A stretch of DNA of 64,000 bases. Origin: an uncultured Clostridia bacterium. GTDB taxonomy: Bacteria; Bacillota; Clostridia; Christensenellales; UBA3700. The stretch lies in contig CAMBZZ010000001.1 of the NCBI GenBank assembly GCA_945872615.1, forward strand, positions 90,701 to 154,700. Reading direction: 5' to 3'. This document shows positions 1 through 64,000 of this stretch, piece by piece (position 1 is the first letter of the stretch; each line of letters begins with the position of its first letter). The notes beneath the pieces are model-generated. The model saw only the letters and a program-made list of their open reading frames with translations. It was not told the origin of the DNA and did no database searches. The position numbers were made by a program, and so were the translations under genes.

Positions 1-21
1 TTTATTTTCTCTCTTAGCCAT
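1..21 (-). CDS. rpsE: 30S ribosomal protein S5, first 7 codons only (truncated by window edge)
   Basis: Reverse complement of 1-21 reads ATGGCTAAGAGAGAAAATAAA (MAKRENK). GGAGG lies at 28-32 on the minus strand. Synteny: the position directly after rplR. Confidence 0.5.
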
Positions 22-32
22 AATCTACCTCC

Positions 33-401
33 TTAGAACTTCAAACCGGCTTCTCTTGCGCCGTCGGCAACCATCTTGACACGACCGGTATAAAGGTAAC
101 CGCCTCTGTCAAATACGACTTGCTCTATTCCTGCAGCCAAAGCCTTCTTAGCAATGGTTTCACCCACAAGCTTAGAAGCCTCGGTCTTGGTAAGTTCGGC
201 AACCTTGCTTGCAAGGTCTTTGTCGAGAGTCGAGCAAGATACCAAGGTAACTCCCTTGACGTCGTCGATTATTTGCGCCGTAATATTGTTCAAACTTCTG
301 TACACGTTAAGGCGTGGTCTTTCTGCAGTGCCGGAAATCTTGTATCTCATTCTGGCATGTCTTTTAGCTCTGACGGCATTTTTATCAATCTTCTTAATCA
401 T
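33..401 (-). CDS. rplR: 50S ribosomal protein L18
   Basis: 122-aa ORF with an L18-like basic N-terminus ([26 protein letters not shown]). Position in the spc cluster. Confidence 0.95.
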
Positions 402-415
402 ACTTTCTTCACTCC

Positions 416-958
416 TTATTTACCAGCCTTCTTGCCTTCCTTACGAGCGATCACTTCATCGCTGTAACGAACGCCGTATGCGTGATATGGATCAGGTACG
501 CGGATTGCTCTGATGTTTGCCGCAACTTGTCCTACTTTCACTTTATCGATACCGCTTACCACGATTTCGGTTTGGCTTGGGCACTCGAATTTAATTCCGT
601 CTGGCTCAACCACTTCGACGGTATGAGAATAACCTACGTCCATAACGATCTTGTTGCCTTGCTTAGCTACCTTGTAACCTACGCCGTTGATAACAAGACC
701 TTTCTTGTAGCCGTTGGTTACGCCCTCAACCATGTTGGCGATGAGCTTGCGGTACAAACCGTGCATTGCCTTATTCTCTTGTTCGTCGTTCGGACGCTTA
801 ACGTGCAATACGTTGCCCTCGACTTCTACCTTGATGTTTTTGTTGACGCTCAAGGTCAACACACCCTTAGGTCCCTTTACTTCTACTACGTTTTCAGGGG
901 AAACCTTAATTTCCACACCTGCCGGAATAGCAACCGGTAATCTGCCTATTCTTGACAT
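416..958 (-). CDS. rplF: 50S ribosomal protein L6
   Basis: 180-aa ORF starting [15 protein letters not shown], a typical L6 N-terminus. Cluster order supports the call. Confidence 0.95.
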
Positions 959-979
959 ACTCTACTATTCCTCCTTCTA

Positions 980-1378
980 TTACCATACGTAAGCGAGTAC
1001 TTCGCCACCGATGTGTTGAGCTCTTGCTTGCTTGTCGGTCATTACGCCCTTAGACGTGGAGATGATGGCGATACCCATTCCTCCGAGCACCTTAGGGAGA
1101 TTGTCCGAGCTAGCGTATATACGAAGACCCGGCTTGGATATACGCTTAATACCGGTAATGACCTTTTCGTTCTTTGGTCCATACTTAAGATTTACCTTCA
1201 TAACACTTTGAACACCGTTCTCGATTATCTCGACGCCATTCACAAATCCCTCGTCAACCAAAATATCGGCGATTGCTTTTTTCATCTTAGAAAAAGGCAC
1301 TTCTACGCTGTCATGTTTAACCACGAGACCGTTGCGGATGCGTGTCAACATATCTGCTATTGGATCAGTTATCATCAT
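980..1378 (-). CDS. rpsH: 30S ribosomal protein S8
   Basis: 132-aa ORF with the S8 signature [14 protein letters not shown]. Cluster order supports the call. Confidence 0.95.
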
Positions 1379-1398
1379 AGTAAATATCCTCCTCTATC

Positions 1399-1584
1399 TT
1401 ACCAACTTGCTTTCTTTACGCCGGGAATTTCGCCTTTGTAAGCCAATTCTCTGAAGCAAATTCTGCAAATACCGTATTTTCTCAAAACAGCGTGAGGTCT
1501 ACCGCAAATCTGGCATCTGGTATATGCTCTCGTAGAAAACTTTGGAGTTCTTTGTTGTTTATTTATCATCGCTTTCTTAGCCAT
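1399..1584 (-). CDS. rpsZ: 30S ribosomal protein S14 type Z (zinc-binding short form)
   Basis: 61 aa with CQICGR...CRICFRE (CxxC-x12-CxxC). Lies between rplE and rpsH. Confidence 0.95.
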
Positions 1585-1600
1585 TGCTTATATCCTCCTC

Positions 1601-2146
1601 TTACTTCACAAAAGGCATGCCCAAATGTGTGAGCAACGCTTTTGCTTGTTCGTCTGTCTTAGCAGTAGTAACGAAACATATGTCAAATCCTCTTACTTTC
1701 TCAATCTTATCGTAAGAAATCTCCGGGAAGATGAGTTGTTCCTTTACTCCTACACAATAGTTACCTCTACCGTCGAAAGAGTTGTTAGGCACGCCCTTAA
1801 AGTCTCTAACGCGTGGAAGTGCTACGCTGATAAACTTATCGATAAAGTCGTACATCTTCTTGCCGCGGAGAGTAACCTTTGCGCCGATAGCCATACCTTC
1901 TCTCAACTTAAAGTTTGCCACGCTCTTCTTAGCTTTGGTAACTACAGGCTTTTGACCGGCAATGAGTTCCAACTCGTCTACTGCTATTTGGAAGCTCTTG
2001 CTGTTGTCCTTTACGTCGCCAAGACCCATATTGAGCACTACTTTCTCAATCTTAGGAATTTCGTTGACGTTCTTAAAGTTGAACTCTTTCATCAATGCAG
2101 GAACGGCAACGTTTTTATAAAGTTCTTCGATTCTATATTCTCTCAT
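1601..2146 (-). CDS. rplE: 50S ribosomal protein L5
   Basis: 181-aa ORF with L5-like sequence ([19 protein letters not shown]-like). Cluster order supports the call. Confidence 0.95.
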
Positions 2147-2161
2147 CGTCTTGTTCCTCCA

Positions 2162-2599
2162 TTATTCTTTGTCTTCGGCTTCCGTTTTCTTGGTAACCTT
2201 CTTAGCGGTCTTCTTTGGAGCGGCTTTCTTAGCTGCTGCTTTAGCCTTAGAAGCCTTTACTTCGTCCAAAGACGCGCCGCACTTTTTGCAGATACGGCTC
2301 TTCACCGTCTTACCTTCTTCGTTTTTCTCGATTTTGTGAGCCACTCTCGTTGGTTGGTTGCAAGCAGGGCAGATAATCATAACGTTAGATACGTCGATTG
2401 CTCTCTCCTTCTTTACAAGACCGCCCTTTTCTTGAGCGTTGCGTGGCTTAACAAAGTGCGTTTGGGTGCTGAGTCCGTCGCCTTGTACCACTACTTTTCC
2501 CTTAGAAGGGTCAACTGACAAAACCGTGCCGGACTTGCCGTTATCGTTGCCCGCGATAATCTTTACCGCGTCGCCTTTTTTTACACTGATACTCATCAT
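2162..2599 (-). CDS. rplX: 50S ribosomal protein L24, extended form with an internal Cys4 motif and a Lys/Ala-rich C-terminal tail
   Basis: 145 aa. The KOW-like N-terminus (VKKGDAVKIIAGNDNGKSG) and the position between rplN and rplE identify it as L24. CPAC (res 77-80) and CKKC (res 104-107) plus the tail KASKAKAAAKKAAPKKTAKKVTKK are atypical. Confidence 0.9.
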   Translation of the reverse strand: MMSISVKKGDAVKIIAGNDNGKSGTVLSVDPSKGKVVVQGDGLSTQTHFVKPRNAQEKGGLVKKERAIDVSNVMIICPACNQPTRVAHKIEKNEEGKTVKSRICKKCGASLDEVKASKAKAAAKKAAPKKTAKKVTKKTEAEDKE

Positions 2600-2606
2600 A
2601 TACCTC

Positions 2607-2975
2607 CTAAATTACCTCCGGAGCAAGAGATATGATTTTCATAAACTCTTTCTCACGAAGTTCACGTGCTATCGGACCAAGGATAGCGGTACCTCTCGGT
2701 TGCTTTTGGTTGTCGATAATAACTGCGGCGTTGTCGTCGAATCTGATGTGAGAGCCGTCCTCTCTTCTGATTCCTTTGGTAGTTCTTACGATAACCGCCT
2801 TAACTACGTCGCCCTTCTTTACGATTCCGCCCGGAGCAGCCGACTGAACTGCAGCAACGATGACGTCACCGATATTACCGCTTCTACGGAACGAACCACC
2901 CATAACTCTGATGCACTTGATTTCTTTTGCACCGCTGTTGTCAGCGACAATAAGTCTAGTTTCTGCTTGTATCAT
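2607..2975 (-). CDS. rplN: 50S ribosomal protein L14
   Basis: 122 aa starting [17 protein letters not shown], the canonical L14 N-terminus. Confidence 0.95.
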
Positions 2976-2987
2976 GTCTGGTCCTCC

Positions 2988-3242
2988 TTATTTAGCCTTT
3001 TCGATAATTTCTACTACTCTCCAGCACTTATCCTTGCTGAGAGGTTTGGTCTCTACGATACGAACGGTATCGCCGATTCCGCATTCGTTGTTTTCGTCGT
3101 GAGCCTTAAACTTCTTGGTTCTGTTGACGATTTTACCATAAAGAGGATGTTTTACACGCTCTCTTATCTCGATAACGACCGTCTTGTCCATCTTATCGCT
3201 GGTAACGAGACCGACTCTGGACTTTCTAAGATTTCTTTCCAT
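2988..3242 (-). CDS. rpsQ: 30S ribosomal protein S17
   Basis: 84 aa, S17-like ([19 protein letters not shown]...). Cluster order supports the call. Confidence 0.95.
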
Positions 3243-3255
3243 GTTTCACTCCTCC

Positions 3256-3489
3256 TTATTTTGCTTTCTTTGCAGTCTTAGCTGCAGGCTCGGCGGAGAT
3301 GCCGAGTTGTCTTTGACGAATAATCGTCATAACTCTTGCTATATCTTTTTTGCATACGTTGAGTTGGTTAGCGTTCTCGAGTTGTCCTGCTCTGTGCTTA
3401 AAACGAAGATTGAAAAGTTCTTCTTTCAATTCGGTCAACTTGATATTCAACTCATCATTGGTCATTTCAAAAAACTTATTGGATTTCAT
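3256..3489 (-). CDS. rpmC: 50S ribosomal protein L29
   Basis: 77 aa with an L29 helix-rich motif ([12 protein letters not shown]). Overlaps the rplP end by 14 nt. Confidence 0.9.
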
Positions 3490-3907
3490 CGTTTACCACC
3501 TCATCTTTCTTCACGATTTTGCACTTAACCGGCAACTTGTGAGAAGCAAGTCTCAAAGCTTCTCTTGCTACTTCTTCGCTCACGCCTGCCATCTCGAACA
3601 TAACTCTACCCGGTTTTACGACTGCAACCCAGTATTCTACGCTACCTTTACCGCTACCCATTCTGGTTTCTGCAGGCTTTTTGGTTACAGGCTTGTGTGG
3701 GAAGATATTTATCCATACTTGTCCGCCACGCTTGATATATCTGGTCATTGCGATACGGGCAGCCTCGATTTGGTTAGAAGTAACCCAACTTGGCTCCAAA
3801 GCAACGAGACCATATTCGCCGTAAGCGATGACGTTACCTTTGTTTGCGTTTCCTTTGAGTCTGCCGCGATGAACACGACGTCTCTTTACTCTCTTAGGCA
3901 TCAACAT
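3476..3907 (-). CDS. rplP: 50S ribosomal protein L16
   Basis: 143 aa starting [16 protein letters not shown], a typical L16 N-terminus. Confidence 0.95.
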
Positions 3908-4590
3908 TACGCGTTACCTCCTTCCTTAGCATCGACAACGGTCTTACCTCCGAGAACTTCTCCCTTGTAGACCCATACCTTTACGCCGATAGCACCGTAA
4001 GTAGTTCTTGCGGTAGCTACACCGTATTCAATATCGGCTCTGATGGTTTGAAGTGGGATAGAACCTTCGTGATAATTTTCGCTTCTTGCGATTTCCGCTC
4101 CGTCAAGACGACCCGATACCATAGTTTTGATACCCTTAACGCCGCCCTTCATAGCGCGAGAAATAACTTGCTTCATTGCTCTTCTAAAAGCTACACGCTT
4201 TTCGAGTTGCTCTGCAATGTTCTCTGCGATAAGTTGAGCGTCGGTATCTGGTCTCTTCACTTCCATGATGTTGATAACCACGCTCTTCTTAGGAGCAATT
4301 TTCATAACTTCTTTCTTAATCTCTTCTACGTTTGCGCCGGCTTTACCGATCAAGGTAGCGGGTTTGGACGTGTAGATGTTTACCGTAACGATGTCGTTGG
4401 CAGAAGAAAGAACTCTGTTGATAGTAATTTTGGAGATACCGTTTTGATAGTATTTATTCTTCAAAAACTCTCTGATTTTGTGGTCTTCTACAAGATTGGC
4501 AGAAAAATTCTTCTTGTCGGCAAACCATTGAGCATTCCAATCTTTAATTACGCCTACTCTCAATCCGTGTGGACTAACTTTTTGACCCAT
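3907..4590 (-). CDS. rpsC: 30S ribosomal protein S3
   Basis: 227 aa starting [18 protein letters not shown], the canonical S3 N-terminus. Confidence 0.95.
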
Positions 4591-4604
4591 CTTAAACCTC
4601 CTCC

Positions 4605-4994
4605 TTACTCAGCCACAGCATCAAGAATAATCGTGATGTGGCTTGTTCTTTTGTTTATTCTGCCCGCGCTTCCCTTAGCCTTTGGAGTAATTCTCTTAAG
4701 GATAGGACCCGCATTGGCATAACATTCTGCTACGTACAACTCGCTCTTGTTCATGTTGAGATTGTTTTCCGCATTAGCGGCAGCCGAATTCAACACTTTG
4801 AGGAGAGGTTCGCTTGCAGCTTTTCTCAAAGTCTTGAGAATTGCAACCGCGTCCGTATATTTCTGACCTCTGATAACGTCAAGCACTACACGCACTTTGT
4901 CAGGAGATATTCTGATATATTTTGCAACCGCTCTCGGACGCTTGTCTGCGTTCTCTTGACGAGCAATAGCTTTTTCTCTAATTCTAGTAGCCAT
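4605..4994 (-). CDS. rplV: 50S ribosomal protein L22
   Basis: 129 aa, L22-like ([20 protein letters not shown]). Cluster order supports the call. Confidence 0.95.
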
Positions 4995-5006
4995 ATTATC
5001 CTCCTA

Positions 5007-5285
5007 TTATTTCTTGCCTGTTGTCTTTTCGCCGGCATGGCCTTTGAAGGTTCTGGTCGGAGCGAACTCGCCGAGCTTGCAGCCTACCATATCTTCGGTG
5101 ATATATACAGGAACGTGTTTTCTTCCGTCATGAACTGCGATGGTATGTCCTACCATGTCAGGAAAAATTGTCGAAGATCTGGACCAGGTCTTTACCAACT
5201 TTTTCTCGTTTGCTTGGTTCATGGCAATGATTCTTTTAATCAATCTTTCTTCTACGAAAGGTCCTTTTTTAACTGATCTGCTCAT
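5007..5285 (-). CDS. rpsS: 30S ribosomal protein S19
   Basis: 92 aa starting [11 protein letters not shown], with the [17 protein letters not shown] motif. Confidence 0.95.
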
Positions 5286-5299
5286 TTATACCGTTCCTC

Positions 5300-6124
5300 C
5301 TAGTTAATACGCTTAACAATATACTTGTTGCTCTTGTTCTTCTTTCTGGTCTTGTAACCCAAGGTTGGTACACCCCAAGGAGTTACAGGGCTTGGCATAC
5401 CGATAGGGCTCTTGCCTTCACCACCGCCGTGAGGGTGGTCGCAAGGGTTCATTACGACACCACGAACGGTTGGCTTAATACCCATATGGCGTTTACGTCC
5501 CGCCTTACCCAGCGAAACTATCTCGTGTTCGAGATTGCCTACTTGACCGATAGTTGCTCTGCACTTGAGAGGAATGTATCTCATTTCTCCGCTTGGCAGT
5601 CTGAGCGTTGCGTACTTGCCTTCCTTAGCCATCAACTGAGCCGCGTTACCTGCCGAACGAGCGATTTGTCCGCCCTTGCCGGGTTGCATCTCTATGTTGT
5701 GGAGCATGGTACCTACAGGTATCTTTTCCAAAGGAAGAGCGTTGCCTACTTTGATGTCTGCGTTTTCGCCGCTCATCACCTTGTCGCCCTTATTGAGACC
5801 AACGGGAGCAAGAATATATCTCTTCTCGCCGTCTGCGTAGTGGAGCAAAGCGATGTTTGCGCTGCGGTTTGGATCGTACTCGATAGAAGCAACGGTTGCT
5901 ACTACGTCGTCCTTATTACGCTTAAAATCAATAATTCTGTACTTGTTTCTGTTACCGCCGCCGATGTGTCTTACGGTAATTCTACCGTTAGCGTTTCTAC
6001 CGCCGGTTCTGTTTTTCGACTCCAACAAGCTCTTTTCTGGCTTTGTCGTAGTAATTTCGCTAAAAGTCGAAACCGTCATAAAACGACGAGCAGGAGAAGT
6101 CGGTTTAAATCTTTTTATAGCCAT
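5300..6124 (-). CDS. rplB: 50S ribosomal protein L2
   Basis: 274 aa starting [14 protein letters not shown], with the DHPHGGGEG motif. Confidence 0.95.
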
Positions 6125-6141
6125 TGTGTATTCCCTCCCGA

Positions 6142-6432
6142 TTAAGCCAGACTCTCGAAGAACTCGATTGCCTTGCTGTCTGCTTTAAGTTGAACGATAG
6201 CCTTTTTGTAAGGAGCGGTAGTACCTTCGTATCTTCCCATTCTCTTCTTTTTACCGTCAACGTTAGTGGTGTTTACTTTTGCGACCTTAACTCCAAAGAT
6301 GTCCTCGATAGCCACTTTGATTTGAGTTTTGGTAGCGTCCTTAGCAACTTTGAAAGTATATTTCTTATCAGGAATAGCGTCAAAGCTCTTTTCTGTAAGA
6401 ATAGGACAAATAATAATATCGTACTTATTCAT
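6142..6432 (-). CDS. rplW: 50S ribosomal protein L23
   Basis: 96 aa, L23-like (ILTEKS...[13 protein letters not shown]). Cluster order supports the call. Confidence 0.9.
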
Positions 6433-7052
6433 TATGCATATACCTCCTCGAGTTTACGGATAGCGGCTTGCGTTGCGATGCAATCTGCATTTGCAACTAG
6501 GTCGTATACGTTGATGAGTTCTACGTTGCATACGGTCACGTTTTGAATGTTAGCGCAAGCTCTCAAAACGGTTTCGTCGTCCTTGTCGGTCAACACGATA
6601 ACTCTACCCTTGATGTCGAATGCCTTAAGCATTTGAGCGGCGAGCTTGGTCTTAGCCTGCTCGAAAGCGAGGTTGTCAACCACTATCATCTTATTGTCCG
6701 CAACTTTTGCGCTGAGTGCGCTGATTGTAGCGGCAACTCTCATCTTCTTGTTGATTTTTTGGCTAAAGTCTCTTTGCTTTGGTGCAAATACCACTCCGCC
6801 GCCGGTCCATTGCGGACTTCTGATGCTACCTTGTCTAGCACGACCCGTGCCCTTTTGTCTCCAAGGCTTTGCGCCTCCGCCTCTAACTTCCGAACGGGTC
6901 AAAGTGCTTTTGTTGCCTTGTCTTTTATTTGCCAGTTGAGCAACGACTACTTGATGAATGAGAGCCTCGTTGTATTCTTGACCGAACACAGCCTCGTTCA
7001 ATTCCATATCGCCGACTTTCTTAGCTTCAAGATTAAAAACGTCTATTTTCAT
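6432..7052 (-). CDS. rplD: 50S ribosomal protein L4
   Basis: 206 aa with the L4 motif KPWRQKGTGRARQGSIRSPQW. Confidence 0.95.
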   Translation of the reverse strand: MKIDVFNLEAKKVGDMELNEAVFGQEYNEALIHQVVVAQLANKRQGNKSTLTRSEVRGGGAKPWRQKGTGRARQGSIRSPQWTGGGVVFAPKQRDFSQKINKKMRVAATISALSAKVADNKMIVVDNLAFEQAKTKLAAQMLKAFDIKGRVIVLTDKDDETVLRACANIQNVTVCNVELINVYDLVANADCIATQAAIRKLEEVYA

Positions 7053-7062
7053 AATTTACTCC

Positions 7063-7692
7063 TTAACCGTTCTTGGTTTGCTTAACGACTACGATACCGC
7101 CCTTAGCGCCAGGTATAGCACCCTTGATAAGCAGAAGATTGCGGTTTGCATCGACTTTTACTACGGTGAGGTTTTTCACGGTTACTCTCTCGTTACCCCA
7201 CTGACCGGACATCTTCTTGTTTTTGAAAACTCTCGAAGGAGAAGAGTTTGCGCCCATAGAACCAACGCCTCTGTGGTAGCCCGAGCCGTGAGCCATAGGA
7301 CCGCAGTGATGATTCCATCTCTTTACTACGCCGGTAAATCCGTGTCCCTTCGAAGTACCTACTACGTCAACCACATCGCCCTCTGCGAATACGTCGCACT
7401 TGATTTCTTGTCCGACTTCGAGGCTATCGATGTTGTCGAGTTTCAACTCTTTGAGGACTTTGCGTACGGCAACTCCCGCCTTTTTGTAGTGACCCTTGAG
7501 TGGCTTGTTGACGTTCTTCTCTTTTACGTCGCCGTAAGCGAGTTGCACTGCCTGATAGCCGTCTTTTTCAAGAGTTTTCTTTTGCACGACTGGGCAAGGA
7601 CCTGCTTCCACAACGGTTACAGGGATAACTTTGCCGTCTTTTGCAAAAATTTGACTCATTCCCAATTTCTTTCCAATGATTGCTTTATTCAT
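7063..7692 (-). CDS. rplC: 50S ribosomal protein L3
   Basis: 209 aa with [10 protein letters not shown] and [13 protein letters not shown] motifs. Confidence 0.95.
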
Positions 7693-7745
7693 AGATAAAG
7701 TTCACCTCCAAATATTTTCTGATTGCGATGCAATCTTTGTGTCAA

Positions 7746-8054
7746 TTAAAATTTAATGTTAATATCTACGCCTGCTGGCAAATCCAACTTCATCAATGCT
7801 TCCACAGACTTAGGGGTTGGATTGTAAATATCGATAATTCTCTTGTGCGTTCTAAGTTCGAACTGCTCTCTGCTGTCCTTGTCCTTGTGCACTGCTCTGA
7901 TAATAGTGATAACTTCTTTATCAGTTGGGAGTGGGATAGGTCCGGCGACCTTAACACCGCTTCTCTTTGCCGTCTCAACGATTTTGTCTGACGCAACGTC
8001 GATGAGGTTGTGATCGTAAGCTCTAAGTCTTATTCTGATTTTTTGTCCTGCCAT
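7746..8054 (-). CDS. rpsJ: 30S ribosomal protein S10
   Basis: 102 aa starting [15 protein letters not shown], the canonical S10 N-terminus. First gene of the cluster. Confidence 0.95.
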
Positions 8055-8225
8055 TTTTGTTTCTCCTTTCCTAACTTGTATTCACGCATCCGTGTGTTTC
8101 GCATTGCCCCTAATAAAAAGGACCAGCAGTAGTCCCTCGTTAGTCGCCCGATTGTCGGACTCTTGTCGGCGAAAGTTCTCTGCCAAGGCAGTAACCTCCC
8201 GCGTCATTCCTCACAATGCTCGTTT

Positions 8226-8254
8226 ATCTTATATTAAATTGAAAAACCTGTCAA
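8226..8254 (-). promoter_or_regulatory. Candidate sigma-70-type promoter of the S10 operon
   Basis: Minus strand reads TTGACA (8254-8249), a 17-nt spacer, then TAAGAT (8231-8226). An A/T-rich tract lies upstream. It sits about 170 nt upstream of the rpsJ ATG. Confidence 0.5.
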
Positions 8255-8462
8255 ACGTTTGAAAATAATTTTATAAAAAAGTTTTGTAAAATTTATGTAA
8301 AATTTACTTTTTTTGGTAATTTTTCCAATATCTTGTGTTGTTTGACCGTTATAGATACAATTTTTTATTGCCAATATTTTATTATGAAAGACTTTATTGT
8401 GTAAAGTTTGAATTTTAGACTATTCAATTTGTAAGCTAGTTATTATTATCTAAAATTTCATA

Positions 8463-8491
8463 TTGACTTCTTATTTAAAACCATTTATAAT
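8463..8491 (+). promoter_or_regulatory. Candidate sigma-70-type promoter for the peptidase gene
   Basis: TTGACT (8463-8468), a 17-nt spacer, then TATAAT (8486-8491). AGGTGA RBS at 8501-8506 precedes the ATG at 8510. Confidence 0.6.
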
Positions 8492-8509
8492 AAAATAAAA
8501 AGGTGATTT

Positions 8510-9583
8510 ATGAAAAATAAAGTTATCTCGAGCATTATTTTACTTTTAATTTGTTTGTCAATTATTTTTTTTAATTGTCAGATAATCGCCGAAGAAAATC
8601 CACAATCCTATATTTTAGAATATGCCGAAGAGTTTGTGAAAGGTTATGATTTAGAAGTTGCTGCCATAATACCTATTTACGATTTATATAATAATATTAT
8701 ACGGTATTGCGTTACATACAATAAAGATTCAAAAGAATTTGGTTATATTATTTTAGATAGTATTATCTCAAAAGGAAAAGCCCAACTAATAGAGTTTGCT
8801 TTTAATTGCAATAGTATAATTAAACCTAATAGAAAAAATGTATTAATTAACATAATGGAATATGGACAACAACGAGGTGAATTTATCGAAGTGGGTAATA
8901 GAGCGTTTTATTTATCTATGCTAAAAAAATATTTAGCAAACGATTCTGCGAATAGTATTTATGATGGCTACTTGGATATTGACATTAATTTAAATGATAT
9001 TTTAAATGGGCAATTGCAATTAGTTCCATATGCATTTACATTTAGACCATTTATTCAGGAGGACTTAGCCACAACATCACAAATAGATGATGGAATTTGC
9101 GGAGCAACTACCGCTATGAATGTATTGAAATATTATTATGATTCAGGTGAGGAGAAATATGACGACCTTTTCTATCAAAATGCTGACTATTCAATAAATG
9201 TAAATCAAACATATAATATTTTGAGATCATATCAATCTTCTTCTAATCCTTATAATATAGAAGATCAAGATAAAAGAAAAACTGCACTCAATAATTATAT
9301 TAAGAATAAAACCACTCTTAATGTTACAATAGTTAAATATTTATTTACAACTTGGACGTTTTTTTACAATGACATAAAAAATGGAAAATTAGTTGATGTT
9401 AGATATTCATATATGGATGCAGGACATGCAGTGTTAGCAATCGGTGCAGCAGTAGTCAAACCCGATATTTATCCTTTTGGCACAAAATTTTTATGTGTTG
9501 CAGATACTTGGAATTATAATGTTAGATGGTTGAATTATGATTATCACGATAATGTTAAAGGAATGAGTATTAATGTCTATTAA
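8510..9583 (+). CDS. Secreted papain-fold cysteine peptidase, C39-like (Peptidase_C39_2-like)
   Basis: 357 aa with an N-terminal signal/TM segment (KVISSIILLLICLSIIFF). Candidate catalytic Cys in DDGICGATTAMNVLKYYY, His in DAGHAVLAIGAAVV, and Asp/Asn in VADTWN. The gene is strongly AT-rich compared with its neighbours. Confidence 0.55.
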   Translation: MKNKVISSIILLLICLSIIFFNCQIIAEENPQSYILEYAEEFVKGYDLEVAAIIPIYDLYNNIIRYCVTYNKDSKEFGYIILDSIISKGKAQLIEFAFNCNSIIKPNRKNVLINIMEYGQQRGEFIEVGNRAFYLSMLKKYLANDSANSIYDGYLDIDINLNDILNGQLQLVPYAFTFRPFIQEDLATTSQIDDGICGATTAMNVLKYYYDSGEEKYDDLFYQNADYSINVNQTYNILRSYQSSSNPYNIEDQDKRKTALNNYIKNKTTLNVTIVKYLFTTWTFFYNDIKNGKLVDVRYSYMDAGHAVLAIGAAVVKPDIYPFGTKFLCVADTWNYNVRWLNYDYHDNVKGMSINVY

Positions 9584-9615
9584 ATTAGTATAAAAAATAT
9601 AGAGGTATATTTATT

Positions 9616-10032
9616 ATGAGAAAGGAAATGATAATTATTTGTATTCTATTTATAATATTAATAGTATTGGCGAGCATATTAATTTACAATGTAGCAACCC
9701 ACCCCCCAATCGACAAAATAGTAGAGTTGGACGGCATAGAAAAAGTGCAAGTCACCATTTCTTCTTGTTCCCCCAACGATAATATCCAATTCCAACTTTC
9801 TTCTAACGACGTCCAACTATTCGTTGCAATATTGCAATCTAGCCAAGTCAAAGCGTGTGGCAATCCTCACCTTGACGGTGGTGTCTACCGTATCAACCTC
9901 ATAGGCGCGCAAAAGGAACAATCCATCTCCATTTTAGGTCAATATATGATACTCGGCGGCAAATACTACCGCATCGGGGACGCTGCCCACACGTTGCTCA
10001 GTTCTTGCCTACAAGACATGCTTGCGCAATAA
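9616..10032 (+). CDS. Hypothetical membrane-anchored protein, paralog 1
   Basis: 138 aa with an AGAGG RBS and one N-terminal TM helix. The C-terminal two-thirds are identical to the ORF at 10605-11021. Confidence 0.7.
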   Translation: MRKEMIIICILFIILIVLASILIYNVATHPPIDKIVELDGIEKVQVTISSCSPNDNIQFQLSSNDVQLFVAILQSSQVKACGNPHLDGGVYRINLIGAQKEQSISILGQYMILGGKYYRIGDAAHTLLSSCLQDMLAQ

Positions 10033-10094
10033 TCGCACAAATCCAACGTCATTACTTTTACGTCATGCGGTGTATCGTAGACAATAGTTGTGGC

Positions 10095-10432
10095 GTCATT
10101 GTGCTGTGTACGTTTAGCATTAGCAAAGATATTACTTGCAATACTGTGGCAATCTCGTGTATCTTGTCATTCCGAGGACATTTATGTCCGTGGGAATCTC
10201 ATCCCTAGGGGATTATTCCAATCTCTCCTCCTTCTACTCGCACCTTTGCCGTCAAAAGGTTGTATGTCATTCCGCTGTGTACGTTTTGCATTAGCAAAGG
10301 CTATAAATAGCCACGGCAATCTCAATCCTATTAAATTCCTCCTTCGTGCAAATTAAGGTGGCGTGGCTATGCCGAGACGGAGAGATTGCTTATGTCATTG
10401 TGAGCGAGCAAGGCAAGTTTGGCTCTCTCAAC
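10095..10432 (+). repeat. Hairpin-repeat array A (5 units of the GTCATT...AATCTC family and associated modules)
   Basis: Units at 10095-10156, 10166-10201, 10266-10324, 10338-10389 and 10394-10432. Inner palindromes are GGACATttATGTCC (10176-10189) and GGCTATaaATAGCC (10299-10312). Confidence 0.85.
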
Positions 10433-10604
10433 ACCCCCTCCCCAAAGCAGTAGAATATGATACGATAAATCAAAAAAATAAAAAATAATATTGCTGTAAC
10501 AAAATGACGATTTTTTGTACCTTTATAGTAGAAAGAGTAATAATCAAAACGAATAATCAAAGTAATATGAAAACGAAATAATACAATTCGCGAGGTATCT
10601 TATT

Positions 10605-11021
10605 ATGAAAAAATCAACCGTTATCGTTAGTCTTTTGGCAATAGTTACGATAGTTTTGGCAAGTATATTGCTATACGGCGTCGCAACCCACCCCCCAATC
10701 GACAAACTAGTAGAGTTGGACGGCATAGAAAAAGTGCAAGTCACCCTTTTTTCTTGTTCCCCCGACGATAATATCCAATTCCAACTTTCTTCTACCGACG
10801 TCCAACTATTCGTTGCAATATTGCAATCTAGCCAAGTCAAAGCGTGTGGCAATCCTCACCTTGACGGTGGTGTCTACCGTATCAACCTCATAGGCGCGCA
10901 AAAGGAACAATCCATCTCCATTTTAGGTCAATATATGATACTCGGCGGCAAATACTACCGCATCGGGGACGCTGCCCACACGTTGCTCAGTTCTTGCCTA
11001 CAAGACATGCTTGCGCAATAA
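10605..11021 (+). CDS. Hypothetical membrane-anchored protein, paralog 2
   Basis: 138 aa with a GAGGT RBS and an N-terminal TM helix. Paralog of the ORF at 9616-10032. Confidence 0.7.
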   Translation: MKKSTVIVSLLAIVTIVLASILLYGVATHPPIDKLVELDGIEKVQVTLFSCSPDDNIQFQLSSTDVQLFVAILQSSQVKACGNPHLDGGVYRINLIGAQKEQSISILGQYMILGGKYYRIGDAAHTLLSSCLQDMLAQ

Positions 11022-11083
11022 TCGCACAAATCCAACGTCATTACTTTTACGTCATGCGGTGTATCGTAGACAATAGTTGTGGC

Positions 11084-11552
11084 GTCATTGTGCTGTGTAC
11101 GTTTAGCATTAGCAAAGATATTACTTGCAATACTGTGGCAATCTCGTGTATCTTGTCATTCCGAGGACATTTATGTCCGTGGGAATCTCATCCCTAGGGG
11201 ATTATTCCAATCTCTCCTCCTTCTACTCGCACCTTTGCCGTCAAAAGGTTGTATGTCATTCCGCTGTGTATGTTTTGCATTAGCAAAGGCTATAAATAGC
11301 CGCGGCAATCTCAATCCATATAAAAAGCCGTCCCTGTGCAAGGGAAGGGGGACCACCGTAGGTGGTGGAAGGGTTGTCTTACTCGTACCTATGCCGTCAA
11401 AAAGAATTATGTCATTCCGAGCCTTACTCGTAAGGCGTGGGAATCTCAACCTTATAAAAAGCCTCCTTTGTGTAAAGGGAGGCGTCAACGCAGTTGATGG
11501 AGGGATTGCTTGTGTCATTGCGGTGGAGCGAAGCGGAACCCCACAATCTCAC
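11084..11552 (+). repeat. Hairpin-repeat array B (7 units; the first three duplicate array A)
   Basis: Units at 11084-11145, 11155-11190, 11255-11313, 11328-11377, 11410-11449, 11461-11510 and 11514-11552. Same terminal motifs as array A. Confidence 0.85.
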
Positions 11553-11554
11553 TC

Positions 11555-11590
11555 AAAAAAAATACCCATTCCAACAAGAATGGGCTTTTT
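11555..11590. terminator. Bidirectional intrinsic terminator
   Basis: Stem CCCATTC/GAATGGG with a 6-nt loop, flanked by an A-run (11555-11562) and a T-run (11586-11590). On the minus strand it lies directly downstream of the DUF1858-like gene. Confidence 0.7.
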
Positions 11591-11610
11591 ACTATACGCT
11601 ATCGCTATTC

Positions 11611-11817
11611 TTACTCGCTCTTAGCGGCAACGTTGAGTTGCTTTACGAGGTCGTCGACGTCCACGCCGTGCACCATAGCGGCTTCTTCGACGGTTTCTCC
11701 TCTAGCCATTGCACAGCCGAAGCAATGCATACCGATAGATTGGAGAGTCGAAGCGATTGCTTCGGTATTGCCTGCTCTAAGAGCGTCTGCTATCAACATA
11801 TCTTTGGTTATTTCCAT
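11611..11817 (-). CDS. DUF1858-like small protein (hybrid-cluster-protein-associated redox disulfide domain)
   Basis: 68 aa from the ATG at 11817, preceded by an AAGGAGA RBS. Motif MHCFGCAMARGETVEEAAMVHGVD. The 105-aa ORF in the track is an upstream over-extension. Confidence 0.6.
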   Translation of the reverse strand: MEITKDMLIADALRAGNTEAIASTLQSIGMHCFGCAMARGETVEEAAMVHGVDVDDLVKQLNVAAKSE

Positions 11818-11876
11818 ATTATTCTCCTTTACTATATTGTTATAGATATTTATATTATATATTATTTTGGTAGTTT

Positions 11877-12344
11877 TTACAAGCGACTGATGAGACAACC
11901 TTCGTGCTCCTCGATCAACTCTTGCCACTTTTCATCGGTCATACACAGCGCCTTGATGCCCCAATACAGCCCGAATATCGAAGGGATACCCGTCCAACAA
12001 AAGAGCAAACTAAACACAAACCCCAGTATATTGCCTCTAAGTAGGTCGTGCGCGCCAAAGCCCCCCAGAAATATCGACAACACTCCGAATATTATCCTTT
12101 GTCTTTCCGCCGACTTTGACGACAATTTTTCCTTGGCATTGTCGATTTTTTCGCTTATCCTCTCGCCCACGTCTCCAAAGTCGAACGTCGCCTTATTGCC
12201 GCCCACGGTAAACTCCGCTTTGGGCGAATTCTTTTTTAGTTTATACCTCGTGTGGCAATACTCGCACTCGATGACGTTATTTGGCAAAACGATAAATTGA
12301 TTGGCACCGCAATTTTCGCATTTGTACTTAACTTGATTTTCCAT
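11877..12344 (-). CDS. Zinc-ribbon plus TM2-domain membrane protein
   Basis: 155 aa. N-terminal CENCG...CEYCH ribbon. The C-terminal segment FLGGFGAHDLLRGN...GIPSIFGLYWGI resembles a TM2 domain. Confidence 0.6.
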   Translation of the reverse strand: MENQVKYKCENCGANQFIVLPNNVIECEYCHTRYKLKKNSPKAEFTVGGNKATFDFGDVGERISEKIDNAKEKLSSKSAERQRIIFGVLSIFLGGFGAHDLLRGNILGFVFSLLFCWTGIPSIFGLYWGIKALCMTDEKWQELIEEHEGCLISRL

Positions 12345-12347
12345 GAC

Positions 12348-13424
12348 TTACCCCGCAAAAAACCTATACGCTATATAAGCAAGTCCCAATATAACCGCAC
12401 CGACGAAGATGCAAAAGCTTGCAATTTTTGGTGCAGATTTTGGATATTTTCCCGTCACGACGCCCGTTCTACCATTGACGTAATCGTTGTACTGCTTTTT
12501 GTTGTAATGATAACTTACAAGCCAAATCGGCACGAATATGTACTTATACTTTTTGTCTGCGTAGGTCGGATTTATCTTGACGTAATCCAACACGTCATAG
12601 TTATACTTGCTTTTTACAACTTCTTGTAGGTCGTCGTTGATAACGCCCGTGGCTTTATTCCAACACTCGTCGAGTCCCGTGCTATATCTCTCGCCTTGAT
12701 AGCCCGCCAAAAATTGCGAATGATACCCGCAAGAGTTTTTAGAGTCGAAGCCTCCCATGCCGTAGAGGTCCTTTTGCTCTATCATTTTGCTAGCCTCTAT
12801 TTGAATATCGTCGTAGGCGCGAGCGACGAAACCGCTATCCACGTACCATCTCGTTTTTTGCACGGTACGCCTATTTTTTCCGCTACCCACGGTGACGTAA
12901 TAGTGCTGACCGTATCTAATGGTATAAGGCGTACTTGCTTTGCAATCGAAGGTAAAAACGGGCAAATAAATTCCGCTCACGTCCTCTTTTTTGTTGTTTT
13001 TCTTAAACTTACTCGGAGCAAAGAGTTTTTTCTTTATCCAAGTCTTAAAGTTTTGTACCGCCGTCTCTTTAGCAACGCCGAACGGCAGAATTCCCGTAGG
13101 CTTGAGCCCCGGCAACTCGTCGGCAGATACGACGTTGTTGGCACCGCAAAACGGACAATTACCCGTCATATCATACTCGTTGAGTACGGTGACGGCGCCA
13201 CAACTTTTACATTTTACGCACTTTACATCGCCCCACGTTTCAAAGCCTTGCTCGCTGTTGTCGTCGTAGGCAATCTCAATGGCGTTGCCTACCGCCTCTA
13301 GGTCGTATTCAGAAGAGCAATGGTCACACTTAAGTTTTTTACTCGTAGGGTCGTAGTGCAAAAAGTTTCCGCAACTCTTGCATTTATAGGTGCGTGAGGT
13401 TATCGTTTTATTCTCTTCTTCCAT
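12348..13424 (-). CDS. Double zinc-ribbon membrane protein, YdjG-like
   Basis: 358 aa with CKSCG...CDHCS and CKSCG...CPFCG ribbons and a C-terminal TM helix. Its ATG overlaps the upstream stop (TAATG). Confidence 0.55.
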   Translation of the reverse strand: MEEENKTITSRTYKCKSCGNFLHYDPTSKKLKCDHCSSEYDLEAVGNAIEIAYDDNSEQGFETWGDVKCVKCKSCGAVTVLNEYDMTGNCPFCGANNVVSADELPGLKPTGILPFGVAKETAVQNFKTWIKKKLFAPSKFKKNNKKEDVSGIYLPVFTFDCKASTPYTIRYGQHYYVTVGSGKNRRTVQKTRWYVDSGFVARAYDDIQIEASKMIEQKDLYGMGGFDSKNSCGYHSQFLAGYQGERYSTGLDECWNKATGVINDDLQEVVKSKYNYDVLDYVKINPTYADKKYKYIFVPIWLVSYHYNKKQYNDYVNGRTGVVTGKYPKSAPKIASFCIFVGAVILGLAYIAYRFFAG

Positions 13425-14548
13425 TACAGTTTTTCACCACATTCAGGGCAGAACTTTGCTCCCGCTTTGACGTCGGCGCCGCACTTAGGGCATTTTACGC
13501 TACCGAGGCTCGCGCCGCACTCAGGGCAAAACTTGGCACCCTTTTTGACTGCCGTTCCGCACTTAGGGCATTTTTGAGTGCTTTCCATACTCTTGCCGCA
13601 CTCAGGGCAGAACTTAGAGCCCTTTTTGACCTTAGCGCCGCAGTTAGGACAAGTATCCTTAGCTTCCACGTCGGCGGTGCCGTTTGCGATACTGCTCATA
13701 CCGTCGGCAAAAACCTTGCCCACGCCGAGACCCGCGCCGAGACCGATACCAGCGCCTGCCAATCCTCCAGGATTTTTTGCGGCGGATTTCATTGCCTCGA
13801 TACTCTCCATCTGAGCGTATCCTTGCATAGCTCCGTTCATCACGCCCACGGAGGTACGCTTATCCATCATCTTCTCCACTTCTTCAGGCAAGGAGAGATT
13901 TTCGATAAAGAGAGCCTTGATTTCTATACCGATTTTGTCAAACTCTTCTTGCAGTTTGACCTTAGCCATATCGGTGATTTCGTCGTAATGCATAGCAAGG
14001 TCGAGCGCAGCCACTTTAGACTCCGCGATGACGTTGCTAAGAGTAGACGTGATAATCTTTTTGAAGTATTCGTCAACGTTTTTGACGGTGAGCTCGCCCA
14101 TCGAGCCAAAGAGTTCGTTCATAGCTTGAGTAGGCGTACCCACGGCAAAAGAATAGGTACCGAAGCCTCTCACTCTAATCATTCCGAAATCGTTGTCTCT
14201 CATCATCACGGGGTTAGATGTGCCCCACTTGTTGTTGATAAACTGCTTGGTGGAGATAAAGTACACGTCACCCGTGTATGGGCTTTCCCAAGCATACTTC
14301 CAACTATTGAGCGAAGTAAGGATTGGGATATTGCGCACGTCGCTTAGTTCGTATGTACCGGGACCGAATACGTCGGCAAGTTTACCCTCTTGGATAAATA
14401 GAGCCTTTTGTCCCTCTCTCACCACAAGTTGAGATTTTTTCATAATCTCTTCTTTTCTCTCAAGCGGATACTTCCACACGATAGTATTAGGATTATCGTT
14501 TTCCCATTGTATTACTTTTCTAAATTGTCTTTTTAGCCATCCAGCCAT
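13424..14548 (-). CDS. SPFH/band-7 domain protein with three C-terminal zinc ribbons (YdjI / COG4260-like)
   Basis: 374 aa with an SPFH-like core and a Gly-rich linker. The C-terminus carries three copies of CP(N/K)CG-x10-CPECG. Confidence 0.7.
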   Translation of the reverse strand: MAGWLKRQFRKVIQWENDNPNTIVWKYPLERKEEIMKKSQLVVREGQKALFIQEGKLADVFGPGTYELSDVRNIPILTSLNSWKYAWESPYTGDVYFISTKQFINNKWGTSNPVMMRDNDFGMIRVRGFGTYSFAVGTPTQAMNELFGSMGELTVKNVDEYFKKIITSTLSNVIAESKVAALDLAMHYDEITDMAKVKLQEEFDKIGIEIKALFIENLSLPEEVEKMMDKRTSVGVMNGAMQGYAQMESIEAMKSAAKNPGGLAGAGIGLGAGLGVGKVFADGMSSIANGTADVEAKDTCPNCGAKVKKGSKFCPECGKSMESTQKCPKCGTAVKKGAKFCPECGASLGSVKCPKCGADVKAGAKFCPECGEKL

Positions 14549-14673
14549 ATTTTTCTCCTCAACGCGCCTCTTGCCTCGCTTCTTTGAATAATGAACGTCA
14601 AAGCTATCCGAATAGTTGATGCCTTCATCGTCGCTAGCACGGCTTATCGCACGTTTATAAATTATCTTTTATT

Positions 14674-14702
14674 ATTATAATTCTATTTTTTCGCTCCGTC
14701 AA
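14674..14702 (-). promoter_or_regulatory. Candidate sigma-70-type promoter of the SPFH operon
   Basis: Minus strand reads TTGACG (14702-14697), a 17-nt spacer, then TATAAT (14679-14674). It lies about 120 nt upstream of the ATG at 14548. Confidence 0.6.
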
Positions 14703-14797
14703 TATTCTTACCGATTTTTTATTTTCAATATTCATTTCCAACTGCTCCATATTTTTATATACGCGTCATAAAAATATTGATAATCAAAATCCAATAT

Positions 14798-14825
14798 TTG
14801 TCACCGCGCATTTCGCGGATATATT
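14798..14825 (+). promoter_or_regulatory. Candidate promoter with an inverted repeat in the spacer
   Basis: TTGTCA (14798-14803), a 16-nt spacer containing CCGCGcatttCGCGG (14804-14818), then TATATT (14820-14825). Confidence 0.4.
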
Positions 14826-14873
14826 CCGTCAAATTGCCAACAATATAATTAGCTTATCAAAGGAGGTTGCACA

Positions 14874-14972
14874 ATGACTAAGAACAAGATGCAAAACAAG
14901 GCTACCAAAGGCTGCAAATGCAAAGCCGAAAGTACCGAAAAGAATTGCAAATGCACCAAAAGCAACGACTAA
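14874..14972 (+). CDS. Small Cys/Lys-rich peptide (32 aa), not in the ORF track
   Basis: AGGAGG at 14861-14866 lies 7 nt before the ATG. The product is MTKNKMQNKATKGCKCKAESTEKNCKCTKSND. A hairpin terminator follows at 15023-15060. Confidence 0.55.
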   Translation: MTKNKMQNKATKGCKCKAESTEKNCKCTKSND

Positions 14973-15022
14973 TGACGTTGCCTATATCGTCTAAATGACG
15001 ACTGACCACCTGATAAGTGGTA

Positions 15023-15060
15023 ATGAGGAGAGAAGACGACTTTTCTCCTCATTTTTATTT
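15023..15060 (+). terminator. Intrinsic terminator
   Basis: Stem ATGAGGAGAGAA/TTTTCTCCTCAT with a 6-nt loop, followed by TTTTATTT. Confidence 0.7.
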
Positions 15061-15075
15061 ATCTCGAAATATCAA

Positions 15076-15636
15076 CGCCCCACCTCGCACCTATTCCGTG
15101 AGAGTAACACAATATGTCGTAAGCAAAATAGGTGGCAAGACGGAGGGATAGTCCTATTACGTCATTGCGGTGGAGCGTAGCGTAACTTGGCAATCTCGTC
15201 ATCTTGTCATTCCGCTGTGTACATTTTGCGACAGCAAAGGACATTTATGTCCGTGGGAATCTCATCCCCCTTTGCAGCCTCCTTTGTGCAAAGGGAGGTG
15301 TCCGACGAAAGTCGGACGGAGGGATTGTTTTTTCATTGCGTTGCGTACGTTTTACATTTGCAAAGTGAGTAAAGCGACTGTGGCAATCTCAAGTAGTAAT
15401 GTCATTGCGAAGCCGTTAGGCTGTGGCAATCTCAATCAACAATATCATTGCCCCCAGTGCATTTTGCGTTAGCAAAGTAAGCAAAGCGAACGCGGCAATC
15501 TCAACCGCTTAAAAGCCGCCCCTGTGCAAGGGGAGGGGGACCACTGTAGGCGGTGGAAGGGTTGTCCACTTTTGTCATTACGGTGGAGCGTAACATTGTT
15601 ATGTCATTCCGTTGTGTACATTGGGAATCTCTATCC
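15076..15636 (+). repeat. Hairpin-repeat array C (about 10 units, the largest array)
   Basis: Class-1 units at 15161-15197, 15207-15264, 15333-15391, 15400-15434, 15444-15504, 15574-15593 (truncated) and 15603-15632. Class-2 units at 15277-15327 and 15515-15565. Confidence 0.85.
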
Positions 15637-15875
15637 TATTAAAAAGCCCCCTCTCACCATATCCAATTACGACAATTTCCCTTATACTCTAAGTTTTATC
15701 GCCAAAAATCAACAAAAAAGATTAAAAAAGACCTAGTTACCAAAAATAATATAACCAACGAGAAAGCAAAATAGTAAAAGAAGAGCGCAACCTTTTGGAT
15801 TGCGCAGTTCTTTATATAAGGGGGAAAATTATGAGTGATTTTGTCGGATAGGTTTCTTTTCCTATCGTCAAGGAC

Positions 15876-15904
15876 AGTATACCACTCATATTTTCCATAG
15901 TCAA
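15876..15904 (-). promoter_or_regulatory. Orphan strong promoter-like element
   Basis: Minus strand reads TTGACT (15904-15899), a 17-nt spacer, then TATACT (15881-15876). No credible CDS follows. Two hairpins and a T-run lie downstream (see findings). Confidence 0.4.
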
Positions 15905-15962
15905 TACTTTTTCGACAAACTTTCATTATTTTTTACAAAAAGTTTGATTTTATAATCTTGAT

Positions 15963-17150
15963 TTATTTCTTGATAACATTTCGTTTTACAAACTCTTTTA
16001 TTTTGACCATTGCCTTTTGCAGACTGTCTATAGAGTATGCGTAACTTATTCTTACGAAGTCCTCGCCGTTGTCTCCAAAGGCGTTTCCCGGCACCACGGC
16101 AAGCTTTTGTTCTTTGATAAGCCTACTTGCGAACTCTTCGCCGTTCATACCCAGACTACTCACTTTCGGAAAGACGTAAAAGGCTCCTCTCGGTTCAAAG
16201 GTTTCTAGTCCAATCTCGTTGAGCTCGTGCACGAGATAACGCCTACGCATATCGTACTCGTCTCTCATCTTGGTCACGTCGGCGAAGTTATTCTTCAACC
16301 CCGACTCCAATGCTTCGAGGGCGCAGTATTGAGCTGCGGTCGGAGCGCACATGATGACGTATTGATGTATCTTCAGCATTTGTTTAGTTAGAGGCTCGGG
16401 CGCACAGAAATACCCCAATCTCCAACCCGTCATAGCAAAGGCTTTGCTAAATCCGTTGATGACGATAGTTCTCTCACGCATATTAGGCAGGCTTGCGATT
16501 GAAGTATGTACCATACCGTAGGTCAATTCGCTGTAGATTTCGTCGCTTATTACCATCAAGTCGTTTTCTAGAATAATCGGAGCAATGGCTTCCAACTCCT
16601 CTTTGGTCATAATCGCGCCCGTAGGGTTGTTAGGATAAGGCAATACTATCGCCTTGGTCTTAGGCGTAATTGCTTTTTTGAGATTTTCCACGCCGAGGGC
16701 AAACTTGTCCTTCATCTCGCACTTTACGCCCACGGGCACGCCGCCCGCCATTACTACTCCGGGAGCATAAGAAACGTAGCTTGGGTCGGGTATGATAATC
16801 TCGTCGCCGGGGTCAATCAAGGAGCGGAAAGCAAGGTCGATTGCTTCGCTTGCTCCCACCGTAACCACGATTTCCTTTTCGGGGTCATAACTCAAACCGT
16901 ATCTCACGTTTTGATATTCGGCAATTCTTTTTCGTAGCGTAATCAAACCGCTGTTGGCGGTGTATTGCGTTTCGCCCTGTCTTATTGATTTGACGGCTCT
17001 CTCCCTTGCGCCCCAAGGCGTCTCGAAGTCGGGCTCACCCACTCCCAAAGATATAATATCCTTGCTGGTTGCCGCCATATCAAAAAACTTTCTTATACCG
17101 GAAGGCTTGATAGTCTTGACCTTCTCGCTTAGATATTTGTCGTAATTCAT
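15963..17150 (-). CDS. Pyridoxal-phosphate-dependent aminotransferase, class I/II (aspartate aminotransferase-like)
   Basis: 395 aa with SGIRKFFD, the SKAFAMTGWRLGY Lys motif, and NPTG. Confidence 0.85.
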   Translation of the reverse strand: MNYDKYLSEKVKTIKPSGIRKFFDMAATSKDIISLGVGEPDFETPWGARERAVKSIRQGETQYTANSGLITLRKRIAEYQNVRYGLSYDPEKEIVVTVGASEAIDLAFRSLIDPGDEIIIPDPSYVSYAPGVVMAGGVPVGVKCEMKDKFALGVENLKKAITPKTKAIVLPYPNNPTGAIMTKEELEAIAPIILENDLMVISDEIYSELTYGMVHTSIASLPNMRERTIVINGFSKAFAMTGWRLGYFCAPEPLTKQMLKIHQYVIMCAPTAAQYCALEALESGLKNNFADVTKMRDEYDMRRRYLVHELNEIGLETFEPRGAFYVFPKVSSLGMNGEEFASRLIKEQKLAVVPGNAFGDNGEDFVRISYAYSIDSLQKAMVKIKEFVKRNVIKK

Positions 17151-17635
17151 GCCATCACTTCTCTTTTCTTAGTATATTTTTTGTCTAGGATAATGCCTTC
17201 GGACTTATATTTTTTGAGTATAAAGTGGGTTGCCGTAGACAATACGTTTTCCATCACCGACAACTTCTCGGATATAAATCCCGCCACTTGTTTGATAGTC
17301 TTGCCTTCGACTATCACTACGAGGTCGTAGGCTCCGCTCATAAGGTATACGCTCGACACTTCTTCATAAGCCATAATCTCTCTTGCAATATTGTCGAAGC
17401 CGTGAGTGGATTGAGGGGTAACTTTGACTTCTATCAGCGCCGTCACGCTCTCGTCTTGCGTCAGTTCGCTATTGATTACGGCGGTGTACTTTACCAACAC
17501 TCCGCTGTCTTGCATATCCTCTATTCTCTTGGCTACTTCGCTCTCCTCCATACCGAGCATTGCCGCGATTGCGCCCGCCGAAATACGGCTGTCATTCTTC
17601 AAAATTTCCAGAATTTTTTTGTCGATGTCGTTCAT
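17147..17635 (-). CDS. Lrp/AsnC family transcriptional regulator
   Basis: 162 aa. N-terminal HTH (DKKILEILKNDSRISAGAIAAMLG) plus an AsnC-type C-terminal domain. Overlaps the aminotransferase start by 4 nt. Confidence 0.8.
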   Translation of the reverse strand: MNDIDKKILEILKNDSRISAGAIAAMLGMEESEVAKRIEDMQDSGVLVKYTAVINSELTQDESVTALIEVKVTPQSTHGFDNIAREIMAYEEVSSVYLMSGAYDLVVIVEGKTIKQVAGFISEKLSVMENVLSTATHFILKKYKSEGIILDKKYTKKREVMA

Positions 17636-17649
17636 AATTTTTCTCCTTA

Positions 17650-19224
17650 TCAGTCTATCATATCAAGATATTCCTCGTACGTTGTCAGTTTATCAAAGGT
17701 CTTGGTGCCGTTGATTTCTATTATTCTGTTTGCCACGGTTTGCATCAACTCTTGGTCGTGCGAAGCAAACAGCATGCTGCCCTTATAGTTTATCATGCCT
17801 TTGTTGAGGGCTTGTATCGACTCTAGGTCGAGGTGATTGGTAGGCTCGTCCAAGATTAAGAAGTTGCCGGCTTGAAGCATTGCCCTTGCCATCATACATC
17901 TCACCTTTTCGCCACCCGACAGCACCTTTGCCTTTTTGAGTGCCTCTTCTCCCGAGAAGAGCATTCTGCCGAGCCAACTTCTTAGGTAACTTTCGGTATT
18001 GTCCTTGCTATATTGGTTGAGCCATTGTACCAAGGTGAGATCGACGCCGTCGAAGAAACTGTCGAAGTTTTGCGGTACGTAACTAGGATTTATCGTCTTA
18101 CCCCATTTTACTATGCCCGCGTCGGGTTGCTCTTTGCCCATTATTACGTCGAACAGCATAGATACCGCAATGGATTTGTCCGACAAAAAGGCAATTTTTT
18201 CTCCCTTTTGCACGGTAAAGCTCACGTCCTCGAAGAAGCCCTTTTTGGTAAGACCTTCCACCGTCAAGGTATCCTTGCCAGGCTCTCCCTCGAAGTCAAA
18301 GTTGATATACGGATACTTTCTACTCGACGGTTTGATGTCCTCCAGAGTAAGCTTTTCGAGTTCCTTTTTGCGCGAAGTTGCTTGCCTCGACTTACTTGCG
18401 TTGGCAGAAAATCTTGCAATGAATTCTTGCAATTCTTTAGCTCTTGCTTCAGCCTTCTTGTTAGCTTCCCTCGCTTGCTTTGCCAGCAGCTGGTTGGTCT
18501 CGTACCAAAAGTCGTAGTTACCCACGAACATATTGATTTGACCGTAGTCCACGTCGCAGATATGCGTACACACCTTGTTGAGGAAGTGACGGTTGTGCGA
18601 CACGATAATGAGGGTGTTTTTGAATTCCATCAAGTATTTCTCCAGCCACATTATCGTCTTGGCGTCGAGGTTGTTGGTAGGCTCGTCGAGTATCAAAATG
18701 TCGGGATTGCCAAACAAGGCTTGCGCAAGCAAGATCTTGACTTTTTGCTTACCGTCGAGTTCGCTCATCAACATATAGTGGTATTCTTCGCCAAACTTGA
18801 GTTCGTTGAGTAGCGACGCCGCGTCGCTTTCTGCTTCCCAACCGCCGAGTTCGGCAAACTCTTCTTCGAGTTTGGACGCCTTGAGCCCGTCGGCTTCGTC
18901 AAAGTCCTCCTTGCAATACAATGCGTCCTTTTCGTCCATAATCTCCACCAAGCGTTTGTGCCCCATCAACACCGTTCTCAACACGGTGCAGTCGTCGTAC
19001 TTGTTTTGGTTTTGTTCCAGCACGCTTATTCTTTGATTTTTGCCAATGGACACCGTACCTCTGGTTGGCTCGAGTTCTCCCGACAAAATTTTGAGGAAGG
19101 TGGACTTACCCGCTCCGTTAGCGCCTATTACGCCGTAGCAGTTGCCCTCGGTAAACTTGAGGTTGACGTCCTCGAAGAGTTTTCTTCCTCCGAATTGCAA
19201 ATAAAGGTCGTTGACTTGTAACAT
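17650..19224 (-). CDS. ABC-F family ATPase, YbiT-like
   Basis: 524 aa with two ABC cassettes (GANGAGKST; LSGGEK; second Walker region) and no TM domain. The N-terminus closely parallels YbiT-type ABC-F proteins. Confidence 0.85.
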   Translation of the reverse strand: MLQVNDLYLQFGGRKLFEDVNLKFTEGNCYGVIGANGAGKSTFLKILSGELEPTRGTVSIGKNQRISVLEQNQNKYDDCTVLRTVLMGHKRLVEIMDEKDALYCKEDFDEADGLKASKLEEEFAELGGWEAESDAASLLNELKFGEEYHYMLMSELDGKQKVKILLAQALFGNPDILILDEPTNNLDAKTIMWLEKYLMEFKNTLIIVSHNRHFLNKVCTHICDVDYGQINMFVGNYDFWYETNQLLAKQAREANKKAEARAKELQEFIARFSANASKSRQATSRKKELEKLTLEDIKPSSRKYPYINFDFEGEPGKDTLTVEGLTKKGFFEDVSFTVQKGEKIAFLSDKSIAVSMLFDVIMGKEQPDAGIVKWGKTINPSYVPQNFDSFFDGVDLTLVQWLNQYSKDNTESYLRSWLGRMLFSGEEALKKAKVLSGGEKVRCMMARAMLQAGNFLILDEPTNHLDLESIQALNKGMINYKGSMLFASHDQELMQTVANRIIEINGTKTFDKLTTYEEYLDMID

Positions 19225-19505
19225 TTGTTGCTCCTATCTTATATTCTTGTTATTATTGTTATTTCGTTGTTATTTTTGTATTATCGTTTTTCGTTGCCTC
19301 TTAGGGCAACGCGGTTTTAGGCACTCCCGTCTTTGCCTTATTTTCGATATAGTTATCTTCGCTCTTTGACTTGTCTTCGTCAAAGGTTTAGTTTACACTT
19401 TTTGACTTGTTTTTAGTTGTCTTGTTGTCGCTACACTCAATCTTTGCTCGCAACGAGATAGTTCTGAGATAGCGTTTTAACCGACACGTATCGACTTTTC
19501 GCCGT

Positions 19506-19994
19506 TTATCGTATAGGCGAGCCTTGAAGACTACTGCCTATCGCCACCGCATAGCCGTAGCAATATAGTCTCAGTTCCGCGCCGCTTTCCTCTACTTCGA
19601 ATGCAAGTTTTATATCCTGCGTTTCGCCATTTTTGGCTTTGATTTTACTTGCAAGACAACCGTCTATCGTCTTATCGGGCGATACTCCGCTAAGGTCGAA
19701 GTCACTCGGCGCAATATTTTTGTCTTTTAGCGCGGTTACCTCTATCGTCACCACCGCCCATATATTGCCTTCGCTTGCGCTCTTGCCGTCTATATTCCTT
19801 GCGAAGTCCACGCTCTCTACCGACCACCGCATACCGCTACTGTCGTTGACTTGACCGATATAGCTCTTATCCCATCTGCTCTTGTCGTTTTTCTCTACGA
19901 GATATATCGTCAAAAATACCGCCGTCACTACTATCAGCGTCACTATTACGAGCATAGCTATTTTTAGTTTTTTGTTGTCTTTGATTGTACTCAA
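19506..19994 (-). CDS. Membrane-anchored hypothetical protein, DUF4352-like
   Basis: 162 aa with one N-terminal TM helix and a beta-rich ectodomain. The start is a TTG, so the start position is uncertain. Confidence 0.5.
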   Translation of the reverse strand: MSTIKDNKKLKIAMLVIVTLIVVTAVFLTIYLVEKNDKSRWDKSYIGQVNDSSGMRWSVESVDFARNIDGKSASEGNIWAVVTIEVTALKDKNIAPSDFDLSGVSPDKTIDGCLASKIKAKNGETQDIKLAFEVEESGAELRLYCYGYAVAIGSSLQGSPIR

Positions 19995-20218
19995 TTAGTC
20001 ACTTATCTTCCTTTTTGGGTTTAGTAAGTTTAGCGTAGTTTTGCTTTTTTACGCTTTCTTATTTTGATTTGCGTCGTACTTTTTAGCCGTTATCACGCTA
20101 TCCTTATTTTTAGTTGTCGGTCGTACTTTTTGCCTATATTCGCTCTTTATTCGTGCTTGGTTATCTGCAAAACACGACTTTGACGACTCGGCTTTTCTAT
20201 CCGACTTGGTTTGTCGCT

Positions 20219-21517
20219 TTATTTACTCGATTTGACTTGCTTTTTGATACGCGCGGTAATTTTCTCTGCCATAGAGTAAATTTTGTCCACGCTCTCGCCC
20301 ACGAAGTACTCGCCCTTTTCGTACTTGATTTCTCCCGCTACCATCGTCATCAACACGTCGGCTTTGCTTCCTGCGTACACCACGTTTTTGACTATATTGT
20401 TGATAGGTCGCATATTAGGCTTGCTAAGGTCTATCACGCATAGGTCGGCTCGTGCGCCCACGTATAGTCCGTCCAAGTCTTTGAGCCCCATTGCCTTAGC
20501 CGAGCCTTTGGTAGCCATATCCAGTACTACGTCGGCGGGCAAAGCGGATGCGTCGTTATTTATATACTTTTGCAAGGTGGTTGCAAGGTAAGTCTCTCTC
20601 AACATATCCAGGCTGTTGTTGCTTGCCGCTCCGTCGGTGCCAAGTCCTATATTGACGCCCTTTTTCCTAAGTTTCTCGAGAGGCGCGATACCGCTTGCAA
20701 GTTTTAGATTGCTGGCGGGACAACTCACCACGTTAGCCCCAGTCTCGGCTATTATATCTATATCCTCGTCAGACAAATGCACGCAATGATATAGCGTAGC
20801 GCCATTGGCAAACGCACCCATATCGTACATGAGCTTTATTGGCGACTTTCCGTACTTCTCGATACAGTTTTCTACTTCCGACTTGGTCTCGGATATATGC
20901 ATACACACGGGCATTTCGTTTTGCTTAGCATAATCGACAAATGCCTCTATATTGCTTAGGTCGTTGGTGTATTCGGCGTGCAAACCCAGTCTATATTCTA
21001 TTAGTCCGCCTTTGCCGTCAAGATTTCTTCTACCTTCGTCTAGCCTAGCCCACATCTTGTCCTTAGGTCCGTTGCCTTGCGTTATTCCTTCCATAATGAC
21101 GTTGCGCATACCGCTGTCAACGAATGCACCGGTAATGTCGTCTAAGAAAAAGTACATATCGCTGACTGCGCTGATACCGCTAGACAAATACTCCAAAATC
21201 GCAAGCCTGCTAAGCCAATAGCAGTCCTCTCCCGTAAGGCAAGCCTCGTAAGGGAAAACCTTGTCGAAGAGCCACCTATCGAGTGGCAAATCGTCGGCAA
21301 ACGACCTTAGGAAGGTCATAGGCGAATGGGCGTGCGCGTCCTTGAAGGACGGCATCACCAGATTGCCCTGCATATCAATCTCCCTATCCCACGGCTTGAG
21401 AATAAGCGGCGAGCATTGTGACAAAAAGGTGATTTTTCCCTCTTCTACCCACATTTCTCCGTCAACTACGCCGTGCTCGGCAGTCAATATTTTTGCATTG
21501 TAGATTCTATACTTCAT
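20219..21517 (-). CDS. mtaD: Amidohydrolase, 5-methylthioadenosine/S-adenosylhomocysteine deaminase-like
   Basis: 432 aa with the metal-binding HxH motif (DAHAHS). HISE and GTDG motifs are typical of the MtaD/SsnA/guanine deaminase group. Confidence 0.7.
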   Translation of the reverse strand: MKYRIYNAKILTAEHGVVDGEMWVEEGKITFLSQCSPLILKPWDREIDMQGNLVMPSFKDAHAHSPMTFLRSFADDLPLDRWLFDKVFPYEACLTGEDCYWLSRLAILEYLSSGISAVSDMYFFLDDITGAFVDSGMRNVIMEGITQGNGPKDKMWARLDEGRRNLDGKGGLIEYRLGLHAEYTNDLSNIEAFVDYAKQNEMPVCMHISETKSEVENCIEKYGKSPIKLMYDMGAFANGATLYHCVHLSDEDIDIIAETGANVVSCPASNLKLASGIAPLEKLRKKGVNIGLGTDGAASNNSLDMLRETYLATTLQKYINNDASALPADVVLDMATKGSAKAMGLKDLDGLYVGARADLCVIDLSKPNMRPINNIVKNVVYAGSKADVLMTMVAGEIKYEKGEYFVGESVDKIYSMAEKITARIKKQVKSSK

Positions 21518-21717
21518 TTCTTTTCCGTTTCGTCTATTTTGTTAGACGTCTAATTGGTTAGATGATCAACCTTAGTCTTATACGCCAATATATTTGCGTT
21601 ATTATCGTTGGCGATAGTTTTTATCGGGTAGACGATTGTGCCTTCCGAATAGTCGACTAAGTTTTAGATAACAATCCAAGTACTTTTTAGATATAATATC
21701 TTGTTTTTGAGCGTTTT

Positions 21718-22545
21718 TTACACGGTAGGCAATCTTATTATCGTCTCTCTAATGAGAAGTCCCAACTTCTCTCCCGCTATATCGGCGGCGTGTTGCACGT
21801 CGACGTGCGAAAGCGTGCCTTGAGACAGACCTGCGGCGGGATTGGTGATACAAGATATTCCCAACACTTGCATACCGATATGTCTTGCGGCAATTACCTC
21901 AACAGTGGTACTCATACCAACCGCGTCCGCGCCCATATTACGCGCCATTCTTATCTCGGCGGGCGTCTCGAACTGCGGTCCGTAGAATTGCATATACACG
22001 CCTTGCTTGAGGTCGATACCGTTCTCTTCCGCTACACTTTTTGCAATATCGGCAAGTTGTCGTGAGTAGGCTTGGGTCATATCGGGGAACCTAACCCCCA
22101 TATCTTCGTAGTTGGTACCGATGAGCGGCGAAGCAACCATACTCGAAATATGGTCGGTGATTAGCATAAGCGTGCCTATCTCTTTGTAACTTATTCCGCC
22201 CGCGGCGTTGGTAACTACGAGATACTTGGCGCCCGTCTTAGCCATAAGCCTAATAGGCATAACGACTTCTTGGGCGGTGTAGCCCTCGTACATATGCAAT
22301 CTTCCTTGCATAGCCACGACGGGGACCTCTCCTATATAGCCGAACACGAACTGTCCTACGTGTCCCTCGACGGTACTGCGTGGCATACCCTCTATTTGGC
22401 TGTAAGGCAAAGTCTTAACAACCTCGATGGATTGCGCAAAGCCGCCCAATCCCGAGCCGAGTACTATGCCTACTTTTGGCTCGAAGTCGACTTGTTCCTT
22501 CAAACTTGCGTAAGCCTTGTCTAGTTGTATCTTCCACTCTTGCAT
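21718..22545 (-). CDS. punA: Purine nucleoside phosphorylase (PunA-type, trimeric family)
   Basis: 275 aa from the ATG at 22545, preceded by a GGGGAAAG RBS. GSGLGG and GMSTVxE motifs are present. The upstream 86 codons of the ORF-track entry look non-coding. Confidence 0.8.
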   Translation of the reverse strand: MQEWKIQLDKAYASLKEQVDFEPKVGIVLGSGLGGFAQSIEVVKTLPYSQIEGMPRSTVEGHVGQFVFGYIGEVPVVAMQGRLHMYEGYTAQEVVMPIRLMAKTGAKYLVVTNAAGGISYKEIGTLMLITDHISSMVASPLIGTNYEDMGVRFPDMTQAYSRQLADIAKSVAEENGIDLKQGVYMQFYGPQFETPAEIRMARNMGADAVGMSTTVEVIAARHIGMQVLGISCITNPAAGLSQGTLSHVDVQHAADIAGEKLGLLIRETIIRLPTV

Positions 22546-22931
22546 AATCTTTCCCCTTATAAAATTTTGCCCGATTGCTATAGCACAATATATTGCGACA
22601 GCGTTGACTATACGCCGATTGATTGCGCATAAATCACGCATACTACGCGCAGTACGATGCGCACTCTGATTGTATAGCTCAAAACGTTGCCCGCGTATCA
22701 CGCAAAATCCACCCGCAATATAACAACCTCGCGACGCTATATAAACCGATACGTATCGACTTTTTGCACCTTTTGTACCATTCGTGCACGCGCCCGCCCA
22801 CAATAAAAGTCTCTTGTCAGGCGGGTCTCGCTATTGTCTAACTCACCTAATCGTCGCATTGATTTTTAGTGCGAGGCAGAGGCTTTGATATGCGCGTGCG
22901 TCAATGCGCCTCTATGGCGTTATCCTTAGCG

Positions 22932-23516
22932 TTATTTAGTAAAGATTTGTCTGCTACCCGGTTTGACGAGAGGGAGGTTGCCTTCTTTGCAAATAGGACA
23001 ATCTTCAGGCTCGTAGGATACGACGTCCATGCTGATGAGGTTGACGAACTTGACCCCGAAGTCTACCTTGCCGTTGCTTCTGTCGACGATTGAAGCGACA
23101 GCAGTAACTTCCGCACCCATAGATTGCATCAGAGCGATAACTTCTTTGACCGAGCCGCCCGTAGTAACTACGTCCTCGCACACGATAACCTTGGTGCCCG
23201 GCTCTACGCTAAAGCCTCTGCGCAACGTCATCTCACCGTTCTCTCTCTCGGCAAAGATATTAGGTTTACCAAGCTGTCTAGCCACCTCGTATCCCATGAG
23301 AATACCGCCGATAGCAGGCGAAATAACCAAGTCCACCTCGGTACCTTGCAACTTCTCGGCAAGTCCTTTGCACAAAGCTTCGCTGTACTCGGGATTGACG
23401 AATACCTTAGCACTCTGCATATAAGTGTCCGAGTGTCTACCCGAAGTCAGACGAAAATGTCCTTTGAGGATTGCTCCCGTCTTTTTGTAAATTTCCAATG
23501 CTTCTTGTTGGGTCAT
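22932..23516 (-). CDS. pyrE: Orotate phosphoribosyltransferase
   Basis: 194 aa with the PRPP-binding motif [13 protein letters not shown]. Lies in a pyr context. Confidence 0.9.
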
Positions 23517-23901
23517 AGTTTACTCCTTTTTATTCTTGATGTCGTATATTTTTGTTTGTTTTTGCTTTGATTTGTTTGTTTTTGCTTTGATATTGTCTAA
23601 TATTTGGCAGTCGGTCTTTGCTTGGGTCAGCGACATTTTCCCAGGTCGCCAGGCGATATATTATAATATCGTCTATTCTGCTGAATAGTTATCTATTATA
23701 ATAATATCCTTTTTGCGTGTTGTTATAGAGCCGATTAGTGCAATATAGCACGTTGCTTACCTACTCGCTCCCGCGCTCGACCAAACACCGCTATCATCGA
23801 TATACTATCTTGCTCGTTGCTAGGTTTTATTTTTTGCTTTGCTCGAAGATGCAGTCGACCGCTGTGCATGCCTATCGTGTAGAGCTGAAAAGTTGACTTC
23901 G

Positions 23902-24810
23902 TCAGCCGTTGACGATAAGGCTACCCACCAAGTCGTTGACGTCCATATCTTGCGCCTTGACGTACTCTTCCAAGTCCTTGACGATATTGTACGCGCCCAT
24001 TGGCTCGGTGAAGTTGTAGGTGCCCACTTGCACCGCCCTTGCTCCGCATATCATAAACTCGAGCACGTCGGTATAACTCTGAACACCTCCCATGCCTATG
24101 ATAGGTATCTTGACGGCGTTGAAGCAGTCCCACACCATCTTGAGTGCGACGGGTTTGACGCACGCACCGCTAAGTCCGCCGTGGTTGTTGTATAGGATAG
24201 GACGGCGGGTCTTGTAGTTGATTGCCATTGCCGATAGGGTGTTGATGAGAGATATTCCGTCGGCTCCGCCCGCTTCCGCCGCCCTCGCGTTGTCGGCTAT
24301 GCACGACACGTTGGGACTGAGCTTGGTGATGACGGGCTTTTTGCACACGTCCTTGACTGCCCTGGTTACCCTCTCTACGCTCTCGGGCAGTATTCCGAAA
24401 GCCATTCCGCCCGCCTTGACGTTGGGACAAGATATGTTGAGTTCTACCATTTGCGCCTTGCTCTCGTTGATTTTTTCGCCCATTGCGATATAGTCCTCGA
24501 GGCACGCTCCCGCCACGTTGGCGATAACTACCACGTCTTCTTTTGCCAATCTGACGTCGTCCTCGGCAAGATAGTGGTCGATGCCGGGGTTTTGGAGCCC
24601 CACGCTGTTGATTATGCCCGACCTAGTTTCGGCAATGCGTGGCGGTGGATTGCCTAACTTTGGATTGAGCGTCAAACCTTTGGTACATATTCCGCCCAAA
24701 GCCGACAGCGGATAGAATTGAGAATACTCTTTGCCAAAGCCAAAAGTACCGCTTGCCGTGATGATAGGATTTTTGAACTCTACACCCGCGATATTTACCT
24801 TGAGATTCAT
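23902..24810 (-). CDS. pyrD: Dihydroorotate dehydrogenase B, catalytic subunit
   Basis: 302 aa from the ATG at 24810 (MNLKVNIAGVEFKNPIITASGTFGFG). Overlaps the pyrK stop by 4 nt. Confidence 0.9.
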   Translation of the reverse strand: MNLKVNIAGVEFKNPIITASGTFGFGKEYSQFYPLSALGGICTKGLTLNPKLGNPPPRIAETRSGIINSVGLQNPGIDHYLAEDDVRLAKEDVVVIANVAGACLEDYIAMGEKINESKAQMVELNISCPNVKAGGMAFGILPESVERVTRAVKDVCKKPVITKLSPNVSCIADNARAAEAGGADGISLINTLSAMAINYKTRRPILYNNHGGLSGACVKPVALKMVWDCFNAVKIPIIGMGGVQSYTDVLEFMICGARAVQVGTYNFTEPMGAYNIVKDLEEYVKAQDMDVNDLVGSLIVNG

Positions 24811-25583
24811 AGTACCACCTCCGACAATTTGAACACGGGACCGTCCTTGCAAACTCGATAATAACCTTGCTTGCCGTCCCTCTCTATCATACAGTTGCAC
24901 ACGAGGCACGCACCTATACCGCAACCCATTCTTTGTTCCAAAGATATATATACGGGAATATCCACGTCCGCAAGCGCTCTTTTGAGTGCCTTGTACATTA
25001 CCTCGGGTCCGCAACAAAATACCGCCTCGACTCCCGACTTGATTATATCCTCCTTAGCCACGTCGGTGACGAAGCCCTTGCGACCGTAACTGCCGTTGTC
25101 GGTGGCTACCACGACCTCGGAACACAAACTACGCAGTCTATCTTCTAACACCGCCTTGCTCTTGTCGGCAAAGCCGAGATAGCATACGCAATCTACCCCC
25201 TCGCTACGCCTTGCCACGGCGGGGAGCACCGCACTACCCATACCGCCGCCCACAAGCATTATCTTAGAATACTTGCCGCGAGGGTCCCAGCCGTTGCCGA
25301 GCGGCAGGGTTGCCTTGAGAACTTCTCCCGTCTTGACGTGCGACAGCGTCTCGGTGCCTTTGCCTACTACGGCGTAACATATAGTAAAACTCTTGCGCCT
25401 CTCGTCAAAGTCACATAGGCAGAACGGGCGTCTTAGCAACGTATCGCTAGTCGGAAGTTTGATATTGACGAACTGCCCGCCCAATATATCGTCCACTCTA
25501 TCGGTAGACAGCTCCATCTCAAAAATGCCGTCCGCAACAGCCTTGTTGGATAATACGGTACAACTTGTTTCTCTTATAGACAT
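24807..25583 (-). CDS. pyrK: Dihydroorotate dehydrogenase B, electron-transfer subunit
   Basis: 258 aa from the ATG at 25583. FAD/NAD-binding fold with a C-terminal CGxGxCxxC 2Fe-2S motif (MGCGIGACLVCNC). Confidence 0.85.
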   Translation of the reverse strand: MSIRETSCTVLSNKAVADGIFEMELSTDRVDDILGGQFVNIKLPTSDTLLRRPFCLCDFDERRKSFTICYAVVGKGTETLSHVKTGEVLKATLPLGNGWDPRGKYSKIMLVGGGMGSAVLPAVARRSEGVDCVCYLGFADKSKAVLEDRLRSLCSEVVVATDNGSYGRKGFVTDVAKEDIIKSGVEAVFCCGPEVMYKALKRALADVDIPVYISLEQRMGCGIGACLVCNCMIERDGKQGYYRVCKDGPVFKLSEVVL

Positions 25584-26473
25584 CTCGTAATATCCTTCTT
25601 CATATCGATAGCCGCGGTAAGTGCCGCTTGTTTGTAGTCCATTCCCGCATATTGAGGCTTGCGATACGCGCACAAAATACCTCTCGACGAATTGACTATA
25701 CCTCCCATTTTGTTTTCGAAGCACACGGCGAGGTCTTCCGCCTTGCCGCCTTGCGCTCCGTATCCCGGAATGAGGAAAAACATATTAGGGTGAGCCTTGC
25801 GGATTGCTTGCGCTTGCTCTTTGTGAGTTGCGCCCACTACTCCGCCTATACTGCTGTAGCCGTACTTGCCGACGAGCTCTGCGCCCCAACCGTCCACGAG
25901 AGTAGCCATATTGTCGTACAGCGTCTTGCCGTTGTCCATAATCTTGTCTTGCAACTCTCCGCTAGTCGGGTTGGAGGTCTTGACGAGGGCAAATAAGCCT
26001 TTGTCGTACTTTTTGCAATCTTCTACGAAAGGCAAAATGCCGTCGCTGCCGAGATAGCCGTTGACGGTGATAAAGTCACTCTCGTAAGGGGTAACCTCCC
26101 CGCCCGCAAGCTTGCATTTGCCTATATATCCCTTGCTATACGCAGCGGCGGTACTACCTATATCGTTACGCTTGACGTCGGCGATGACGATTAGTCCGTT
26201 GCTCCTTGCATAGGCGATAGTATCTCTAAAGGCTTTCATACCCTCGACGCCGTACATCTCGTAATACGCCACTTGCACTTTGACGGCGGGTATTACGTCT
26301 TTGAGAGTGTCGATGAGGTCGAAGTTGAACTTGGTGATTTGTTTGCCCGCTTCTTCTAGGGTCGTGCAAACCTCTTGCATCTCTTGCGGGAGATAATCTA
26401 TACAAGTGTCAAGTCCTATGACGGAGGGATTGCCCGTCAGTTGAATTTTGTCTATAAGTGCGTCGATAATCAT
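25574..26473 (-). CDS. pyrF: Orotidine-5'-phosphate decarboxylase (type 2)
   Basis: 299 aa, the long-form PyrF (DVKRNDIGSTA motif). Lies in the pyr operon. Confidence 0.85.
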   Translation of the reverse strand: MIIDALIDKIQLTGNPSVIGLDTCIDYLPQEMQEVCTTLEEAGKQITKFNFDLIDTLKDVIPAVKVQVAYYEMYGVEGMKAFRDTIAYARSNGLIVIADVKRNDIGSTAAAYSKGYIGKCKLAGGEVTPYESDFITVNGYLGSDGILPFVEDCKKYDKGLFALVKTSNPTSGELQDKIMDNGKTLYDNMATLVDGWGAELVGKYGYSSIGGVVGATHKEQAQAIRKAHPNMFFLIPGYGAQGGKAEDLAVCFENKMGGIVNSSRGILCAYRKPQYAGMDYKQAALTAAIDMKKDITRCL

Positions 26474-27741
26474 TGTACGTCCTCGCTTTGGTATTTTATT
26501 TTTCCGCCTACGACGGTGTATTTGACTTTGCCCTTGACGACGAAACCGTCAAAAGGAGTATTCTTGCCCTTAGAATAGAACTTGCTGCCGTCTATCGTAT
26601 ACTTGGCGTCTAGGTCGACGAGCGTCAAGTCGGCAAGTCCGCCCACCTCGATTTGACCGTAAGGAATGCCCACGATTTCGGCAGGGGTCTTGGTCATAAG
26701 CCCGGACAACTTGTCCAAACTCATAATGCCGCTGTCCACTAGGTAGGTGTAGCACAGCGCGAATGCCGTCTCTATACCCGAAATGCCGTTGGCGGCAAAG
26801 TTGAACTCGCAATTTTTGTCCTCTTTAGTGTGAGGCGCGTGGTCGGTGGCGATACAATCTATAGTGCCGTCGGCAAGTCCCGCAATAACCGCTTGTCTAT
26901 CTTTTTCTTCTCTTAGCGGTGGATTGACCTTAGCCATAGTATTGTAGCCCGCAACGAGATCGTCGGTGCCCGCGATATAGTGCGGACAAGTCTCCGCCGT
27001 CACTTTGACGCCCCTTGCCTTGGCTTCTCGTATGAGTTGAACTCCGCTAGCCGTACTTACGTGCGCTATATGCACGCGCGTGCCTAACATCTCTGCGAGT
27101 ATTATTTCTCTTGCAATCATTACGTCTTCGGCTGCGCTAGGAATTCCTTTGAGCCCAAACCGCGTAGAATTGTAGCCCTCGTTCATAACGCCTTCGCCCA
27201 CCAGTCCTTTGTCCTCGCAATGACTGATGAGAAGCAGATTGAAGTCCTTGGCATATTCGAGAGCCAATCTCATCATTTGAGCAGTCGTTACGGGTTGTCC
27301 GTCGTCGCTCATTGCAACCGCGCCCGCACTCTTCATCTTGCCCATCTCCGCCATAGTTTCGCCCTTGAGCCCTACGCTGATGGCGCCTATAGGATATACG
27401 CGCGCCTTGTCGGCTTCTTTGGCTCTGTCTATGATATACTTGACGATATAAGGATTGTCTGTTACGGGCTTGGTGTTGGGCATACAGCATACGCTGGCGT
27501 AGCCTCCCGCAACTGCCGCCATACTGCCCGTGGCAATAGTCTCTTTGCCCTCGAAGCCGGGCTCTCTGAGATGGGTGTGCATATCCACGAAAGCCGGCAA
27601 CAACGTCAAACCGTCGGCTTGGATAACCCCGCAACCGTCGATATACTCGTCTATCTTGCCTATTGCGACTATTCTGTCGCCCTCAATCAATACGTCGGCT
27701 TTTTTGCCTAAAATATTTGCGTTTTTGATACAAAGTCCCAT
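26470..27741 (-). CDS. pyrC: Dihydroorotase
   Basis: 423 aa with DMHTHLREPG and DHAPH motifs. Confidence 0.9.
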   Translation of the reverse strand: MGLCIKNANILGKKADVLIEGDRIVAIGKIDEYIDGCGVIQADGLTLLPAFVDMHTHLREPGFEGKETIATGSMAAVAGGYASVCCMPNTKPVTDNPYIVKYIIDRAKEADKARVYPIGAISVGLKGETMAEMGKMKSAGAVAMSDDGQPVTTAQMMRLALEYAKDFNLLLISHCEDKGLVGEGVMNEGYNSTRFGLKGIPSAAEDVMIAREIILAEMLGTRVHIAHVSTASGVQLIREAKARGVKVTAETCPHYIAGTDDLVAGYNTMAKVNPPLREEKDRQAVIAGLADGTIDCIATDHAPHTKEDKNCEFNFAANGISGIETAFALCYTYLVDSGIMSLDKLSGLMTKTPAEIVGIPYGQIEVGGLADLTLVDLDAKYTIDGSKFYSKGKNTPFDGFVVKGKVKYTVVGGKIKYQSEDVQ

Positions 27742-27744
27742 ATT

Positions 27745-28653
27745 TTACTCCTTGCAAAGCATTTCTAACAACGCCATTCTCGTCACCATTCCGTTAGTTA
27801 CCTGCTCGTCTTTGACGCATATCGGGCTGTCGAGCACGTCGTGCGACAATTCTATGCCCCTATTGACGGGTCCCGGGTGCATTACAACCGCGCCCTTGTT
27901 GGCTAGTCTCATACGCTCTAAGTTGATGCCGTAAAATTTGTTGTATTCTCCCGCGCTGGGGAATAGACCTTTTTGTTGTCTCTCTAGTTGTATTCTCAAC
28001 CCCATAACTACGTCGCTGCCTACGAAGGCTTCTTCGATACTCGAGCAAACCTTGCACAACTTGTCCATATCCTTAGGCATTAGCGTAGCCGGTCCGTAGA
28101 CTTTGACGTTGGCACCCATGGTTGCCAAGCCTTCGATATTGCTCCTTGCCACTCTGCTGTGCTTGATGTCGCCTATTATAGCTACCGTCAAACCTTGCAA
28201 CCCGCCGAAAATCTCGCGCATGGTGTACATGTCCAATAACGCTTGGGTCGGATGGGCGTGCATTCCGTCACCCGCGTTGATAACGCTAGCGTTGACGTGG
28301 CTTGCCACCATATGCGCCGAGCCTGCCACCGCGTGTCTGATAACTATCGCCGAGGGTAAAAGCTTGTCAAGCGTGATTGCCGTGTCGATAAGGTTTTCGC
28401 CCTTTTGCACGCTCGAACCCGCCGTGGACATGCTTATAACTTCCGCACCGAGGTTTTTGCCCGCCGCTTCGAAGGAACACCTCGTACGGGTGGAATTTTC
28501 GAAAAACATGTTGACTACCGTCTTGCCTGCAAGAACGTCCTTGGGAGGATTGCCCTTGAGCATAAGTGCCTTGAGCTCGCTTGCTCTGTCGAGAAGTGAG
28601 GTAAGGGTAGCTTGGTCTACACCGCTAAGTTGTAAAAAATCTTTTTTTGCCAT
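27745..28653 (-). CDS. pyrB: Aspartate carbamoyltransferase catalytic subunit
   Basis: 302 aa from the ATG at 28653, preceded by a GGAGAG RBS. STRTR and HPTQ motifs are present. The 93-codon upstream extension in the ORF track is rejected. Confidence 0.9.
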   Translation of the reverse strand: MAKKDFLQLSGVDQATLTSLLDRASELKALMLKGNPPKDVLAGKTVVNMFFENSTRTRCSFEAAGKNLGAEVISMSTAGSSVQKGENLIDTAITLDKLLPSAIVIRHAVAGSAHMVASHVNASVINAGDGMHAHPTQALLDMYTMREIFGGLQGLTVAIIGDIKHSRVARSNIEGLATMGANVKVYGPATLMPKDMDKLCKVCSSIEEAFVGSDVVMGLRIQLERQQKGLFPSAGEYNKFYGINLERMRLANKGAVVMHPGPVNRGIELSHDVLDSPICVKDEQVTNGMVTRMALLEMLCKE

Positions 28654-28831
28654 TGTACTCTCCGCTCTCCGCACGCCTCTATAAATTTGCGTACGTTGAT
28701 ATATAAATATAATAACATAACATTGGCGCGTAAACAATAAAACGAGGACAGTAAATTTACATTTTTTGTCTTGCAACCTTAATAATTGCTTAAAACGCGT
28801 CAAAAAGTATTTTTTTAAGCGAATTTTGACA

Positions 28832-28871
28832 TAAAAAAACAACCGCCCGTATAAGCGGACGGTCGTTTTTG
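28832..28871. terminator. Bidirectional hairpin terminator after the ferredoxin gene
   Basis: Imperfect stem ACAACCGCCCG/CGGACGGTCGT, flanked by an A-run and a T-run. Confidence 0.55.
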
Positions 28872-28880
28872 TAATAAAGA

Positions 28881-29051
28881 TTACTCTTCGCTGATTGCGT
28901 CCACAGGACAACCTGCAGCGCAAGTTCCGCAACTGATGCAGGTATTAGCATCTATTACGAATTGAGTATCGCCCTCGGTAATCGCGCTAACAGGGCAGTT
29001 TTCTGCGCAAGAACCGCATTTGATGCAAGCATCGCCGATAACATATGCCAT
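28881..29051 (-). CDS. fdx: 2[4Fe-4S] clostridial-type ferredoxin (56 aa), not in the ORF track
   Basis: The minus strand encodes MAYVIGDACIKCGSCAENCPVSAITEGDTQFVIDANTCISCGTCAAGCPVDAISEE, with two CxxCxxCxxxCP motifs. An AGGAGA RBS lies upstream. Confidence 0.85.
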   Translation of the reverse strand: MAYVIGDACIKCGSCAENCPVSAITEGDTQFVIDANTCISCGTCAAGCPVDAISEE

Positions 29052-29138
29052 AGTCATAATCTCCTTTTGTATGTTGGTATCTCAATAATATCACATTATT
29101 TCGACTTTGTAAACACATTGCAAAAACTAATGCAAAAA

Positions 29139-30008
29139 TTATTCTTCTTTGAGCGAGTCGGAATCGTCGTCGCCCTCGTCGACGACTTTCGGCTCGACTT
29201 TGCCTATGACGCTAAATTCTCCGACTTTGTAGTATTCTTGCGTAATGCCGTCTTCTTTTTGGATTGCCACCTTGACCCTCTCTCTAAGAACGTCGGTCTC
29301 TACCACCTTGCCCACGCCCTTGTCGACCTTGACGCTTGCGCCCACTTTAGGCATTACCTTTGCCATAGACGCATAGTAGTCGTTTTCGTACTTGAGACAG
29401 CACATAAGTTTTCCGCACATACCGCTGACTTTGGTAGGATTGAGCGATATGTTTTGGTTTTTTGCCATTTTGACGGTAGCTTTTTCGTTGTGAGAAAGAC
29501 ACGTCAAACAACAACATTCTCTTCCGCACATGCCCATTGCGCCCTTGATTTTGACGTCGTCTCGCTCGTAGATTTGTCTAAGTTCGATACGCATCTTCAT
29601 CTCGCCCGCAAGGTCTTTGACCAATTCTCTAAAATCCACTCTACCGTCGGCGGTAAAACTGAATACCACCTTGCTTCTGTCAAAGGTGTACTCCGCGTCT
29701 ACGAGGTGCATTTTGAGCCCGTGAGCCTCTATCTTTTTGTTGCAAAGAGCAAATGCCGCCGCCTTTTTGTCAAGATTTTCTTGATGACGCTTCTCGTCCT
29801 CTTTGGTGGCTTTGCGTACTACGGGTTTTAGTTCCCCGACTATTTTGCTCTCGTCGACCTGGGTGTTGGCTTGTCCTATCTTGGCAAACTCCAATCCCCT
29901 AACCGTCTCGACGATGACGTTGTCGCCTACGCTAAACTGCTCCGACTTGGGGTCGAAATAATAAAGTTTGTTGGCTGCGCCGAATCTGACGCCTACTATA
30001 ATCGGCAT
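29139..30008 (-). CDS. ricT: PSP1-domain protein RicT/YaaT
   Basis: 289 aa starting MPIIVGVRFGAANKLYYFDP, with Cys-rich CGRECCCLTC and CGKLMCCLKYE segments. Synteny after holB. Confidence 0.85.
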   Translation of the reverse strand: MPIIVGVRFGAANKLYYFDPKSEQFSVGDNVIVETVRGLEFAKIGQANTQVDESKIVGELKPVVRKATKEDEKRHQENLDKKAAAFALCNKKIEAHGLKMHLVDAEYTFDRSKVVFSFTADGRVDFRELVKDLAGEMKMRIELRQIYERDDVKIKGAMGMCGRECCCLTCLSHNEKATVKMAKNQNISLNPTKVSGMCGKLMCCLKYENDYYASMAKVMPKVGASVKVDKGVGKVVETDVLRERVKVAIQKEDGITQEYYKVGEFSVIGKVEPKVVDEGDDDSDSLKEE

Positions 30009-30961
30009 ATATATTTTACCTCCAAAATGCCCATCAGCAATCTGTCCGCTACAAAGTCTTTGCGACAGTTGCTATCGATTTTTTTTCTGCTATCGCACAC
30101 CAATCTGTGCACGTTGACTATCATTGCGTTGTTGAAAGTTGCGCTCAAGGTTACAACTTGTTGTAAATCTTCGTCCTCAAAATCCTCTTGTTTGCCGCCC
30201 TGCCTTGACAACATTATTTGAAGTATAATCTCCAAGGCATCGAGATATACGGAAAGTTCGACTTCGTTGAGACGCATTTTTGCCAGCATATTGACCACGT
30301 CCTTGGAGGACTTCATAGATGTAAGCACGTCTATCATAGTCGAAAATGCCTCGATAAATATAGGGTCGCCCGCAATCTTTTCCGCTCTGCCGAGACTGCC
30401 CGAGGCGCAGACCGTGGCTTTTTGCACCAATTCTTCTTCTACTCCCTCTTGTCGTAAAGCAAGCGCGATCGTTGCGTCGTCGAACTTGTCGAGATAGAGT
30501 TTTTTTGCCCTTGACTTGATGGTGGCAAGTACCCCCGAAGGCTTGGTGGTGCCAAGTATGAACACCACGCCGTCGCAAGGCTCTTCCAACGTCTTGAGCA
30601 AGGTGTTTTGAAGTCTCGGCTCTATCTTGTCAAAAGCATCGATGAGCATAACCTTATAGTTGCCCTCGCCGATGCTGTAATACGAATATTCGACAAAATC
30701 TCTCACGCTGTCGGCGTTGTAGCGAGTAAGTCTGATAAGCTCGGTGTGAGAATCGTTGTCTACCCTAATGCAACTGCGACATACCCCGCAGCCGTCCTCG
30801 TCACACAAAACCAACCTAGCCAAAAGCGTACAAAGATTGCTGCAAGCTACTTGGTCGTCACATATAAGCATATAACAATGCCCCAGCATGCCGTGGGTCT
30901 TGTCGGTGAGCATCGTCTTATACGGTTTGCTTTGCATAAGCAACTTGGAATACTTAATCAT
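29996..30961 (-). CDS. holB: DNA polymerase III subunit delta'
   Basis: 321 aa with an AAA-like clamp-loader fold and a zinc module CGVCRSC. tmk-holB-yaaT synteny. Confidence 0.8.
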   Translation of the reverse strand: MIKYSKLLMQSKPYKTMLTDKTHGMLGHCYMLICDDQVACSNLCTLLARLVLCDEDGCGVCRSCIRVDNDSHTELIRLTRYNADSVRDFVEYSYYSIGEGNYKVMLIDAFDKIEPRLQNTLLKTLEEPCDGVVFILGTTKPSGVLATIKSRAKKLYLDKFDDATIALALRQEGVEEELVQKATVCASGSLGRAEKIAGDPIFIEAFSTMIDVLTSMKSSKDVVNMLAKMRLNEVELSVYLDALEIILQIMLSRQGGKQEDFEDEDLQQVVTLSATFNNAMIVNVHRLVCDSRKKIDSNCRKDFVADRLLMGILEVKYICRL

Positions 30962-30982
30962 CTCGTCTTACTCAATTATACC

Positions 30983-31612
30983 TTAGTCAACTATATCTCG
31001 CTGTTGCAAGGTGCGTATTATCGCATCGTGCACTTGCTCTTTGTCCCCGCCTGCATCGATAGCGACTATACGGTCGCTATATCTCTTACAAGCTATCTTG
31101 TATCCGCGATATACGGCATCGTGAAAAGAGCGGTCTTCTTGCTCTATCCTATCGTCCTTGTCGGCTCCGCCTTTTCGCGCAAAGCCGAGCCTAGGCTCTA
31201 AATCCAAAAATATCGTGAGGTCAGGCATAACGTCTCCGCACGCCAAAGTGTTGAGCGCGTCTACGTAATCCTCTCCCAAGCCTCTTGCCACGCCTTGGTA
31301 GGCAAAAGTGGAATCGGTAAACCTATCGCATACGACTATCTCGCCCCTCTCTAGCGCGGGACGAACGACTTGACCTATCAACTGCGCCCTAGAAGCAGAA
31401 TACAACAACGCCTCGCACTCCTTGGTCATACCCACGCTGTCGGTGGACAAGATAAGACTGCGTATCTCTTCGGATATTTTGCTACCACCCGGCTCTCGCA
31501 AAAACAACGCTGTGATACCTTTGTCTTGAAAATATTGCCTTAGCAATGCAATTTGAGTGGATTTGCCCACTCCCTCGCAACCTTCGAACGTAATAAACTT
31601 TCCTCTTTTCAT
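30983..31612 (-). CDS. tmk: Thymidylate kinase
   Basis: 209 aa from the ATG at 31612 (MKRGKFITFEGCEGVGKSTQ P-loop), preceded by an AAGGTGA RBS. Confidence 0.9.
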   Translation of the reverse strand: MKRGKFITFEGCEGVGKSTQIALLRQYFQDKGITALFLREPGGSKISEEIRSLILSTDSVGMTKECEALLYSASRAQLIGQVVRPALERGEIVVCDRFTDSTFAYQGVARGLGEDYVDALNTLACGDVMPDLTIFLDLEPRLGFARKGGADKDDRIEQEDRSFHDAVYRGYKIACKRYSDRIVAIDAGGDKEQVHDAIIRTLQQRDIVD

Positions 31613-31625
31613 ACTCACCTTTATA

Positions 31626-32912
31626 TTATTGTAACACGGCAACGCGACCGTTTACAAGACCAAAAACGCAAGTCGAGTTTTCCTCGATATACTTGGCGAC
31701 TTCTTCGTCGATGATTTCTCCCGCTCTCACTATCGGTACTCCCGGAGGATATACGCCTATCTCGCAAGCGCTTACCTTGCCCGCGCATTGGCTTAGTGCC
31801 ACGAATTCAACTCGTCCCTCCGCGCTCGAAGCCCTCTTTGACTGAGGCGGCACATACAAAGTTTGCTCCCCTTTTTTGGTAGGCGCTACCGACAACGACT
31901 TAGCCAAAAGCGCAAGACTAGTGTAATTGTACGGCGTGACGATGAGCACCATCTTGTCAAGATACGTCATCTCCACCTCGATACCACGCGCCGACAACCA
32001 TTCGGCGGTAAATCTCGCGTCGTTACCCTCGCTTTGCAACACGAGCCTCGTTGGGTCGTCGGTCGGAAGTATCTTCCACTTGCCTATCTCGCCGCCCAAA
32101 CTCTCTATCTCGTCTATAACCTTGTGGTAATATTCGTTGCCCTTGGCTTTCATTTCGCCTACAGCCCAATCCATACTTTGCATGACGAGATAACTTGGCG
32201 ACGTGGTATGGAAAAAATTGCGATAATAGGTAGCAATGTCGACGAGCCCCTTCCCATTGACGTTGAGTACGCTCGCCCCACCGTAGCAAGGCAAAGTCTT
32301 GTGCATGCTGTGTACGCAAAGATGCGCGTGTACGCTTGGATTATCGGGCAAGCAGTCGGCAAAAGCAAAATGCGCGCCGTGCGCAGAATCCACCCATAGC
32401 AACGAGCCGTGTTCGTCGGCTATTTTCCTAAGCTCCGCTAAATCTCGACACATGCCGAAATAATCGGGAGAAGTCGTGCAAATTGCCGACACGTATCGAG
32501 TTTTTTGCATATATCGGCGCAATTCGTCAAGGTCTGCGACCACGCTCACTTGCAACTTGTGCAGCAAGACGCCGTTCCAAAATGCCTTGTGCATATCTCC
32601 AAGGACAACCACCCCTCCCTCTCGCTGCGACAATACTCCCAGCGACGCCAAAATAGCGGTGGTGGAACCCGTGGTAAAGATAAGACTTCTATCCGCTCCG
32701 TACACTTGGGCAAGGTCGGATTCTAGCTCCGCTATAGCTCCTCGAGGATTGAGAAGATTGTCGGTGGAGCCTATCTCCGTCACGTCGTAGGGACACGCGC
32801 TCCAAATACCGCCCGCCAAGTTGCCACTATGCCCGGGCATGTGAAAGCGTGCTTTTGAAGAATCGATATATCCTTGTATTGCACCGAGTAACGGTCTGTC
32901 TCTGTCTTGCAT
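31626..32912 (-). CDS. Orn/Lys/Arg decarboxylase family PLP enzyme (YaaO-like)
   Basis: FHMPGH motif and the SMHKTL PLP-lysine motif. The start is taken as the ATG at 32912; the ORF track uses a TTG at 32921. No clear SD, so the start is uncertain. Confidence 0.75.
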   Translation of the reverse strand: MQDRDRPLLGAIQGYIDSSKARFHMPGHSGNLAGGIWSACPYDVTEIGSTDNLLNPRGAIAELESDLAQVYGADRSLIFTTGSTTAILASLGVLSQREGGVVVLGDMHKAFWNGVLLHKLQVSVVADLDELRRYMQKTRYVSAICTTSPDYFGMCRDLAELRKIADEHGSLLWVDSAHGAHFAFADCLPDNPSVHAHLCVHSMHKTLPCYGGASVLNVNGKGLVDIATYYRNFFHTTSPSYLVMQSMDWAVGEMKAKGNEYYHKVIDEIESLGGEIGKWKILPTDDPTRLVLQSEGNDARFTAEWLSARGIEVEMTYLDKMVLIVTPYNYTSLALLAKSLSVAPTKKGEQTLYVPPQSKRASSAEGRVEFVALSQCAGKVSACEIGVYPPGVPIVRAGEIIDEEVAKYIEENSTCVFGLVNGRVAVLQ

Positions 32913-32919
32913 ATCACTC

Positions 32920-32945
32920 AAAAAAGGCAGTCCTCGGACTGCCGA
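32920..32945 (-). terminator. Hairpin with T-run between lysS and the decarboxylase gene
   Basis: Minus strand reads GGCAGTCcgagGACTGCC followed by TTTTTT, which abuts the downstream start codon. Confidence 0.5.
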
Positions 32946-32948
32946 ATT

Positions 32949-34418
32949 TTATTTGTTAGGTTTCATCGTCGGGAACAACAAAACGTCTCTGATGCTAAAT
33001 TGGTCGGTAAACAACATTACCAATCTGTCTACGCCGATACCAAGTCCTCCCGTTGGCGGAAGTCCGTACATCAAGGCGTTGACGTAATCTTCGTCCATCA
33101 TTTGAGCTTCGTCGTCGCCCTTCTCCCTCTCGGCTACTTGAGCCATAAATCTTGCCTTTTGGTCGATTGGGTCGTTGAGCTCGGAGAATGCGTTGCCCAT
33201 CTCTCTCGCCGTGATGAAAAACTCGAATCTCTCGGTAAGTCTACCGTCGGTAGGCTTGCGCTTGGCAAGCGGTGAAACCTCAACGGGATAGTCGAGTATA
33301 AAAGTAGGTTGAACTAGGTGCTCTTCTACCTTTTGGTCGAACACTTCGTAGAGAAGTTTGCCCCACGTCAAGTTGTCGGACAAGCCAACGCCCACCGCTT
33401 CGGCTTGCTTTTTGAGTGCCTCTACGTCGCCCGTTGCGTCAAAATCGATACCCGTGTATTCCTTGACCGCCTCTGCCATGGTCATCTTTTTCCAAGGTCT
33501 TGCCAAAGATATAGGCGTGCCTTGATATACTATCTCCGTCGTGCCTTTGGTGGTGAGCGCGATATGCTCGAAGAGCCTCTCCGTGAGATCCATCATATGA
33601 TGATAGTCGGTGTAGGCTTCGTAGAGCTCAACCGTGGTAAACTCGGGGTTGTGCTTTGGATCCATACCCTCGTTGCGGAAAAGTCTACCCATTTCGTAAA
33701 CCTTTTCGAATCCGCCTACGATAAGTCTCTTGAGGTAAAGCTCGGGCGCGATACGCATATACATATCGATGTCCAAGGTGTTGTGGTGGGTGACGAAAGG
33801 TCTCGCGCTAGCTCCTCCCGCTATAGTGTTGAGGATAGGAGTGTCTACCTCGATAAAGCCCTCTCCGTCCAAGAAGGAACGTATAGCGCTGATAATGCGA
33901 CTGCGCATGACGAAGGTTTCCTTGACTTCGGGATTGGCAATGAGGTCTACGTATCTTTGACGATACCTGAGGTCGGTGTTGGTAAGACCGTGGAACTTTT
34001 CCGGCAACGGCAACAACGACTTGGAGAGCAACTCCATCTTTTCGGCGTGAATGGATATTTCGCCCATCTTGGTGGTAAATACCACACCCTCTACGCCTAC
34101 GATGTCGCCTATGTCGTATTTCTTAAATTCGGCATAGTTTTCTTCGCCAAGAGAATCTCTGCTGACGTAAAGTTGGATACTGCCCGTGCCGTCGAGCACG
34201 TGTCCGAAGCTTGCCTTGCCCATAACTCTCTTGGAGATAAGACGACCTGCAATACGCACCTTTTTGTCGGCGTACTCGTCGTAATTGTCCTTGATAACTT
34301 TGGCGTAGGCATTCTTGTCGAATTTGACTATTTCGAAAGGATTTTTGCCCGTAGCAATAAGATTTTCGAGTTTTTCTCGGCGTGCCTTGAGTATATCGTT
34401 TAAATTTTCTTGTTCCAT
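32949..34418 (-). CDS. lysS: Lysine--tRNA ligase (class II)
   Basis: 489 aa with an OB anticodon-binding domain and class II motifs ([17 protein letters not shown]). Confidence 0.95.
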
Positions 34419-34439
34419 CTCAATGTCCTTCGTGGATAT

Positions 34440-34916
34440 TTATTTTTTGATTTCCAAAATTCTGATTTTGTATGAATCGCCGTTTTTGATAACTACGTCG
34501 ACTTCTTCGCCCACCTTGCGTCCCAAAATGGCTTGCGCAAGAGGAGATTCGTTGCTGATTATGCCGTCCTCGATTGACGCTTCGGTATGTCCGAGAATTT
34601 GATAAGTAAACTCTTCTTCCATATCCATATCGTAGAAAGTGACGGTGTTGCCGATGTTGACTACGCCGTCTTGTCCCTCTTTGCTGTCGATGATGACGGC
34701 GTGCTCGAGTTGATATTTCATCTCGTCGATAGCTCTCTCGAGTAAATCGTACTCTTCCTTTGCCGACTTGTACTCCGCATTTTCGGAAAGATCGCCGTAT
34801 TCTCTTGCCTCGGCTATTCTGGCAATCAATTCTCTTCTTTTTACCGTCTCGTACTCTTTAAGTTTTTGCTCCAGTTTGTCCCTTCCCGCTTGAGAAAAGA
34901 TAAATTCTTCTGCCAT
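34440..34916 (-). CDS. greA: Transcription elongation factor GreA
   Basis: 158 aa with an N-terminal coiled coil including DLSENAEY, plus a C-terminal FKBP-like domain. Confidence 0.9.
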   Translation of the reverse strand: MAEEFIFSQAGRDKLEQKLKEYETVKRRELIARIAEAREYGDLSENAEYKSAKEEYDLLERAIDEMKYQLEHAVIIDSKEGQDGVVNIGNTVTFYDMDMEEEFTYQILGHTEASIEDGIISNESPLAQAILGRKVGEEVDVVIKNGDSYKIRILEIKK

Positions 34917-34928
34917 AATCCTATCTCC

Positions 34929-35552
34929 TTATACGTTGTTTTTTGTTCTATAACTCAGCACCAACAAGCTCTCCGACATAGATATGTTTTCGATAGAAAC
35001 GTAGTCGGGTACCTCTAAATCAATGGGTGCAAAATTCCAAATACTCTTGATGCCGCTACCGATGATTCGGTCGGCAACACTCTGCGCCGCCGCCTTTGGC
35101 GTAGCGATAACAGCCATATCTACCGTGTTGTCCTTGACATAGCTCTCGAATTGCGACATATTGTATACCTTAATACCGCCCACGTTGTCTATGACGGGAT
35201 TGGAATCGAACATCGCCCTTACCTTGAATCCGTACTTTTCGAAACCTTGATAACCGCCCAACGCTCTACCTATGTTGCCGGCTCCTACTATGACTACGTT
35301 GTAGTCGTGGTCAAGACCCATTATCGTTGCCAATTCTTGTTTTAGTTTGGCTACGTCGTAGCCGTAACCTTGCTGACCAAAGCCTCCGAAATTGCAAAAA
35401 TCTTGTCTAACTTGAGAAGCGGTGATACCCAACATCTCCGCCAAAGCGTTGGAAGATATTTTGTTTATGCCTTGGTCGGATAGATTTTTGACTGCTCGAT
35501 AATATTTGGGCAATCTCTTGACGACTGCTTCGGAAATAACTTTTTTTTGCAT
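34929..35552 (-). CDS. rex: Redox-sensing transcriptional repressor Rex
   Basis: 207 aa from the ATG at 35552 (AGGGGG RBS). KRLPKYYR wHTH and a GAGNIG Rossmann motif are present. Confidence 0.9.
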   Translation of the reverse strand: MQKKVISEAVVKRLPKYYRAVKNLSDQGINKISSNALAEMLGITASQVRQDFCNFGGFGQQGYGYDVAKLKQELATIMGLDHDYNVVIVGAGNIGRALGGYQGFEKYGFKVRAMFDSNPVIDNVGGIKVYNMSQFESYVKDNTVDMAVIATPKAAAQSVADRIIGSGIKSIWNFAPIDLEVPDYVSIENISMSESLLVLSYRTKNNV

Positions 35553-35646
35553 AATGCCCCCTAAAAATATTATAATTATTTTAATCGCATAACCTAGTTT
35601 TGTCAAGTCCTTTTTGACAAACAAACACATCTGCTAATACTATTCG

Positions 35647-35676
35647 TTGACAATACCGACGAAAATTGCGTACAAT
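35647..35676 (+). promoter_or_regulatory. Candidate promoter giving a leaderless or near-leaderless mRNA
   Basis: TTGACA (35647-35652), an 18-nt spacer, then TACAAT (35671-35676). The ATG lies at 35683, only 6 nt after the -10 element, and there is no SD. Confidence 0.5.
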
Positions 35677-35682
35677 ATATCT

Positions 35683-35940
35683 ATGAAACTGTGGATACGA
35701 CTGTTAGAAGACAACAAAATGATAAAGGACAAGATAGTCCAATGTAACAACATCGGCTGCGCCCTCGACCTCGAAGAGGTGCTGAGAGATATATGTCACA
35801 GCCTCGATTTGCCTACCCCGATAGTATTGCCTACGCACTATCGCAACTTCGTAAACTTCCATAACGCAAAATTCAAAAAAGACGACTTCGTAGAAAGCCT
35901 TGACGGCGATATATTGATAGTAGAGGACTGCAAAGAATAG
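35683..35940 (+). CDS. Hypothetical small protein (85 aa)
   Basis: ORF MKLWIRLLEDNKMIKDK...ILIVEDCKE. No family recognised. The TTG start at 35647 in the ORF track coincides with the -35 box. Confidence 0.45.
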   Translation: MKLWIRLLEDNKMIKDKIVQCNNIGCALDLEEVLRDICHSLDLPTPIVLPTHYRNFVNFHNAKFKKDDFVESLDGDILIVEDCKE

Positions 35941-36007
35941 CAGTCCTCTACTTAAAAACTCGAAAAAAGTCGATACGTGTCGCCAAAATCACCTACGAGC
36001 GGATTGA

Positions 36008-37006
36008 TTAGGCTATGTCGCAATGCTCGGCGTGATAGAGATTGAATATTGCGAAAACGACTTGATAAACCGTCGATATGATTATCATCGAAACGAGGTT
36101 CATACCTTTGAGCACAGGTCCCGTCAAACTGAGCGCCGACATAAAGTCGAGATTGATAAACATACCTACGTAGCCTACGTAGAGATAGCCAAGCAATCGC
36201 TCTAAGTTGGACGCGAATATGCATGCCAATATCGCAAGTGCCATTCCGTTGCCCTTTTTCCACGTAAGATTGCACATAAACGCGCCGAACTGGATATACG
36301 CAAACAAAGCAAACAGTTTGAATACTATCTGCAAAGCAAGATACCCCATATACGGCATTACTCCCACCTTGGTGGCGCCAACGACGTAAATTACTTTCTT
36401 AGTCGCAACGCCGAACTTGATCATTGCAACGATTTGAGCAAACAATATCAAGGCGATAAATACCAGCGCGCCGATACACCAGACGCTGAGCACCTTGGCT
36501 CCGTACATCTTTTTTCTACCGATAGGTCGCAAGAGTTGCATTTTGAGAGTGCCGTCGGACTTTTCTCCGCCCCAACTTCTACATATCATTATTACGGAAA
36601 AAAGCGCGATTATTCCAAACGACGAGCCCAAAACCGCGTCGATATATCCCGCGCTGTCAAATGCTTCTTGTCCCGCCAATACGAAATCGGAAGAGCGTAA
36701 ATTGCCGGCTTTGAGATATTTGAGATACGCCAACGTAGATTGAAGTTGATATAACTCGGTATCTATCAGTCCGTTTTTGATAGCGGGTGTGTAATTGGCT
36801 ATGGTTTCTTCCAACGCCGCTATCTCCTCGTCTATCGTATCCATATCTACGCTAATATCGAACGCGCCCCCGAAGTCTTGCAATATTTGAAAACCGAAGG
36901 TCAACAATAGCGCTAACGCCACGAGTACACCGAGCAAAATAAATATCTTGCCCTTTCTGAATATTTTGTAACACTCGCCCGCAAAGGCATTGGAAAAACC
37001 TTTCAT
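36008..37006 (-). CDS. ABC-2 type transporter permease
   Basis: 332 aa. A large extracytoplasmic loop follows TM1, with about five further TM helices. Overlaps the ATPase gene by 4 nt. Confidence 0.7.
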   Translation of the reverse strand: MKGFSNAFAGECYKIFRKGKIFILLGVLVALALLLTFGFQILQDFGGAFDISVDMDTIDEEIAALEETIANYTPAIKNGLIDTELYQLQSTLAYLKYLKAGNLRSSDFVLAGQEAFDSAGYIDAVLGSSFGIIALFSVIMICRSWGGEKSDGTLKMQLLRPIGRKKMYGAKVLSVWCIGALVFIALILFAQIVAMIKFGVATKKVIYVVGATKVGVMPYMGYLALQIVFKLFALFAYIQFGAFMCNLTWKKGNGMALAILACIFASNLERLLGYLYVGYVGMFINLDFMSALSLTGPVLKGMNLVSMIIISTVYQVVFAIFNLYHAEHCDIA

Positions 37007-37941
37007 TTTACCGTCTCCATATAAATCTGTTCCAGCGTTTTCTTCTTGGTATTGATTGACGTGATTGCTACGCCCGCCCCGACCAAAGCCGCCGTGACGT
37101 CGCTTATTTGTTGCTCAGACGTGCATTTGACGTAGAGATACTGGTCAACAACCTTGACTTGTATATCCTCCAATTCCGCTATTATTTGCGCCGCCTTGAT
37201 AACGTCGGAACAAGTCATGCGCAAGATAATCTCGTTGTTGTCCTTTTGGAGATTGGCAATGGTGTCTACGGCAATGAGTTTGCCACGCTTCATAATGCCA
37301 ACTCTGTCGCAAAGTTCTTCGAGCTCCGACAATATGTGAGAAGATACCAGTATAGTAGTGCCGTACTCTTTGGCTAAAGTACGCAACAAACCCCTCATCT
37401 CTATGATACCCTGCGGGTCGAAGCCGTTGATAGGCTCGTCGAGCAACAGTACTTGCGGAGAGTGCATTATCGCTTGCGCGATGCCAAGTCTTTGGCGCAT
37501 ACCCAAAGAATAAGTGGAAAACTTGGTATTGATACGCTCCTTTAAGCCGACAATCTCCACCACTTGGTCTATCCTCGACTGTGGCAAGCCTCCGCCCAGC
37601 CTTGCAAGCATCGTAAGATTTTGCATGCCCGTCATATCCTTGAAAAGCGTAGGCTCTTCTACTATTGCGCCGACGCAAGACAACACCTTTTCGCTATCCT
37701 TATCGCTGTCGTAACCGCATATCGTCACGCTGCCGCTGTCGGCTTTGGTAAGCCCTAGCATAAGTTTGATAAGCGTGGTTTTGCCCGCGCCGTTGGAGCC
37801 TACAAGTCCGAATATCTCGCCTTGCTCAACGTCCAAAGTCACATCGTCGACAGCCGTGATATATTGACTGTCCGACTTGAGACCCGTTTTGTTCTTGGTC
37901 TTATACGTCTTGGTAAGACCCTTGATAGATATAATTGCCAT
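37003..37941 (-). CDS. ABC transporter ATP-binding protein
   Basis: 312 aa with Walker A GSNGAGKTT, signature YSLGMRQR and Walker B LLLLDEP. Confidence 0.9.
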   Translation of the reverse strand: MAIISIKGLTKTYKTKNKTGLKSDSQYITAVDDVTLDVEQGEIFGLVGSNGAGKTTLIKLMLGLTKADSGSVTICGYDSDKDSEKVLSCVGAIVEEPTLFKDMTGMQNLTMLARLGGGLPQSRIDQVVEIVGLKERINTKFSTYSLGMRQRLGIAQAIMHSPQVLLLDEPINGFDPQGIIEMRGLLRTLAKEYGTTILVSSHILSELEELCDRVGIMKRGKLIAVDTIANLQKDNNEIILRMTCSDVIKAAQIIAELEDIQVKVVDQYLYVKCTSEQQISDVTAALVGAGVAITSINTKKKTLEQIYMETVK

Positions 37942-38096
37942 TTGCCCTCGTTGTGGTCGAAAAAGTCGATGAATACAATATTTTGTATGCGAAAAAACTT
38001 TTCGACAAAAGACTTGATATTTTTGATAAATATGGTATTATTTTATATACCGCAGTTTGATTGTAGCACATTTTATACGTTACTTCAAGGAGTTTT

Positions 38097-39536
38097 ATGA
38101 ATTTTTGCACCACTTCGGCAACGCTGGACGACAACGGATACACGCTGCTGAAAAACAAGTTTATAACCGATTATATGCCTCTATGCGACGAGATACAACT
38201 CAAGGTGTACCTCTACGGGTTGTATTTGTCCTCGTGTCCTCTATCCGTCGACAACAGCATAGACAATATGTGCTCCGTCCTAGAATTGCAAACAGACGAG
38301 GTGGAAAAGGCGTACAACGGACTTTCGGAGCTCGGATTGGTGAGCGTAACGAGCCTCTCTCCTCTCTCAATCAAGTACAACACCCTCGCACAAGCGGGCT
38401 ATAAAAAACACTACAAAGCGGAAAAATACGCCGACTTCAACAGACAACTCGAGAGCATATTCGGCGAAAATCTAACGCTTCCTTCGCAATATCTTCCTTA
38501 CTACGAATTTTTGGAAGAGAGCAAAATGGCACCCGAAGTTTTGCTGATGATTGCTCGCTATTGCGTAGGCATCAAAAACGAAAAAATCAAACCCAACTAC
38601 GTCATCGCCGTAGCCAAAAATTGGCTTAGCGAAGGAGTGAGAAGCATCGAGGACGTCGAAGCGCGCATCTCTATGCTTGAATTGACCTCCGACGGTCTGA
38701 GAGCTGTGGGCAAAGCACTAAACAAAAAGTCGGATATGAGCGTAGACGACAAAGACCTATATATCAAATGGACCAAGACTTGGGGATTTGAGTTGCAAGC
38801 GGTGCTTGCGGTCATCAAAACGGCAAAAATCAAGTCAAGCATGGCAAAACTCGACGCTACGCTGGACGAGTGTTTCCGCAACAACGCCATAAGCCTAAGT
38901 GAAGCAACGGCTTATATCGAAGGCAAACAACATCTCAAAGACCTTGCCATTGCCGTCAACAAAAACCTCGGTCTATTCTACGAAAGCGTGGAAAGCGTGG
39001 TGGAAAAATACATATCGCCGTGGCTCGCTAAGGGCTTGGAGGAGGACGCTATTCTATTGACAGCGGAATACTGTTTCTCCAACTCCGTGCGCACGCTGGA
39101 AGGTATGAACCACGTGGCGAATAAATTCGTCAAAGAAGGCAGACTGAGCGTACAAGCAATCAACGAATATCTGTCGGAACTAGCCGATATAGACAAGACT
39201 ATCGCCAAAATGTTGGAGGCGTGCGGTACTTCTCGCGCCGTCATCAAGTCGGATAGAGAACAGTACGCCGTGTGGAAGTCTTGGGGCTTCGACGACGAGA
39301 TTATACTCTACGCTTGCTCCTCTAGCGCGGGTAAAAATTACCCTATGGGCAACGCTCACTCGCTGTTGTCGCGTTGGAGACAAGCGGGGCTCGATAACTT
39401 GGAAGCAATCAAAGCCTATGGCACGGGCGCCTCGGATAAGAGCACCGTCGCCTTTAACGAGAGCGACAAAAAATATAGCAAAGACGAATTGTCGTCCTAT
39501 CTCGGTAGCATAGACGACTTGGGAGATCTCGTATAA
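38097..39536 (+). CDS. DnaD-domain replication initiation/helicase-loading protein (B. subtilis DnaB/DnaD-like)
   Basis: 479 aa with about four repeats of a DnaD-like C-terminal module (for example NYVIAVAKNWLSEGVRSIEDV and HSLLSRWRQAGLDNLEAI). Lies immediately upstream of dnaI. Confidence 0.7.
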   Translation: MNFCTTSATLDDNGYTLLKNKFITDYMPLCDEIQLKVYLYGLYLSSCPLSVDNSIDNMCSVLELQTDEVEKAYNGLSELGLVSVTSLSPLSIKYNTLAQAGYKKHYKAEKYADFNRQLESIFGENLTLPSQYLPYYEFLEESKMAPEVLLMIARYCVGIKNEKIKPNYVIAVAKNWLSEGVRSIEDVEARISMLELTSDGLRAVGKALNKKSDMSVDDKDLYIKWTKTWGFELQAVLAVIKTAKIKSSMAKLDATLDECFRNNAISLSEATAYIEGKQHLKDLAIAVNKNLGLFYESVESVVEKYISPWLAKGLEEDAILLTAEYCFSNSVRTLEGMNHVANKFVKEGRLSVQAINEYLSELADIDKTIAKMLEACGTSRAVIKSDREQYAVWKSWGFDDEIILYACSSSAGKNYPMGNAHSLLSRWRQAGLDNLEAIKAYGTGASDKSTVAFNESDKKYSKDELSSYLGSIDDLGDLV

Positions 39537-40468
39537 TGAACAAACAATTTGTGTCCAAACTCAACGCGGAATTTAGCAATAAGCGAGTAGAAGCCGAACA
39601 CGACTTGTCGGTGCGCTTTGCCGCGGCAATGCAAGACCAGCGCTTTGGAGAATTGTATACTGCCAAAAGAAGCTTAGAGAACGAACTGTTGAGAAGAAGT
39701 AGTATGAAGTTGGACGCGGGCGACCTAAGACAACGCCTCAAAGACGCTACCAAAGCCTACGACGAGTACGTAATTAGCCACAACTTAGACATAGAGGCTC
39801 ACTATCAATGCCCTATCTGTCACGATAAAGGTTGGGTGGACGACAAGCCTTGCAAATGCTATATGGAAGCGTATAGCGATTTGTTGAGAAAGGAAGCGTT
39901 GATTTCTCCTCTACCCGACTTTAATTTTGAAGACAATAGACTAGAAGAATTGGGCGTAAACGAAAAAACACAACAACTTTATCCGATGTTCCAAAAGTTT
40001 TGTGACAACTTTGACTACTCCAAACTGCGCTCGGTCTATCTGTCGGGCGCCGTAGGCGTGGGAAAAACTACTTTGCTCTCTTGCATAGCCAATAAGTTGA
40101 TAAAAAATGGCAAATACGTGGTGTATGTGACCGCGTTTGATTGGAGTAGAATAGTGCTCGCCAAACACTTGTCCAAAAACGACGCGCTAAGCGAATTGTA
40201 CGATAGTTTGTTGCAATGCGATTTGTTAATAATAGACGACCTAGGTACCGAGCCTATGTATAAAAACGTGTCTCTCGAATACTTTTTGTCGATAGTAGAC
40301 TGGCGTATCAATCACGGCAAAAAAACCATTTTGTCCAGCAATCTTACGGGAGATCAGTTCGTTAAGCGATACGGCGAAAGGGCTTTTTCTCGTATTTGTA
40401 ATAAGGCTTACGCCTACGCTACTTATATAGACGGAATAGATTTGAGAAAAATAAAGCCAAAACATTGA
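39536..40468 (+). CDS. dnaI: Primosomal helicase loader DnaI/DnaC family ATPase
   Basis: 310 aa with an N-terminal zinc module CPICHDKGW...CKC, Walker A GAVGVGKTT and Walker B LLIIDDLG. The start overlaps the upstream stop. Confidence 0.8.
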   Translation: MNKQFVSKLNAEFSNKRVEAEHDLSVRFAAAMQDQRFGELYTAKRSLENELLRRSSMKLDAGDLRQRLKDATKAYDEYVISHNLDIEAHYQCPICHDKGWVDDKPCKCYMEAYSDLLRKEALISPLPDFNFEDNRLEELGVNEKTQQLYPMFQKFCDNFDYSKLRSVYLSGAVGVGKTTLLSCIANKLIKNGKYVVYVTAFDWSRIVLAKHLSKNDALSELYDSLLQCDLLIIDDLGTEPMYKNVSLEYFLSIVDWRINHGKKTILSSNLTGDQFVKRYGERAFSRICNKAYAYATYIDGIDLRKIKPKH

Positions 40469-40493
40469 CAAAGACGATTTTGTCCTATATAAT
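40465..40493 (+). promoter_or_regulatory. Candidate promoter for tRNA-Thr
   Basis: TTGACA (40465-40470), a 17-nt spacer, then TATAAT (40488-40493). The tRNA starts at 40512. Confidence 0.6.
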
Positions 40494-40511
40494 AAGTGAG
40501 CAAACTAAATT

Positions 40512-40587
<76 letters not shown>

Positions 40588-40593
40588 TATTTA

Positions 40594-40626
40594 GCACCTA
40601 TGGATTTTCCATAGGTGCATTTTTTA
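40594..40626 (+). terminator. Intrinsic terminator after the tRNA
   Basis: Stem GCACCTATGG/CCATAGGTGC with a 5-nt loop, followed by a T-run. Confidence 0.8.
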
Positions 40627-40705
40627 TCGGGTGTTGCACTTGATAGTATAATTCACCGGAAACTATAGCGACCTTTCAAAAATTGAAAGGTCGTATTCGT
40701 CAAAA

Positions 40706-41257
40706 TTATTTTTCTAATAAGTTGATTATCTTTTTATTCTTGCTTTGCGCATATTTGTACGCAAGCGCAGTGCCGCTGTTGGTTTGATATGCCTCGCCTA
40801 ATGAATTGTAGCCGCCTTGCGGGCGATAATTTTTGTCATAATAGAATATACAATATTGACTGTCGTCTATCATTGCTCGGTTGCGCTCAATATAACTAGC
40901 TTTTCCTGCCTTATATTTGCCTGCAAACTCAAACTCTTCGTCAACCGTAAGAATGCCTTGCTTTTGCCCTAGAAAACGTGAAAAGATACTCTCCCACTTT
41001 TGCCGTTCGCTCTCCAAAAAACACCCTTCGCTCTTGCAAGTGTACGCTACCCTTTTGACTGAGGGATAGCAACGCTTGAGGTTAGAAACAATGCCGTGAC
41101 ACAACGTATTAAACTCACTGCGACTGCCAAACAAAAAGGTAGTTACTTGACGATGAGCTATCAAAAACTCGATACATGTCTTGACTTTTTCGACAAGTTG
41201 GTCGGTGACAGCTATATTTCTATGTCCGAAAAAAGAACAAGTTTTTTGATTTTGCAT
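40706..41257 (-). CDS. SLOG-superfamily protein, DUF1273/YpsA-like
   Basis: 183 aa with an N-terminal CSFFGHR motif and overall Rossmann-like alternation typical of DUF1273. Confidence 0.55.
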   Translation of the reverse strand: MQNQKTCSFFGHRNIAVTDQLVEKVKTCIEFLIAHRQVTTFLFGSRSEFNTLCHGIVSNLKRCYPSVKRVAYTCKSEGCFLESERQKWESIFSRFLGQKQGILTVDEEFEFAGKYKAGKASYIERNRAMIDDSQYCIFYYDKNYRPQGGYNSLGEAYQTNSGTALAYKYAQSKNKKIINLLEK

Positions 41258-41453
41258 ATTCCCTCTTTAGCTGATACGGTATAAAAAACCTTGTTTTGAC
41301 AATAAATATATCAATTTATATCAACCATACATACATTATATCATATATGAGTTTGTTATTATCTCATTTTGAACTAATAACAAAATTTTTGGTGTATTAT
41401 TTGTATCATCGTCTTGCGACAATACACTTACAATATAGTTAAGGAGTTGAGCT

Positions 41454-41768
41454 ATGACAAAAATTACCTACGACGAAGTGATTAATAGAATAGGATACTT
41501 TAGAACGAAAGCCAATTTGTCCTTGCGAGAAACTAGCGCAAGGCTCGGTTACAATCAGCAGTTTATGAAAACGATAGAAAATAAAAGCATCGAACTAAAG
41601 GTCAAAACGTTGTTGGACTTTTGCGATATAGTAGATATTACTCCTCAAGACTTCTTCTATCTCGGCGAGCACTACAACAAAGAGGATAAAAACGTGCTAG
41701 AGTTGTTCAACGCCCTCTCTGCAGACAACAAACAAACGATAATCGAATTGATGAAAAAACTCAAATAA
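41454..41768 (+). CDS. XRE-family helix-turn-helix regulator
   Basis: 104 aa with an HTH_3-like segment (KANLSLRETSARLGYNQQFMKTIENK). Confidence 0.7.
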   Translation: MTKITYDEVINRIGYFRTKANLSLRETSARLGYNQQFMKTIENKSIELKVKTLLDFCDIVDITPQDFFYLGEHYNKEDKNVLELFNALSADNKQTIIELMKKLK

Positions 41769-41776
41769 GGCGCGAT

Positions 41777-42016
41777 ATGACCACCGATGAAGCAATAAGA
41801 AAAAGAATAACGGAAATAGTCGAGCAAAATAACACCACTTTGACGGCGCTTTGCTTGCAATCCAATCTTACTCCGTCAACGATATTCGACTTGATGGTTG
41901 GCAAAAGCAAATGTCCAAAAGTCATTACCATAAAGAAACTATGTATGGGCGCCAATATAACGCTGAGAGACTTCTTTGACCGCGACTACTTTGACGATAT
42001 AGACGATATTTTGTAA
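41777..42016 (+). CDS. XRE-family helix-turn-helix regulator (short)
   Basis: 79 aa, HTH-like (TLTALCLQSNLTPSTIFDLMVGKS). Starts 9 nt after the previous gene. Confidence 0.6.
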   Translation: MTTDEAIRKRITEIVEQNNTTLTALCLQSNLTPSTIFDLMVGKSKCPKVITIKKLCMGANITLRDFFDRDYFDDIDDIL

Positions 42017-42041
42017 TAATTTTGAATAAACTTGACTGTAA

Positions 42042-42078
42042 GATACGATTTGACATAGACAAGTCGTATCGTTTTTTT
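42042..42078 (+). terminator. Intrinsic terminator
   Basis: Stem GATACGA/TCGTATC with a 15-nt loop, followed by GTTTTTTT. Confidence 0.55.
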
Positions 42079-42097
42079 GTAAAAAATAAAACGGCTA

Positions 42098-42126
42098 TTG
42101 ACAAAATACGATAGACGTGATATTAT
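42098..42126 (+). promoter_or_regulatory. Candidate promoter of the Fur-family gene, with a downstream inverted repeat
   Basis: TTGACA (42098-42103), a 17-nt spacer, then TATTAT (42121-42126). CTTATT...AATAAG at 42127-42151 overlaps the predicted transcription start. Confidence 0.5.
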
Positions 42127-42165
42127 CTTATTGAGAATGAATACTAATAAGGAAAGAGTTTTGTT

Positions 42166-42552
42166 ATGACACAGCGCAACACAATTCAACGAACGTTGGT
42201 TTTGGACGCGGTAAGGCAGCTGCACAATCACGCTACCGCCGAAGAAATCTATCAATCGGTGGTAAAGTTGCATCCAAGCGTCAGTCGTGCTACCGTGTAT
42301 AGAAATCTTTCTCGCTTGGTTGACGACGGCGAGATTAGAAGATTGGAAATTCCTAACGAGCCCGACCGTTTTGACCACCTTTGCCACCAACATTATCACG
42401 TCAAATGCGTAAAATGCCAGAGAATCTTTGACGTGGATATGGAATATTTGGGAGAAATAGAAAGTAAAATCAAGGATAGCCACGGCTTCGATATTGTTGG
42501 GCACGACCTTGTGTTTTGGGGAATTTGCCCCGAGTGTAAAAATAGTAAATAA
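42166..42552 (+). CDS. Fur-family metalloregulator (Fur/Zur/PerR type not resolved)
   Basis: 128 aa with a wHTH (ATAEEIYQSV...SRATVYRNL), an HxH region (HQHYHVKC), and the structural CxxC pairs CVKC and CPEC. Confidence 0.8.
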   Translation: MTQRNTIQRTLVLDAVRQLHNHATAEEIYQSVVKLHPSVSRATVYRNLSRLVDDGEIRRLEIPNEPDRFDHLCHQHYHVKCVKCQRIFDVDMEYLGEIESKIKDSHGFDIVGHDLVFWGICPECKNSK

Positions 42553-42580
42553 CGGGCGTTGCCCAAAAAAGGAGATTTAT

Positions 42581-43144
42581 ATGAGAAGCATTACTACATT
42601 GGATTTGCAATACGCACACAGATTTTACGGATTTAAGGGAGAGGCGCAATATTTGCACGGACACACGGGCGTGTTGACCATCGAGGTGGAAGACAGCATC
42701 GAAGCGGGCGTCAATATGGTATTCCCTTGCAACGAAATCCAAAAGACCGCTTGGGAAGTGCTAAAGAACTTTGACCATGCGTTGATTTTGAGAGAGGACG
42801 ACCCACTTCTTCCCGCTATACTCGGCGTGTACGAGGCTCAAGGAATTAAAAACGGCGCTCCTAGCAACAAAATGAAAGGTCCTGCCTTCGAAACTTCGCT
42901 GGCAAAAGCATATCCCGATTGCCGCCTCGTGGTAACCAAAGAGACGATGACCGTCGAAGGTATGATAAAAATCGTCTACGACTTGCTCAAAGATAAGTTG
43001 AATATCGCAAAACTTACCTTTACCAGCGGTGTAAATGCGGCAAGCCAAGAATATCAACCAACCAAGAGCATTGACCGTTGTCCTCTCTGCGGTATCGCTA
43101 TGAACGAAAAAGGCATTTGTCCTAAGTGCGGATACCGTAAATAA
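42581..43144 (+). CDS. 6-pyruvoyl-tetrahydropterin synthase/QueD-family protein with a C-terminal zinc ribbon
   Basis: 187 aa from the ATG at 42581 (GGAG RBS at 42571). It has the PTPS-like HGH motif (YLHGHTGVLTIEV) and a C-terminal CPLCG...CPKCG ribbon. Confidence 0.6.
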   Translation: MRSITTLDLQYAHRFYGFKGEAQYLHGHTGVLTIEVEDSIEAGVNMVFPCNEIQKTAWEVLKNFDHALILREDDPLLPAILGVYEAQGIKNGAPSNKMKGPAFETSLAKAYPDCRLVVTKETMTVEGMIKIVYDLLKDKLNIAKLTFTSGVNAASQEYQPTKSIDRCPLCGIAMNEKGICPKCGYRK

Positions 43145-43152
43145 TCGTCATC

Positions 43153-43187
43153 AAAAAAATAAGCGACCTAAGGTCGCTTATTTTTTA
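43153..43187. terminator. Bidirectional intrinsic terminator
   Basis: A-run, stem AAGCGACC/GGTCGCTT with a 3-nt loop, then T-run. Lies between convergent genes. Confidence 0.8.
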
Positions 43188-43208
43188 CTCTATCGGTAGT
43201 ATCTTTAC

Positions 43209-44165
43209 TTACTCGCCCACTATCGACCAAGAAATTATTTTGCTCATCGTGCCGTCTGCGAAAACGTAGTCGCCGGGATATTCTAAATCGGGATTGATTA
43301 TCACGTTGACGCTATATTCGCCTACTTCGGTGGCTTGGGTAGTGCCTAATATCATAACGTAGTCTTTGATATTTTCGTATTCTTCCCAATTTAGTGAGAA
43401 GGTTATCTCCTCACCCGTATAGGTAAATTGGGTACTGTCGTAAGTAGGAAGGGCTATCTTCTTAGGCGTTATCTCCCAATAGACGGACACAATGTCACTA
43501 AGATTGCCACTTTCGTCGGCAAAATAATAGTTGTCCGCAGTTTTGATATTGAAAAAGTATTCGTTACCCGCATTGACGTGCGTCTGCGAAGTTGCGGTTG
43601 TGCCGTACGGCTCGCTGGCGCTCACAATCTTTATTTTACCTTGAGCGAGCAACTGACTGATCGTAGGTAGTCCCGCCGCTACTTGCAAAGGGTCGAGTAA
43701 ATCGGTAATACAATCTATCTCATCGCCCGTAAACTCGATATTGCATTCTCCTCTGTCGGGGATAATTGGCATTGCTATAGTAATCGCTTCTACCACTACG
43801 TCGATATAGGTATCGAAGTCGTTGTAACGGAAGGTAACGGCGTAAGTGCCTGCATCGGGCGTTCCCGCTACGGCGGACGCGTCCAAAGTGTATTGGTCTG
43901 CCGTCAAGGTAATAGGCGCATCTTGGTCGCTTTCATACAACACTTCTACCTTGAAGTCGTCCTTGGAAATATCTATAGTTTCGCCATATTTGTAGGTGAT
44001 GACTATATGTCCGCTCTCGTCTTGCGTTGCGTTGGCAAAAGTGCCTTGAAGCGATACTTTTATGGCTCTTTCCACGGGCTCGGAATTGTTGCACGCCGAA
44101 AAGACAACGGCTATAGTCGCTATCGTCAATATGGTTATCATCAAAAATAATATCTTTCTTTTCAT
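43209..44165 (-). CDS. Lipoprotein with repeated Ig-like beta-rich segments
   Basis: 318 aa from the ATG at 44165 (MKRKILFLMITILTIATIAVVFSAC lipobox). The upstream 72 codons of the ORF-track entry run into repeat sequence. Confidence 0.65.
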   Translation of the reverse strand: MKRKILFLMITILTIATIAVVFSACNNSEPVERAIKVSLQGTFANATQDESGHIVITYKYGETIDISKDDFKVEVLYESDQDAPITLTADQYTLDASAVAGTPDAGTYAVTFRYNDFDTYIDVVVEAITIAMPIIPDRGECNIEFTGDEIDCITDLLDPLQVAAGLPTISQLLAQGKIKIVSASEPYGTTATSQTHVNAGNEYFFNIKTADNYYFADESGNLSDIVSVYWEITPKKIALPTYDSTQFTYTGEEITFSLNWEEYENIKDYVMILGTTQATEVGEYSVNVIINPDLEYPGDYVFADGTMSKIISWSIVGE

Positions 44166-44267
44166 AACCTCTCCATTGATAAATAAATTATAGCACAAGT
44201 ATTGATATGGTGTAAAGAGGTAATTGTTGACAGATTTAGTCGTACTCTCATGGATAGAATAAAACAC

Positions 44268-44432
44268 AATCCCCCACCCGACAAAGTCGGGAGCCCCCTT
44301 TGCACAAAGGGGCCTTTTTATAATGATGAGATTCCCACGCTCGCTTTGCTCGCTCTGAATGACAAACTTCTTGGTTGTCACTCCACGGCAATGACATACA
44401 ACCCTTTGACGGCAGAGATGCGAGCAAGACTA
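44268..44432 (-). repeat. Hairpin-repeat array D (same family, inverted orientation)
   Basis: Reverse complements of class-2 (44268-44314), class-1 (44328-44363), truncated class-1 (44376-44395) and the CTCGCA...GCCGTCAAAGGGTTGTAT module (44393-44432). Confidence 0.8.
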
Positions 44433-44433
44433 G

Positions 44434-44459
44434 GAAAAAGGCAACTTTATCAGTTGCCT
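44434..44459 (-). terminator. Intrinsic terminator downstream of cysK
   Basis: Minus strand reads AGGCAACTgataaAGTTGCCT followed by TTTTT. It lies about 190 nt after the cysK stop. Confidence 0.6.
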
Positions 44460-44652
44460 CAATTTGTTATTAGTTGCAATGGTGCTGCTCTCTCGCGGTG
44501 TAGATGCGAGTTAGGCGCGAAGAGCGAGGATTGGGCGACAGGAGCATACTCCTTGTATGTGACTAAGCACAACCGCAAGTTCGACAAAGCATAACGACGC
44601 ACATCCGCCACGAGAGCGACACAGTATTTCGAAGTATATATACCGTGAGAAA

Positions 44653-45585
44653 TTAGTCGGAGAAGAGAGGAGTAGAAAGATACCTATCCCCACTATCCGG
44701 CAACAACACTACGATATTTTTGCCGGCGTATTCGTCTTGCTTGGCTAGTTGAATTGCCGCTGCCAAGGCTGCGCCAGACGAGATGCCAACCAACACGCCC
44801 TCGGTGGAGGCGATGAGTTTGCCCTTTTCGAAGGCTTCTTCGTTGGATATGGCGATGATTTGGTCATATATGGTCGTATCGAGCACTTTTGGCACGAAGC
44901 CCGCTCCGATGCCTTGTATCTTGTGCGCTCCCGCTACGCCCGTGGATAGGACTGCCGAAGTTGCAGGCTCTACCGCTACGACTTTGACGGAAGGCTTCTT
45001 GGATTTGAGGTATTGTCCTACGCCCGTGACCGTTCCGCCCGTGCCTACGCCCGCAACGAATACGTCGACTTCTCCGTCGGTGTCTTCGAAAATTTCGACG
45101 CCCGTGCTAGTAAAGTGAGCCTTTGGATTGGCGGGGTTATCAAACTGCGAAGGAACGAAACTACCCTCTATCGTCTCGGCGAGTTGGTTTGCCTTTTCGA
45201 TTGCACCCTTCATACCCTTGGAGCCGTCGCTAAGGACGATTTCCGCGCCGTAAGCCTTGATAAGTTGACGGCGTTCTACCGACATGGTCTCGGGCATAAC
45301 TATAATAACTCTATAGCCTCTTGCCGTGCCTACCGCAGCTAGTCCGATACCCGTATTGCCAGACGTCGGTTCGATAATCGTGCTACCTGTATTGAGTTTT
45401 CCGCTCTTTTCCGCCTCGGTTATCATTGCCAAAGCGACCCTATCTTTGACCGAACCCGACAAGTTGAAGTATTCGAGTTTGGCAATGATTTTGCCCTTGA
45501 GCCCCAACTTTTGCTCCAACTTATTAAGTCTTAGAAGTGGGGTTTTGCCGATAAGGCTATCTGCCGATTGATATATTGCACTCAT
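44653..45585 (-). CDS. cysK: Cysteine synthase A (O-acetylserine sulfhydrylase)
   Basis: 310 aa with the PLP-lysine motif (NLSGSVKDR) and the TSGNTG and GTGGT loops. Confidence 0.9.
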   Translation of the reverse strand: MSAIYQSADSLIGKTPLLRLNKLEQKLGLKGKIIAKLEYFNLSGSVKDRVALAMITEAEKSGKLNTGSTIIEPTSGNTGIGLAAVGTARGYRVIIVMPETMSVERRQLIKAYGAEIVLSDGSKGMKGAIEKANQLAETIEGSFVPSQFDNPANPKAHFTSTGVEIFEDTDGEVDVFVAGVGTGGTVTGVGQYLKSKKPSVKVVAVEPATSAVLSTGVAGAHKIQGIGAGFVPKVLDTTIYDQIIAISNEEAFEKGKLIASTEGVLVGISSGAALAAAIQLAKQDEYAGKNIVVLLPDSGDRYLSTPLFSD

Positions 45586-45587
45586 AA

Positions 45588-46877
45588 TTATTCCTCCTCT
45601 ACAGCTTTGAATGCTTGCTCTAAGTCTTGCAGAATGTCATCGATATGTTCGGTACCGATAGACAGTCTGATTGTGCTTTGCGCTATGTTTTGTTCCTCAA
45701 GTTCTTGCTCGTTGAGCTGACTGTGAGTAGTGGTCGCCGGGTGGATAACCAAGCTCTTGACGTCGGCTACGTTGGCGAGCAACGAGAAAATTTTGAGGTT
45801 GTCGATAAATTTGTGCGCCTCTTTTTGTCCGCCCTTGATGTCAAAGGTGAATATCGAAGCACCGCCGTTAGGGAAATACTTGCGATACAACGCGTTGTCG
45901 GGGTGGTCAGGAAGCGATGGGTGATTGACCTTGGCTACCAATCTATGACCCGAGAGGTACTCTACCACTTTGGCGGTGTTGTAGGCGTGACGCTCAAGTC
46001 GCAAGGACAATGTTTCTACGCCTTGCAAGAGCAAAAACGCCGCAAACGGTGATATGGGCGCACCCGTATCTCTAAGTAAAATCGCTCTGATATAAGTTAC
46101 GAACGCCGCTGCCCCTACCGCCTTGGTAAAGGATACGCCGTGATAGCTTGGCGTAGGGTCGCTGATTGCCGGGAATTTGCCCGACTTCTCCCAGTCGAAT
46201 TTGCCCGAATCTACGATTATACCGCCGAGCGTCGTGCCGTGTCCGCCGATGAATTTAGTTGCCGAATGCACTACTATATCGGCACCGTGCTCGATTGGTC
46301 TGATGAGGAAAGGTGTACCGAAGGTGTTGTCCACTACGAGTGGCAAAGAATACTTATGCGCTAGGCTAGCCAATGCGTCTATATCCGGTATGTCGCTGTT
46401 TGGGTTGCCCAAAGTCTCTATGTAGATGAGTTTTGTGTTGTCTTGGATTGCCTTCTCTACTTCGTCAAGGTCGTGGATATTGACGAAAGTCGTGGTGATG
46501 CCAAACGCCGGCAAAGTGTGACTCAACAGGTTGTAACTGCCACCGTATATCGTCTTTTGCGATACGACGTGTCCGCCGTTTTGCGCCAAGGCTTGTATGG
46601 TGTAGGTGATTGCAGCGGCGCCCGAAGCGAGTGCAAGTCCCGCTACTCCACCCTCGAGAGCGGCTATTCTCTTTTCGAGAACGTCTTGGGTGGAATTGGT
46701 AAGTCTACCGTATATGTTACCCGCATCGGTAAGTCCGAATCTGCCCGCCGCTTGCGCGCAGTCTTTGAAGACGTAAGAGGTGGTGGCGTAGATAGGCACA
46801 GCCCTTGCGTCGGTTGCTATATCGGGCGTCTCTTGCCCTACGTGAAGTTGTTGCGTTTCGAATTTATAGTTGGACAT
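45588..46877 (-). CDS. metY: O-acetylhomoserine sulfhydrylase/aminocarboxypropyltransferase
   Basis: 429 aa of the Cys/Met-metabolism PLP family (SATKFIGGHG lysine motif). The N-terminus is typical of MetY. Confidence 0.9.
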   Translation of the reverse strand: MSNYKFETQQLHVGQETPDIATDARAVPIYATTSYVFKDCAQAAGRFGLTDAGNIYGRLTNSTQDVLEKRIAALEGGVAGLALASGAAAITYTIQALAQNGGHVVSQKTIYGGSYNLLSHTLPAFGITTTFVNIHDLDEVEKAIQDNTKLIYIETLGNPNSDIPDIDALASLAHKYSLPLVVDNTFGTPFLIRPIEHGADIVVHSATKFIGGHGTTLGGIIVDSGKFDWEKSGKFPAISDPTPSYHGVSFTKAVGAAAFVTYIRAILLRDTGAPISPFAAFLLLQGVETLSLRLERHAYNTAKVVEYLSGHRLVAKVNHPSLPDHPDNALYRKYFPNGGASIFTFDIKGGQKEAHKFIDNLKIFSLLANVADVKSLVIHPATTTHSQLNEQELEEQNIAQSTIRLSIGTEHIDDILQDLEQAFKAVEEE

Positions 46878-47134
46878 AATTGATTCTCCTTGTCTAAATG
46901 TGTGTGTAGTGTAATTTGCGATTGGGTTGCCGACGTACTACCTTCTACACATTCGACCGAATCTAAAATTGTGACGTATAAGTCTTGTTAAGTATTTTTC
47001 CATTTTGATAAACCTACTTTGTTACTATGTTGAGTAGATAATACCACAATTAACATATGTTGTCAATAGGTTTTGTGTGTTTTTTATTGTTTTTTTCAAA
47101 AATTTGTGTTAGACTATGTTTGGAGGACGACAAA

Positions 47135-47554
47135 ATGATTTCTACGAGAGGAAGATACGCTCTGAGAGTGATGATTGATATAGCCGAAAACGGCAACGGA
47201 AGATATATCCCACTAGACGAGATTGCAAGTAGACAACAAATATCCGAAAAATACTTGGAGAGCATTTTGGTTATACTCACCAGAGGCGGAATGCTCAACG
47301 GTTTGAGAGGCAAAGGCGGCGGGTATAAGCTCACCAAAGCCACGTGCGACTATACCGTGGGCGATATTTTGAGGTTGACCGAAGGCTCGCTTGCTCCCGT
47401 TGCTTGCCTAAAAGAAGGCGCCGAACCTTGCGCAAGACAAAACGAATGCAAAACTCTCGGCGTGTGGAAGGGACTTGACACCGTAATCAACAATTACCTA
47501 GATGGCATTACCCTCGACTCGCTGGTGGGACAAGGAGCGGATTATAGCATTTGA
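47135..47554 (+). CDS. Rrf2-family transcriptional regulator (CymR/IscR-like)
   Basis: 139 aa from the ATG at 47135 (GGAGGA RBS), starting MISTRGRYALRVMIDIA. Three Cys lie in CLKEGAEPCARQNEC. Divergent from metY-cysK. Confidence 0.85.
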   Translation: MISTRGRYALRVMIDIAENGNGRYIPLDEIASRQQISEKYLESILVILTRGGMLNGLRGKGGGYKLTKATCDYTVGDILRLTEGSLAPVACLKEGAEPCARQNECKTLGVWKGLDTVINNYLDGITLDSLVGQGADYSI

Positions 47555-47617
47555 AAACGTCGGCAATATAATACTAATTGAATAACACAATATTGATTAT
47601 AGTATAAAAATATAATA

Positions 47618-47656
47618 ACCAAGACCGTGTCGCATCGATACGGTCTTGGTTATTTC
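47618..47656 (+). terminator. Intrinsic terminator after the Rrf2 gene
   Basis: Stem AACCAAGACCG/CGGTCTTGGTT with a 13-nt loop, followed by ATTT. Confidence 0.7.
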
Positions 47657-47692
47657 CGTAAGGCTAAAATTCGGTAAGTCGTGATATAAGAT

Positions 47693-47720
47693 AAAAAGAC
47701 CGCAATATTGCGGTCCTTTT
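47693..47720 (-). terminator. Intrinsic terminator after the GH18 gene
   Basis: Stem GACCGCA/TGCGGTC with a 4-nt loop. A T-run follows on the minus strand. Confidence 0.7.
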
Positions 47721-47740
47721 GCATTTTAGTCTTCAAACAT

Positions 47741-49198
47741 TTATTTGCGGGCGTCGATTGCCGCCTTCATTGCCATCCATAGCGATAGGTCGTCCTCGGG
47801 CGGTACGTCGCAAGTGTAGTGCCACACCATAAGTCCTCCCACGCCGTGGTCGATGGCAAATGCCGTCTTGTCGTAAACCATTTGCCAGCCGTTGTAGTAC
47901 AGTCTCTTGACCTCGTTGCCGTCCACGTCTACGAGCGGATTGCCGTAATCGTCGACTTTGGCGTCGTAGATATTGCCGAACTTGCCGAGCGAATGAGCAA
48001 CCGCGTTGTAATCTCCCCAAAATAGTGCCGTGTCGATAGGACGAGAATAGAACGGTATACCCATATTAATCTTAGATACGTCGGTGTAAGAATAAGGCGC
48101 GTTGAGGGTGAGCGCGTTGAGATTCTCCATTTCGCGTATGCCACGATACGCCGACTCGGCAAAGGTGGAGTGATAGCCGTGCTCTTCGTAGGTTTCGTCG
48201 TAGTTCATGACCTCGACCCAGTCTACGTTGTCAAGTCCGCTATGGTCGAACAATCCGATTTTGTAGATTGCCCACGAGCAGAGTGCAACCGTCACGACCT
48301 TTTGAGGAGGCATTGCCTCTTGCAACGCTCCGCAAAAATCGAAGAGGTGTTTGTACTCGGTAGGGTTGGTAGGATATTCGTAGTCAAATGAGAGACCGTC
48401 AAGGTCGTACTTTTCGCAAAAAGCCGTGGCGTTCTTAAGCAAGTTGTCCTTGTAAGTGGTAAAGGCAGGATCGTGGATTTCGTTGGGATAACGATTGCCC
48501 TTGAGGTCTTGACCGAGTATCGTGCATACTATAGTTGTGCCGGGCTTAGCAACTGCTCTAACGTTGGCAAGCGCCGTCTCGAAAATCTCTTGTCCGTCCT
48601 TGAGTACGCCGTCTACGGTAAAGTCATTGAAATACAAGTTGCCATACTCGTCAAAGTAGGTACAAGTGATGAGGTTGACGTGATTGATAACCTCGAAGTG
48701 CTCGGGGTGCAAAGACTCTATCTTTTGCACGTAAGGCGCAACGACGTACGCCGTTACTCGAAAGTCGTCGTCGTAAGAGCCGTGAATATCAAAGACTTCT
48801 ACGTCCTTTATCTTGACGCTCTTGCCTGCCATTGGCGTGATTTTGACGACGAGTTTGTCTGTCGTGACGCTGTCGAAAGCACAGTACCTATAAGGTCCGA
48901 TGAGGTCTTGACGATAGAAGAACACTTCGTTGCCCTCTTGGTCTTGATAATACATCTCGAATTGCTCGACGTTGTTGTCCCTTTCTTTGAGCACCACCGT
49001 ATTGAAGGTCTGCTCGGCGTCAAACTTGACGGTAACGGTTTCGCTCGTCTTGGTGACGCGGGCATTAGCCGTCAAGTCGACATGGTCGCCCAAGTACCCT
49101 TCGGTGTCGGTCAGGGTATAATGAACGCCTACTCCCACGCCTACCGCTAATATTGCGACCACTATAACTATGGTCAGAATTTTTGCTTTGATAGTCAT
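47741..49198 (-). CDS. Glycoside hydrolase family 18 protein (chitinase/endo-beta-N-acetylglucosaminidase-like), membrane-anchored
   Basis: 485 aa from the ATG at 49198. It has an N-terminal TM helix, a beta-sandwich-like domain, and the GH18 catalytic motif DGLSFDYEYP. Confidence 0.75.
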   Translation of the reverse strand: MTIKAKILTIVIVVAILAVGVGVGVHYTLTDTEGYLGDHVDLTANARVTKTSETVTVKFDAEQTFNTVVLKERDNNVEQFEMYYQDQEGNEVFFYRQDLIGPYRYCAFDSVTTDKLVVKITPMAGKSVKIKDVEVFDIHGSYDDDFRVTAYVVAPYVQKIESLHPEHFEVINHVNLITCTYFDEYGNLYFNDFTVDGVLKDGQEIFETALANVRAVAKPGTTIVCTILGQDLKGNRYPNEIHDPAFTTYKDNLLKNATAFCEKYDLDGLSFDYEYPTNPTEYKHLFDFCGALQEAMPPQKVVTVALCSWAIYKIGLFDHSGLDNVDWVEVMNYDETYEEHGYHSTFAESAYRGIREMENLNALTLNAPYSYTDVSKINMGIPFYSRPIDTALFWGDYNAVAHSLGKFGNIYDAKVDDYGNPLVDVDGNEVKRLYYNGWQMVYDKTAFAIDHGVGGLMVWHYTCDVPPEDDLSLWMAMKAAIDARK

Positions 49199-49284
49199 AA
49201 TCTCTCCCCGTGACAAAAATTGCATAGCGATATTTTATCGCCGCGTATCTATACAAAATTATAATAAAATAATAGACGTTTGTC

Positions 49285-49299
49285 AATATCGTCGATATT
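49285..49299. promoter_or_regulatory. Perfect 7-1-7 palindrome in a divergent promoter region
   Basis: AATATCGtCGATATT lies between the GH18 start (49198, minus) and the transporter start (49383, plus). Confidence 0.35.
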
Positions 49300-49382
49300 T
49301 GTATTTCACAACCGCTACTTTTGAAAAAACATACTTGTAATGAAAATAATTGTATGTTATTATTATCTTATAGGAGAAAATT

Positions 49383-51078
49383 ATGGGTAAAATCAAAAGC
49401 GCCTTTAGCAAAATCGGAAACGTTTTCAAAGGCTTCGTTACTTATTGGAACAAACCGCCTAAAGGACGATATTTGTCCTACAAGGAAGCCGCAGCTTATT
49501 GTGTGGGCGGTATGGGCGCGGTCGGCGCAACGGTCATTCCTAACTACGTGACCTTGCAAGCGGGTATCTATATCGCCGCCGCTCTCAACATAGCCGTCGA
49601 CCACATCATCATCATAGGTATAATAGGCAATAGTCAACATACTAAGAGCGCCGATTTATTCGATGTTAGTCGACAACACCAATACCAAATACGGCAAGTT
49701 TAGACCATATTTGATATGGATGCCTATACCAATAGTTATATGCATGTTTGCCATAGGTTGGATTCCGCAAATGTTGACCGACCACTATATGGTGATGCTG
49801 GTAGTATATACTATAATCTTCCAGTTGTTGCAGTTCTTTGTGGGGCTATACTCTTTGGCTTTTACCACTCTGCTGCAAGTCATAACGCCTGCTCAAGGCG
49901 AAAAAGAATGGCTGATGGGTATCGGCGCAACGGTGTATTCCCTCGGACCTTCTTTGGTCAATATGGTTATACCTTTTATCGGTAACTTGTTGTACACTTA
50001 CACTCTCGCCTCAGGCGACAAAATTATGGGTATCAATACCGTAGGTCCTTTTAAGTGGGTGACACCTATAGCAATGATTATCTGCCTTGCCCTCGGATAT
50101 TGGACGGCTTTCGGCACCAAAGAAAGAACGGCAACCTCCAAGCAATATAAGCAAAAAGTCAACTTCAAACACGGCATAGTGTCGACTGCTAAAAATAAAT
50201 ACTTTTGGCTCTATACGTCGAGTTCTATACTCGGCACATTCAAACTTGCGGGCACTTCCTTCGTCGTTTGGTTGTGTAGCTATGCAATACAACAAGATTG
50301 GGCGCAATCACTCTTCGTGACGATAATGGGCTCGGCATGCGTTCCGGGAATGGTGCTTGCTCCGCTGTTTATCAAAAAGTTCGGCAAAAAGAACATAATT
50401 ATATTTACCAATATTCTTTGTGTGGTACTGACTATTCCGCTACTATTCGTATCGATGAGTTACAACTCATTTACGCCCTACTTTATAATCATAATATCTT
50501 TTATCATAACACTTGCCAACTCGCTACAACTAGTTACCGCTCCCGCTATCCAAACCCAAATGTACGACTATCAACAATTCCAAACGGGTGAAAGACAAGA
50601 GGGCTTCATATCGCAATGCGTTGCTATGCTTACTATGGCGATAGGTATCGCTTTGTCATTCGTCAACCCCGCCATCTACAAGTTGCACGGTTTCAACGAC
50701 GACGCTACGGTACTAACAAATCCCGACGTTTTGTACGGAATTATCGCAACGAGCGCAATACTAGGTATAGTCAGCGGCATACTCGGTACAATACCTATGT
50801 TATTCTGGGATATAACTGAGAAAAAGCACGCTTGCATTATCGAAACGCTCAAGGTTAGAGCATTGGCTCAAGACGGAATAGTGGACGCGGAAACGGCTAC
50901 TTCTCTAGAAGAGAGATTGATGGGCGGCGACGTGGAAGCTTTGAACGAGTACGTTAGAGAAACGGGCATCGGCGGTGAGGACTTCCTATCCGTCAAAGAC
51001 GCGCCAACCGATAGCTTAGAAGAGGTGACCGTGGACGTGCAAGAAAGCGTAATCGACGAAGGCGAGAATAATCAATAA
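49383..51078 (+). pseudogene. GPH/MFS-2 family glycoside:cation symporter, interrupted by a +1 frameshift near 49629
   Basis: ORF 49383-49703 encodes TM1-2. ORF 49663-51078 continues with the family motif DNTNTKYGKFRPYL. Skipping one base at about 49629 gives a continuous ...IIGIIGIVNILRAPIYSMLVDN... Confidence 0.7.
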
Positions 51079-51118
51079 TTTCGCAAAAAGTCGATACGTA
51101 TAAGCAAAAACACAAGTT

Positions 51119-51165
51119 GTGGCGTAGTGATAAGAAGCTGTCACTACGCCACTATTATATTTTAC
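51119..51165 (+). terminator. Intrinsic terminator after the transporter gene
   Basis: 12-bp stem GTGGCGTAGTGA/TCACTACGCCAC with a 10-nt loop, followed by a T-rich tract. Confidence 0.7.
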
Positions 51166-51325
51166 TTACGGCAGGTATGTACATTAGAAGTGAGGTGTGT
51201 CTGTCGACAAGTGACGTGCCTTCGGCGTGACGTTTGCCTGACGGTGAGTGAGTTACTCCTAAAGGAGAATATACGGATAATAATCAACTACCGTCGGCGT
51301 AGCCAGCATCACTTTGACCGTAGGT

Positions 51326-51907
51326 CTATGCGTTAGAGTTGCTAAGCGGAAAAGAGTCGTTAGGGTTATCCAAGAACTTGTCTTTGAACTTGGTCAATAC
51401 ATTGGCAAGAGGTAAAAACAATAGCGGAAAGACGATGGCGTTGCACGCGATTTGCACTACGTAAAAGACTATACCTCGGCTGTAATATATGGCAAACCTT
51501 TGCCAAAAGTTGTCCCAAAAGCCGCTGAAAAGTCCTACGTCAACGAGCGAAGTCAATACACCGAAAAACGCCGTCAGCACGACTATGACCGCCGTAATTA
51601 TTAGTCGGCTTTTGACCTTGTGCCGACCGAGTAACCAATATATCATGCACACCGTTGGCCAATAAATTAGGTAGGATAATACCCACGTGTTGACGCCCCA
51701 TATCAGCGTTTCTATCCCCACGAAAAGCACTATCGACACCACACCGACAAGTCCGAATACGTAGCCGTAAACCGCGCAAAGCAGACTGACGACTTCTACG
51801 TTGGGAATAGCCGACAAGGCGAGTTTTCCCGCTTCGATAGTAGCCGTCATTATTGCTATTAGGGCGACCTTTTTGGCACCTATACTAGTGGCGTGCTTGA
51901 GCGACAT
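51326..51907 (-). CDS. ECF-transporter S-component-like membrane protein (candidate cobalamin-related substrate-capture subunit)
   Basis: 193 aa with about six TM helices. It is the second gene downstream of a cobalamin riboswitch. The family assignment is inferred from size, topology and context. Confidence 0.5.
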   Translation of the reverse strand: MSLKHATSIGAKKVALIAIMTATIEAGKLALSAIPNVEVVSLLCAVYGYVFGLVGVVSIVLFVGIETLIWGVNTWVLSYLIYWPTVCMIYWLLGRHKVKSRLIITAVIVVLTAFFGVLTSLVDVGLFSGFWDNFWQRFAIYYSRGIVFYVVQIACNAIVFPLLFLPLANVLTKFKDKFLDNPNDSFPLSNSNA

Positions 51908-51908
51908 A

Positions 51909-52373
51909 TCAATATTTGATAAGCGTTATATAGATAATTGCTCCGTCTTCTATCGACATAGACGATACACCGACGCCGGAACTCGTCAAGGTTTTGCCTT
52001 GGTATTCCACGGTGCTTGCATACTCTGAAACGTCAAAATCTTTAGCAACCGAAGTGTAAATATAGATATATTCGCCCGTGGCATAATTTTGTTGTAAGTT
52101 GCCGACTTTGGTAAGATATGCCCCGTATCCGCTATCCTCGCTGCTATACTCTAGCCCTTTATTAGCTTGGAGATAATCCAAAATTGCGATAACTCCACCG
52201 TCCTCGGCGATGTCGGACAAGTCAACCTCGTATTCGGTTGCTTCGCCCTCTAGCGGTGCAACGACGATAGTTACCTCTCCCTTGGAGGGCATTTCGGGCT
52301 GACAAGCCACGGCGCACAAAACAAGTGCGAGCGCAAGACATACAATGACTGCTACTTTGCTAAAATTTTTCAT
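51909..52373 (-). CDS. DUF4430-like lipoprotein (transcobalamin-like domain)
   Basis: 154 aa with a lipobox (LVLCAVAC). The segment GYGAYLTKVGNL...GEYIYIYT is typical of DUF4430. It lies directly downstream of the B12 riboswitch. Confidence 0.6.
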   Translation of the reverse strand: MKNFSKVAVIVCLALALVLCAVACQPEMPSKGEVTIVVAPLEGEATEYEVDLSDIAEDGGVIAILDYLQANKGLEYSSEDSGYGAYLTKVGNLQQNYATGEYIYIYTSVAKDFDVSEYASTVEYQGKTLTSSGVGVSSMSIEDGAIIYITLIKY

Positions 52374-52397
52374 AGTTTGTTCTCCTTATCGTAGGGC

Positions 52398-52575
52398 AAA
52401 AGAAAAACCTACTCGTAAGAGTAGGCAAGCAAGACGTAAGTCCATTCTCCCTTGCCCAAGAATTTCTTAGCTTAGTGATTGACAGGCAGGTTATCCGACT
52501 GTGACGGTAATGGCTGTTGCGACGGAATTTCACCGTTCTTCCCACTGCTCTTAGCCCTAAGGCAAGTCTGTCAAA
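52398..52575 (-). promoter_or_regulatory. Cobalamin (B12) riboswitch with a terminator expression platform
   Basis: Minus strand reads ...AGTGGGAAGAACGGTGAAATTCCGTCGCAACAGCC...CACAGTCGGATAACCTGCC... This covers the GGGAA/GGTGAAAUUCC core and the B12 box. Candidate P1 is CTTGCC/GGCAAG. The terminator is CCTACTCttacGAGTAGG plus a T-run at 52398-52425. Confidence 0.8.
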
Positions 52576-52680
52576 CTATTGATATTGATATGTTAGCATA
52601 ACCGATACGCTTTGTCAAACAATGATTGCTAACATTATAAAAAATCCTAATAAGTATCGACTTTTTGATGCTTTTGTAGG

Positions 52681-53004
52681 TTACTCTTTGTCGATATAAT
52701 AACAAACTAAGTCGACGACGCCTCGATTGTTAGTGCCGCCGCCCTTGATAGTGCATTCGAAGGTCATGCCCACCTTTTGCATTACTCTTCCCGACTTGGG
52801 ATTGTCATAGTCGTGCTTGGCAATTACTCTCCTAAAGCCGACCTCGTCAAACAAAAACCTAATAACCTCTCGCGCCGCTTCGGGCATTATTCCACGCCCC
52901 CACCAAGCTCTGCCTAGCACCCAACCGAGTTCCGCCACTCGTGCCTCTTCGACTATATTGACGACGGCAATATTGCCGATTAGCTCCTCCGTATCCTTGA
53001 GCAC
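52681..53004 (-). pseudogene. C-terminal half of a GNAT acetyltransferase domain (fragment downstream of an in-frame TGA)
   Basis: 107 codons in the same frame as 53011-53775, containing the acetyl-CoA-binding region (WWGRGIMPEAAREVIRF). There is no ATG; the track uses a GTG. Confidence 0.55.
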
Positions 53005-53010
53005 GACACC

Positions 53011-53775
53011 TCATTGATAGTTGGCGGGATTGTCATATTCGCCTTCGCACATAGTTAGATATGCTATCGAATCGTCTACGCTTTGATGCGTCTGCCAAGT
53101 CAAATACTTGGTAACCTCGTCGTCGGACGCCCAGTTGTCGAATACCGATTGAGCGTCATCTAAGGTGAGCGGACGCAAAATCAGTCTGTCCGTAGTCAAA
53201 ACTTTGGTTCCTTGATGATTCATAATAGTATTGCTTTGCTTCTTTGGGTTGTTGAGCCTAAGTCGATATAACTTGCCTATCGTGCGTATCGTGCCGCCGT
53301 TGCACTCGTATGGTACCTCTTTTTCTAATGCAAAGCCGAGTTTTTGAATTACGCGGGCGGACGCCTCGTTGTCAACCGCGTGCAAGGCTATGCAATTCTC
53401 TATCGCCAATATCTGTTGCGCAAACCTAAGCACCGCGCGCATTGCCTCAGTCGCATAGCCCTGCCCCCAATACTCCTTGCCGAGATTGTAGGATATATCC
53501 CACTCTCCTTGCTCGCCGTCGAAATATATCAAGCAAGTGCCTATAGTCAAGCCCTCCTTGGTAATTATCAACCACCTATACCAATCGTCGCTTTCTATTT
53601 TGGTCAACTCTTCCTTGACGAATCGGCGGGCATCCGCTATATCGTCGCTCGCCTTCCAATACATATATCGCGACACGTCCTCGTCGCTCATCCAACAATG
53701 GAATATATCGTCGACGTCGCTCTCTTGTATCGGGCGTAAAATTAGTCTATCCGTATATAAAGTTTCCGTTGTCAT
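53011..53775 (-). CDS. GNAT family N-acetyltransferase (RimJ/RimL-like), fused to the N-terminal half of a second GNAT domain
   Basis: 254 aa. The first domain is complete (TDRLILRP...WGQGYATEA...). The second begins at TDRLILRPLTLDD and ends at the TGA at 53011-53013. Confidence 0.75.
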   Translation of the reverse strand: MTTETLYTDRLILRPIQESDVDDIFHCWMSDEDVSRYMYWKASDDIADARRFVKEELTKIESDDWYRWLIITKEGLTIGTCLIYFDGEQGEWDISYNLGKEYWGQGYATEAMRAVLRFAQQILAIENCIALHAVDNEASARVIQKLGFALEKEVPYECNGGTIRTIGKLYRLRLNNPKKQSNTIMNHQGTKVLTTDRLILRPLTLDDAQSVFDNWASDDEVTKYLTWQTHQSVDDSIAYLTMCEGEYDNPANYQ

Positions 53776-54545
53776 CGACCTAATTGCTCCTTGGTAAATA
53801 AAACGTTGAGTACCCTCTGCGTAATAAAAATATATCGTCCGTCGTCGCTTACATGAACTCCGTAGCTGTCCACGACTTGTTGACCGTGTTTTTCTTTGAT
53901 TTGCTCATAGTTTACTGCCGTGGATATGAGCCGAGGAAACGTGATTGAAGTTTCGAAAAAATCTACCGTCTTTAGCCCTACGGATTGCCCGAGTTGCTGC
54001 CACTCTGACAACGTATAAAACTTGATATGCCCATCGGCTTTCATCTTCATATAGTCGTCGACAAAGCGCGTAGTATCGTCGTCGTTGGGCGTTGGATCGG
54101 CAATAAACAGCTCTCCGCCAGGCTTAAGTACTCTGCTTATTTCTCCGAAAGTGGAGCGAATATCGGGAAAATGATGCAGCGCGTATCGAGTTACGACTAC
54201 GTCAAAAGTGCCTGCTTGTAATGGAAAGTTCTCGCCGTCGTAAGATATAAAAACTACGTTGATTAGTCCCTCTTGCTTGGCGCTCTCCGTATTCTTTGCC
54301 AATGTTTTCTTTACAATATCCAATCCAACGACGCGTACCTCTTGGTAGCGTCTTGCGATTGCTAACGCAACGTACCCCGTGCCCGTGCCTAGGTCAAGCA
54401 CTTTGGCGTTGGGCTTTAGTTGCAAAGAGTCTATTATTTGGGACAAGTGCTTTGCATCTTGAGTTTGCCTATCGTACAACTTGCCTTCTGCAAAACTCTT
54501 TTCGAATCCCTCTTTGGTTGCTTGAATACTTATTTTGTTTTCCAT
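53772..54545 (-). CDS. Class I SAM-dependent methyltransferase
   Basis: 257 aa with motif I VLDLGTGTGYVA and a Methyltransf_11-like core. Confidence 0.8.
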   Translation of the reverse strand: MENKISIQATKEGFEKSFAEGKLYDRQTQDAKHLSQIIDSLQLKPNAKVLDLGTGTGYVALAIARRYQEVRVVGLDIVKKTLAKNTESAKQEGLINVVFISYDGENFPLQAGTFDVVVTRYALHHFPDIRSTFGEISRVLKPGGELFIADPTPNDDDTTRFVDDYMKMKADGHIKFYTLSEWQQLGQSVGLKTVDFFETSITFPRLISTAVNYEQIKEKHGQQVVDSYGVHVSDDGRYIFITQRVLNVLFTKEQLGR

Positions 54546-54633
54546 TTTTCTTATCGTTTTTATTAGTTATTGACTGTATGAGGTTTTTATCTTGATTGAC
54601 ATTTTTCTCCCTTTTCTATTCTTACGTAGCCTA

Positions 54634-54999
54634 TCACTCGATTTCGTATCCGGCAGTATTTAGCGCCTCGATTGCCTTGTCGTAATTTTCCGCTTTGACC
54701 AAAATATAGTCCGTGTTGTACGTGGAGATAACGAAAATGCCAATCTTTCGCTCCGCTAGAATACAGCTTAATTTGGACAACACGCCCGTCAAAGAAAAGT
54801 CCAAGGTGCCTTGTATGCGAAAACCTCGCCAACCGTCTTCTCTAGCCAGCGCAGACAATGGCGTATCTTCCGTCTTGCAAACTAGCGAGATTTCTTCATC
54901 GGTCTTGCCAATAAAGAAAATTTCTCGAGTTGGGTCTATATCCGTGATGAATTTTACTTTGCAAATAGTAAAATCGTAGTTTAATTTTTTTAGTTTCAT
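54634..54999 (-). CDS. ACT-domain-containing protein (ACT_7-like)
   Basis: 121 aa with the pattern FTICKV...ISLVC...GWRGFRIQGTLDFSLTGVLS...GIFVISTYNTDYILV. Confidence 0.6.
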   Translation of the reverse strand: MKLKKLNYDFTICKVKFITDIDPTREIFFIGKTDEEISLVCKTEDTPLSALAREDGWRGFRIQGTLDFSLTGVLSKLSCILAERKIGIFVISTYNTDYILVKAENYDKAIEALNTAGYEIE

Positions 55000-55045
55000 A
55001 ATCGTATAACGTATTTTGAATAACTGCCGCGTTGTAATCCTATTC

Positions 55046-55399
55046 TTAGGAATTCTTTTTTGCAGTTGTAATGGAGGAAATTAAAAGTTTTCTTATTTTG
55101 CTACATTTGGCAAATAGGTCAGTATATTCAGTTTCTTCAAGGATGTTTGCTTTCATGAATACATCGAGCCAATATTCGGTTTCGTAACATTCTTTTAAGG
55201 CTATTTGAAACTTGTTAATAAAGTCTGCTTTGCTAGAAGCATAGTTTGCTTCATGTATATTAGCTCCGATGCTTGTACCACTACGAAGCAACTGATTGAC
55301 AATCGCTACCGCTTGTTTTCTATCTTTGAGGCTATCGCAAATAGCTATTATATTTACCGCAAAAGCTTTGGAAAGCAACACTAATTGATTATCTTTCAT
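55046..55399 (-). CDS. Four-helix-bundle protein (23S rRNA intervening-sequence protein family, TIGR02436-like)
   Basis: 117 aa from the ATG at 55399 (AGGAGA RBS), with the motif QLLRSGTSIGANIHEA...E..YWL. Confidence 0.75.
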   Translation of the reverse strand: MKDNQLVLLSKAFAVNIIAICDSLKDRKQAVAIVNQLLRSGTSIGANIHEANYASSKADFINKFQIALKECYETEYWLDVFMKANILEETEYTDLFAKCSKIRKLLISSITTAKKNS

Positions 55400-55411
55400 T
55401 TTTTCTCCTAA

Positions 55412-55573
55412 TTGCATGAATTGACGGCGTTGCCTTCATGAATTTGCTTCGCCATGATTTCTCGCTTCGCTCCATGAATTAAATTGCTCCTTAATGCACC
55501 GTTGGTGCAATTCATGCCGTTAGGCAATTTATGCAACCTGTTGCAATTCATGCTTTGCAAGGAGCAATTCATA
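55412..55573. repeat. Array of eight CATGAATT / AATTCATG half-sites (4 forward, then 4 inverted)
   Basis: Forward copies at 55415, 55437, 55453 (variant) and 55473. Inverted copies at 55509, 55526 (variant), 55545 and 55566 (variant). Spacing is 16-22 nt. The array fills the gap between rumA-like and the four-helix-bundle gene. Confidence 0.8.
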
Positions 55574-56945
55574 CTCTCGTCAATTTGACGAGAGTCTCGA
55601 CGTGTCCCGTCATCGGGAACATATCGTACGGCTGAACGAAATCTACGCAATACTTAGGTAGTAACATCGCCATATCGCGAGCGAGGGTGGCGGGATTGCA
55701 AGAAACGTAGATTATTTGTTTAGGACGAGCTTGCAGTAAACAGTCGATGACCTCGGGCGAGCAACCTTTGCGCGGCGGGTCGACGACGACTATTCCGTCG
55801 GACAGTTTGTCTGCCGAATATTTGGCGATTTGCTTAGGTAGTTCCACCGTCACGTCTCCGCAAACGTTGGTTATCTTGTCTTGATTGCCGTTGAGCTTAG
55901 CTAGCGTATCGGCGTTGCGGACGGCGTCGGGTACTATCTCTATACCCACCACCTTATCGGCGTACTTGGCAAATATGTTGCTCATTACGCCCACACCGCT
56001 GAATAGGTCAAAGACTACGCTATGACTGCTCTTAGATATTATTTCGCCGACTTTAGAATAAATCATATCTCGCACGCCGTCGTTGATTTGCATAAAGGAC
56101 AACGGCGACACCCCTACCTTGACCCCCAGTATCTCGTCAAACAACGTATCTCGTCCGTAGAGCGTCTTGATGCACTTGCCGTAGATGACGTTGGTGCGGT
56201 CGGTATTGATAGACAAATATAGCGAAAAACTCAAACCGTGTGCCACAAAATCGTCAATTAAGCTATTATGATTAGGAAGCTTGTTGCCGTTGACAACGAC
56301 GACTATAGCAAAGGAATTGCCTACCTTTCTTACGCAAAAATGTCTGAGGAGTCCGCGATGAGAAGTTTCGTCGTACACCGAAAGGTCGTTGCGATTTGCC
56401 CATTCCAAAAAGACGTCTATCACCTCTTGCATTGCTCTATCGTGGAGCGGACAATCGCCTAAAGTACCGTCCTCCACCTTGCCAAGAGGCACGACCTTGT
56501 GTGTACCGTTCCTAAAGTAACCTACCGCAATCTTGCCGTCTACCAAGGTGATAGGCAGTTGGACTTTGTTGCGATAACCCCACTTAGATGGAGAAGCAAT
56601 CGTCGGCAAAACCGGTATGTCTTGACGGCATTGTTTGCGAATACAATCGGCTACTCTATTGGTCTTGATTGCTAGCTGATGAGCGTAGTCGATGTGTTGC
56701 ATTTCGCAACCGCCACATCCAAAATAGATAGGGCAAAGCGGTGCTACCCTAAGAGGTGAGGGCTGAAGCATTTTGATAACTTTGGCGGTGGCAAAAGCCT
56801 TTTTGTCCTCTGTTATTTGCACTTTGACCTGCTCTCCCTCAAGCGTCATGGGCACGAAAACCACCTTGCCGTCCACCTTGGCAACGCCCTCTCCATTCAT
56901 ACCCGTGCCGACTATCTCGACTTGCAATATATCTCCCTTGTTCAT
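55569..56945 (-). CDS. 23S rRNA (uracil-5-)-methyltransferase RumA/RlmD family
   Basis: 458 aa with an N-terminal TRAM domain, a Cys cluster (CPIYFGCGGC) and a C-terminal SAM MTase with a catalytic Cys region (YVSCNPATLARD). Confidence 0.85.
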   Translation of the reverse strand: MNKGDILQVEIVGTGMNGEGVAKVDGKVVFVPMTLEGEQVKVQITEDKKAFATAKVIKMLQPSPLRVAPLCPIYFGCGGCEMQHIDYAHQLAIKTNRVADCIRKQCRQDIPVLPTIASPSKWGYRNKVQLPITLVDGKIAVGYFRNGTHKVVPLGKVEDGTLGDCPLHDRAMQEVIDVFLEWANRNDLSVYDETSHRGLLRHFCVRKVGNSFAIVVVVNGNKLPNHNSLIDDFVAHGLSFSLYLSINTDRTNVIYGKCIKTLYGRDTLFDEILGVKVGVSPLSFMQINDGVRDMIYSKVGEIISKSSHSVVFDLFSGVGVMSNIFAKYADKVVGIEIVPDAVRNADTLAKLNGNQDKITNVCGDVTVELPKQIAKYSADKLSDGIVVVDPPRKGCSPEVIDCLLQARPKQIIYVSCNPATLARDMAMLLPKYCVDFVQPYDMFPMTGHVETLVKLTRV

Positions 56946-57031
56946 AGTATTATCATAACATTTTGGAGGGCAAAATACAATAAAAACGAATAATTATCAC
57001 CGCCTTTAACAAAATAAAAAGGGAGGGATAT

Positions 57032-57175
57032 ATGAAAAAACGCGGAACGCCCGCAAGACGTAGGGCAAGACAAAAGGATATTGACGATATGGCTATGAGC
57101 CTAAAAGACGAGGCAAACGATATATATCAATTTGAAAGAGACATAGCAGACTTTATCACTCATCCAAAAAAATAA
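57032..57175 (+). CDS. Small basic hypothetical protein (47 aa), not in the ORF track
   Basis: GGGAGGG RBS at 57021-57027. The product is MKKRGTPARRRARQKDIDDMAMSLKDEANDIYQFERDIADFITHPKK. A terminator hairpin follows immediately. Confidence 0.4.
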   Translation: MKKRGTPARRRARQKDIDDMAMSLKDEANDIYQFERDIADFITHPKK

Positions 57176-57198
57176 GTGGCTACGAGCCACTTTTTTAT
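57166..57198. terminator. Bidirectional intrinsic terminator
   Basis: Stem AAGTGGC/GCCACTT with a 5-nt loop, flanked by an A-run and a T-run. Lies between convergent genes. Confidence 0.7.
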
Positions 57199-57222
57199 TG
57201 CTTGTTTGTCCAAAATATTCTT

Positions 57223-57429
57223 TCAATATTCCTTCAGTCCCAACAGATAATCGCTGGACACGTCCAATGCAATCGCTATGTCGACTATCGTTTGCATAGG
57301 CGGTTCGTTGTGGTCGTTGAGCCATTCGCAAAGCGTAGACGTCTGCACTCGCAACTGCGCCGCCAGTTGTTTTTGGGTCATTCCTTTGTCTTTGAGCGTT
57401 TGCTTTACCCTTTCTCCGAATATTTGCAT
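57223..57429 (-). CDS. XRE-family HTH regulator (68 aa; possibly leaderless)
   Basis: MQIFGERVKQTLKDKGMTQKQLAAQLRVQTSTLCEWLN is a classic HTH_3 motif. There is no SD. TATAAT lies 6 nt upstream of this ATG on the minus strand. An alternative ATG is at 57435. Confidence 0.75.
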   Translation of the reverse strand: MQIFGERVKQTLKDKGMTQKQLAAQLRVQTSTLCEWLNDHNEPPMQTIVDIAIALDVSSDYLLGLKEY

Positions 57430-57462
57430 ATTCATATTATATAAATTATTGTTGCCATAATA

Positions 57463-57491
57463 TTGACAATTCATAAAATATGAATTATAAT
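57463..57491 (+). promoter_or_regulatory. Consensus sigma-70 promoter with a palindromic operator in the spacer
   Basis: TTGACA (57463-57468), then a 17-nt spacer that is itself ATTCATaaaatATGAAT (57469-57485), then TATAAT (57486-57491). Confidence 0.65.
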
Positions 57492-57519
57492 AAGCTTACT
57501 AAACATTGGGAGGATAATT

Positions 57520-57843
57520 ATGAAGTATTGTCAGCATTGTGGAGCTCCGATAAACGATAATGCGGAAATTTGCACGAAATGTGGTTGTAGAGTAAAAAAT
57601 AGTATAGAAGAAAACCTTAAGGGTAGTTTTGCTTTGGGCTTTTTAGCTAGTTTTTTCTTTGGCATTATTGGTTTGATTATCGGGCTTATTTGCGGTGGAA
57701 AAACTAAAAACGGCGCTGTAAAAGGCTTTATCGTTTCAATCATCTTGTCAATCATCGTTGTAGTATTATACTTTGTCGTAATTGCCGGAATGGTCGATTA
57801 CGGAGAACTATGGGCAATGGCAAATAGTATAATTGCTTTATAA
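57520..57843 (+). CDS. Zinc-ribbon membrane protein
   Basis: 107 aa with a GGGAGGA RBS. The N-terminal ribbon is CQHCG...CTKCG, followed by two TM helices. Confidence 0.7.
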   Translation: MKYCQHCGAPINDNAEICTKCGCRVKNSIEENLKGSFALGFLASFFFGIIGLIIGLICGGKTKNGAVKGFIVSIILSIIVVVLYFVVIAGMVDYGELWAMANSIIAL

Positions 57844-57876
57844 AAAAAGAGAGGGATTCCTCTCTTATTTTGTTTT
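57844..57876. terminator. Bidirectional intrinsic terminator
   Basis: Stem AAGAGAGG/CCTCTCTT with a 4-nt loop, an A-run upstream and a T-rich tract downstream. Confidence 0.75.
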
Positions 57877-57893
57877 GATTAATAGCGAATCTT

Positions 57894-58286
57894 TTATAAA
57901 TTAAACGCTAGAGGAAAAAGGTCGCTGAGATTGCCCTCTATCTTGTCGCCCTTGACGTTGAGCGCGACGATATACAAGTCGGAAAACTCGCTGAGCACCT
58001 GCCTACATATCCCGCAAGGTACGGGTATGCTCGCTCCGTTGGAAACGAGTACGATCGTACTAAACTTTCTCTCGCCTTCGCTGACTGCTTTGCCGAGTGC
58101 AACTCTTTCGGCACAAAGCGTTGCACCGTAACTTGCGTTTTCAATATTGCAACCCGTATATTCTTTGCCGCTCTCGGTGACGAGCACGCAACCCACGGCG
58201 AAGCGAGAGTACGGACAATAGGCATTATCCATTGCGCTCTTTGCCTTGTCTATCAAAGTTTGGGGGTCTTTTTCCATATTCTGCAA
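57894..58286 (-). CDS. cdd: Cytidine deaminase
   Basis: 130 aa with the CAER and PCGICRQ zinc-binding motifs. Confidence 0.9.
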   Translation of the reverse strand: MQNMEKDPQTLIDKAKSAMDNAYCPYSRFAVGCVLVTESGKEYTGCNIENASYGATLCAERVALGKAVSEGERKFSTIVLVSNGASIPVPCGICRQVLSEFSDLYIVALNVKGDKIEGNLSDLFPLAFNL

Positions 58287-58305
58287 TTCTCCTTATTGTC
58301 TAAAA

Positions 58306-59172
58306 TTAAACTCCTTGCAAGTCAAAGTCGGGGGTGTACTCGGCGTCGGCACTACTTAGGTCTTGTATCAACACGTTGCCAAGCCCGAGTTTTTCGGCTT
58401 TGGATATAGCAAGCTTGTATTCTATAGGCTTGAGTTTTCGGCTCACTTCCTCGTACTTGCCACTGTCACCACAAGGGTAATATTGCCCCATAAGCGAAAT
58501 GTAATGACTGCTATCGAGATTGTCCTTGAGCCACTCAAGTACTCCGTAAGTGTTGGGCAGACTATTAGGCAAAACGAGGTGCCTAACACACATGCCCTTG
58601 CGCATAATACCGTCTTCGATTAAGCTCCTGCCCACCTGTCTCTGCATAATATCTATCGCCTTGCTTGCAACCTCGAAGTAGTCGGGAGCTTTGCTGTATC
58701 TAAGTGCTAAATTATTGTCGCTATATTTGAAGTCGGGAAGGTAAATATCCACCAAACCGTCTAGCATATTGAGCGTATCCTCGCTCTCGTAACCACCGCA
58801 GTTGTAGACGATAGGTATCTTTGGGCGATATATATTGAACGCCTCGACTATTTGTCTGACAAAGTGCGTGCCCGTGACGAGATTGATATTGTGTACTCCG
58901 CTACCCTCTAATTCGGCGAAGATCTCCGCCAAACGGTGAACGTCTATATCCTTGCCAAAGCCACGCGATACGGAATAGTTTTGACAAAAAACACACCTCA
59001 AGTTGCAACCGCTGAAAAAGATCGTTCCGCTACCTTGGTGTCCGCTGATAAAGGGCTCTTCCCAAAAGTGCTTTTGCACTTTGGCAACTCTCAACCCCTC
59101 GCCCATTCCGCAAAATCCGACCACTTGACTACGGTCTACTCCGCAACGCCTCGGACAAATATCACAGCGCAT
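58306..59172 (-). CDS. Radical SAM protein, PflX-like (COG1313-type, pyruvate formate-lyase-activase homolog)
   Basis: 288 aa with an N-terminal CDICPRRC and the radical SAM CNLRCVFCQN motif. Confidence 0.7.
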   Translation of the reverse strand: MRCDICPRRCGVDRSQVVGFCGMGEGLRVAKVQKHFWEEPFISGHQGSGTIFFSGCNLRCVFCQNYSVSRGFGKDIDVHRLAEIFAELEGSGVHNINLVTGTHFVRQIVEAFNIYRPKIPIVYNCGGYESEDTLNMLDGLVDIYLPDFKYSDNNLALRYSKAPDYFEVASKAIDIMQRQVGRSLIEDGIMRKGMCVRHLVLPNSLPNTYGVLEWLKDNLDSSHYISLMGQYYPCGDSGKYEEVSRKLKPIEYKLAISKAEKLGLGNVLIQDLSSADAEYTPDFDLQGV

Positions 59173-60028
59173 ACACTTGCTCCACCACGTGGTCGGCGAT
59201 ATATTCCGCCATATCTATCGCACCGACACAATATAGCGTGCCGAAGTGCGCCGAAGTATTGAGTTCGCACACCACCAAGCCGCCCTGTCCGTATATGAGG
59301 TCTACGCCAACGTAGTCCGCCCCAACCGCCTTTGCCGCCGCCTCGGCAAGCGTCGCCATCTCTTGAGTGAGATTGATACACTCCATTCTTCCGCCTTGCT
59401 CCACGTTGGAGCGGAAGTCGTGTTCGTTACTACGCTGAACGGCGCAAATAGCCTTGCCACCCACGACGAACACCCTTACGTCCTTGCCGAAACTCTCGGA
59501 TAGATATTGTTGCAGAATTGCCGTTTCGTGCACCGACGACATGATATTTTGGGCTTCAAAGAGGTCTTTGGCAAGGAAAACTCCCATTCCGTAAGACGAC
59601 CTCGATAGCTTGATGACCATTGGAAAACCAAGTTTTTCGCCCGCCTTGGCAACAAAATCCATATTATCGTAGCCGATATTGGGATAAGTCATAGGCGCGA
59701 TTATCGTCTTGGGACATTGAACACCGTGCGCGCTGAGAGCTAGGTGCATACTCGCTTTGTCGTCACAAATCTCTATACAACTTGCGCTGTCAAATAGGCG
59801 CACGCCTTGCATCTCCAAGCTCTTGGCAAGCATAATGTCCTTGTCCCACATAAGCGCAAAATCGGGCTTGTCCGCCATGCTTTCGCCCGTGACGTCAAGA
59901 CAAAATTCGTCGTTGCGTCTTATTATAAGTTGCACTCCCCTCTTGGAAAAAGCCTTGATAAGCATATCGTACTGTTCCAATAGCTTTGGAGTAGAAAAAT
60001 ATCTATTAACTATCAAATATCCCGTCAT
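59162..60028 (-). CDS. ATP-grasp ligase, RimK family
   Basis: 288 aa with an ATP-grasp layout (MVIKLSRSSYGMGV, QQYL, DVRVFVVGGK, GVDLIY...CELN). Its 3' end overlaps the radical SAM gene by 11 nt. Confidence 0.7.
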   Translation of the reverse strand: MTGYLIVNRYFSTPKLLEQYDMLIKAFSKRGVQLIIRRNDEFCLDVTGESMADKPDFALMWDKDIMLAKSLEMQGVRLFDSASCIEICDDKASMHLALSAHGVQCPKTIIAPMTYPNIGYDNMDFVAKAGEKLGFPMVIKLSRSSYGMGVFLAKDLFEAQNIMSSVHETAILQQYLSESFGKDVRVFVVGGKAICAVQRSNEHDFRSNVEQGGRMECINLTQEMATLAEAAAKAVGADYVGVDLIYGQGGLVVCELNTSAHFGTLYCVGAIDMAEYIADHVVEQVYAL

Positions 60029-60037
60029 ATCCTACCT

Positions 60038-60070
60038 ACAAAATAAGCGACCGCGGTCGCTTATTTTTTC
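60038..60070. terminator. Bidirectional intrinsic terminator
   Basis: AATAAGCGACC/GGTCGCTTATT stem flanked by A/T runs. The stem sequence is the same as in the terminator at 43153-43187. Confidence 0.7.
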
Positions 60071-60079
60071 TTTTGTCTC

Positions 60080-60568
60080 TTATTTTTTGCGTTTTTTGCA
60101 TACGGGCTGTCCAAAAACCTCGCCCAAAACTATGCTCTTAGCGAGCTTTTTGTACTTGTCCTCGCCCAATATCTCAACCGCTATGCTCTTGTGCTTGACG
60201 TTGCAGTCTTGCTCGTGTCTATCTTGCATCTCCTTGTCGTAGTCCTTGGTCTTGGACTTGAGCGTAGGTTGCATTACGGTGAGATTGGTTTGATGCTGAG
60301 CCGTGGAGGTCGACTTGTTCGCCGTTGCATTATTTGTGCTTTTGGTCTTTTTGTTTGGTTGGCTCGACTTGGCGGGCTTAGCAACCTTGCGAGGTGCCAC
60401 GTTGCTATATTCTAACCCGAACACATCGTTTTGATTCTCTCCCGCTACGCTTGGTCGCGTAGGCTCGTTGCCGTTTCTTCTTTTGGCTTTGACCTTGGAC
60501 TGTACAATGCTAACCCCGACGAACAAAATCGTCAGAAGCATTAGCATTGCAATCGAATATCCTGCCAT
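60080..60568 (-). CDS. Membrane-anchored low-complexity protein in the YqfB position
   Basis: 162 aa with an N-terminal TM helix and a Lys/Ser/Thr/Asn-rich region. The start overlaps the floA stop. The call rests on synteny with nfeD-floA-yqfB only. Confidence 0.5.
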   Translation of the reverse strand: MAGYSIAMLMLLTILFVGVSIVQSKVKAKRRNGNEPTRPSVAGENQNDVFGLEYSNVAPRKVAKPAKSSQPNKKTKSTNNATANKSTSTAQHQTNLTVMQPTLKSKTKDYDKEMQDRHEQDCNVKHKSIAVEILGEDKYKKLAKSIVLGEVFGQPVCKKRKK

Positions 60569-61584
60569 TATTCTTTGTCTCCGTCGGCATTGCCGCTAAT
60601 TGCGTTGCGCATTGCCGTATCGGATTGCAAGTTTTGAAGATTGTAGTAGTCCATTACTCCGAGTTTGCCCTCGCTGAGCGCCTTTGCCATTGCCTTAGGC
60701 ACTTCGGCTTCCGCCTCGATAACCAACGCTTTCATCTCTTGAGTTTTGGCTCTCATCTCTTGCTCCAAAGCCACAGCCATGGCTCTACGCTCTTCGGCTT
60801 TAGCCTCAGCAATCCTCTTGTCGGCTTCGGCTTGGTCCATCTGCAACTGTGCACCGATGTTTCTGCCTACGTCGATGTCTGCTATATCGATAGATAAAAT
60901 CTCGTAAGCGGTACCGCTGTCAAGTCCTTTGCCAAGCACCGTCTTGGAGATAAGGTCCGGATTCTCGAGCACTTCTTTGTGCGAGCCCGCGCTACCTACC
61001 GTGGTAACGATACCTTCACCGATACGGGCAATAATCGTATCTTCGCCCGCACCACCGATAAGACGGGTGATGTTGGCTCTTACCGTAACTCTTGCTTTTA
61101 CTCTAAGTTCGATACCGTCCTTGGCGATTGCCGCTATAGCAGGCGTCTCGATGACCTTAGGGTTGACCGACACCTTGACTGCGTTGAGTACGTCACGACC
61201 CGCAAGGTCTATGGCGCGCGCCGTCTCCGGCTCGAGTACTATGTTGGCGCTGTGAGCGCTGATGAGTGCATTGACGACCTTGGTTACGTCACCCTTAGCG
61301 AGCACGTGGCTCTCCAATTCGTTGATAGACAAATCAAGTCCTGCCTTTTTGGCTGAGATAAAGGCGTCTACAACTTGGTTGACCTTGATACCTCTCCACT
61401 TCATACCGATAAGTCTTGCCATTGATATTTTGACGCCCGATACCAACGCCCTAAACCAAATACGGATAGGCAATACCGTAAACACTATGGCGATAAGAAT
61501 CAACAGCACTACTACCGCGATTACTATACCGACGATTGATCCCGCGTCAAGCGGCGCACACAAAAGTGTCATAATAAAATCCAT
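60568..61584 (-). CDS. floA: Flotillin-like protein FloA (UPF0365/YqfA)
   Basis: 338 aa with an N-terminal TM helix and an SPFH core. The motifs [14 protein letters not shown] and [10 protein letters not shown] are typical of FloA. Confidence 0.85.
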
Positions 61585-62153
61585 TATTCCGTCTCCTTGT
61601 TTTTGTATTCTCTAACTACGATTCTCACGCCCTCTACCTCGATGACCTCCACAAGTTGGTCTTTGTCAATAAAGTCGGCTTGAGAAACGACGTCGTACTT
61701 TTTGCCTTCTATCTCCACCGTGCCGCTAGGTCTGAGTGCGGTAAGAGTGGTGCCTCTTTGTCCTATCAAAAAGCTAAAATCGCTAGTGCCTTTGCTGTAA
61801 TCTTTGGACACCGCAGTGCCGTTTTCGACAAAAGCCGTGCGAGACAGCCAACCCATCTTGATAGAAATAAGCATAATCGCCAGCGCTATCAGTAGTATCA
61901 GCGCCACGACGCCCACCATAACTATCAACTGTATGATAGGATTGCCCGCTCCGCTATAATACATTCTTACGGCGATGCCCACCGCTACCAGTATGCCGCC
62001 GCAAATGCCGAAAAAGCCGAATCCCGGTTGGAATATCTCAACAATAATAAATATCAGACCCAAAATAATGCAAATGGCAGGTATCCACCCTATCTCGGTA
62101 AAAACCAAAGCCACTTCTTGCCAAAAGGTCAAACCTTGCGCTAAAATAGCCAT
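61584..62153 (-). CDS. nfeD: NfeD-family membrane protein
   Basis: 189 aa with about four TM helices and a C-terminal OB-like segment ([18 protein letters not shown]). Lies upstream of floA, with start/stop overlap. Confidence 0.8.
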
Positions 62154-62191
62154 TTTGTCCTCCTTTGAAAGTCCCTATCTTATATTATTAT

Positions 62192-62220
62192 ATTTTACAC
62201 TATAATAATACCCTTGTCAA
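62192..62220 (-). promoter_or_regulatory. Candidate promoter of the nfeD-floA operon
   Basis: Minus strand reads TTGACA (62220-62215), a 17-nt spacer, then TAAAAT (62197-62192). Confidence 0.5.
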
Positions 62221-62365
62221 TATTAGTAAGAAAACTTACGATTACCCTTGGCTTTTTATTCGGTTATCGGCTTACGCTTACTTAAGATTTTGCGCGCACC
62301 GTAGCTTTTTAGCAGCACCGAATTATTTATTGCAATCGACGAGCCCCGAAAGCCAATATGGTTGA

Positions 62366-62419
62366 CGAAAAAAATAATACGGCGGAGCAAAAGTTTGTAT
62401 ATTAATTTTGCTCCGCCGT
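62366..62419 (-). terminator. Intrinsic terminator after the nanA-like gene
   Basis: 14-bp stem ACGGCGGAGCAAAA/TTTTGCTCCGCCGT. A T-run follows on the minus strand. Confidence 0.75.
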
Positions 62420-62450
62420 GATAAGGTCTGTTGCCGAATAATAAATAATT

Positions 62451-63323
62451 TTATTTGAGCATCTCTACGATACGCTTGCAAGCGGCTTTTCCCTCTTGAC
62501 TAAGCGGCAAGAAAGGGCGTCTGCATTCTCCCATATCGATACCCATCTCGGTAAGTACGCCCTTCTCCATTGCAAAGACGCCGTATTTGATGAGCATACC
62601 GATAATCTCGTTGACCTCGGTTTGGGTACTCTGCGCCTTGGCGATATTGCCCGCCTTAAATTCGTTGTAGATTGCGATAAACTTCTCCGCCATAAAATTG
62701 TAGGTAGAGCCGATACCACCGTCCGCGCCCATTGACAAGCCCGCTACGAACATTTCGTCAAAGCCGTTGTAGACGATTGGCTTGCACGCCATGGTCTTGA
62801 ACTGTTGCAGCAAGTAAAGGTCGGAATTGGTGTGCTTGATTGCGATAAACTTAGGATTGGCAAACATATCTTCCGCAAGCGCTTTGGTAAAGTTGAAGCC
62901 GTTGGCGTTGGGGAAATTGTACATAATCATTGGTATCTCTACACTATTAGCAATAGCGTAGTAGTGCTCCTTGATTGCTTGATAACTGAAGCCGTAATAA
63001 AAAGGCGCAACTGCAGATATTGCATCGAAACCTACGCTCTCGGCGTACTTTGCCATCTCGATTGCTTGGTCGGTGGCTATCGTACCTACGTGCGCAATGA
63101 GAGTTACTCTACCCTTGTTGACGTCGGCAACTATTTTGAAAAGTTGTTTGCGTTCCTCTATCGTAAGCAACAAGCCCTCGCCCGTCGAGCCCGCAACGTA
63201 AAAGCCGTTGACGCCTTTGGCTATGTTGAGTTCCATAAGTTTTGCTACCGAATCGGCGTTGATCTTGCCGTCTTTGTCAAACGGCGTCAACAATGCGGGG
63301 AATATCCCTTTGAATTTGTCCAT
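62451..63323 (-). CDS. nanA: N-acetylneuraminate lyase / DHDPS-family aldolase
   Basis: 290 aa from the ATG at 63323 (GGAGAA RBS). GSTGE and IKHT (Schiff-base Lys region) motifs are present. It neighbours a ROK kinase. The upstream 60 codons in the ORF track are rejected. Confidence 0.7.
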   Translation of the reverse strand: MDKFKGIFPALLTPFDKDGKINADSVAKLMELNIAKGVNGFYVAGSTGEGLLLTIEERKQLFKIVADVNKGRVTLIAHVGTIATDQAIEMAKYAESVGFDAISAVAPFYYGFSYQAIKEHYYAIANSVEIPMIMYNFPNANGFNFTKALAEDMFANPKFIAIKHTNSDLYLLQQFKTMACKPIVYNGFDEMFVAGLSMGADGGIGSTYNFMAEKFIAIYNEFKAGNIAKAQSTQTEVNEIIGMLIKYGVFAMEKGVLTEMGIDMGECRRPFLPLSQEGKAACKRIVEMLK

Positions 63324-63370
63324 ATTGTTCTCCTTGTAAAAAATGTTGATACGTATTGATTTTTTGCTAT

Positions 63371-64000
63371 TTATTGGCGTTGAAACACTCCGTTGAGAGC
63401 GCAATATACCGCCCCCGTAACGCCCGCAGCGTTGCCAAGCGTCGCTCGTCTTAATTTCGCCGATATTTGCCTCTCGCAAGGCTCGCTCCATCTTTTCCAC
63501 CACAAGTCGCCAAGCTCCACCACTCCGCCGCCTACCAAAATAAGGTCGGGGTGATACTGCTCGCTAGCAATCTTGACAACCTTGGTAAAGTCTTCGAAAA
63601 AGCCTTTTAGTGCTTTAGTATACTTGCCGCTTTTGTTGCTAAACACTTCTCTTAGGTCGCCCGTAGCGGCACTCTTTTTGAGCCCCGTAGCCGAAACGTA
63701 ACATTCCGCACAACCTCTCTTGCCGCAAAAACACACTCTGTCGCCGTTAGGGTATAGAGCGTAGTGTCCAAGTCGCGTATCTACCACCGAGCCCTCGTCA
63801 AGCCGTCTGTCTACGAGCAACCCCGCGCCAAGCCCCGTGCCGAGAGTAAGCATCATCACCCTTTCGTATCCTACGCCCGCTCCGCAAAAGCACTCGGCAA
63901 CCAAAGCGCCGACGGCGTCGTTGACAACGGTGACCTTCGTACCGAGTTTTTTCGTTAGCACCTCGGAAAGTCTCAGTCCCGTAAAGCCCATAAGAGCGTC
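63371..64000 (-). CDS. ROK-family sugar kinase (NanK/glucokinase-like), 5' end outside the window
   Basis: ROK signature CFCGKRGCAECYVSATGL and a GTGLGAG loop. The reading frame continues to the window edge. Confidence 0.75.
   Translation of the reverse strand, partial: DALMGFTGLRLSEVLTKKLGTKVTVVNDAVGALVAECFCGAGVGYERVMMLTLGTGLGAGLLVDRRLDEGSVVDTRLGHYALYPNGDRVCFCGKRGCAECYVSATGLKKSAATGDLREVFSNKSGKYTKALKGFFEDFTKVVKIASEQYHPDLILVGGGVVELGDLWWKRWSEPCERQISAKLRRATLGNAAGVTGAVYCALNGVFQRQ

Follow-up and report, generated by a model that had tools for sequence, protein, structure and literature searches.

A strand-oriented tag of about 20 bases at gene ends in a group of uncultured Christensenellales

Short dispersed repeats at gene ends, such as REPs, uptake sequences and repeated terminators, are known mainly from Proteobacteria and are usually attributed to a hairpin or to mobility. 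Known uptake sequences occur about once per kb, and to our knowledge no uptake sequence is known from Firmicutes. According to Liang, Rudd and Deutscher in 2015, E. coli REPs lying about 15 nt or less from a stop codon are said to affect translation of the upstream gene. A conserved unpaired GTAG or CGTC tag at one end is a criterion for REPs, and the survey of these elements describes no such family in Firmicutes (PMC3733652).

The window analysed here, a 64-kb stretch of DNA taken as a whole, carries a gene-end tag of about 20 bases, consisting of an A-run followed by GTCGATACGTRTCG, which is located just 3' of the stop codons of many unrelated genes. On the sequences compared, the window copies are members of a family of short cis-elements that is confined to a group of uncultured Christensenellales.

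Copies of the motif and their placement relative to genes

The coordinates of the copies are listed in Table 1.

Table 1. Members of the motif family and associated features in the 64-kb window
Feature	Position	Strand	Context
Exact 12-mer AAGTCGATACGT	19486-19497; 22751-22762; 35967-35978; 51088-51099	-; -; +; +	Exact match
Asymmetric copy GAAAAGTCGATACGTGTCGGT	19480..19500	-	A-run starts 5 nt past stop (19506) of 162-aa gene 19506-19994
Copy AAAAAGTCGATACGTATCGGT, including 12-bp palindrome CGATACGTATCG	22745..22765	-	Between phosphoribosyltransferase gene (stop 22932) and PNP-family gene
Coding-sequence copy	32485..32507	-	Sense orientation inside Orn/Lys/Arg-decarboxylase-family gene 31626-32921
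Asymmetric copy AAAAAGTCGATACGTGTCGCCAAAAT	35964..35989	+	22 nt past stop of conserved 85-aa ORF 35683-35940 (+)
Possible decayed palindromic copy AAAAACTCGATACATGTCTTGACTTTTT	41163..41190		Low-GC island after tRNA-Thr; two overlapping opposite-strand matches, 2-3 mismatches
Copy AAAAAGTCGATACGTATAAGCAAAAA, degenerate distal arm	51085..51110	+	6 nt past stop (51078) of MFS_2 transporter gene
Ordinary terminator-like hairpin GTGGCGTAGTGA...TCACTACGCCAC	51119..51152 (approximate limits)	+	3' of the 51085 copy; read from sequence
Variant copy AAAAAGTCGATACTTATTAGG, then T-run	52646..52666	-	14 nt past stop (52681) of GNAT acetyltransferase gene
Degenerate near-palindromic copy AAAAAATCAATACGTATCAACATTTTTT	63340..63365	-	5 nt past stop (63371) of ROK-family gene

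The exact 12-mer is found four times, at the coordinates and on the strands given by an earlier, sequence-only reading of this DNA, where 0.03 occurrences are expected from shuffles. A 17-mer allowing up to 3 mismatches yields 10 matches in the window (0.45 expected), and the 12-mer CGATACGTRTCG allowing up to 1 mismatch yields 10 strand-hits (0.63 expected); a chance origin is ruled out by this enrichment over the expected counts. Seven window copies are members of one family, and the consensus proposed in the earlier reading, AAAAAGTCGATACGT(R)T, is nearly exactly the part that is invariant in orthologues obtained without bias. The motif exists in two forms, a perfect palindrome of terminator-like appearance (A5-6 GTCGATACGTATCGAC T5-6) and an asymmetric form (A5 GTCGATACGTRTCGnn A4-5), the latter being the one carried by the window. 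Judged by sequence, the conserved unit is asymmetric and comprises A5, (G/C)T, CGATACGTRT(CG), 2-4 variable bases and A4-5, where position 11 (R) is only A or G. Its core is an operator-type palindrome of 12-16 bp (CGATACGTATCG inside GTCGATACGTATCGAC), the distal half of which is dispensable in some conserved copies.

Several sites deserve individual description. The copy at 19480..19500 lies 255 nt upstream of an ABC-F gene and has orthologous copies in four related MAGs, where the flanks diverge. The copy at 22745..22765 is without an adjoining stop codon; it has orthologous copies in loci L004 and L056 and a degenerate counterpart, AAAAAAACCGATACGTGTATT, at the same place in L096, a locus chosen independently of the pattern. 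Inside the decarboxylase gene the motif reads CAA AAA ACT CGA TAC GTG TCG GCA (QKTRYVSA). The 35964 copy is 23 nt from the stop (36008, -) of a convergent ABC-2 permease gene, while its distance to the upstream stop rests on the 85-aa ORF, which is called and is conserved in four related genomes; in three orthologous loci not fetched by pattern its A-run/CGATACGTGTCGC/yAAAAT block is invariant and the neighbouring 25 nt diverge. The hairpin at 51119..51152 exemplifies the order stop, motif, ordinary terminator, which is frequent among related loci, and the copy at 63340..63365 is followed 21 nt further on by the start of a DHDPS/NanA-family gene. The degenerate palindrome at 41163..41190, absent from the earlier list, is of uncertain family membership.

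Three other items of that list do not belong to the family. The supposed variant at 37960-37976 shares only AAAAAGTCGAT with the motif, and the stretch is not conserved in an orthologous region that is otherwise 90% identical. AAAAAGTACGAC, copies of which at 20073-20084 and 20119-20131 had been called related, is enriched in its own right (4 copies, 0.02 expected), two of the 4 being coding sequence (KKYD) and two a local duplicated repeat with orthologues. The half-sites described in a terminator loop at 47629-47642 have just a common 7-8-mer in common with the motif.

The five copies reported near stop codons do lie there (Table 1, 35963 in the earlier numbering being the one at 22 nt), and co-orientation with the genes holds for every genuine window copy. 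Orientation follows the local gene and not one replication direction, even in convergent pairs and within one 64-kb window, as the plus-strand copies 35964 and 51085 follow plus-strand genes set among minus-strand genes. Across all loci, 83 instances collapse into 39 independent orthologue groups, 27 of them asymmetric. A co-oriented called stop codon is present 2-13 nt from the core, on the A-run side, in 15 of these 27, and on the opposite side of the core in none. Relative to genes, the motif is both enriched and biased in strand. Both coding-sequence copies, in the decarboxylase and in an alanine racemase, are in sense orientation. As a background, A-runs outnumber T-runs on the sense strand just 2-2.9-fold.

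The genes upstream of the sites include those for AsnA, PcrA, type III glutamine synthetase, AlaRS, RsmF, GlpK, Fe-ADH, aminotransferases and transporters. As these are unrelated housekeeping genes, they do not form a regulon. A regulon of a single transcription factor was rejected on the functions of these genes. Most sites are located past stops, many between convergent genes, with neighbours of unrelated housekeeping functions; no obvious candidate for an autoregulated DNA-binding gene is found beside the promoter-proximal sites.

Clade distribution and conservation

In a scan of 185,579 species genomes with an 18-mer query, noncoding matches are nearly confined to seven related Christensenellales MAGs (CALGRX01, JBJETT01, JBJETR01, JBJETQ01, JBJETP01, CAMFVQ01 and CAAGRV01). 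These supply 68 of the 90 stretches carrying the 18-mer, about 20 of the 68 being perfect 24-bp palindromes, while 17 of the remaining 22 encode the ..KVDTYR.. segment of release factors. A wide distribution was rejected, as matches in genomes outside the clade are release-factor coding sequence (KVDTYR before GGQ) or singletons, and the viral collection returned only one unrelated coding sequence, seen twice. The exact 18-mer occupies 11-18 8-kb blocks per MAG, which extrapolates to a few dozen to about a hundred copies per genome.

The motif matches none of the described families with which it was compared (Rfam, REP tags, parS and uptake sequences). The sole Rfam 15 match in the window at gathering score is tRNA-Thr, the motif sites in five related loci are covered by no Rfam 15 model at E up to 0.05, and a literature search for the 16-mer found it in no paper. 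The GTAG or CGTC tag of REPs is absent, the 5' end of the motif being an A-run followed by GT or CT. Identity with parS was rejected, since only the central ACGT is shared with the consensus TGTTNCACGTGAAACA; a canonical parS is absent from the related loci and, with up to 2 mismatches allowed, from the window. Resemblances to the Spo0A box, LacI/AraR-type operators, IHF sites, the 16S rRNA 3' region and the T-arm were weighed and dropped because each involves 5-7 shared bases.

Of the roles proposed in the earlier reading, an operator of a dimeric regulator and a site of RNA binding or processing stay as candidates. An uptake-sequence-like role had also been among the proposals. A DNA uptake signal of the kind of Neisseria DUS or Pasteurellaceae USS, accumulated through biased uptake and recombination, would be in keeping with a lineage-specific, extended motif with A/T-rich flanks, with inverted overlapping pairs that give rise to terminators, and with occasional coding copies held at the nucleotide level. 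This origin is nevertheless very improbable, because the copies are too sparse: the window has 7 of them in 64 kb, about one every 9 kb, and related loci have about one every 30 kb or fewer; moreover, placement is nearly all noncoding (intergenic DNA contains 135 instances of the 8-mer CGATACGT, coding DNA 21), and strict gene orientation and stop distance are foreign to uptake sequences.

Orthologous motif sites are invariant islands in diverging spacers, and in degenerate copies an identical set of 14-18 bases is retained from species to species. Because most related loci were retrieved through an exact match to the motif's 5' 18 bases, the apparent conservation of that half is inflated; the bias-free set consists of the few protein-fetched loci L093-L100 and the window itself. 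No gain or loss of a site between species was found, a result for which only L093-L100 are unbiased, most loci having been chosen by the motif.

The codon comparisons demonstrate that the two genic copies are frozen at synonymous positions by purifying selection. In the decarboxylase, 10 of 10 codons of the copy are identical in four orthologues (77-84% nucleotide identity), compared with 44% gene-wide, and this is the longest identical run of the gene; across five orthologues, 8 of the 9 third positions do not vary (24% overall), the exception being the R position. In the alanine racemase, 6 consecutive third positions are invariant (19% overall), AAAAA-nT-CGATACGTRT and the downstream CAAAAA are kept, the distal CG is lost, and the R position is precisely where a Cys/Tyr replacement is tolerated. 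Insertion of the decarboxylase copy, which would be a sign of mobility, was rejected, as the homologues are equal in length and synonymous constraint is found, and the racemase copy is likewise not an insertion.

These observations bear on the possibility that the motif is a REP-like dispersed palindromic repeat, which once spread as a mobile or hitch-hiking terminator module and whose copies are now either full (terminators) or decaying relics, as in the window. The motif is a short, imperfect, extragenic palindrome, in the 20-40 bp class of REPs, and is found mainly 3' of genes and between convergent genes, as they are (PMC3733652), its full form folds at -11.3 kcal/mol with the A/T tracts typical of low-GC Firmicute terminators (PMC1590033), and other dispersed intergenic repeats exist in these genomes. 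A history of this kind is, however, decidedly unlikely, as there is no turnover, every site compared between species being occupied (including at loci not chosen by pattern), the coding-sequence copies are not insertions and are under synonymous constraint, degenerate copies do not decay evenly, and the tag is missing. Copies number tens per genome rather than the hundreds of REPs, and the apparent inverted dimers are two overlapping half-units, not separate units.

Folding, strand and the putative reader

The sequence-only reading had described the motif on the opposite strand as a minimal terminator, with a hairpin of 4-5 bp followed by a T-run. This fails because folding of the window copies is no more stable than that of shuffles, at 0 to -2.5 kcal/mol whichever strand is taken: -2.5 (sense) and -1.0 kcal/mol (antisense) for the 19480..19500 copy, -1.9 and -1.2 kcal/mol for the 35964 copy, 0 kcal/mol with no predicted fold for the 51085..51110 copy, and a stable fold on neither strand for the 63340..63365 copy. 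With an antisense hairpin of -1.2 kcal/mol, the copy at 35963 is not credible as the terminator of the convergent ABC permease gene, the function suggested for it, and a terminator scan of the window calls none of the motif copies. The consensus, the enrichment and the strand bias in that reading have stood, while the hairpin and terminator interpretation has not.

Considered over the whole family, a minimal intrinsic terminator against antisense or convergent transcription, in which a short antisense hairpin precedes a T-run abutting the stop codon, is highly unlikely. Seen on the antisense strand, the invariant stop-adjacent A-run is indeed a T-run that follows the palindrome, the antisense folds of complete asymmetric copies have energies of -5.3 to -6.4 kcal/mol, sites in convergent pairs are positioned to stop the opposing gene, and the terminator scan calls the copies in locus L001. 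However, the antisense hairpin is weaker than -4 kcal/mol in 18 of the 27 groups, many at 0 to -2, as well as in every window copy, folds reaching -4 kcal/mol being found in only 9-10 of the 27 independent asymmetric sites. Of the two strands, the sense one gives the better fold in 19 groups and the antisense one in 6. With the common G at the R position, a U.G pair persists in the sense RNA, whereas the antisense strand acquires a C.A mismatch. The outer pairs of the stem disappear with no compensatory change while the sequence itself is constant, and copies inside genes or in 40-nt intercistronic spacers would be left without a reason. A conserved RNA hairpin was likewise rejected, no compensatory changes being found and the stems being weak and variable. 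The perfect palindromic relatives are those that fold at -11.3 kcal/mol; a sense-strand T-run 3' of the core is present only in this palindromic form of related loci and weakly in the copies 52646 and 63340, the asymmetric window copies having A-runs or no run at that place.

The best reading, put forward tentatively, is a strand-specific site that marks cistron ends and is recognised by a putative lineage-specific factor. The motif would be read in a single orientation, on the sense strand of transcribed DNA, typically starting 0-6 nt past the stop and ahead of the gene's own terminator, and occasionally within coding sequence. It would serve as the recognition site of a sequence-specific factor, which may bind the transcript, or the non-template strand during transcription, and may mark the cistron end as a determinant of 3'-end processing, stability or boundary. 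Two units overlapping head-to-head, at operon ends and between convergent genes, yield the perfect palindrome, a form that also has all it takes to terminate transcription intrinsically in both directions, in the A-tract/T-tract manner common in Firmicutes. The sequence, its enrichment, its confinement to the clade, its orientation, its closeness to stops and purifying selection, also at synonymous sites, are shown by the data; that a factor exists, what kind it is, its action on RNA or the non-template strand and an effect on the mRNA are what we infer here.

A site for a polar DNA-binding protein is the main rival. The motif may, with a probability clearly below that of the cistron-end site though still appreciable, be bound as double-stranded DNA by a chromosomal protein that is sequence-specific and probably dimeric, for which a protein of the nucleoid or segregation type, a global regulator and a polar barrier to transcription are candidates; transcription would then have shaped the orientation of the flanks secondarily. 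Because a sense-strand T-run behind the palindrome would cause termination, A-runs would be kept at that place. The features of a palindromic core of 12-16 bp with an ACGT centre and A/T-tract flanks, with perfect palindromes of 24-28 bp being common, are consistent with such a site, as is the 3' flank, which is an A-run or a T-run even among orthologues (L072 compared with the rest of group 1), both being A-tracts on duplex DNA. Hairpin strength that is not conserved, genic copies held at synonymous sites, tens of copies per genome stable at orthologous positions, an A-rich sense strand, and certain sites upstream of promoters or between divergent promoters also argue for it. A symmetric dimer, however, leaves 17 of 17 sense orientations unexplained, the compositional bias being only about 2.5:1. 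It equally leaves unexplained that the stop-proximal half is always the intact one, that G is preferred at position 11 in the distal half only, that the distal CG is lost in the alanine racemase copies, and that the stop distance is 2-13 nt in spacers of up to 350 nt; in addition, the genes form no coherent regulon and most sites lie outside promoters.

Some observations sit uneasily with a cistron-end site. Copies in coding sequence are awkward for a role in 3'-end processing or stability, the 12-16-bp palindromic core with its ACGT centre has the features of a dimeric DNA site, and conservation at 35964 is symmetric, both flanking A/T tracts included. Three sites are possibly not sense-transcribed: group 7, about 10 nt upstream of the -35 element of a TPP-riboswitch promoter with its T-runs facing the gene, group 14, between two predicted divergent promoters, and L032:3056, beyond a terminator in antisense orientation.

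A further and rather unlikely reading is a polar gene-boundary signal of a kind undescribed in bacteria, in which an asymmetric site of about 20 nt would mark the cistron's 3' end and be read by a putative dedicated lineage-specific protein. Such a protein might recognise the transcript or the non-template strand, or sit on the duplex as a one-way barrier, and might define or protect mRNA 3' ends without a hairpin, or let the sense polymerase pass and stop the antisense one. The few coding-sequence copies would then carry the cost of frozen synonymous sites.

Significance and comparison with described systems

The family stands apart in belonging to an uncultured Firmicute lineage common in gut metagenomes, in selection on the primary sequence of one half and not on a hairpin, and in its strict orientation with transcription, pinned to stops, with synonymous sites frozen in two housekeeping genes. 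Combined, these features point to a putative specific trans-acting reader that nobody has sought. In the annotation of these MAGs, the motif can serve as a clean marker of gene ends and strands, and in pull-downs it offers a ready bait for its binding partner. If the reader is an RNA- or strand-specific cistron-boundary factor, it would represent a new layer of bacterial gene-end control, while a mere repeated terminator module would be a modest addition to the catalogue of bacterial repeats.

The parS, Noc-binding and matS sites share with the motif palindromes of 12-16 bp with an ACGT-type centre, tens of copies per genome and conservation at orthologous positions, including inside genes. 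We know of no polarity towards genes and no stop-codon preference in these sites, and the match to parS is confined to the central four bases. DUS and USS are, like the motif, lineage-specific over-represented sequences with A/T-rich flanks, whose inverted pairs double as terminators and whose coding copies are constrained at the nucleotide level; in contrast, the Christensenellales motif has a density 10-30 times lower, is nearly all noncoding in its placement, and is strictly gene-oriented at a fixed distance from the stop codon.

With REPs the motif shares a short palindromic form and a dispersed, extragenic location, for the most part 3' of coding regions in the gaps between co-directional or convergent genes; in both, transcription together with the upstream gene is probable and some copies are found inside genes (PMC3733652). 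Unlike REPs, the motif lacks a GTAG or CGTC tag, is present in tens and not hundreds of copies, maintains the primary sequence of one half and not the stem, and displays no site turnover between species, its coding copies not being insertions. The A-tract/T-tract terminators of Firmicutes resemble the palindromic form, which is a stem-loop with at least 4 A on its 5' side and at least 4 T on its 3' side (PMC1590033), lies close to stops and is suited to bidirectional termination between convergent genes. The stems of ordinary terminators vary, however, whereas the same 16 bases of the motif recur at unrelated loci in seven species; the window form has neither a sense T-run nor a stable stem, and the motif usually precedes a separate, ordinary terminator.

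Occurrence in the window and among related genomes

The window is Firmicute chromosomal DNA with a G+C content of about 46%; among its genes are a ribosomal-protein operon, Rex, DnaB_2/DnaI-type genes and a tRNA-Thr. The exact 12-mer AAGTCGATACGT occurs in it four times (0.03 expected from dinucleotide-preserving shuffles), at coordinates and on strands that agree with the sequence-only reading, while the 17-mer AAAAAGTCGATACGTRT with up to 3 mismatches gives 10 matches (0.45 expected) and the inner 12-mer CGATACGTRTCG with up to 1 mismatch gives 10 strand-hits (0.63 expected). The gaps of 5, 6, 14, 5 and 22 nt reported between stop codons and A-runs are borne out as well; the 22-nt gap rests on an ORF of 85 aa, which was called and is conserved in four related genomes. 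The true copies in that earlier list stand, but its site at 37960-37976 is not conserved although the region is otherwise 90% identical between species. Nor do its supposedly related copies of AAAAAGTACGAC belong, a sequence enriched in the window (4 copies, 0.02 expected), as two of them encode KKYD and the other two form a local duplication that has orthologues. The swapped half-sites proposed in a terminator loop at 47629-47642 share only a common 7-8-mer with the motif.

A scan of 185,579 species, one genome each, with AAAAGTCGATACGTRTCG returned 90 stretches, 68 of them in seven related MAGs that carry the label Christensenellales or uncultured Clostridia; the four best-sampled MAGs have the motif in 11-18 eight-kb blocks each. 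The DNA identity of the window to these loci is 91-92% for two of the MAGs and ~80-85% for others, and the window thus represents a further species of the same group. Among the other 22 stretches, 17 are coding sequence for ..KVDTYR.. just 5' of the GGQ motif in peptide release factors of unrelated bacteria, and the last five are singletons. The 18-mer AAAAGTCGATACGTATCG doubles as this coding sequence (fetched loci L012, L029, L033, L054, L062 and 12 others) and recurs in Enterococcus, Anoxybacillus, Bacillus, Kurthia and several Proteobacteria; such matches are a recurrent coding coincidence, contaminating any naive genome-wide motif count. The viral collection holds the motif only in one unrelated coding sequence, seen twice, the 16-mer was not found in the literature searched, and Rfam has no family for the motif.

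Other features of the window and the fetched loci are collected in the table. The decarboxylase-family gene, tmk, holB and PSP1 stand in an order that corresponds to yaaO-tmk-holB-yaaT near oriC in Bacillus subtilis, so the window may be origin-proximal; this would matter should its motif density, ~3-fold above that of related loci, reflect a regional bias. A second, unrelated family of dispersed repeats with units of ~110-130 nt has many copies in related MAG loci, often in tandem or inverted arrays filling long intergenic regions, some of which begin right beside a palindromic motif copy; these repeats have no Rfam match.

Coordinates of features in the window and in fetched loci (L numbers)
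Feature	Location	Strand	Remark
Motif copy in decarboxylase gene	32485-32507	-	
Degenerate palindrome	41163-41190		may be an extra, decayed motif copy
Direct repeat ggcWaaaaagtacgac	20073-20084; 20120-20131	-	spacer between amidohydrolase and 162-aa genes; also in orthologous loci L004, L056
Divergent promoter region (ABC ATPase gene/DnaB_2 gene)	37942-38096		90% identical across four species, coding DNA only 61-84%; holds palindrome-like CTTTTGTCGAAAAG
ORF of 85 aa	35683-35940		
Strong 13-bp hairpin (AGTAGAGGACTGC...GCAGTCCTCTACT)	~35917-35950		overlaps stop codon of 85-aa ORF; kept in three related species; not followed by a T-run on either strand
Near-consensus promoters flanking the hairpin region	35647-35676; 35606-35578	+; -	
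decarboxylase-family gene, tmk, holB, PSP1	28900-33000		
Low-GC island	8001-10000		G+C 0.31 (window ~0.46)
Low-GC island	~40600-42000		G+C 0.39; starts directly after tRNA-Thr; holds HTH_26 gene; may be an integrated element
tRNA-Thr	40512-40587		
Repeats of ~110-130 nt	44388-44615; 11238-11377; 15458-15565; 10237-10271; 11226-11260; 11435-11479		
Example arrays of these repeats	L037 3400-3973; L043 4862-5538; L076 673-915		
TPP riboswitch	L050 5365-5458	-	DNA-methyltransferase-like gene inserted just upstream of the TPP-promoter motif copy
THF riboswitch	L038 4073-4166	-	

Conservation of sequence and structure

About 20 fetched loci match on both strands, the two matches being offset by 6, and therefore contain a perfect 24-bp palindrome, AAAAGTCGATAC/GTATCGACTTTT. 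Listing all copies brings out two forms: form I, A5-6 GTCGATACGTATCGAC T5-6, and form II, A5 GTCGATACGTRTCGnn A4-5, with R (core position 11, only ever A or G) frequently a G, and with variation in the right flank and at the last two positions of the core. The window copies are mostly form II or more degenerate. Every good-core copy, among window copies and secondary copies in the loci (neither selected on the A-run), has an A-run on at least one side.

Purifying selection acts on the motif, a lineage-specific cis-element. Where orthologous spacers are aligned, it forms an invariant island while the surrounding sequence diverges; as most of these loci were chosen by exact match to the 5' 18 bases, unbiased orthologues were obtained through proteins. 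In three further species fetched this way, with coding nucleotide identity down to 61%, the A-run, CGATACGTGTCGC and yAAAAT block of the 35964 site is invariant and the neighbouring 25 nt are not conserved, and the most distant of the species has a degenerate copy at the 22745 site. Homologue comparison rules out insertion as the origin of the copy in the decarboxylase gene. Over its ten codons, four orthologues of 77-84% identity show no difference (44% of comparable codons are identical), which makes this the gene's longest such run; of its 9 third positions, 8 do not vary among five orthologues (24% overall), the sole variable one being the R position. A second coding-sequence copy, in sense orientation in the alanine racemase gene of L053, retains AAAAA-(C/A)T-CGATACGT-R-T and the downstream CAAAAA in five orthologues of 62-81% identity, with 6 consecutive third positions invariant (19% overall); here a G/A change at R gives a tolerated Cys/Tyr replacement, and the palindrome's distal CG is lost. 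The conservation pattern across unbiased orthologues and both coding-sequence copies indicates that the selected unit is an asymmetric sequence, the one written as consensus in the sequence-only reading, with the palindrome's second half optional.

Structure does not follow sequence. Perfect form I folds at -11.3 kcal/mol (z = -5.1) and shares the A-tract/T-tract architecture that is reported to characterise terminators of low-GC Firmicutes close to stop codons (PMC1590033). Folds of the window copies lie within 0 to -2.5 kcal/mol on the sense and antisense strands alike and do not surpass those of shuffles, and none of the copies is called by a terminator scan. Folds of -4 kcal/mol are attained in only 10 (sense) and 9 (antisense) of 27 asymmetric groups of orthologous sites, and stability varies from -7.0 to -2.7 kcal/mol within groups, because core positions 15-16 change while their pairing partners, positions 1-2, remain GT. 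A G at position 11 retains a U.G pair in sense RNA and leaves a C.A mismatch in antisense RNA, and in 19 groups it is the sense strand that folds more stably, in 6 the antisense strand. The earlier suggestion of a minimal antisense terminator is thus unsupported for the window copies, and antisense intrinsic termination is a very improbable function of the family.

Placement at gene ends and candidate readers

The motif is read strand-specifically relative to transcription, and normally sits right where the 3' untranslated or intercistronic region begins. With genes called by a codon-usage model trained on long ORFs and 83 good instances collapsed into 39 orthologue groups, 15 of 27 independent asymmetric groups show a co-oriented stop codon on the A-run side, at 2-13 nt from the core, and no group shows one so near on the opposite side. 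Within tandem pairs of genes the motif adjoins the stop codon even when 140-350 nt separate it from the next start codon, and the common order is stop codon, motif, then a distinct hairpin terminator of the ordinary type, as at AsnA, GlpK, a flavoprotein gene and the window's MFS gene. Where genes converge, form I lies 3-11 nt from one stop codon. Orientation tracks the local gene and not a single replication direction, as the + copies at 35964 and 51085 each follow a + gene surrounded by - genes. The sense strand after stop codons is generally A-rich (38-43% A), but A-runs exceed T-runs there by only 2-2.9 to 1, too small a bias to account alone for 17/17 sense orientations. The adjoining genes are unrelated housekeeping genes, including AsnA, PcrA (LigA next), type III glutamine synthetase, AlaRS, RsmF, glycerol kinase, Fe-ADH, aminotransferases, M20 peptidase, transporters, cyclophilin, GNAT and ROK kinase.

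We tentatively propose that cistron ends are marked by a putative reader of the transcript or the non-template strand, possibly with a function in processing, stability or boundary formation; head-to-head overlap of two units would give the palindromic terminator form. Some sites are at odds with an element that works on the transcript alone. In three orthologous cases (group 7) the motif is found ~10 nt upstream of the -35 in a TPP riboswitch promoter, with T-runs facing the gene; one pair of sites separates two divergent promoters that are predicted, one site lies past a terminator in antisense orientation, and the in-gene copies are awkward for a 3'-end role. These atypical sites, the palindromic core and a 3' side taking an A-run or a T-run, differing even between orthologues, keep a DNA-binding protein in consideration: the motif would then be bound as duplex DNA by a chromosomal protein, dimeric or polar, its flank polarity set by avoidance of a sense-strand terminator. 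We regard this as less likely than the transcript or non-template-strand reader, but as the strongest of the alternatives.

Comparison with known families

The proposed cistron-end mark resembles several known elements in part. REPs (PMC3733652) are alike in size, palindromy and placement, but the motif lacks their GTAG or CGTC tag, falls below their copy number, does not maintain the stem and shows no site turnover between species, and descent as a REP-like relic family is improbable. Uptake sequences are scarcely credible, since the density of the motif is 10-30 times too low and its orientation too strict, and identity with parS was rejected on comparison. Firmicute A/T-flanked terminators are matched only by the palindromic form. 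Given these differences from REPs, terminators, uptake sequences and parS, the motif is filed under the general kind of short dispersed gene-end repeats, outside any named family.

Follow-up and report, generated by a model that had tools for sequence, protein, structure and literature searches.

The stretch of 64 kb analysed here (the window) raises the question of why the gap of ≈ 169 bp between a rumA-like gene and a gene for a four-helix-bundle protein (4HB) should be filled with copies of one octamer, CATGAATT/AATTCATG. In the original prediction, eight half-sites, four forward and four inverted, were described as a long imperfect inverted repeat, a layout which is confirmed here, and a nearby XRE regulator was considered as the protein that might read them as duplex DNA. 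The present analysis leads to a different view of the unit. What fills the gap is a single member of a modular repeat family, in which each unit combines a conserved heptamer with a short GC-rich hairpin; the sequence of this hairpin is free while its pairing is kept.

The repeat array at the rumA locus

Five exact copies of the octamer and three copies with one mismatch are located in the gap, and a single copy is found elsewhere in the 64 kb. On the plus strand, CATGAATT starts at 55415, 55437, and 55473, with the one-mismatch form CATGATTT at 55453, while AATTCATG starts at 55509 and 55545, with AATTTATG at 55526 and AATTCATA at 55565, each carrying one mismatch; the start-to-start spacings amount to 22, 16, and 20 nt in the first set and to 17, 19, and 20-21 nt in the second. 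In the 64-kb window the exact octamer occurs 6 times, against 2.73 copies expected from shuffles, and the heptamer on its own, ATGAATT, is no more frequent than chance would give (14 seen vs 12.8 expected). Five of the six exact octamers lie within 160 bp of the gap, where ≈ 0.007 would be expected as derived from the shuffle figures, and the gap holds 6 of the 14 heptamers. Because the heptamer is at chance window-wide yet concentrated in the gap, the signal is one of local clustering and not of genome-wide excess.

The features of the locus are compiled in Table 1. The rumA stop codon TGA (55569-55571) falls within the first heptamer of the array, and the 5' arm of the hairpin P0 encodes the conserved C-terminus of RumA; in other species a hairpin is present at the P0 position, with a different sequence. 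Both the start of the element inside the coding end of rumA and its asymmetric core go beyond what had been noted earlier for this DNA. As read from the sequence, the ATG at 55399 is the likely start codon of the 4HB gene, which is a single match in the 64-kb window and whose stop codon is separated from the ACT gene by only 46 nt. Seven genes were scanned between 53011 and 57843, coding for rumA, a class I SAM methyltransferase, 4HB, ACT, GNAT, XRE, and a zinc-ribbon protein. Neither a promoter nor a terminator was predicted within the rumA-4HB gap. The sole match in an Rfam scan of the window was a tRNA at 40512-40584, and further Rfam families matched the gap at noise level only. Across the compared loci, rumA, a gap of ≈ 168 nt, and 4HB are kept, and the downstream genes vary.

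Table 1. Coordinates of the array and its flanking genes in the window; heptamers and stems are given on the gene strand
Feature	Position	Strand	Basis or remark
rumA / RlmD-like 23S rRNA (uracil-5) methyltransferase gene	55569..56945	-	Pfam TRAM + tRNA_U5-meth_tr; TIGR00479 rumA E = 4.9e-104
Hairpin P0, perfect 11-bp stem ACUCUCGUCAA / UUGACGAGAGU within the final codons of rumA, immediately 5' of heptamer 1	55573..55595	-	inverted repeat, paired in every fold
Forward array, heptamers AUGAAUU 55566-55572, AUGAAUU 55545-55551, AUAAAUU 55526-55532, AUGAAUU 55509-55515	55509..55572	-	
Forward-array spacers	55552-55565; 55533-55544 (GCAAC/GUUGC); 55516-55525 (GCC/GGC)	-	spacer hairpins covary
Long-range helix, 5' arm AAUUGCUCCUU (first heptamer + start of first spacer)	55559..55569	-	11 nt, 100% complementary to 55482-55492
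Fourth hairpin of forward array, GCACC AAC GGUGC	55496..55508	-	paired in all folds, both DNA centroid structures among them
Long-range helix, 3' arm AAGGAGCAAUU, centre of element	55482..55492	-	closes domain holding hairpins 2 to 4
Asymmetric conserved core CAUGGAGCGAAGCGAGAAAUCA, includes GCGNAGC	55455..55476	-	invariant columns in family alignment
Inverted array, heptamers AAUUCAU 55474-55480, AAAUCAU 55454-55460, AAUUCAU 55438-55444, AAUUCAU 55416-55422	55416..55480	-	
Inverted-array spacers	55446-55453 (GGCGAAGC, degenerate in window copy); 55423-55437 (hairpin, one mismatch)	-	
RBS AGGAG of the 4HB gene	55404..55408	-	sequence read; 7 nt past last heptamer
4HB gene, 117 aa, PF05635 / TIGR02436 (S23p or IVS-protein family)	55046..55399	-	Pfam E = 7.6e-25; TIGR02436 E = 9.8e-29

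Folding of the gap as RNA, which the original prediction had called for, gave a structure far more stable than shuffles (z = -5.16), and as DNA the gap is also far more stable than shuffles on both strands (z = -4.46 and -4.93). Among 259 unique spacers between heptamers (149 from left arms and 110 from right arms), 82-84% are end-to-end hairpins, as compared with 6-8% of shuffles; the share in the right-arm set is 84%. The sequences of the hairpins vary among copies, and the pairing is retained. The spacers are themselves covarying hairpins. The unit is hence a heptamer with its hairpin, an arrangement that suggests a folded single strand, and the notion of octamers as simple double-stranded half-sites is not supported. 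The long-range helix covaries as well, with at least 4 nt of extra complementarity in 54% of the elements vs 9.7% of the cross-element controls, and the RNAalifold column pairs are distributed as AU 23 / CG 9 / GC 8 and AU 18 / CG 13 / GC 3.

Watson-Crick pairs make up ≈ 99% of the hairpin stems, in which G-T is not more frequent than A-C, and the loops mirror each other, with TNC in the left arm and GNA in the right arm. Such stems and mirror loops make a constraint on both DNA strands look likelier than a constraint on one RNA. Among 138 forward units, 36 have G instead of A at the first position of the heptamer, and the mirror change is seen in a single one of the 138 inverted units; this inequality is consistent with tolerance of G-U pairs on the gene strand. 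A nested pairing between the forward and the inverted heptamers was considered and rejected: complementary variants lend it no support, the second inverted unit is always AAATCAT, and no forward position is mainly ATGATTT. The association of heptamers F4 and R1 is weak (p = 0.002, uncorrected, in 32 tests).

A family of dispersed elements

On the gene strand, the layout of the family comprises the P0 hairpin, four units of AUGAAUU + GC hairpin, the core GGAGCGNAGCGAG, three to four units of hairpin + AAUUCAU, and then the RBS. The core is the most conserved block and sets the polarity of the element; its pattern CAYGGAGCGNAGCGARAAATCA was found in at least 120 stretches of genome contigs, with 129 instances among the matches listed. 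The carriers are Clostridia from gut and rumen, whose genomes have several copies each; single MAGs (JAFSPW01, JAZMZW01) contain 5-7 cores, and the window itself contains one copy. Arrays have 3 to 13 units at a heptamer spacing of 16 to 24 bp, tandem duplications are seen, and contigs often end inside an array.

The neighbourhood of the copies was surveyed by clustering 421 neighbouring ORFs, which yielded 4HB and rumA as the only recurrent neighbours and no recurring transposase, RAYT or integrase. A 4HB ORF accompanies 24 of the 129 copies among the matches listed, and it always comes immediately after the element and on its strand. Relative to their neighbours, 61 copies have the same and 24 the opposite orientation. 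As to the orphan copies, 14 sit between convergent genes and many lie between a stop codon and a terminator, without consistent polarity towards neighbouring genes or terminators (terminators 10/55 sense vs 12/55 antisense).

Several other origins were considered for the family. A phage origin was rejected, as a search of 2.9 million viral contigs with the core gave a single match; 56 viral matches to the triple-heptamer pattern, many of them from giant viruses (GVMAG), are assumed to be unrelated to the family. Transposition of the module was also discarded on the evidence of one locus pair, L141 and L140, in which the sequences are identical from P0 on, downstream genes included; the difference between the two is thus an upstream breakpoint at P0 and not an insertion. 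No target-site duplication was seen, and neither L141/L140 nor the Bacteroides pair L286/L275 gave a clean empty-site comparison; in L286, araD-araA lacks the cassette, and the intergenic DNA is unalignable, so that neither boundaries nor a duplication can be read. A CRISPR-like reading was dropped as well, the repeat having just 7 nt and the 'spacers' being palindromes of 9-17 nt.

It had not been foreseen for this locus that the element is part of a dispersed multi-copy family related to the Rfam motif Gut-1. The consensus of Gut-1 RNA (RF01706), CAAUGAAAU-hairpin-GUGAAAU-hairpin-GUGAAAU-hairpin-GUGAAAU, follows the same grammar as the window array, which displays the 5' hairpin and a heptamer alternating with at least three covarying hairpins; its heptamer AUGAAUU is two positions off GUGAAAU. 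RF01706 did not match the region 55300-55700 even at E ≤ 10, nor any part of the window at the gathering threshold (50 bits), nor the ATGAATT-flavour loci L024, L036, L041, L088, and L133. The GTGAAAT and ATGAAAT flavours, in turn, match RF01706 with 50-80 bits; arrays with such scores lie at 4HB genes 56-59% identical to that of the window, and ATGAAAT is the intermediate flavour that bridges the window array and Gut-1. Weinberg et al. rated Gut-1 in 2010 as a likely RNA from covariation; as published, it comprises the forward three-hairpin part, described as a stand-alone sRNA and 'human gut only', without function, host or gene association (PMC2864571). Compared with this description, the full element adds the core and the inverted array, an occurrence in rumen and gut Clostridia MAGs, and the tie to a protein gene.

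Arrays and four-helix-bundle genes

What proved decisive was the suggestion that odd repeats surround genes of the TIGR02436 / IVS-protein family: the same architecture recurs at other 4HB genes. When 4HB loci were sampled via the protein, 47 of 55 (85%) carried arrays, defined as a 7-mer repeated at least four times upstream, vs 20 of 308 control windows. With arrays at 47 of 55 loci, the motif is shared by other 4HB genes, the lack of which had been named as grounds for abandoning the prediction. The flavour of the heptamer (ATGAATT, ATGAAAT, GTGAAAT) follows the subfamily and identity of the 4HB protein, and the order rumA, array, 4HB has been inherited stably among species with 66-100% identity between their 4HB proteins. 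We attach high confidence to the modular family with its usual layout, its dispersal in Clostridia, its genetic coupling to 4HB, the shift of flavour, and the Gut-1 identity of the other flavours.

The arrangement in front of the 4HB gene is far from uniform. Forward-only (L168, L169), inverted-only (L149, L153, L165), and inverted-then-forward arrays (L148, L171) all precede 4HB genes, and given these varied orders a reader of one RNA word cannot bind all of them. Sigma-70 promoters are found upstream of the array in L036, L108, L163, L153, and L165. In the GTGAAAT flavour, the arrays are bounded by an intrinsic terminator on one side and a strong promoter of 4HB on the other, and they are therefore probably absent from the 4HB mRNA; at some loci whose flavour differs from that of the window the array adjoins the -35 box of the 4HB promoter. 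Related modules follow 5S rRNA and tRNA genes at other loci, and Bacteroides relatives have inverted tandem heptamers on both flanks.

The 4HB protein of the window matches PDB 2RLD over residues 1-116 (E = 6e-25), and a profile search with the 4HB clade gave 2RLD at 4.7e-57 and 2GSC at 0.038. Both entries contain five chains, and from this analogy we infer that the window protein may form a five-chain ring. Its charge, counted from the sequence, is close to neutral, and it is without a known catalytic motif. PF05635 comprises thousands of proteins, which, apart from the retroelement protein Avd, are not known to have a function. In the literature on the 4HB protein family and on Gut-1, no paper was found that joins both. 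Two orphans would be brought together, the Gut-1 RNA motif of 2010 and the S23p / IVS four-helix-bundle proteins. The heptamer arrays, which change in sequence with the protein subfamily, become a candidate ligand of 4HB, and nature provides matched protein-array pairs that could be used in binding tests. Furthermore, the family accounts for a class of repeats that breaks metagenome assemblies of gut Clostridia.

What the array may do

It can be envisaged that the array and the 4HB gene constitute a self-contained cassette, a kind of unit to which the intervening sequences (IVS) of 23S rRNA with an S23p ORF would also belong. The window array would be transcribed inside a rumA-4HB-ACT operon. 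Its fold would comprise P0, a closed domain with three hairpins, the core, and another two hairpins, ending 7 nt before the RBS of 4HB. This folded single strand would be a candidate cis-acting partner of the 4HB protein, with the four to five heptamers of an array corresponding to about one heptamer per ring subunit and the hairpins pointing outward; the match of five subunits with about five heptamers is numerology so far. Binding of 4HB and/or, as in the rRNA intervening sequences, RNase III cleavage of the paired arrays may set 4HB expression and uncouple 4HB from rumA, and the orphan arrays would be additional putative binding or processing sites. Taken as a whole, the modular family together with this cassette mechanism is the best explanation, to which we attach middling confidence; the cassette and cis-partner mechanism alone is tentatively inferred and leans somewhat to the doubtful side. 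If the cassette view were true, it would also explain the S23p ORF in rRNA intervening sequences.

Several observations stand against the cis-partner mechanism, namely the near-pure Watson-Crick stems, the mirror loops, and the varied array orders before 4HB genes, furthermore the GTGAAAT arrays probably residing outside the 4HB mRNA, the orphans without polarity, and the unsupported nesting of heptamers.

The cassette mechanism has a wider version, which we regard as unlikely. PF05635 proteins would form rings that read tandem heptamers in a sequence-specific manner, each subunit taking one heptamer. With their inverted arrays they would make up a distinct class of minimal selfish cassette in stable-RNA and mRNA operons across phyla, and Gut-1 and the Clostridial arrays would be orphan or amplified binding arrays. 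The sites of such cassettes would comprise 23S rRNA intervening sequences, the ends of tRNA/5S operons, Bacteroides sugar operons, and the 3' end of rumA.

Alternatively, the elements may be repetitive extragenic palindromes at the DNA level (REP/BIME, BOX, MITE-like), whose hairpins or mini-cruciforms would extrude in supercoiled or replicating DNA and serve as sites of topological change, replication or recombination, or else form the ends of non-autonomous mobile elements, with 4HB as a passenger or DNA-binding partner and transcription of the window copy incidental. This reading, which appears somewhat unlikely, draws on the multi-copy, intergenic, and modular nature of the family with its variable number of units and tandem duplications, on stems in which wobble is not in excess, on mirror-symmetric arms and DNA folding that is equal on either strand, and on the loops of the AATTCAT strand, which read C-GNA-G and belong to the class of hyperstable DNA triloops. 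The motif GCGNAGC, present in the core, is the textbook case of this class (Hirao / Yoshizawa). Both orientations relative to neighbours, the absent terminator polarity, the GTGAAAT arrays between terminator and promoter, and the frequent break of contigs in the array point in the same direction. Against it speak the missing transposase, RAYT or integrase among recurrent neighbours, and the failure to find a target-site duplication or a clean empty site in the L141/L140 and Bacteroides comparisons. Moreover, the element is polar, with a core on one strand and unequal variants in the two arms, which a purely symmetric DNA site should not be, and rumA, array, and 4HB are inherited together.

Quite improbable is a free-standing or leader RNA of the Gut-1 type without a protein partner, whose hairpins would protect, terminate or process transcripts, for example as stabilisers in 3' UTRs, with 4HB being incidental. 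The rating of Gut-1 by Weinberg et al. on covariation (PMC2864571), the covariation of hairpins and long-range helix, the strong RNA fold, and the many orphans between stop codon and terminator agree with such an RNA, but it leaves unexplained why the heptamer is constant while the hairpins drift, why the flavour shifts with the 4HB subfamily, why arrays occur at 85% of the sampled 4HB genes, and why hairpin-less heptamer arrays surround S23p ORFs in Bacteroides and Coxiella.

The palindromic promoter TTGACA-ATTCATAAAATATGAAT-TATAAT is present at 57463-57491 as claimed. The proposal that the octamers are duplex half-sites for a DNA-binding regulator, possibly the XRE protein (57223-57474), which would also bind this promoter, is nonetheless scarcely credible: two heptamers in inverted orientation are found in the promoter spacer AATTCATAAAATATGAATT, and the arrays next to the -35 box of some 4HB promoters are in an operator-like position, but an XRE ortholog was found in L005 alone, from the same species, among 218 loci examined (most with arrays; the others gave weak generic HTH matches only), the heptamer is at chance window-wide, which makes a lone palindrome weigh little, a spacing of 16 to 24 bp does not phase the sites on one helix face, the spacers are selected for pairing rather than sequence, and the orphan copies between convergent genes have nothing there to regulate. 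In the close strains L003 and L004 the array is kept and other genes replace the XRE and zinc-ribbon pair. The model is thus largely refuted by distribution.

Related systems

The REP/BIME elements known from enterobacteria, like the BOX elements found in pneumococci, are dispersed, modular intergenic mosaics of small palindromes with variable units, which occur in both orientations and often after stop codons. These families keep the sequence of the stem, whereas in the present family the stems are variable and it is the linker heptamer that stays the same. RAYT transposases are associated with REPs, whereas the only partner protein of the array is a helical bundle of 117 aa. The TRAP-trp leader system, in which a ring protein binds one short RNA repeat per subunit, follows the same logic as proposed here, a pure analogy, since fold, repeat length, and spacing differ.

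Avd is a four-helix-bundle protein, pentameric, basic, and nucleic-acid-binding. The window protein is near neutral, and Avd was not recovered by the sequence profile of the 4HB clade at E ≤ 1. This accessory protein of diversity-generating retroelements is said to resemble PF05635 (PMC10053308); neither a reverse transcriptase nor a template/variable repeat pair of such a retroelement was present among the seven genes scanned (53011-57843).

A further parallel concerns the 23S rRNA intervening sequences of Coxiella and Leptospira, whose ORF is of the S23p / PF05635 family to which the 4HB gene of the window belongs too. An IVS with an S23p ORF is viewed as a selfish element inserted into a transcript of its host, the S23p protein of X. 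campestris is a homopentameric toroid, and the role of the S23p / IVS protein was given as unknown in a 2016 study on Coxiella (PMC4990558). Unlike the 23S IVS, which is located in helix 25 or 45, the window element sits between rumA and 4HB; its heptamers are interleaved with hairpins, its family has many ORF-less copies, and both arrays lie upstream of the 4HB ORF, whereas the terminal inverted repeats of an IVS flank the ORF and make up the stem for excision. The Coxiella IVS has tandem heptameric direct repeats just before the S23p ORF, their number varying by strain, and a terminal stem of 28 bp with RNase III cleavage at the first repeat (PMC4990558). These 28 bp equal 4 x 7, and inverted repeats are present in the window element too.

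The repeat element between rumA and the 4HB gene

The gap separating rumA from the gene of a four-helix-bundle protein (4HB; S23p or IVS-protein family) holds a repeat feature that is real and far above chance. Exact and one-mismatch copies of the octamers CATGAATT and AATTCATG, which the original prediction had read as half-sites, were confirmed at their positions, and its description of the gap as an inverted repeat holds, with forward units followed by inverted units in an anatomy that is read on the gene strand. The window contains 6 exact octamers where 2.7 would be expected, and five of these lie within the gap; the bare heptamer stays at chance level over the whole window. The signal is thus one of local clustering. 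Folding of the region as RNA, proposed earlier as a check, gave a structure far better than shuffles (z = -5.2), and as DNA it also folded better than shuffles on both strands (z = -4.5 and -4.9). Comparison with relatives shows that heptamer and spacer together make up the repeat unit. The rumA stop codon falls within the first AUGAAUU heptamer, which together with the beginning of the first spacer forms the partner of the central AAGGAGCAAUU, and the inverted array ends 7 nt ahead of the 4HB ribosome-binding site. Neither a promoter nor a terminator was predicted across the gap, so that the element is probably co-transcribed with rumA and the 4HB gene.

Features of the rumA-4HB region in the window
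Feature	Position	Strand	Remark
rumA/RlmD-type 23S rRNA methyltransferase gene	55569-56945	minus	
Hairpin P0, perfect, 11 bp	55573-55595	minus	within last rumA codons
Four AUGAAUU + GC hairpin units	55509-55572	minus	fourth hairpin 55496-55508
AATTCATG octamer	exact 55509, 55545; one mismatch 55526, 55565		plus-strand reading
Central AAGGAGCAAUU	55482-55492	minus	perfect complement of 55559-55569
Asymmetric core CAUGGAGCGAAGCGAGAAAUCA	55455-55476	minus	strongly conserved
CATGAATT octamer	exact 55415, 55437, 55473; one mismatch 55453		plus-strand reading
Hairpins followed by AAUUCAU or AAAUCAU	55416-55480	minus	
Ribosome-binding site AGGAG of 4HB gene	55404-55408	minus	
4HB gene (117 aa, PF05635/TIGR02436)	55046-55399	minus	downstream of rumA across the gap
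ACT-domain gene		minus	next after 4HB gene

A dispersed repeat family coupled to 4HB genes

With high confidence, the feature is a member of a dispersed repeat family coupled to 4HB genes. The succession of rumA, a gap of ≈ 168 nt and 4HB is conserved in genomes whose 4HB protein is 97%, 76% and 75% identical to that of the window, and the following gene varies (ACT, DUF2716 or TfoX); their gaps have heptamers and core in common, and the hairpin stems differ with compensation. A scan with the core pattern, one genome per species, returned at least 120 stretches, with 129 instances listed. Among these listed matches, nearly all carriers are gut or rumen Clostridia MAGs, including Oscillospiraceae, Faecousia and Acutalibacteraceae, with as many as 5-7 cores in a single MAG; a 4HB ORF follows directly downstream on the same strand in 24 of the 129, a rumA 3' end precedes in 16, and ≈ 60 instances with room on both sides have neither. 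Clustering of 421 neighbouring ORFs revealed no other recurrent neighbour family and no transposase. Four forward units, the core and four inverted units make up the commonest layout, next to arrays in inverted-then-forward order or in a single orientation, and the unit number ranges from 3 to 13 via tandem duplication.

Conversely, a search that started from the protein alone yielded 80 metagenome loci (54-77% identity). A 7-mer occurring at least four times in the 300 nt upstream of 4HB was found at 47 of the 55 non-redundant loci with sufficient upstream sequence, as compared to 20 of 308 control windows, which bears out the earlier remark that IVS-family genes sit in odd repeats. The repeated word changes with the identity of the protein: at 60% and above it is almost always ATGAATT/AATTCAT, at 56-59% GTGAAAT/ATTTCAC or ATGAAAT/ATTTCAT, and one locus has GTGAATA/AATTCAC. 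Within an array the word is constant and the hairpins vary, which argues for sequence-specific reading of the heptamer, with the 4HB protein as the obvious candidate reader. The original suggestion that the XRE regulator recognises both the gap and the promoter at 57463-57491 does not hold: an ortholog was found only in the same-species locus L005 of 218 loci examined, and close strains retain the array without it.

Several loci show further arrangements. At L184, L190, L191, L198-L201, L203, L205, L209, L210, L214 and L217, modules of GTGAAAT array and 4HB lie on the same strand at most ≈ 300 nt after tRNA genes, or after 5S rRNA, with at least six tRNA identities (Cys, Met, Asn after 5S rRNA, Ser, Tyr, Gly); at the loci inspected closely, the first hairpin of the module is supplied by the intrinsic terminator of the tRNA operon. 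At L002 (3553-4000) the element stands in two tandem copies after rumA. Between them 33 nt are left of a second rumA 3' end, a sign that rumA alleles, each with its own array, may have recombined. On contig L148 (2150-3100 and 4620-4960), a 4HB gene has ATGAATT arrays on either side, in which the core unit GGAGCGAAGCGAG+AATTCAT is itself repeated five times, and orphan arrays of a third flavour (ATGATAT/ATATCAT) lie beside a tRNA gene, so that multiple flavours coexist in a single genome. The GC-rich MAGs L064, L078, L105, L133 and L135 carry inverted-then-forward arrays among other GC-rich palindromic repeats, e.g., GGTGGAGGCAAG... and AAAAGCCCGGGGCC...GGCACCCGGGC, indicating several kinds of extragenic palindrome per genome.

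Selection on structure and the nucleic acid being read

Of the unique spacers, 82% of 149 in the left arm and 84% of 110 in the right arm pair from end to end as hairpins with 3 bp or more, in contrast to only 6-8% of shuffled spacers; the hairpin spacers have G first and C last. The long-range helix closing hairpins 2-4 covaries: at least 4 nt of extra long-range complementarity were present in 54% of elements, against 9.7% for arms and centres paired across elements. RNAalifold on 43 non-redundant copies picked out this helix, with column pairs AU 23/CG 9/GC 8 and AU 18/CG 13/GC 3, and gave 8 pairs with double-sided changes. From hairpin pairing and long-range covariation together it follows that selection acts on some single-stranded form of the element.

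Whether this form is RNA from one strand, or DNA (or both strands), divides the evidence between two candidate readings. For one-strand RNA speak the polarity of the core, promoters upstream of arrays at several loci, the operon position of the window element, and an asymmetry compatible with G-U pairing: of 138 forward units, 36 have G for A at the first heptamer position, and of 138 inverted units a single one has the mirror change. Pointing to DNA, or to both strands, the stems are ≈ 99% Watson-Crick with G-T no commoner than A-C, the loops mirror each other (TNC versus GNA), and the core includes GCGNAGC; C-G-closed GNA loops are classic hyperstable DNA triloops. Moreover, 4HB genes are preceded by forward-only as well as inverted-only arrays, GTGAAAT-flavour arrays lie between terminator and 4HB promoter, and orphan copies are without polarity relative to neighbours or terminators. 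A quasi-palindromic layout, in which either strand would read forward-then-inverted, may reconcile the two bodies of evidence in part.

Relation to known systems and possible mechanism

Arrays of the GTGAAAT, ATGAAAT and ATGATAT flavours matched the Rfam Gut-1 RNA (RF01706) with 50-80 bits, opposite strands being matched by forward and by inverted arrays; the window's flavour gave no match to RF01706 even at E <= 10. Gut-1 was described in 2010, from human gut metagenomes only, as three hairpins with GUGAAAU between them, and the description mentions neither function nor gene association (PMC2864571). In Coxiella, the 23S rRNA intervening sequence has a terminal stem of 28 bp and an ORF of the 4HB family, preceded by two or three tandem GACAGAT heptamers, depending on the strain, the first repeat being an RNase III cleavage site; S23p from X. 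campestris is a homopentameric toroid (PMC4990558). PF05635 has also been likened to the retroelement protein Avd (PMC10053308).

Among solved structures, 2RLD from Bacteroides thetaiotaomicron (E = 6e-25, five chains) comes closest to the window 4HB protein, and a profile search also reached 2GSC (five chains). Bacteroides relatives of 2RLD (L275-L285) lie within the operons araD-4HB-araA and aminotransferase-4HB-DAHP synthase, and in a related species (L286) araD-araA occurs with no cassette. Inverted contiguous heptamers that lack hairpins flank these Bacteroides 4HB genes, (CAATTGA)4-5 upstream and (TCAATTG)4-5 downstream; the array unit contains TTGACA. What all these cases share is a gene of the S23p family accompanied by inverted arrays of short repeats, in or next to stable-RNA or operon transcripts. 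In kind, the window feature is known already from the Gut-1 motif and the S23p intervening-sequence cassette; it differs from them in its heptamer, its more complete architecture and its dispersed copies. What is exposed here is the coupling of protein and repeat, absent from the Gut-1 source paper and not found in literature searches.

From the solved relatives we infer that the window's 4HB protein forms a ring. In the cassette model that we favour, the folded array would be its cis partner, with one heptamer per subunit, in keeping with arrays of four to five heptamers. In the window the array would be a leader placed after rumA and ahead of the 4HB gene, and 4HB expression would be set there by binding, by RNase III-type processing, or by both; as a whole, we consider the chances of this mechanism to be about even.

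Additional observations

The XRE gene (57223-57474, minus) and a zinc-ribbon membrane gene (57520-57843, plus) flank a perfect sigma-70 consensus promoter (57463-57491; TTGACA, 17 nt, TATAAT; 12/12), whose spacer is the palindrome AATTCATAAAATATGAATT, most simply a putative operator of the XRE protein itself. In other species the 5' arm of P0 encodes the conserved RumA C-terminus (HVE[ST][VI]V.L), and the 3' arm, its reverse complement, adds a short tail. Among loci L140, L141 and L142, L141 equals L140 from P0 onward and the DNA upstream is unrelated, so that P0 is the breakpoint of a rearrangement or integration, or else the assembly is chimeric. A double-GNAT acetyltransferase gene (52681-53775, minus) has an in-frame TGA where loci L001 and L008 have TGG (Trp), and is a nonsense variant or pseudogene in this genome. 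Finally, many short metagenome contigs (L006, L008, L010, L011, L013 and many ENA contigs) terminate within the array, which seems to be a common assembly breakpoint.
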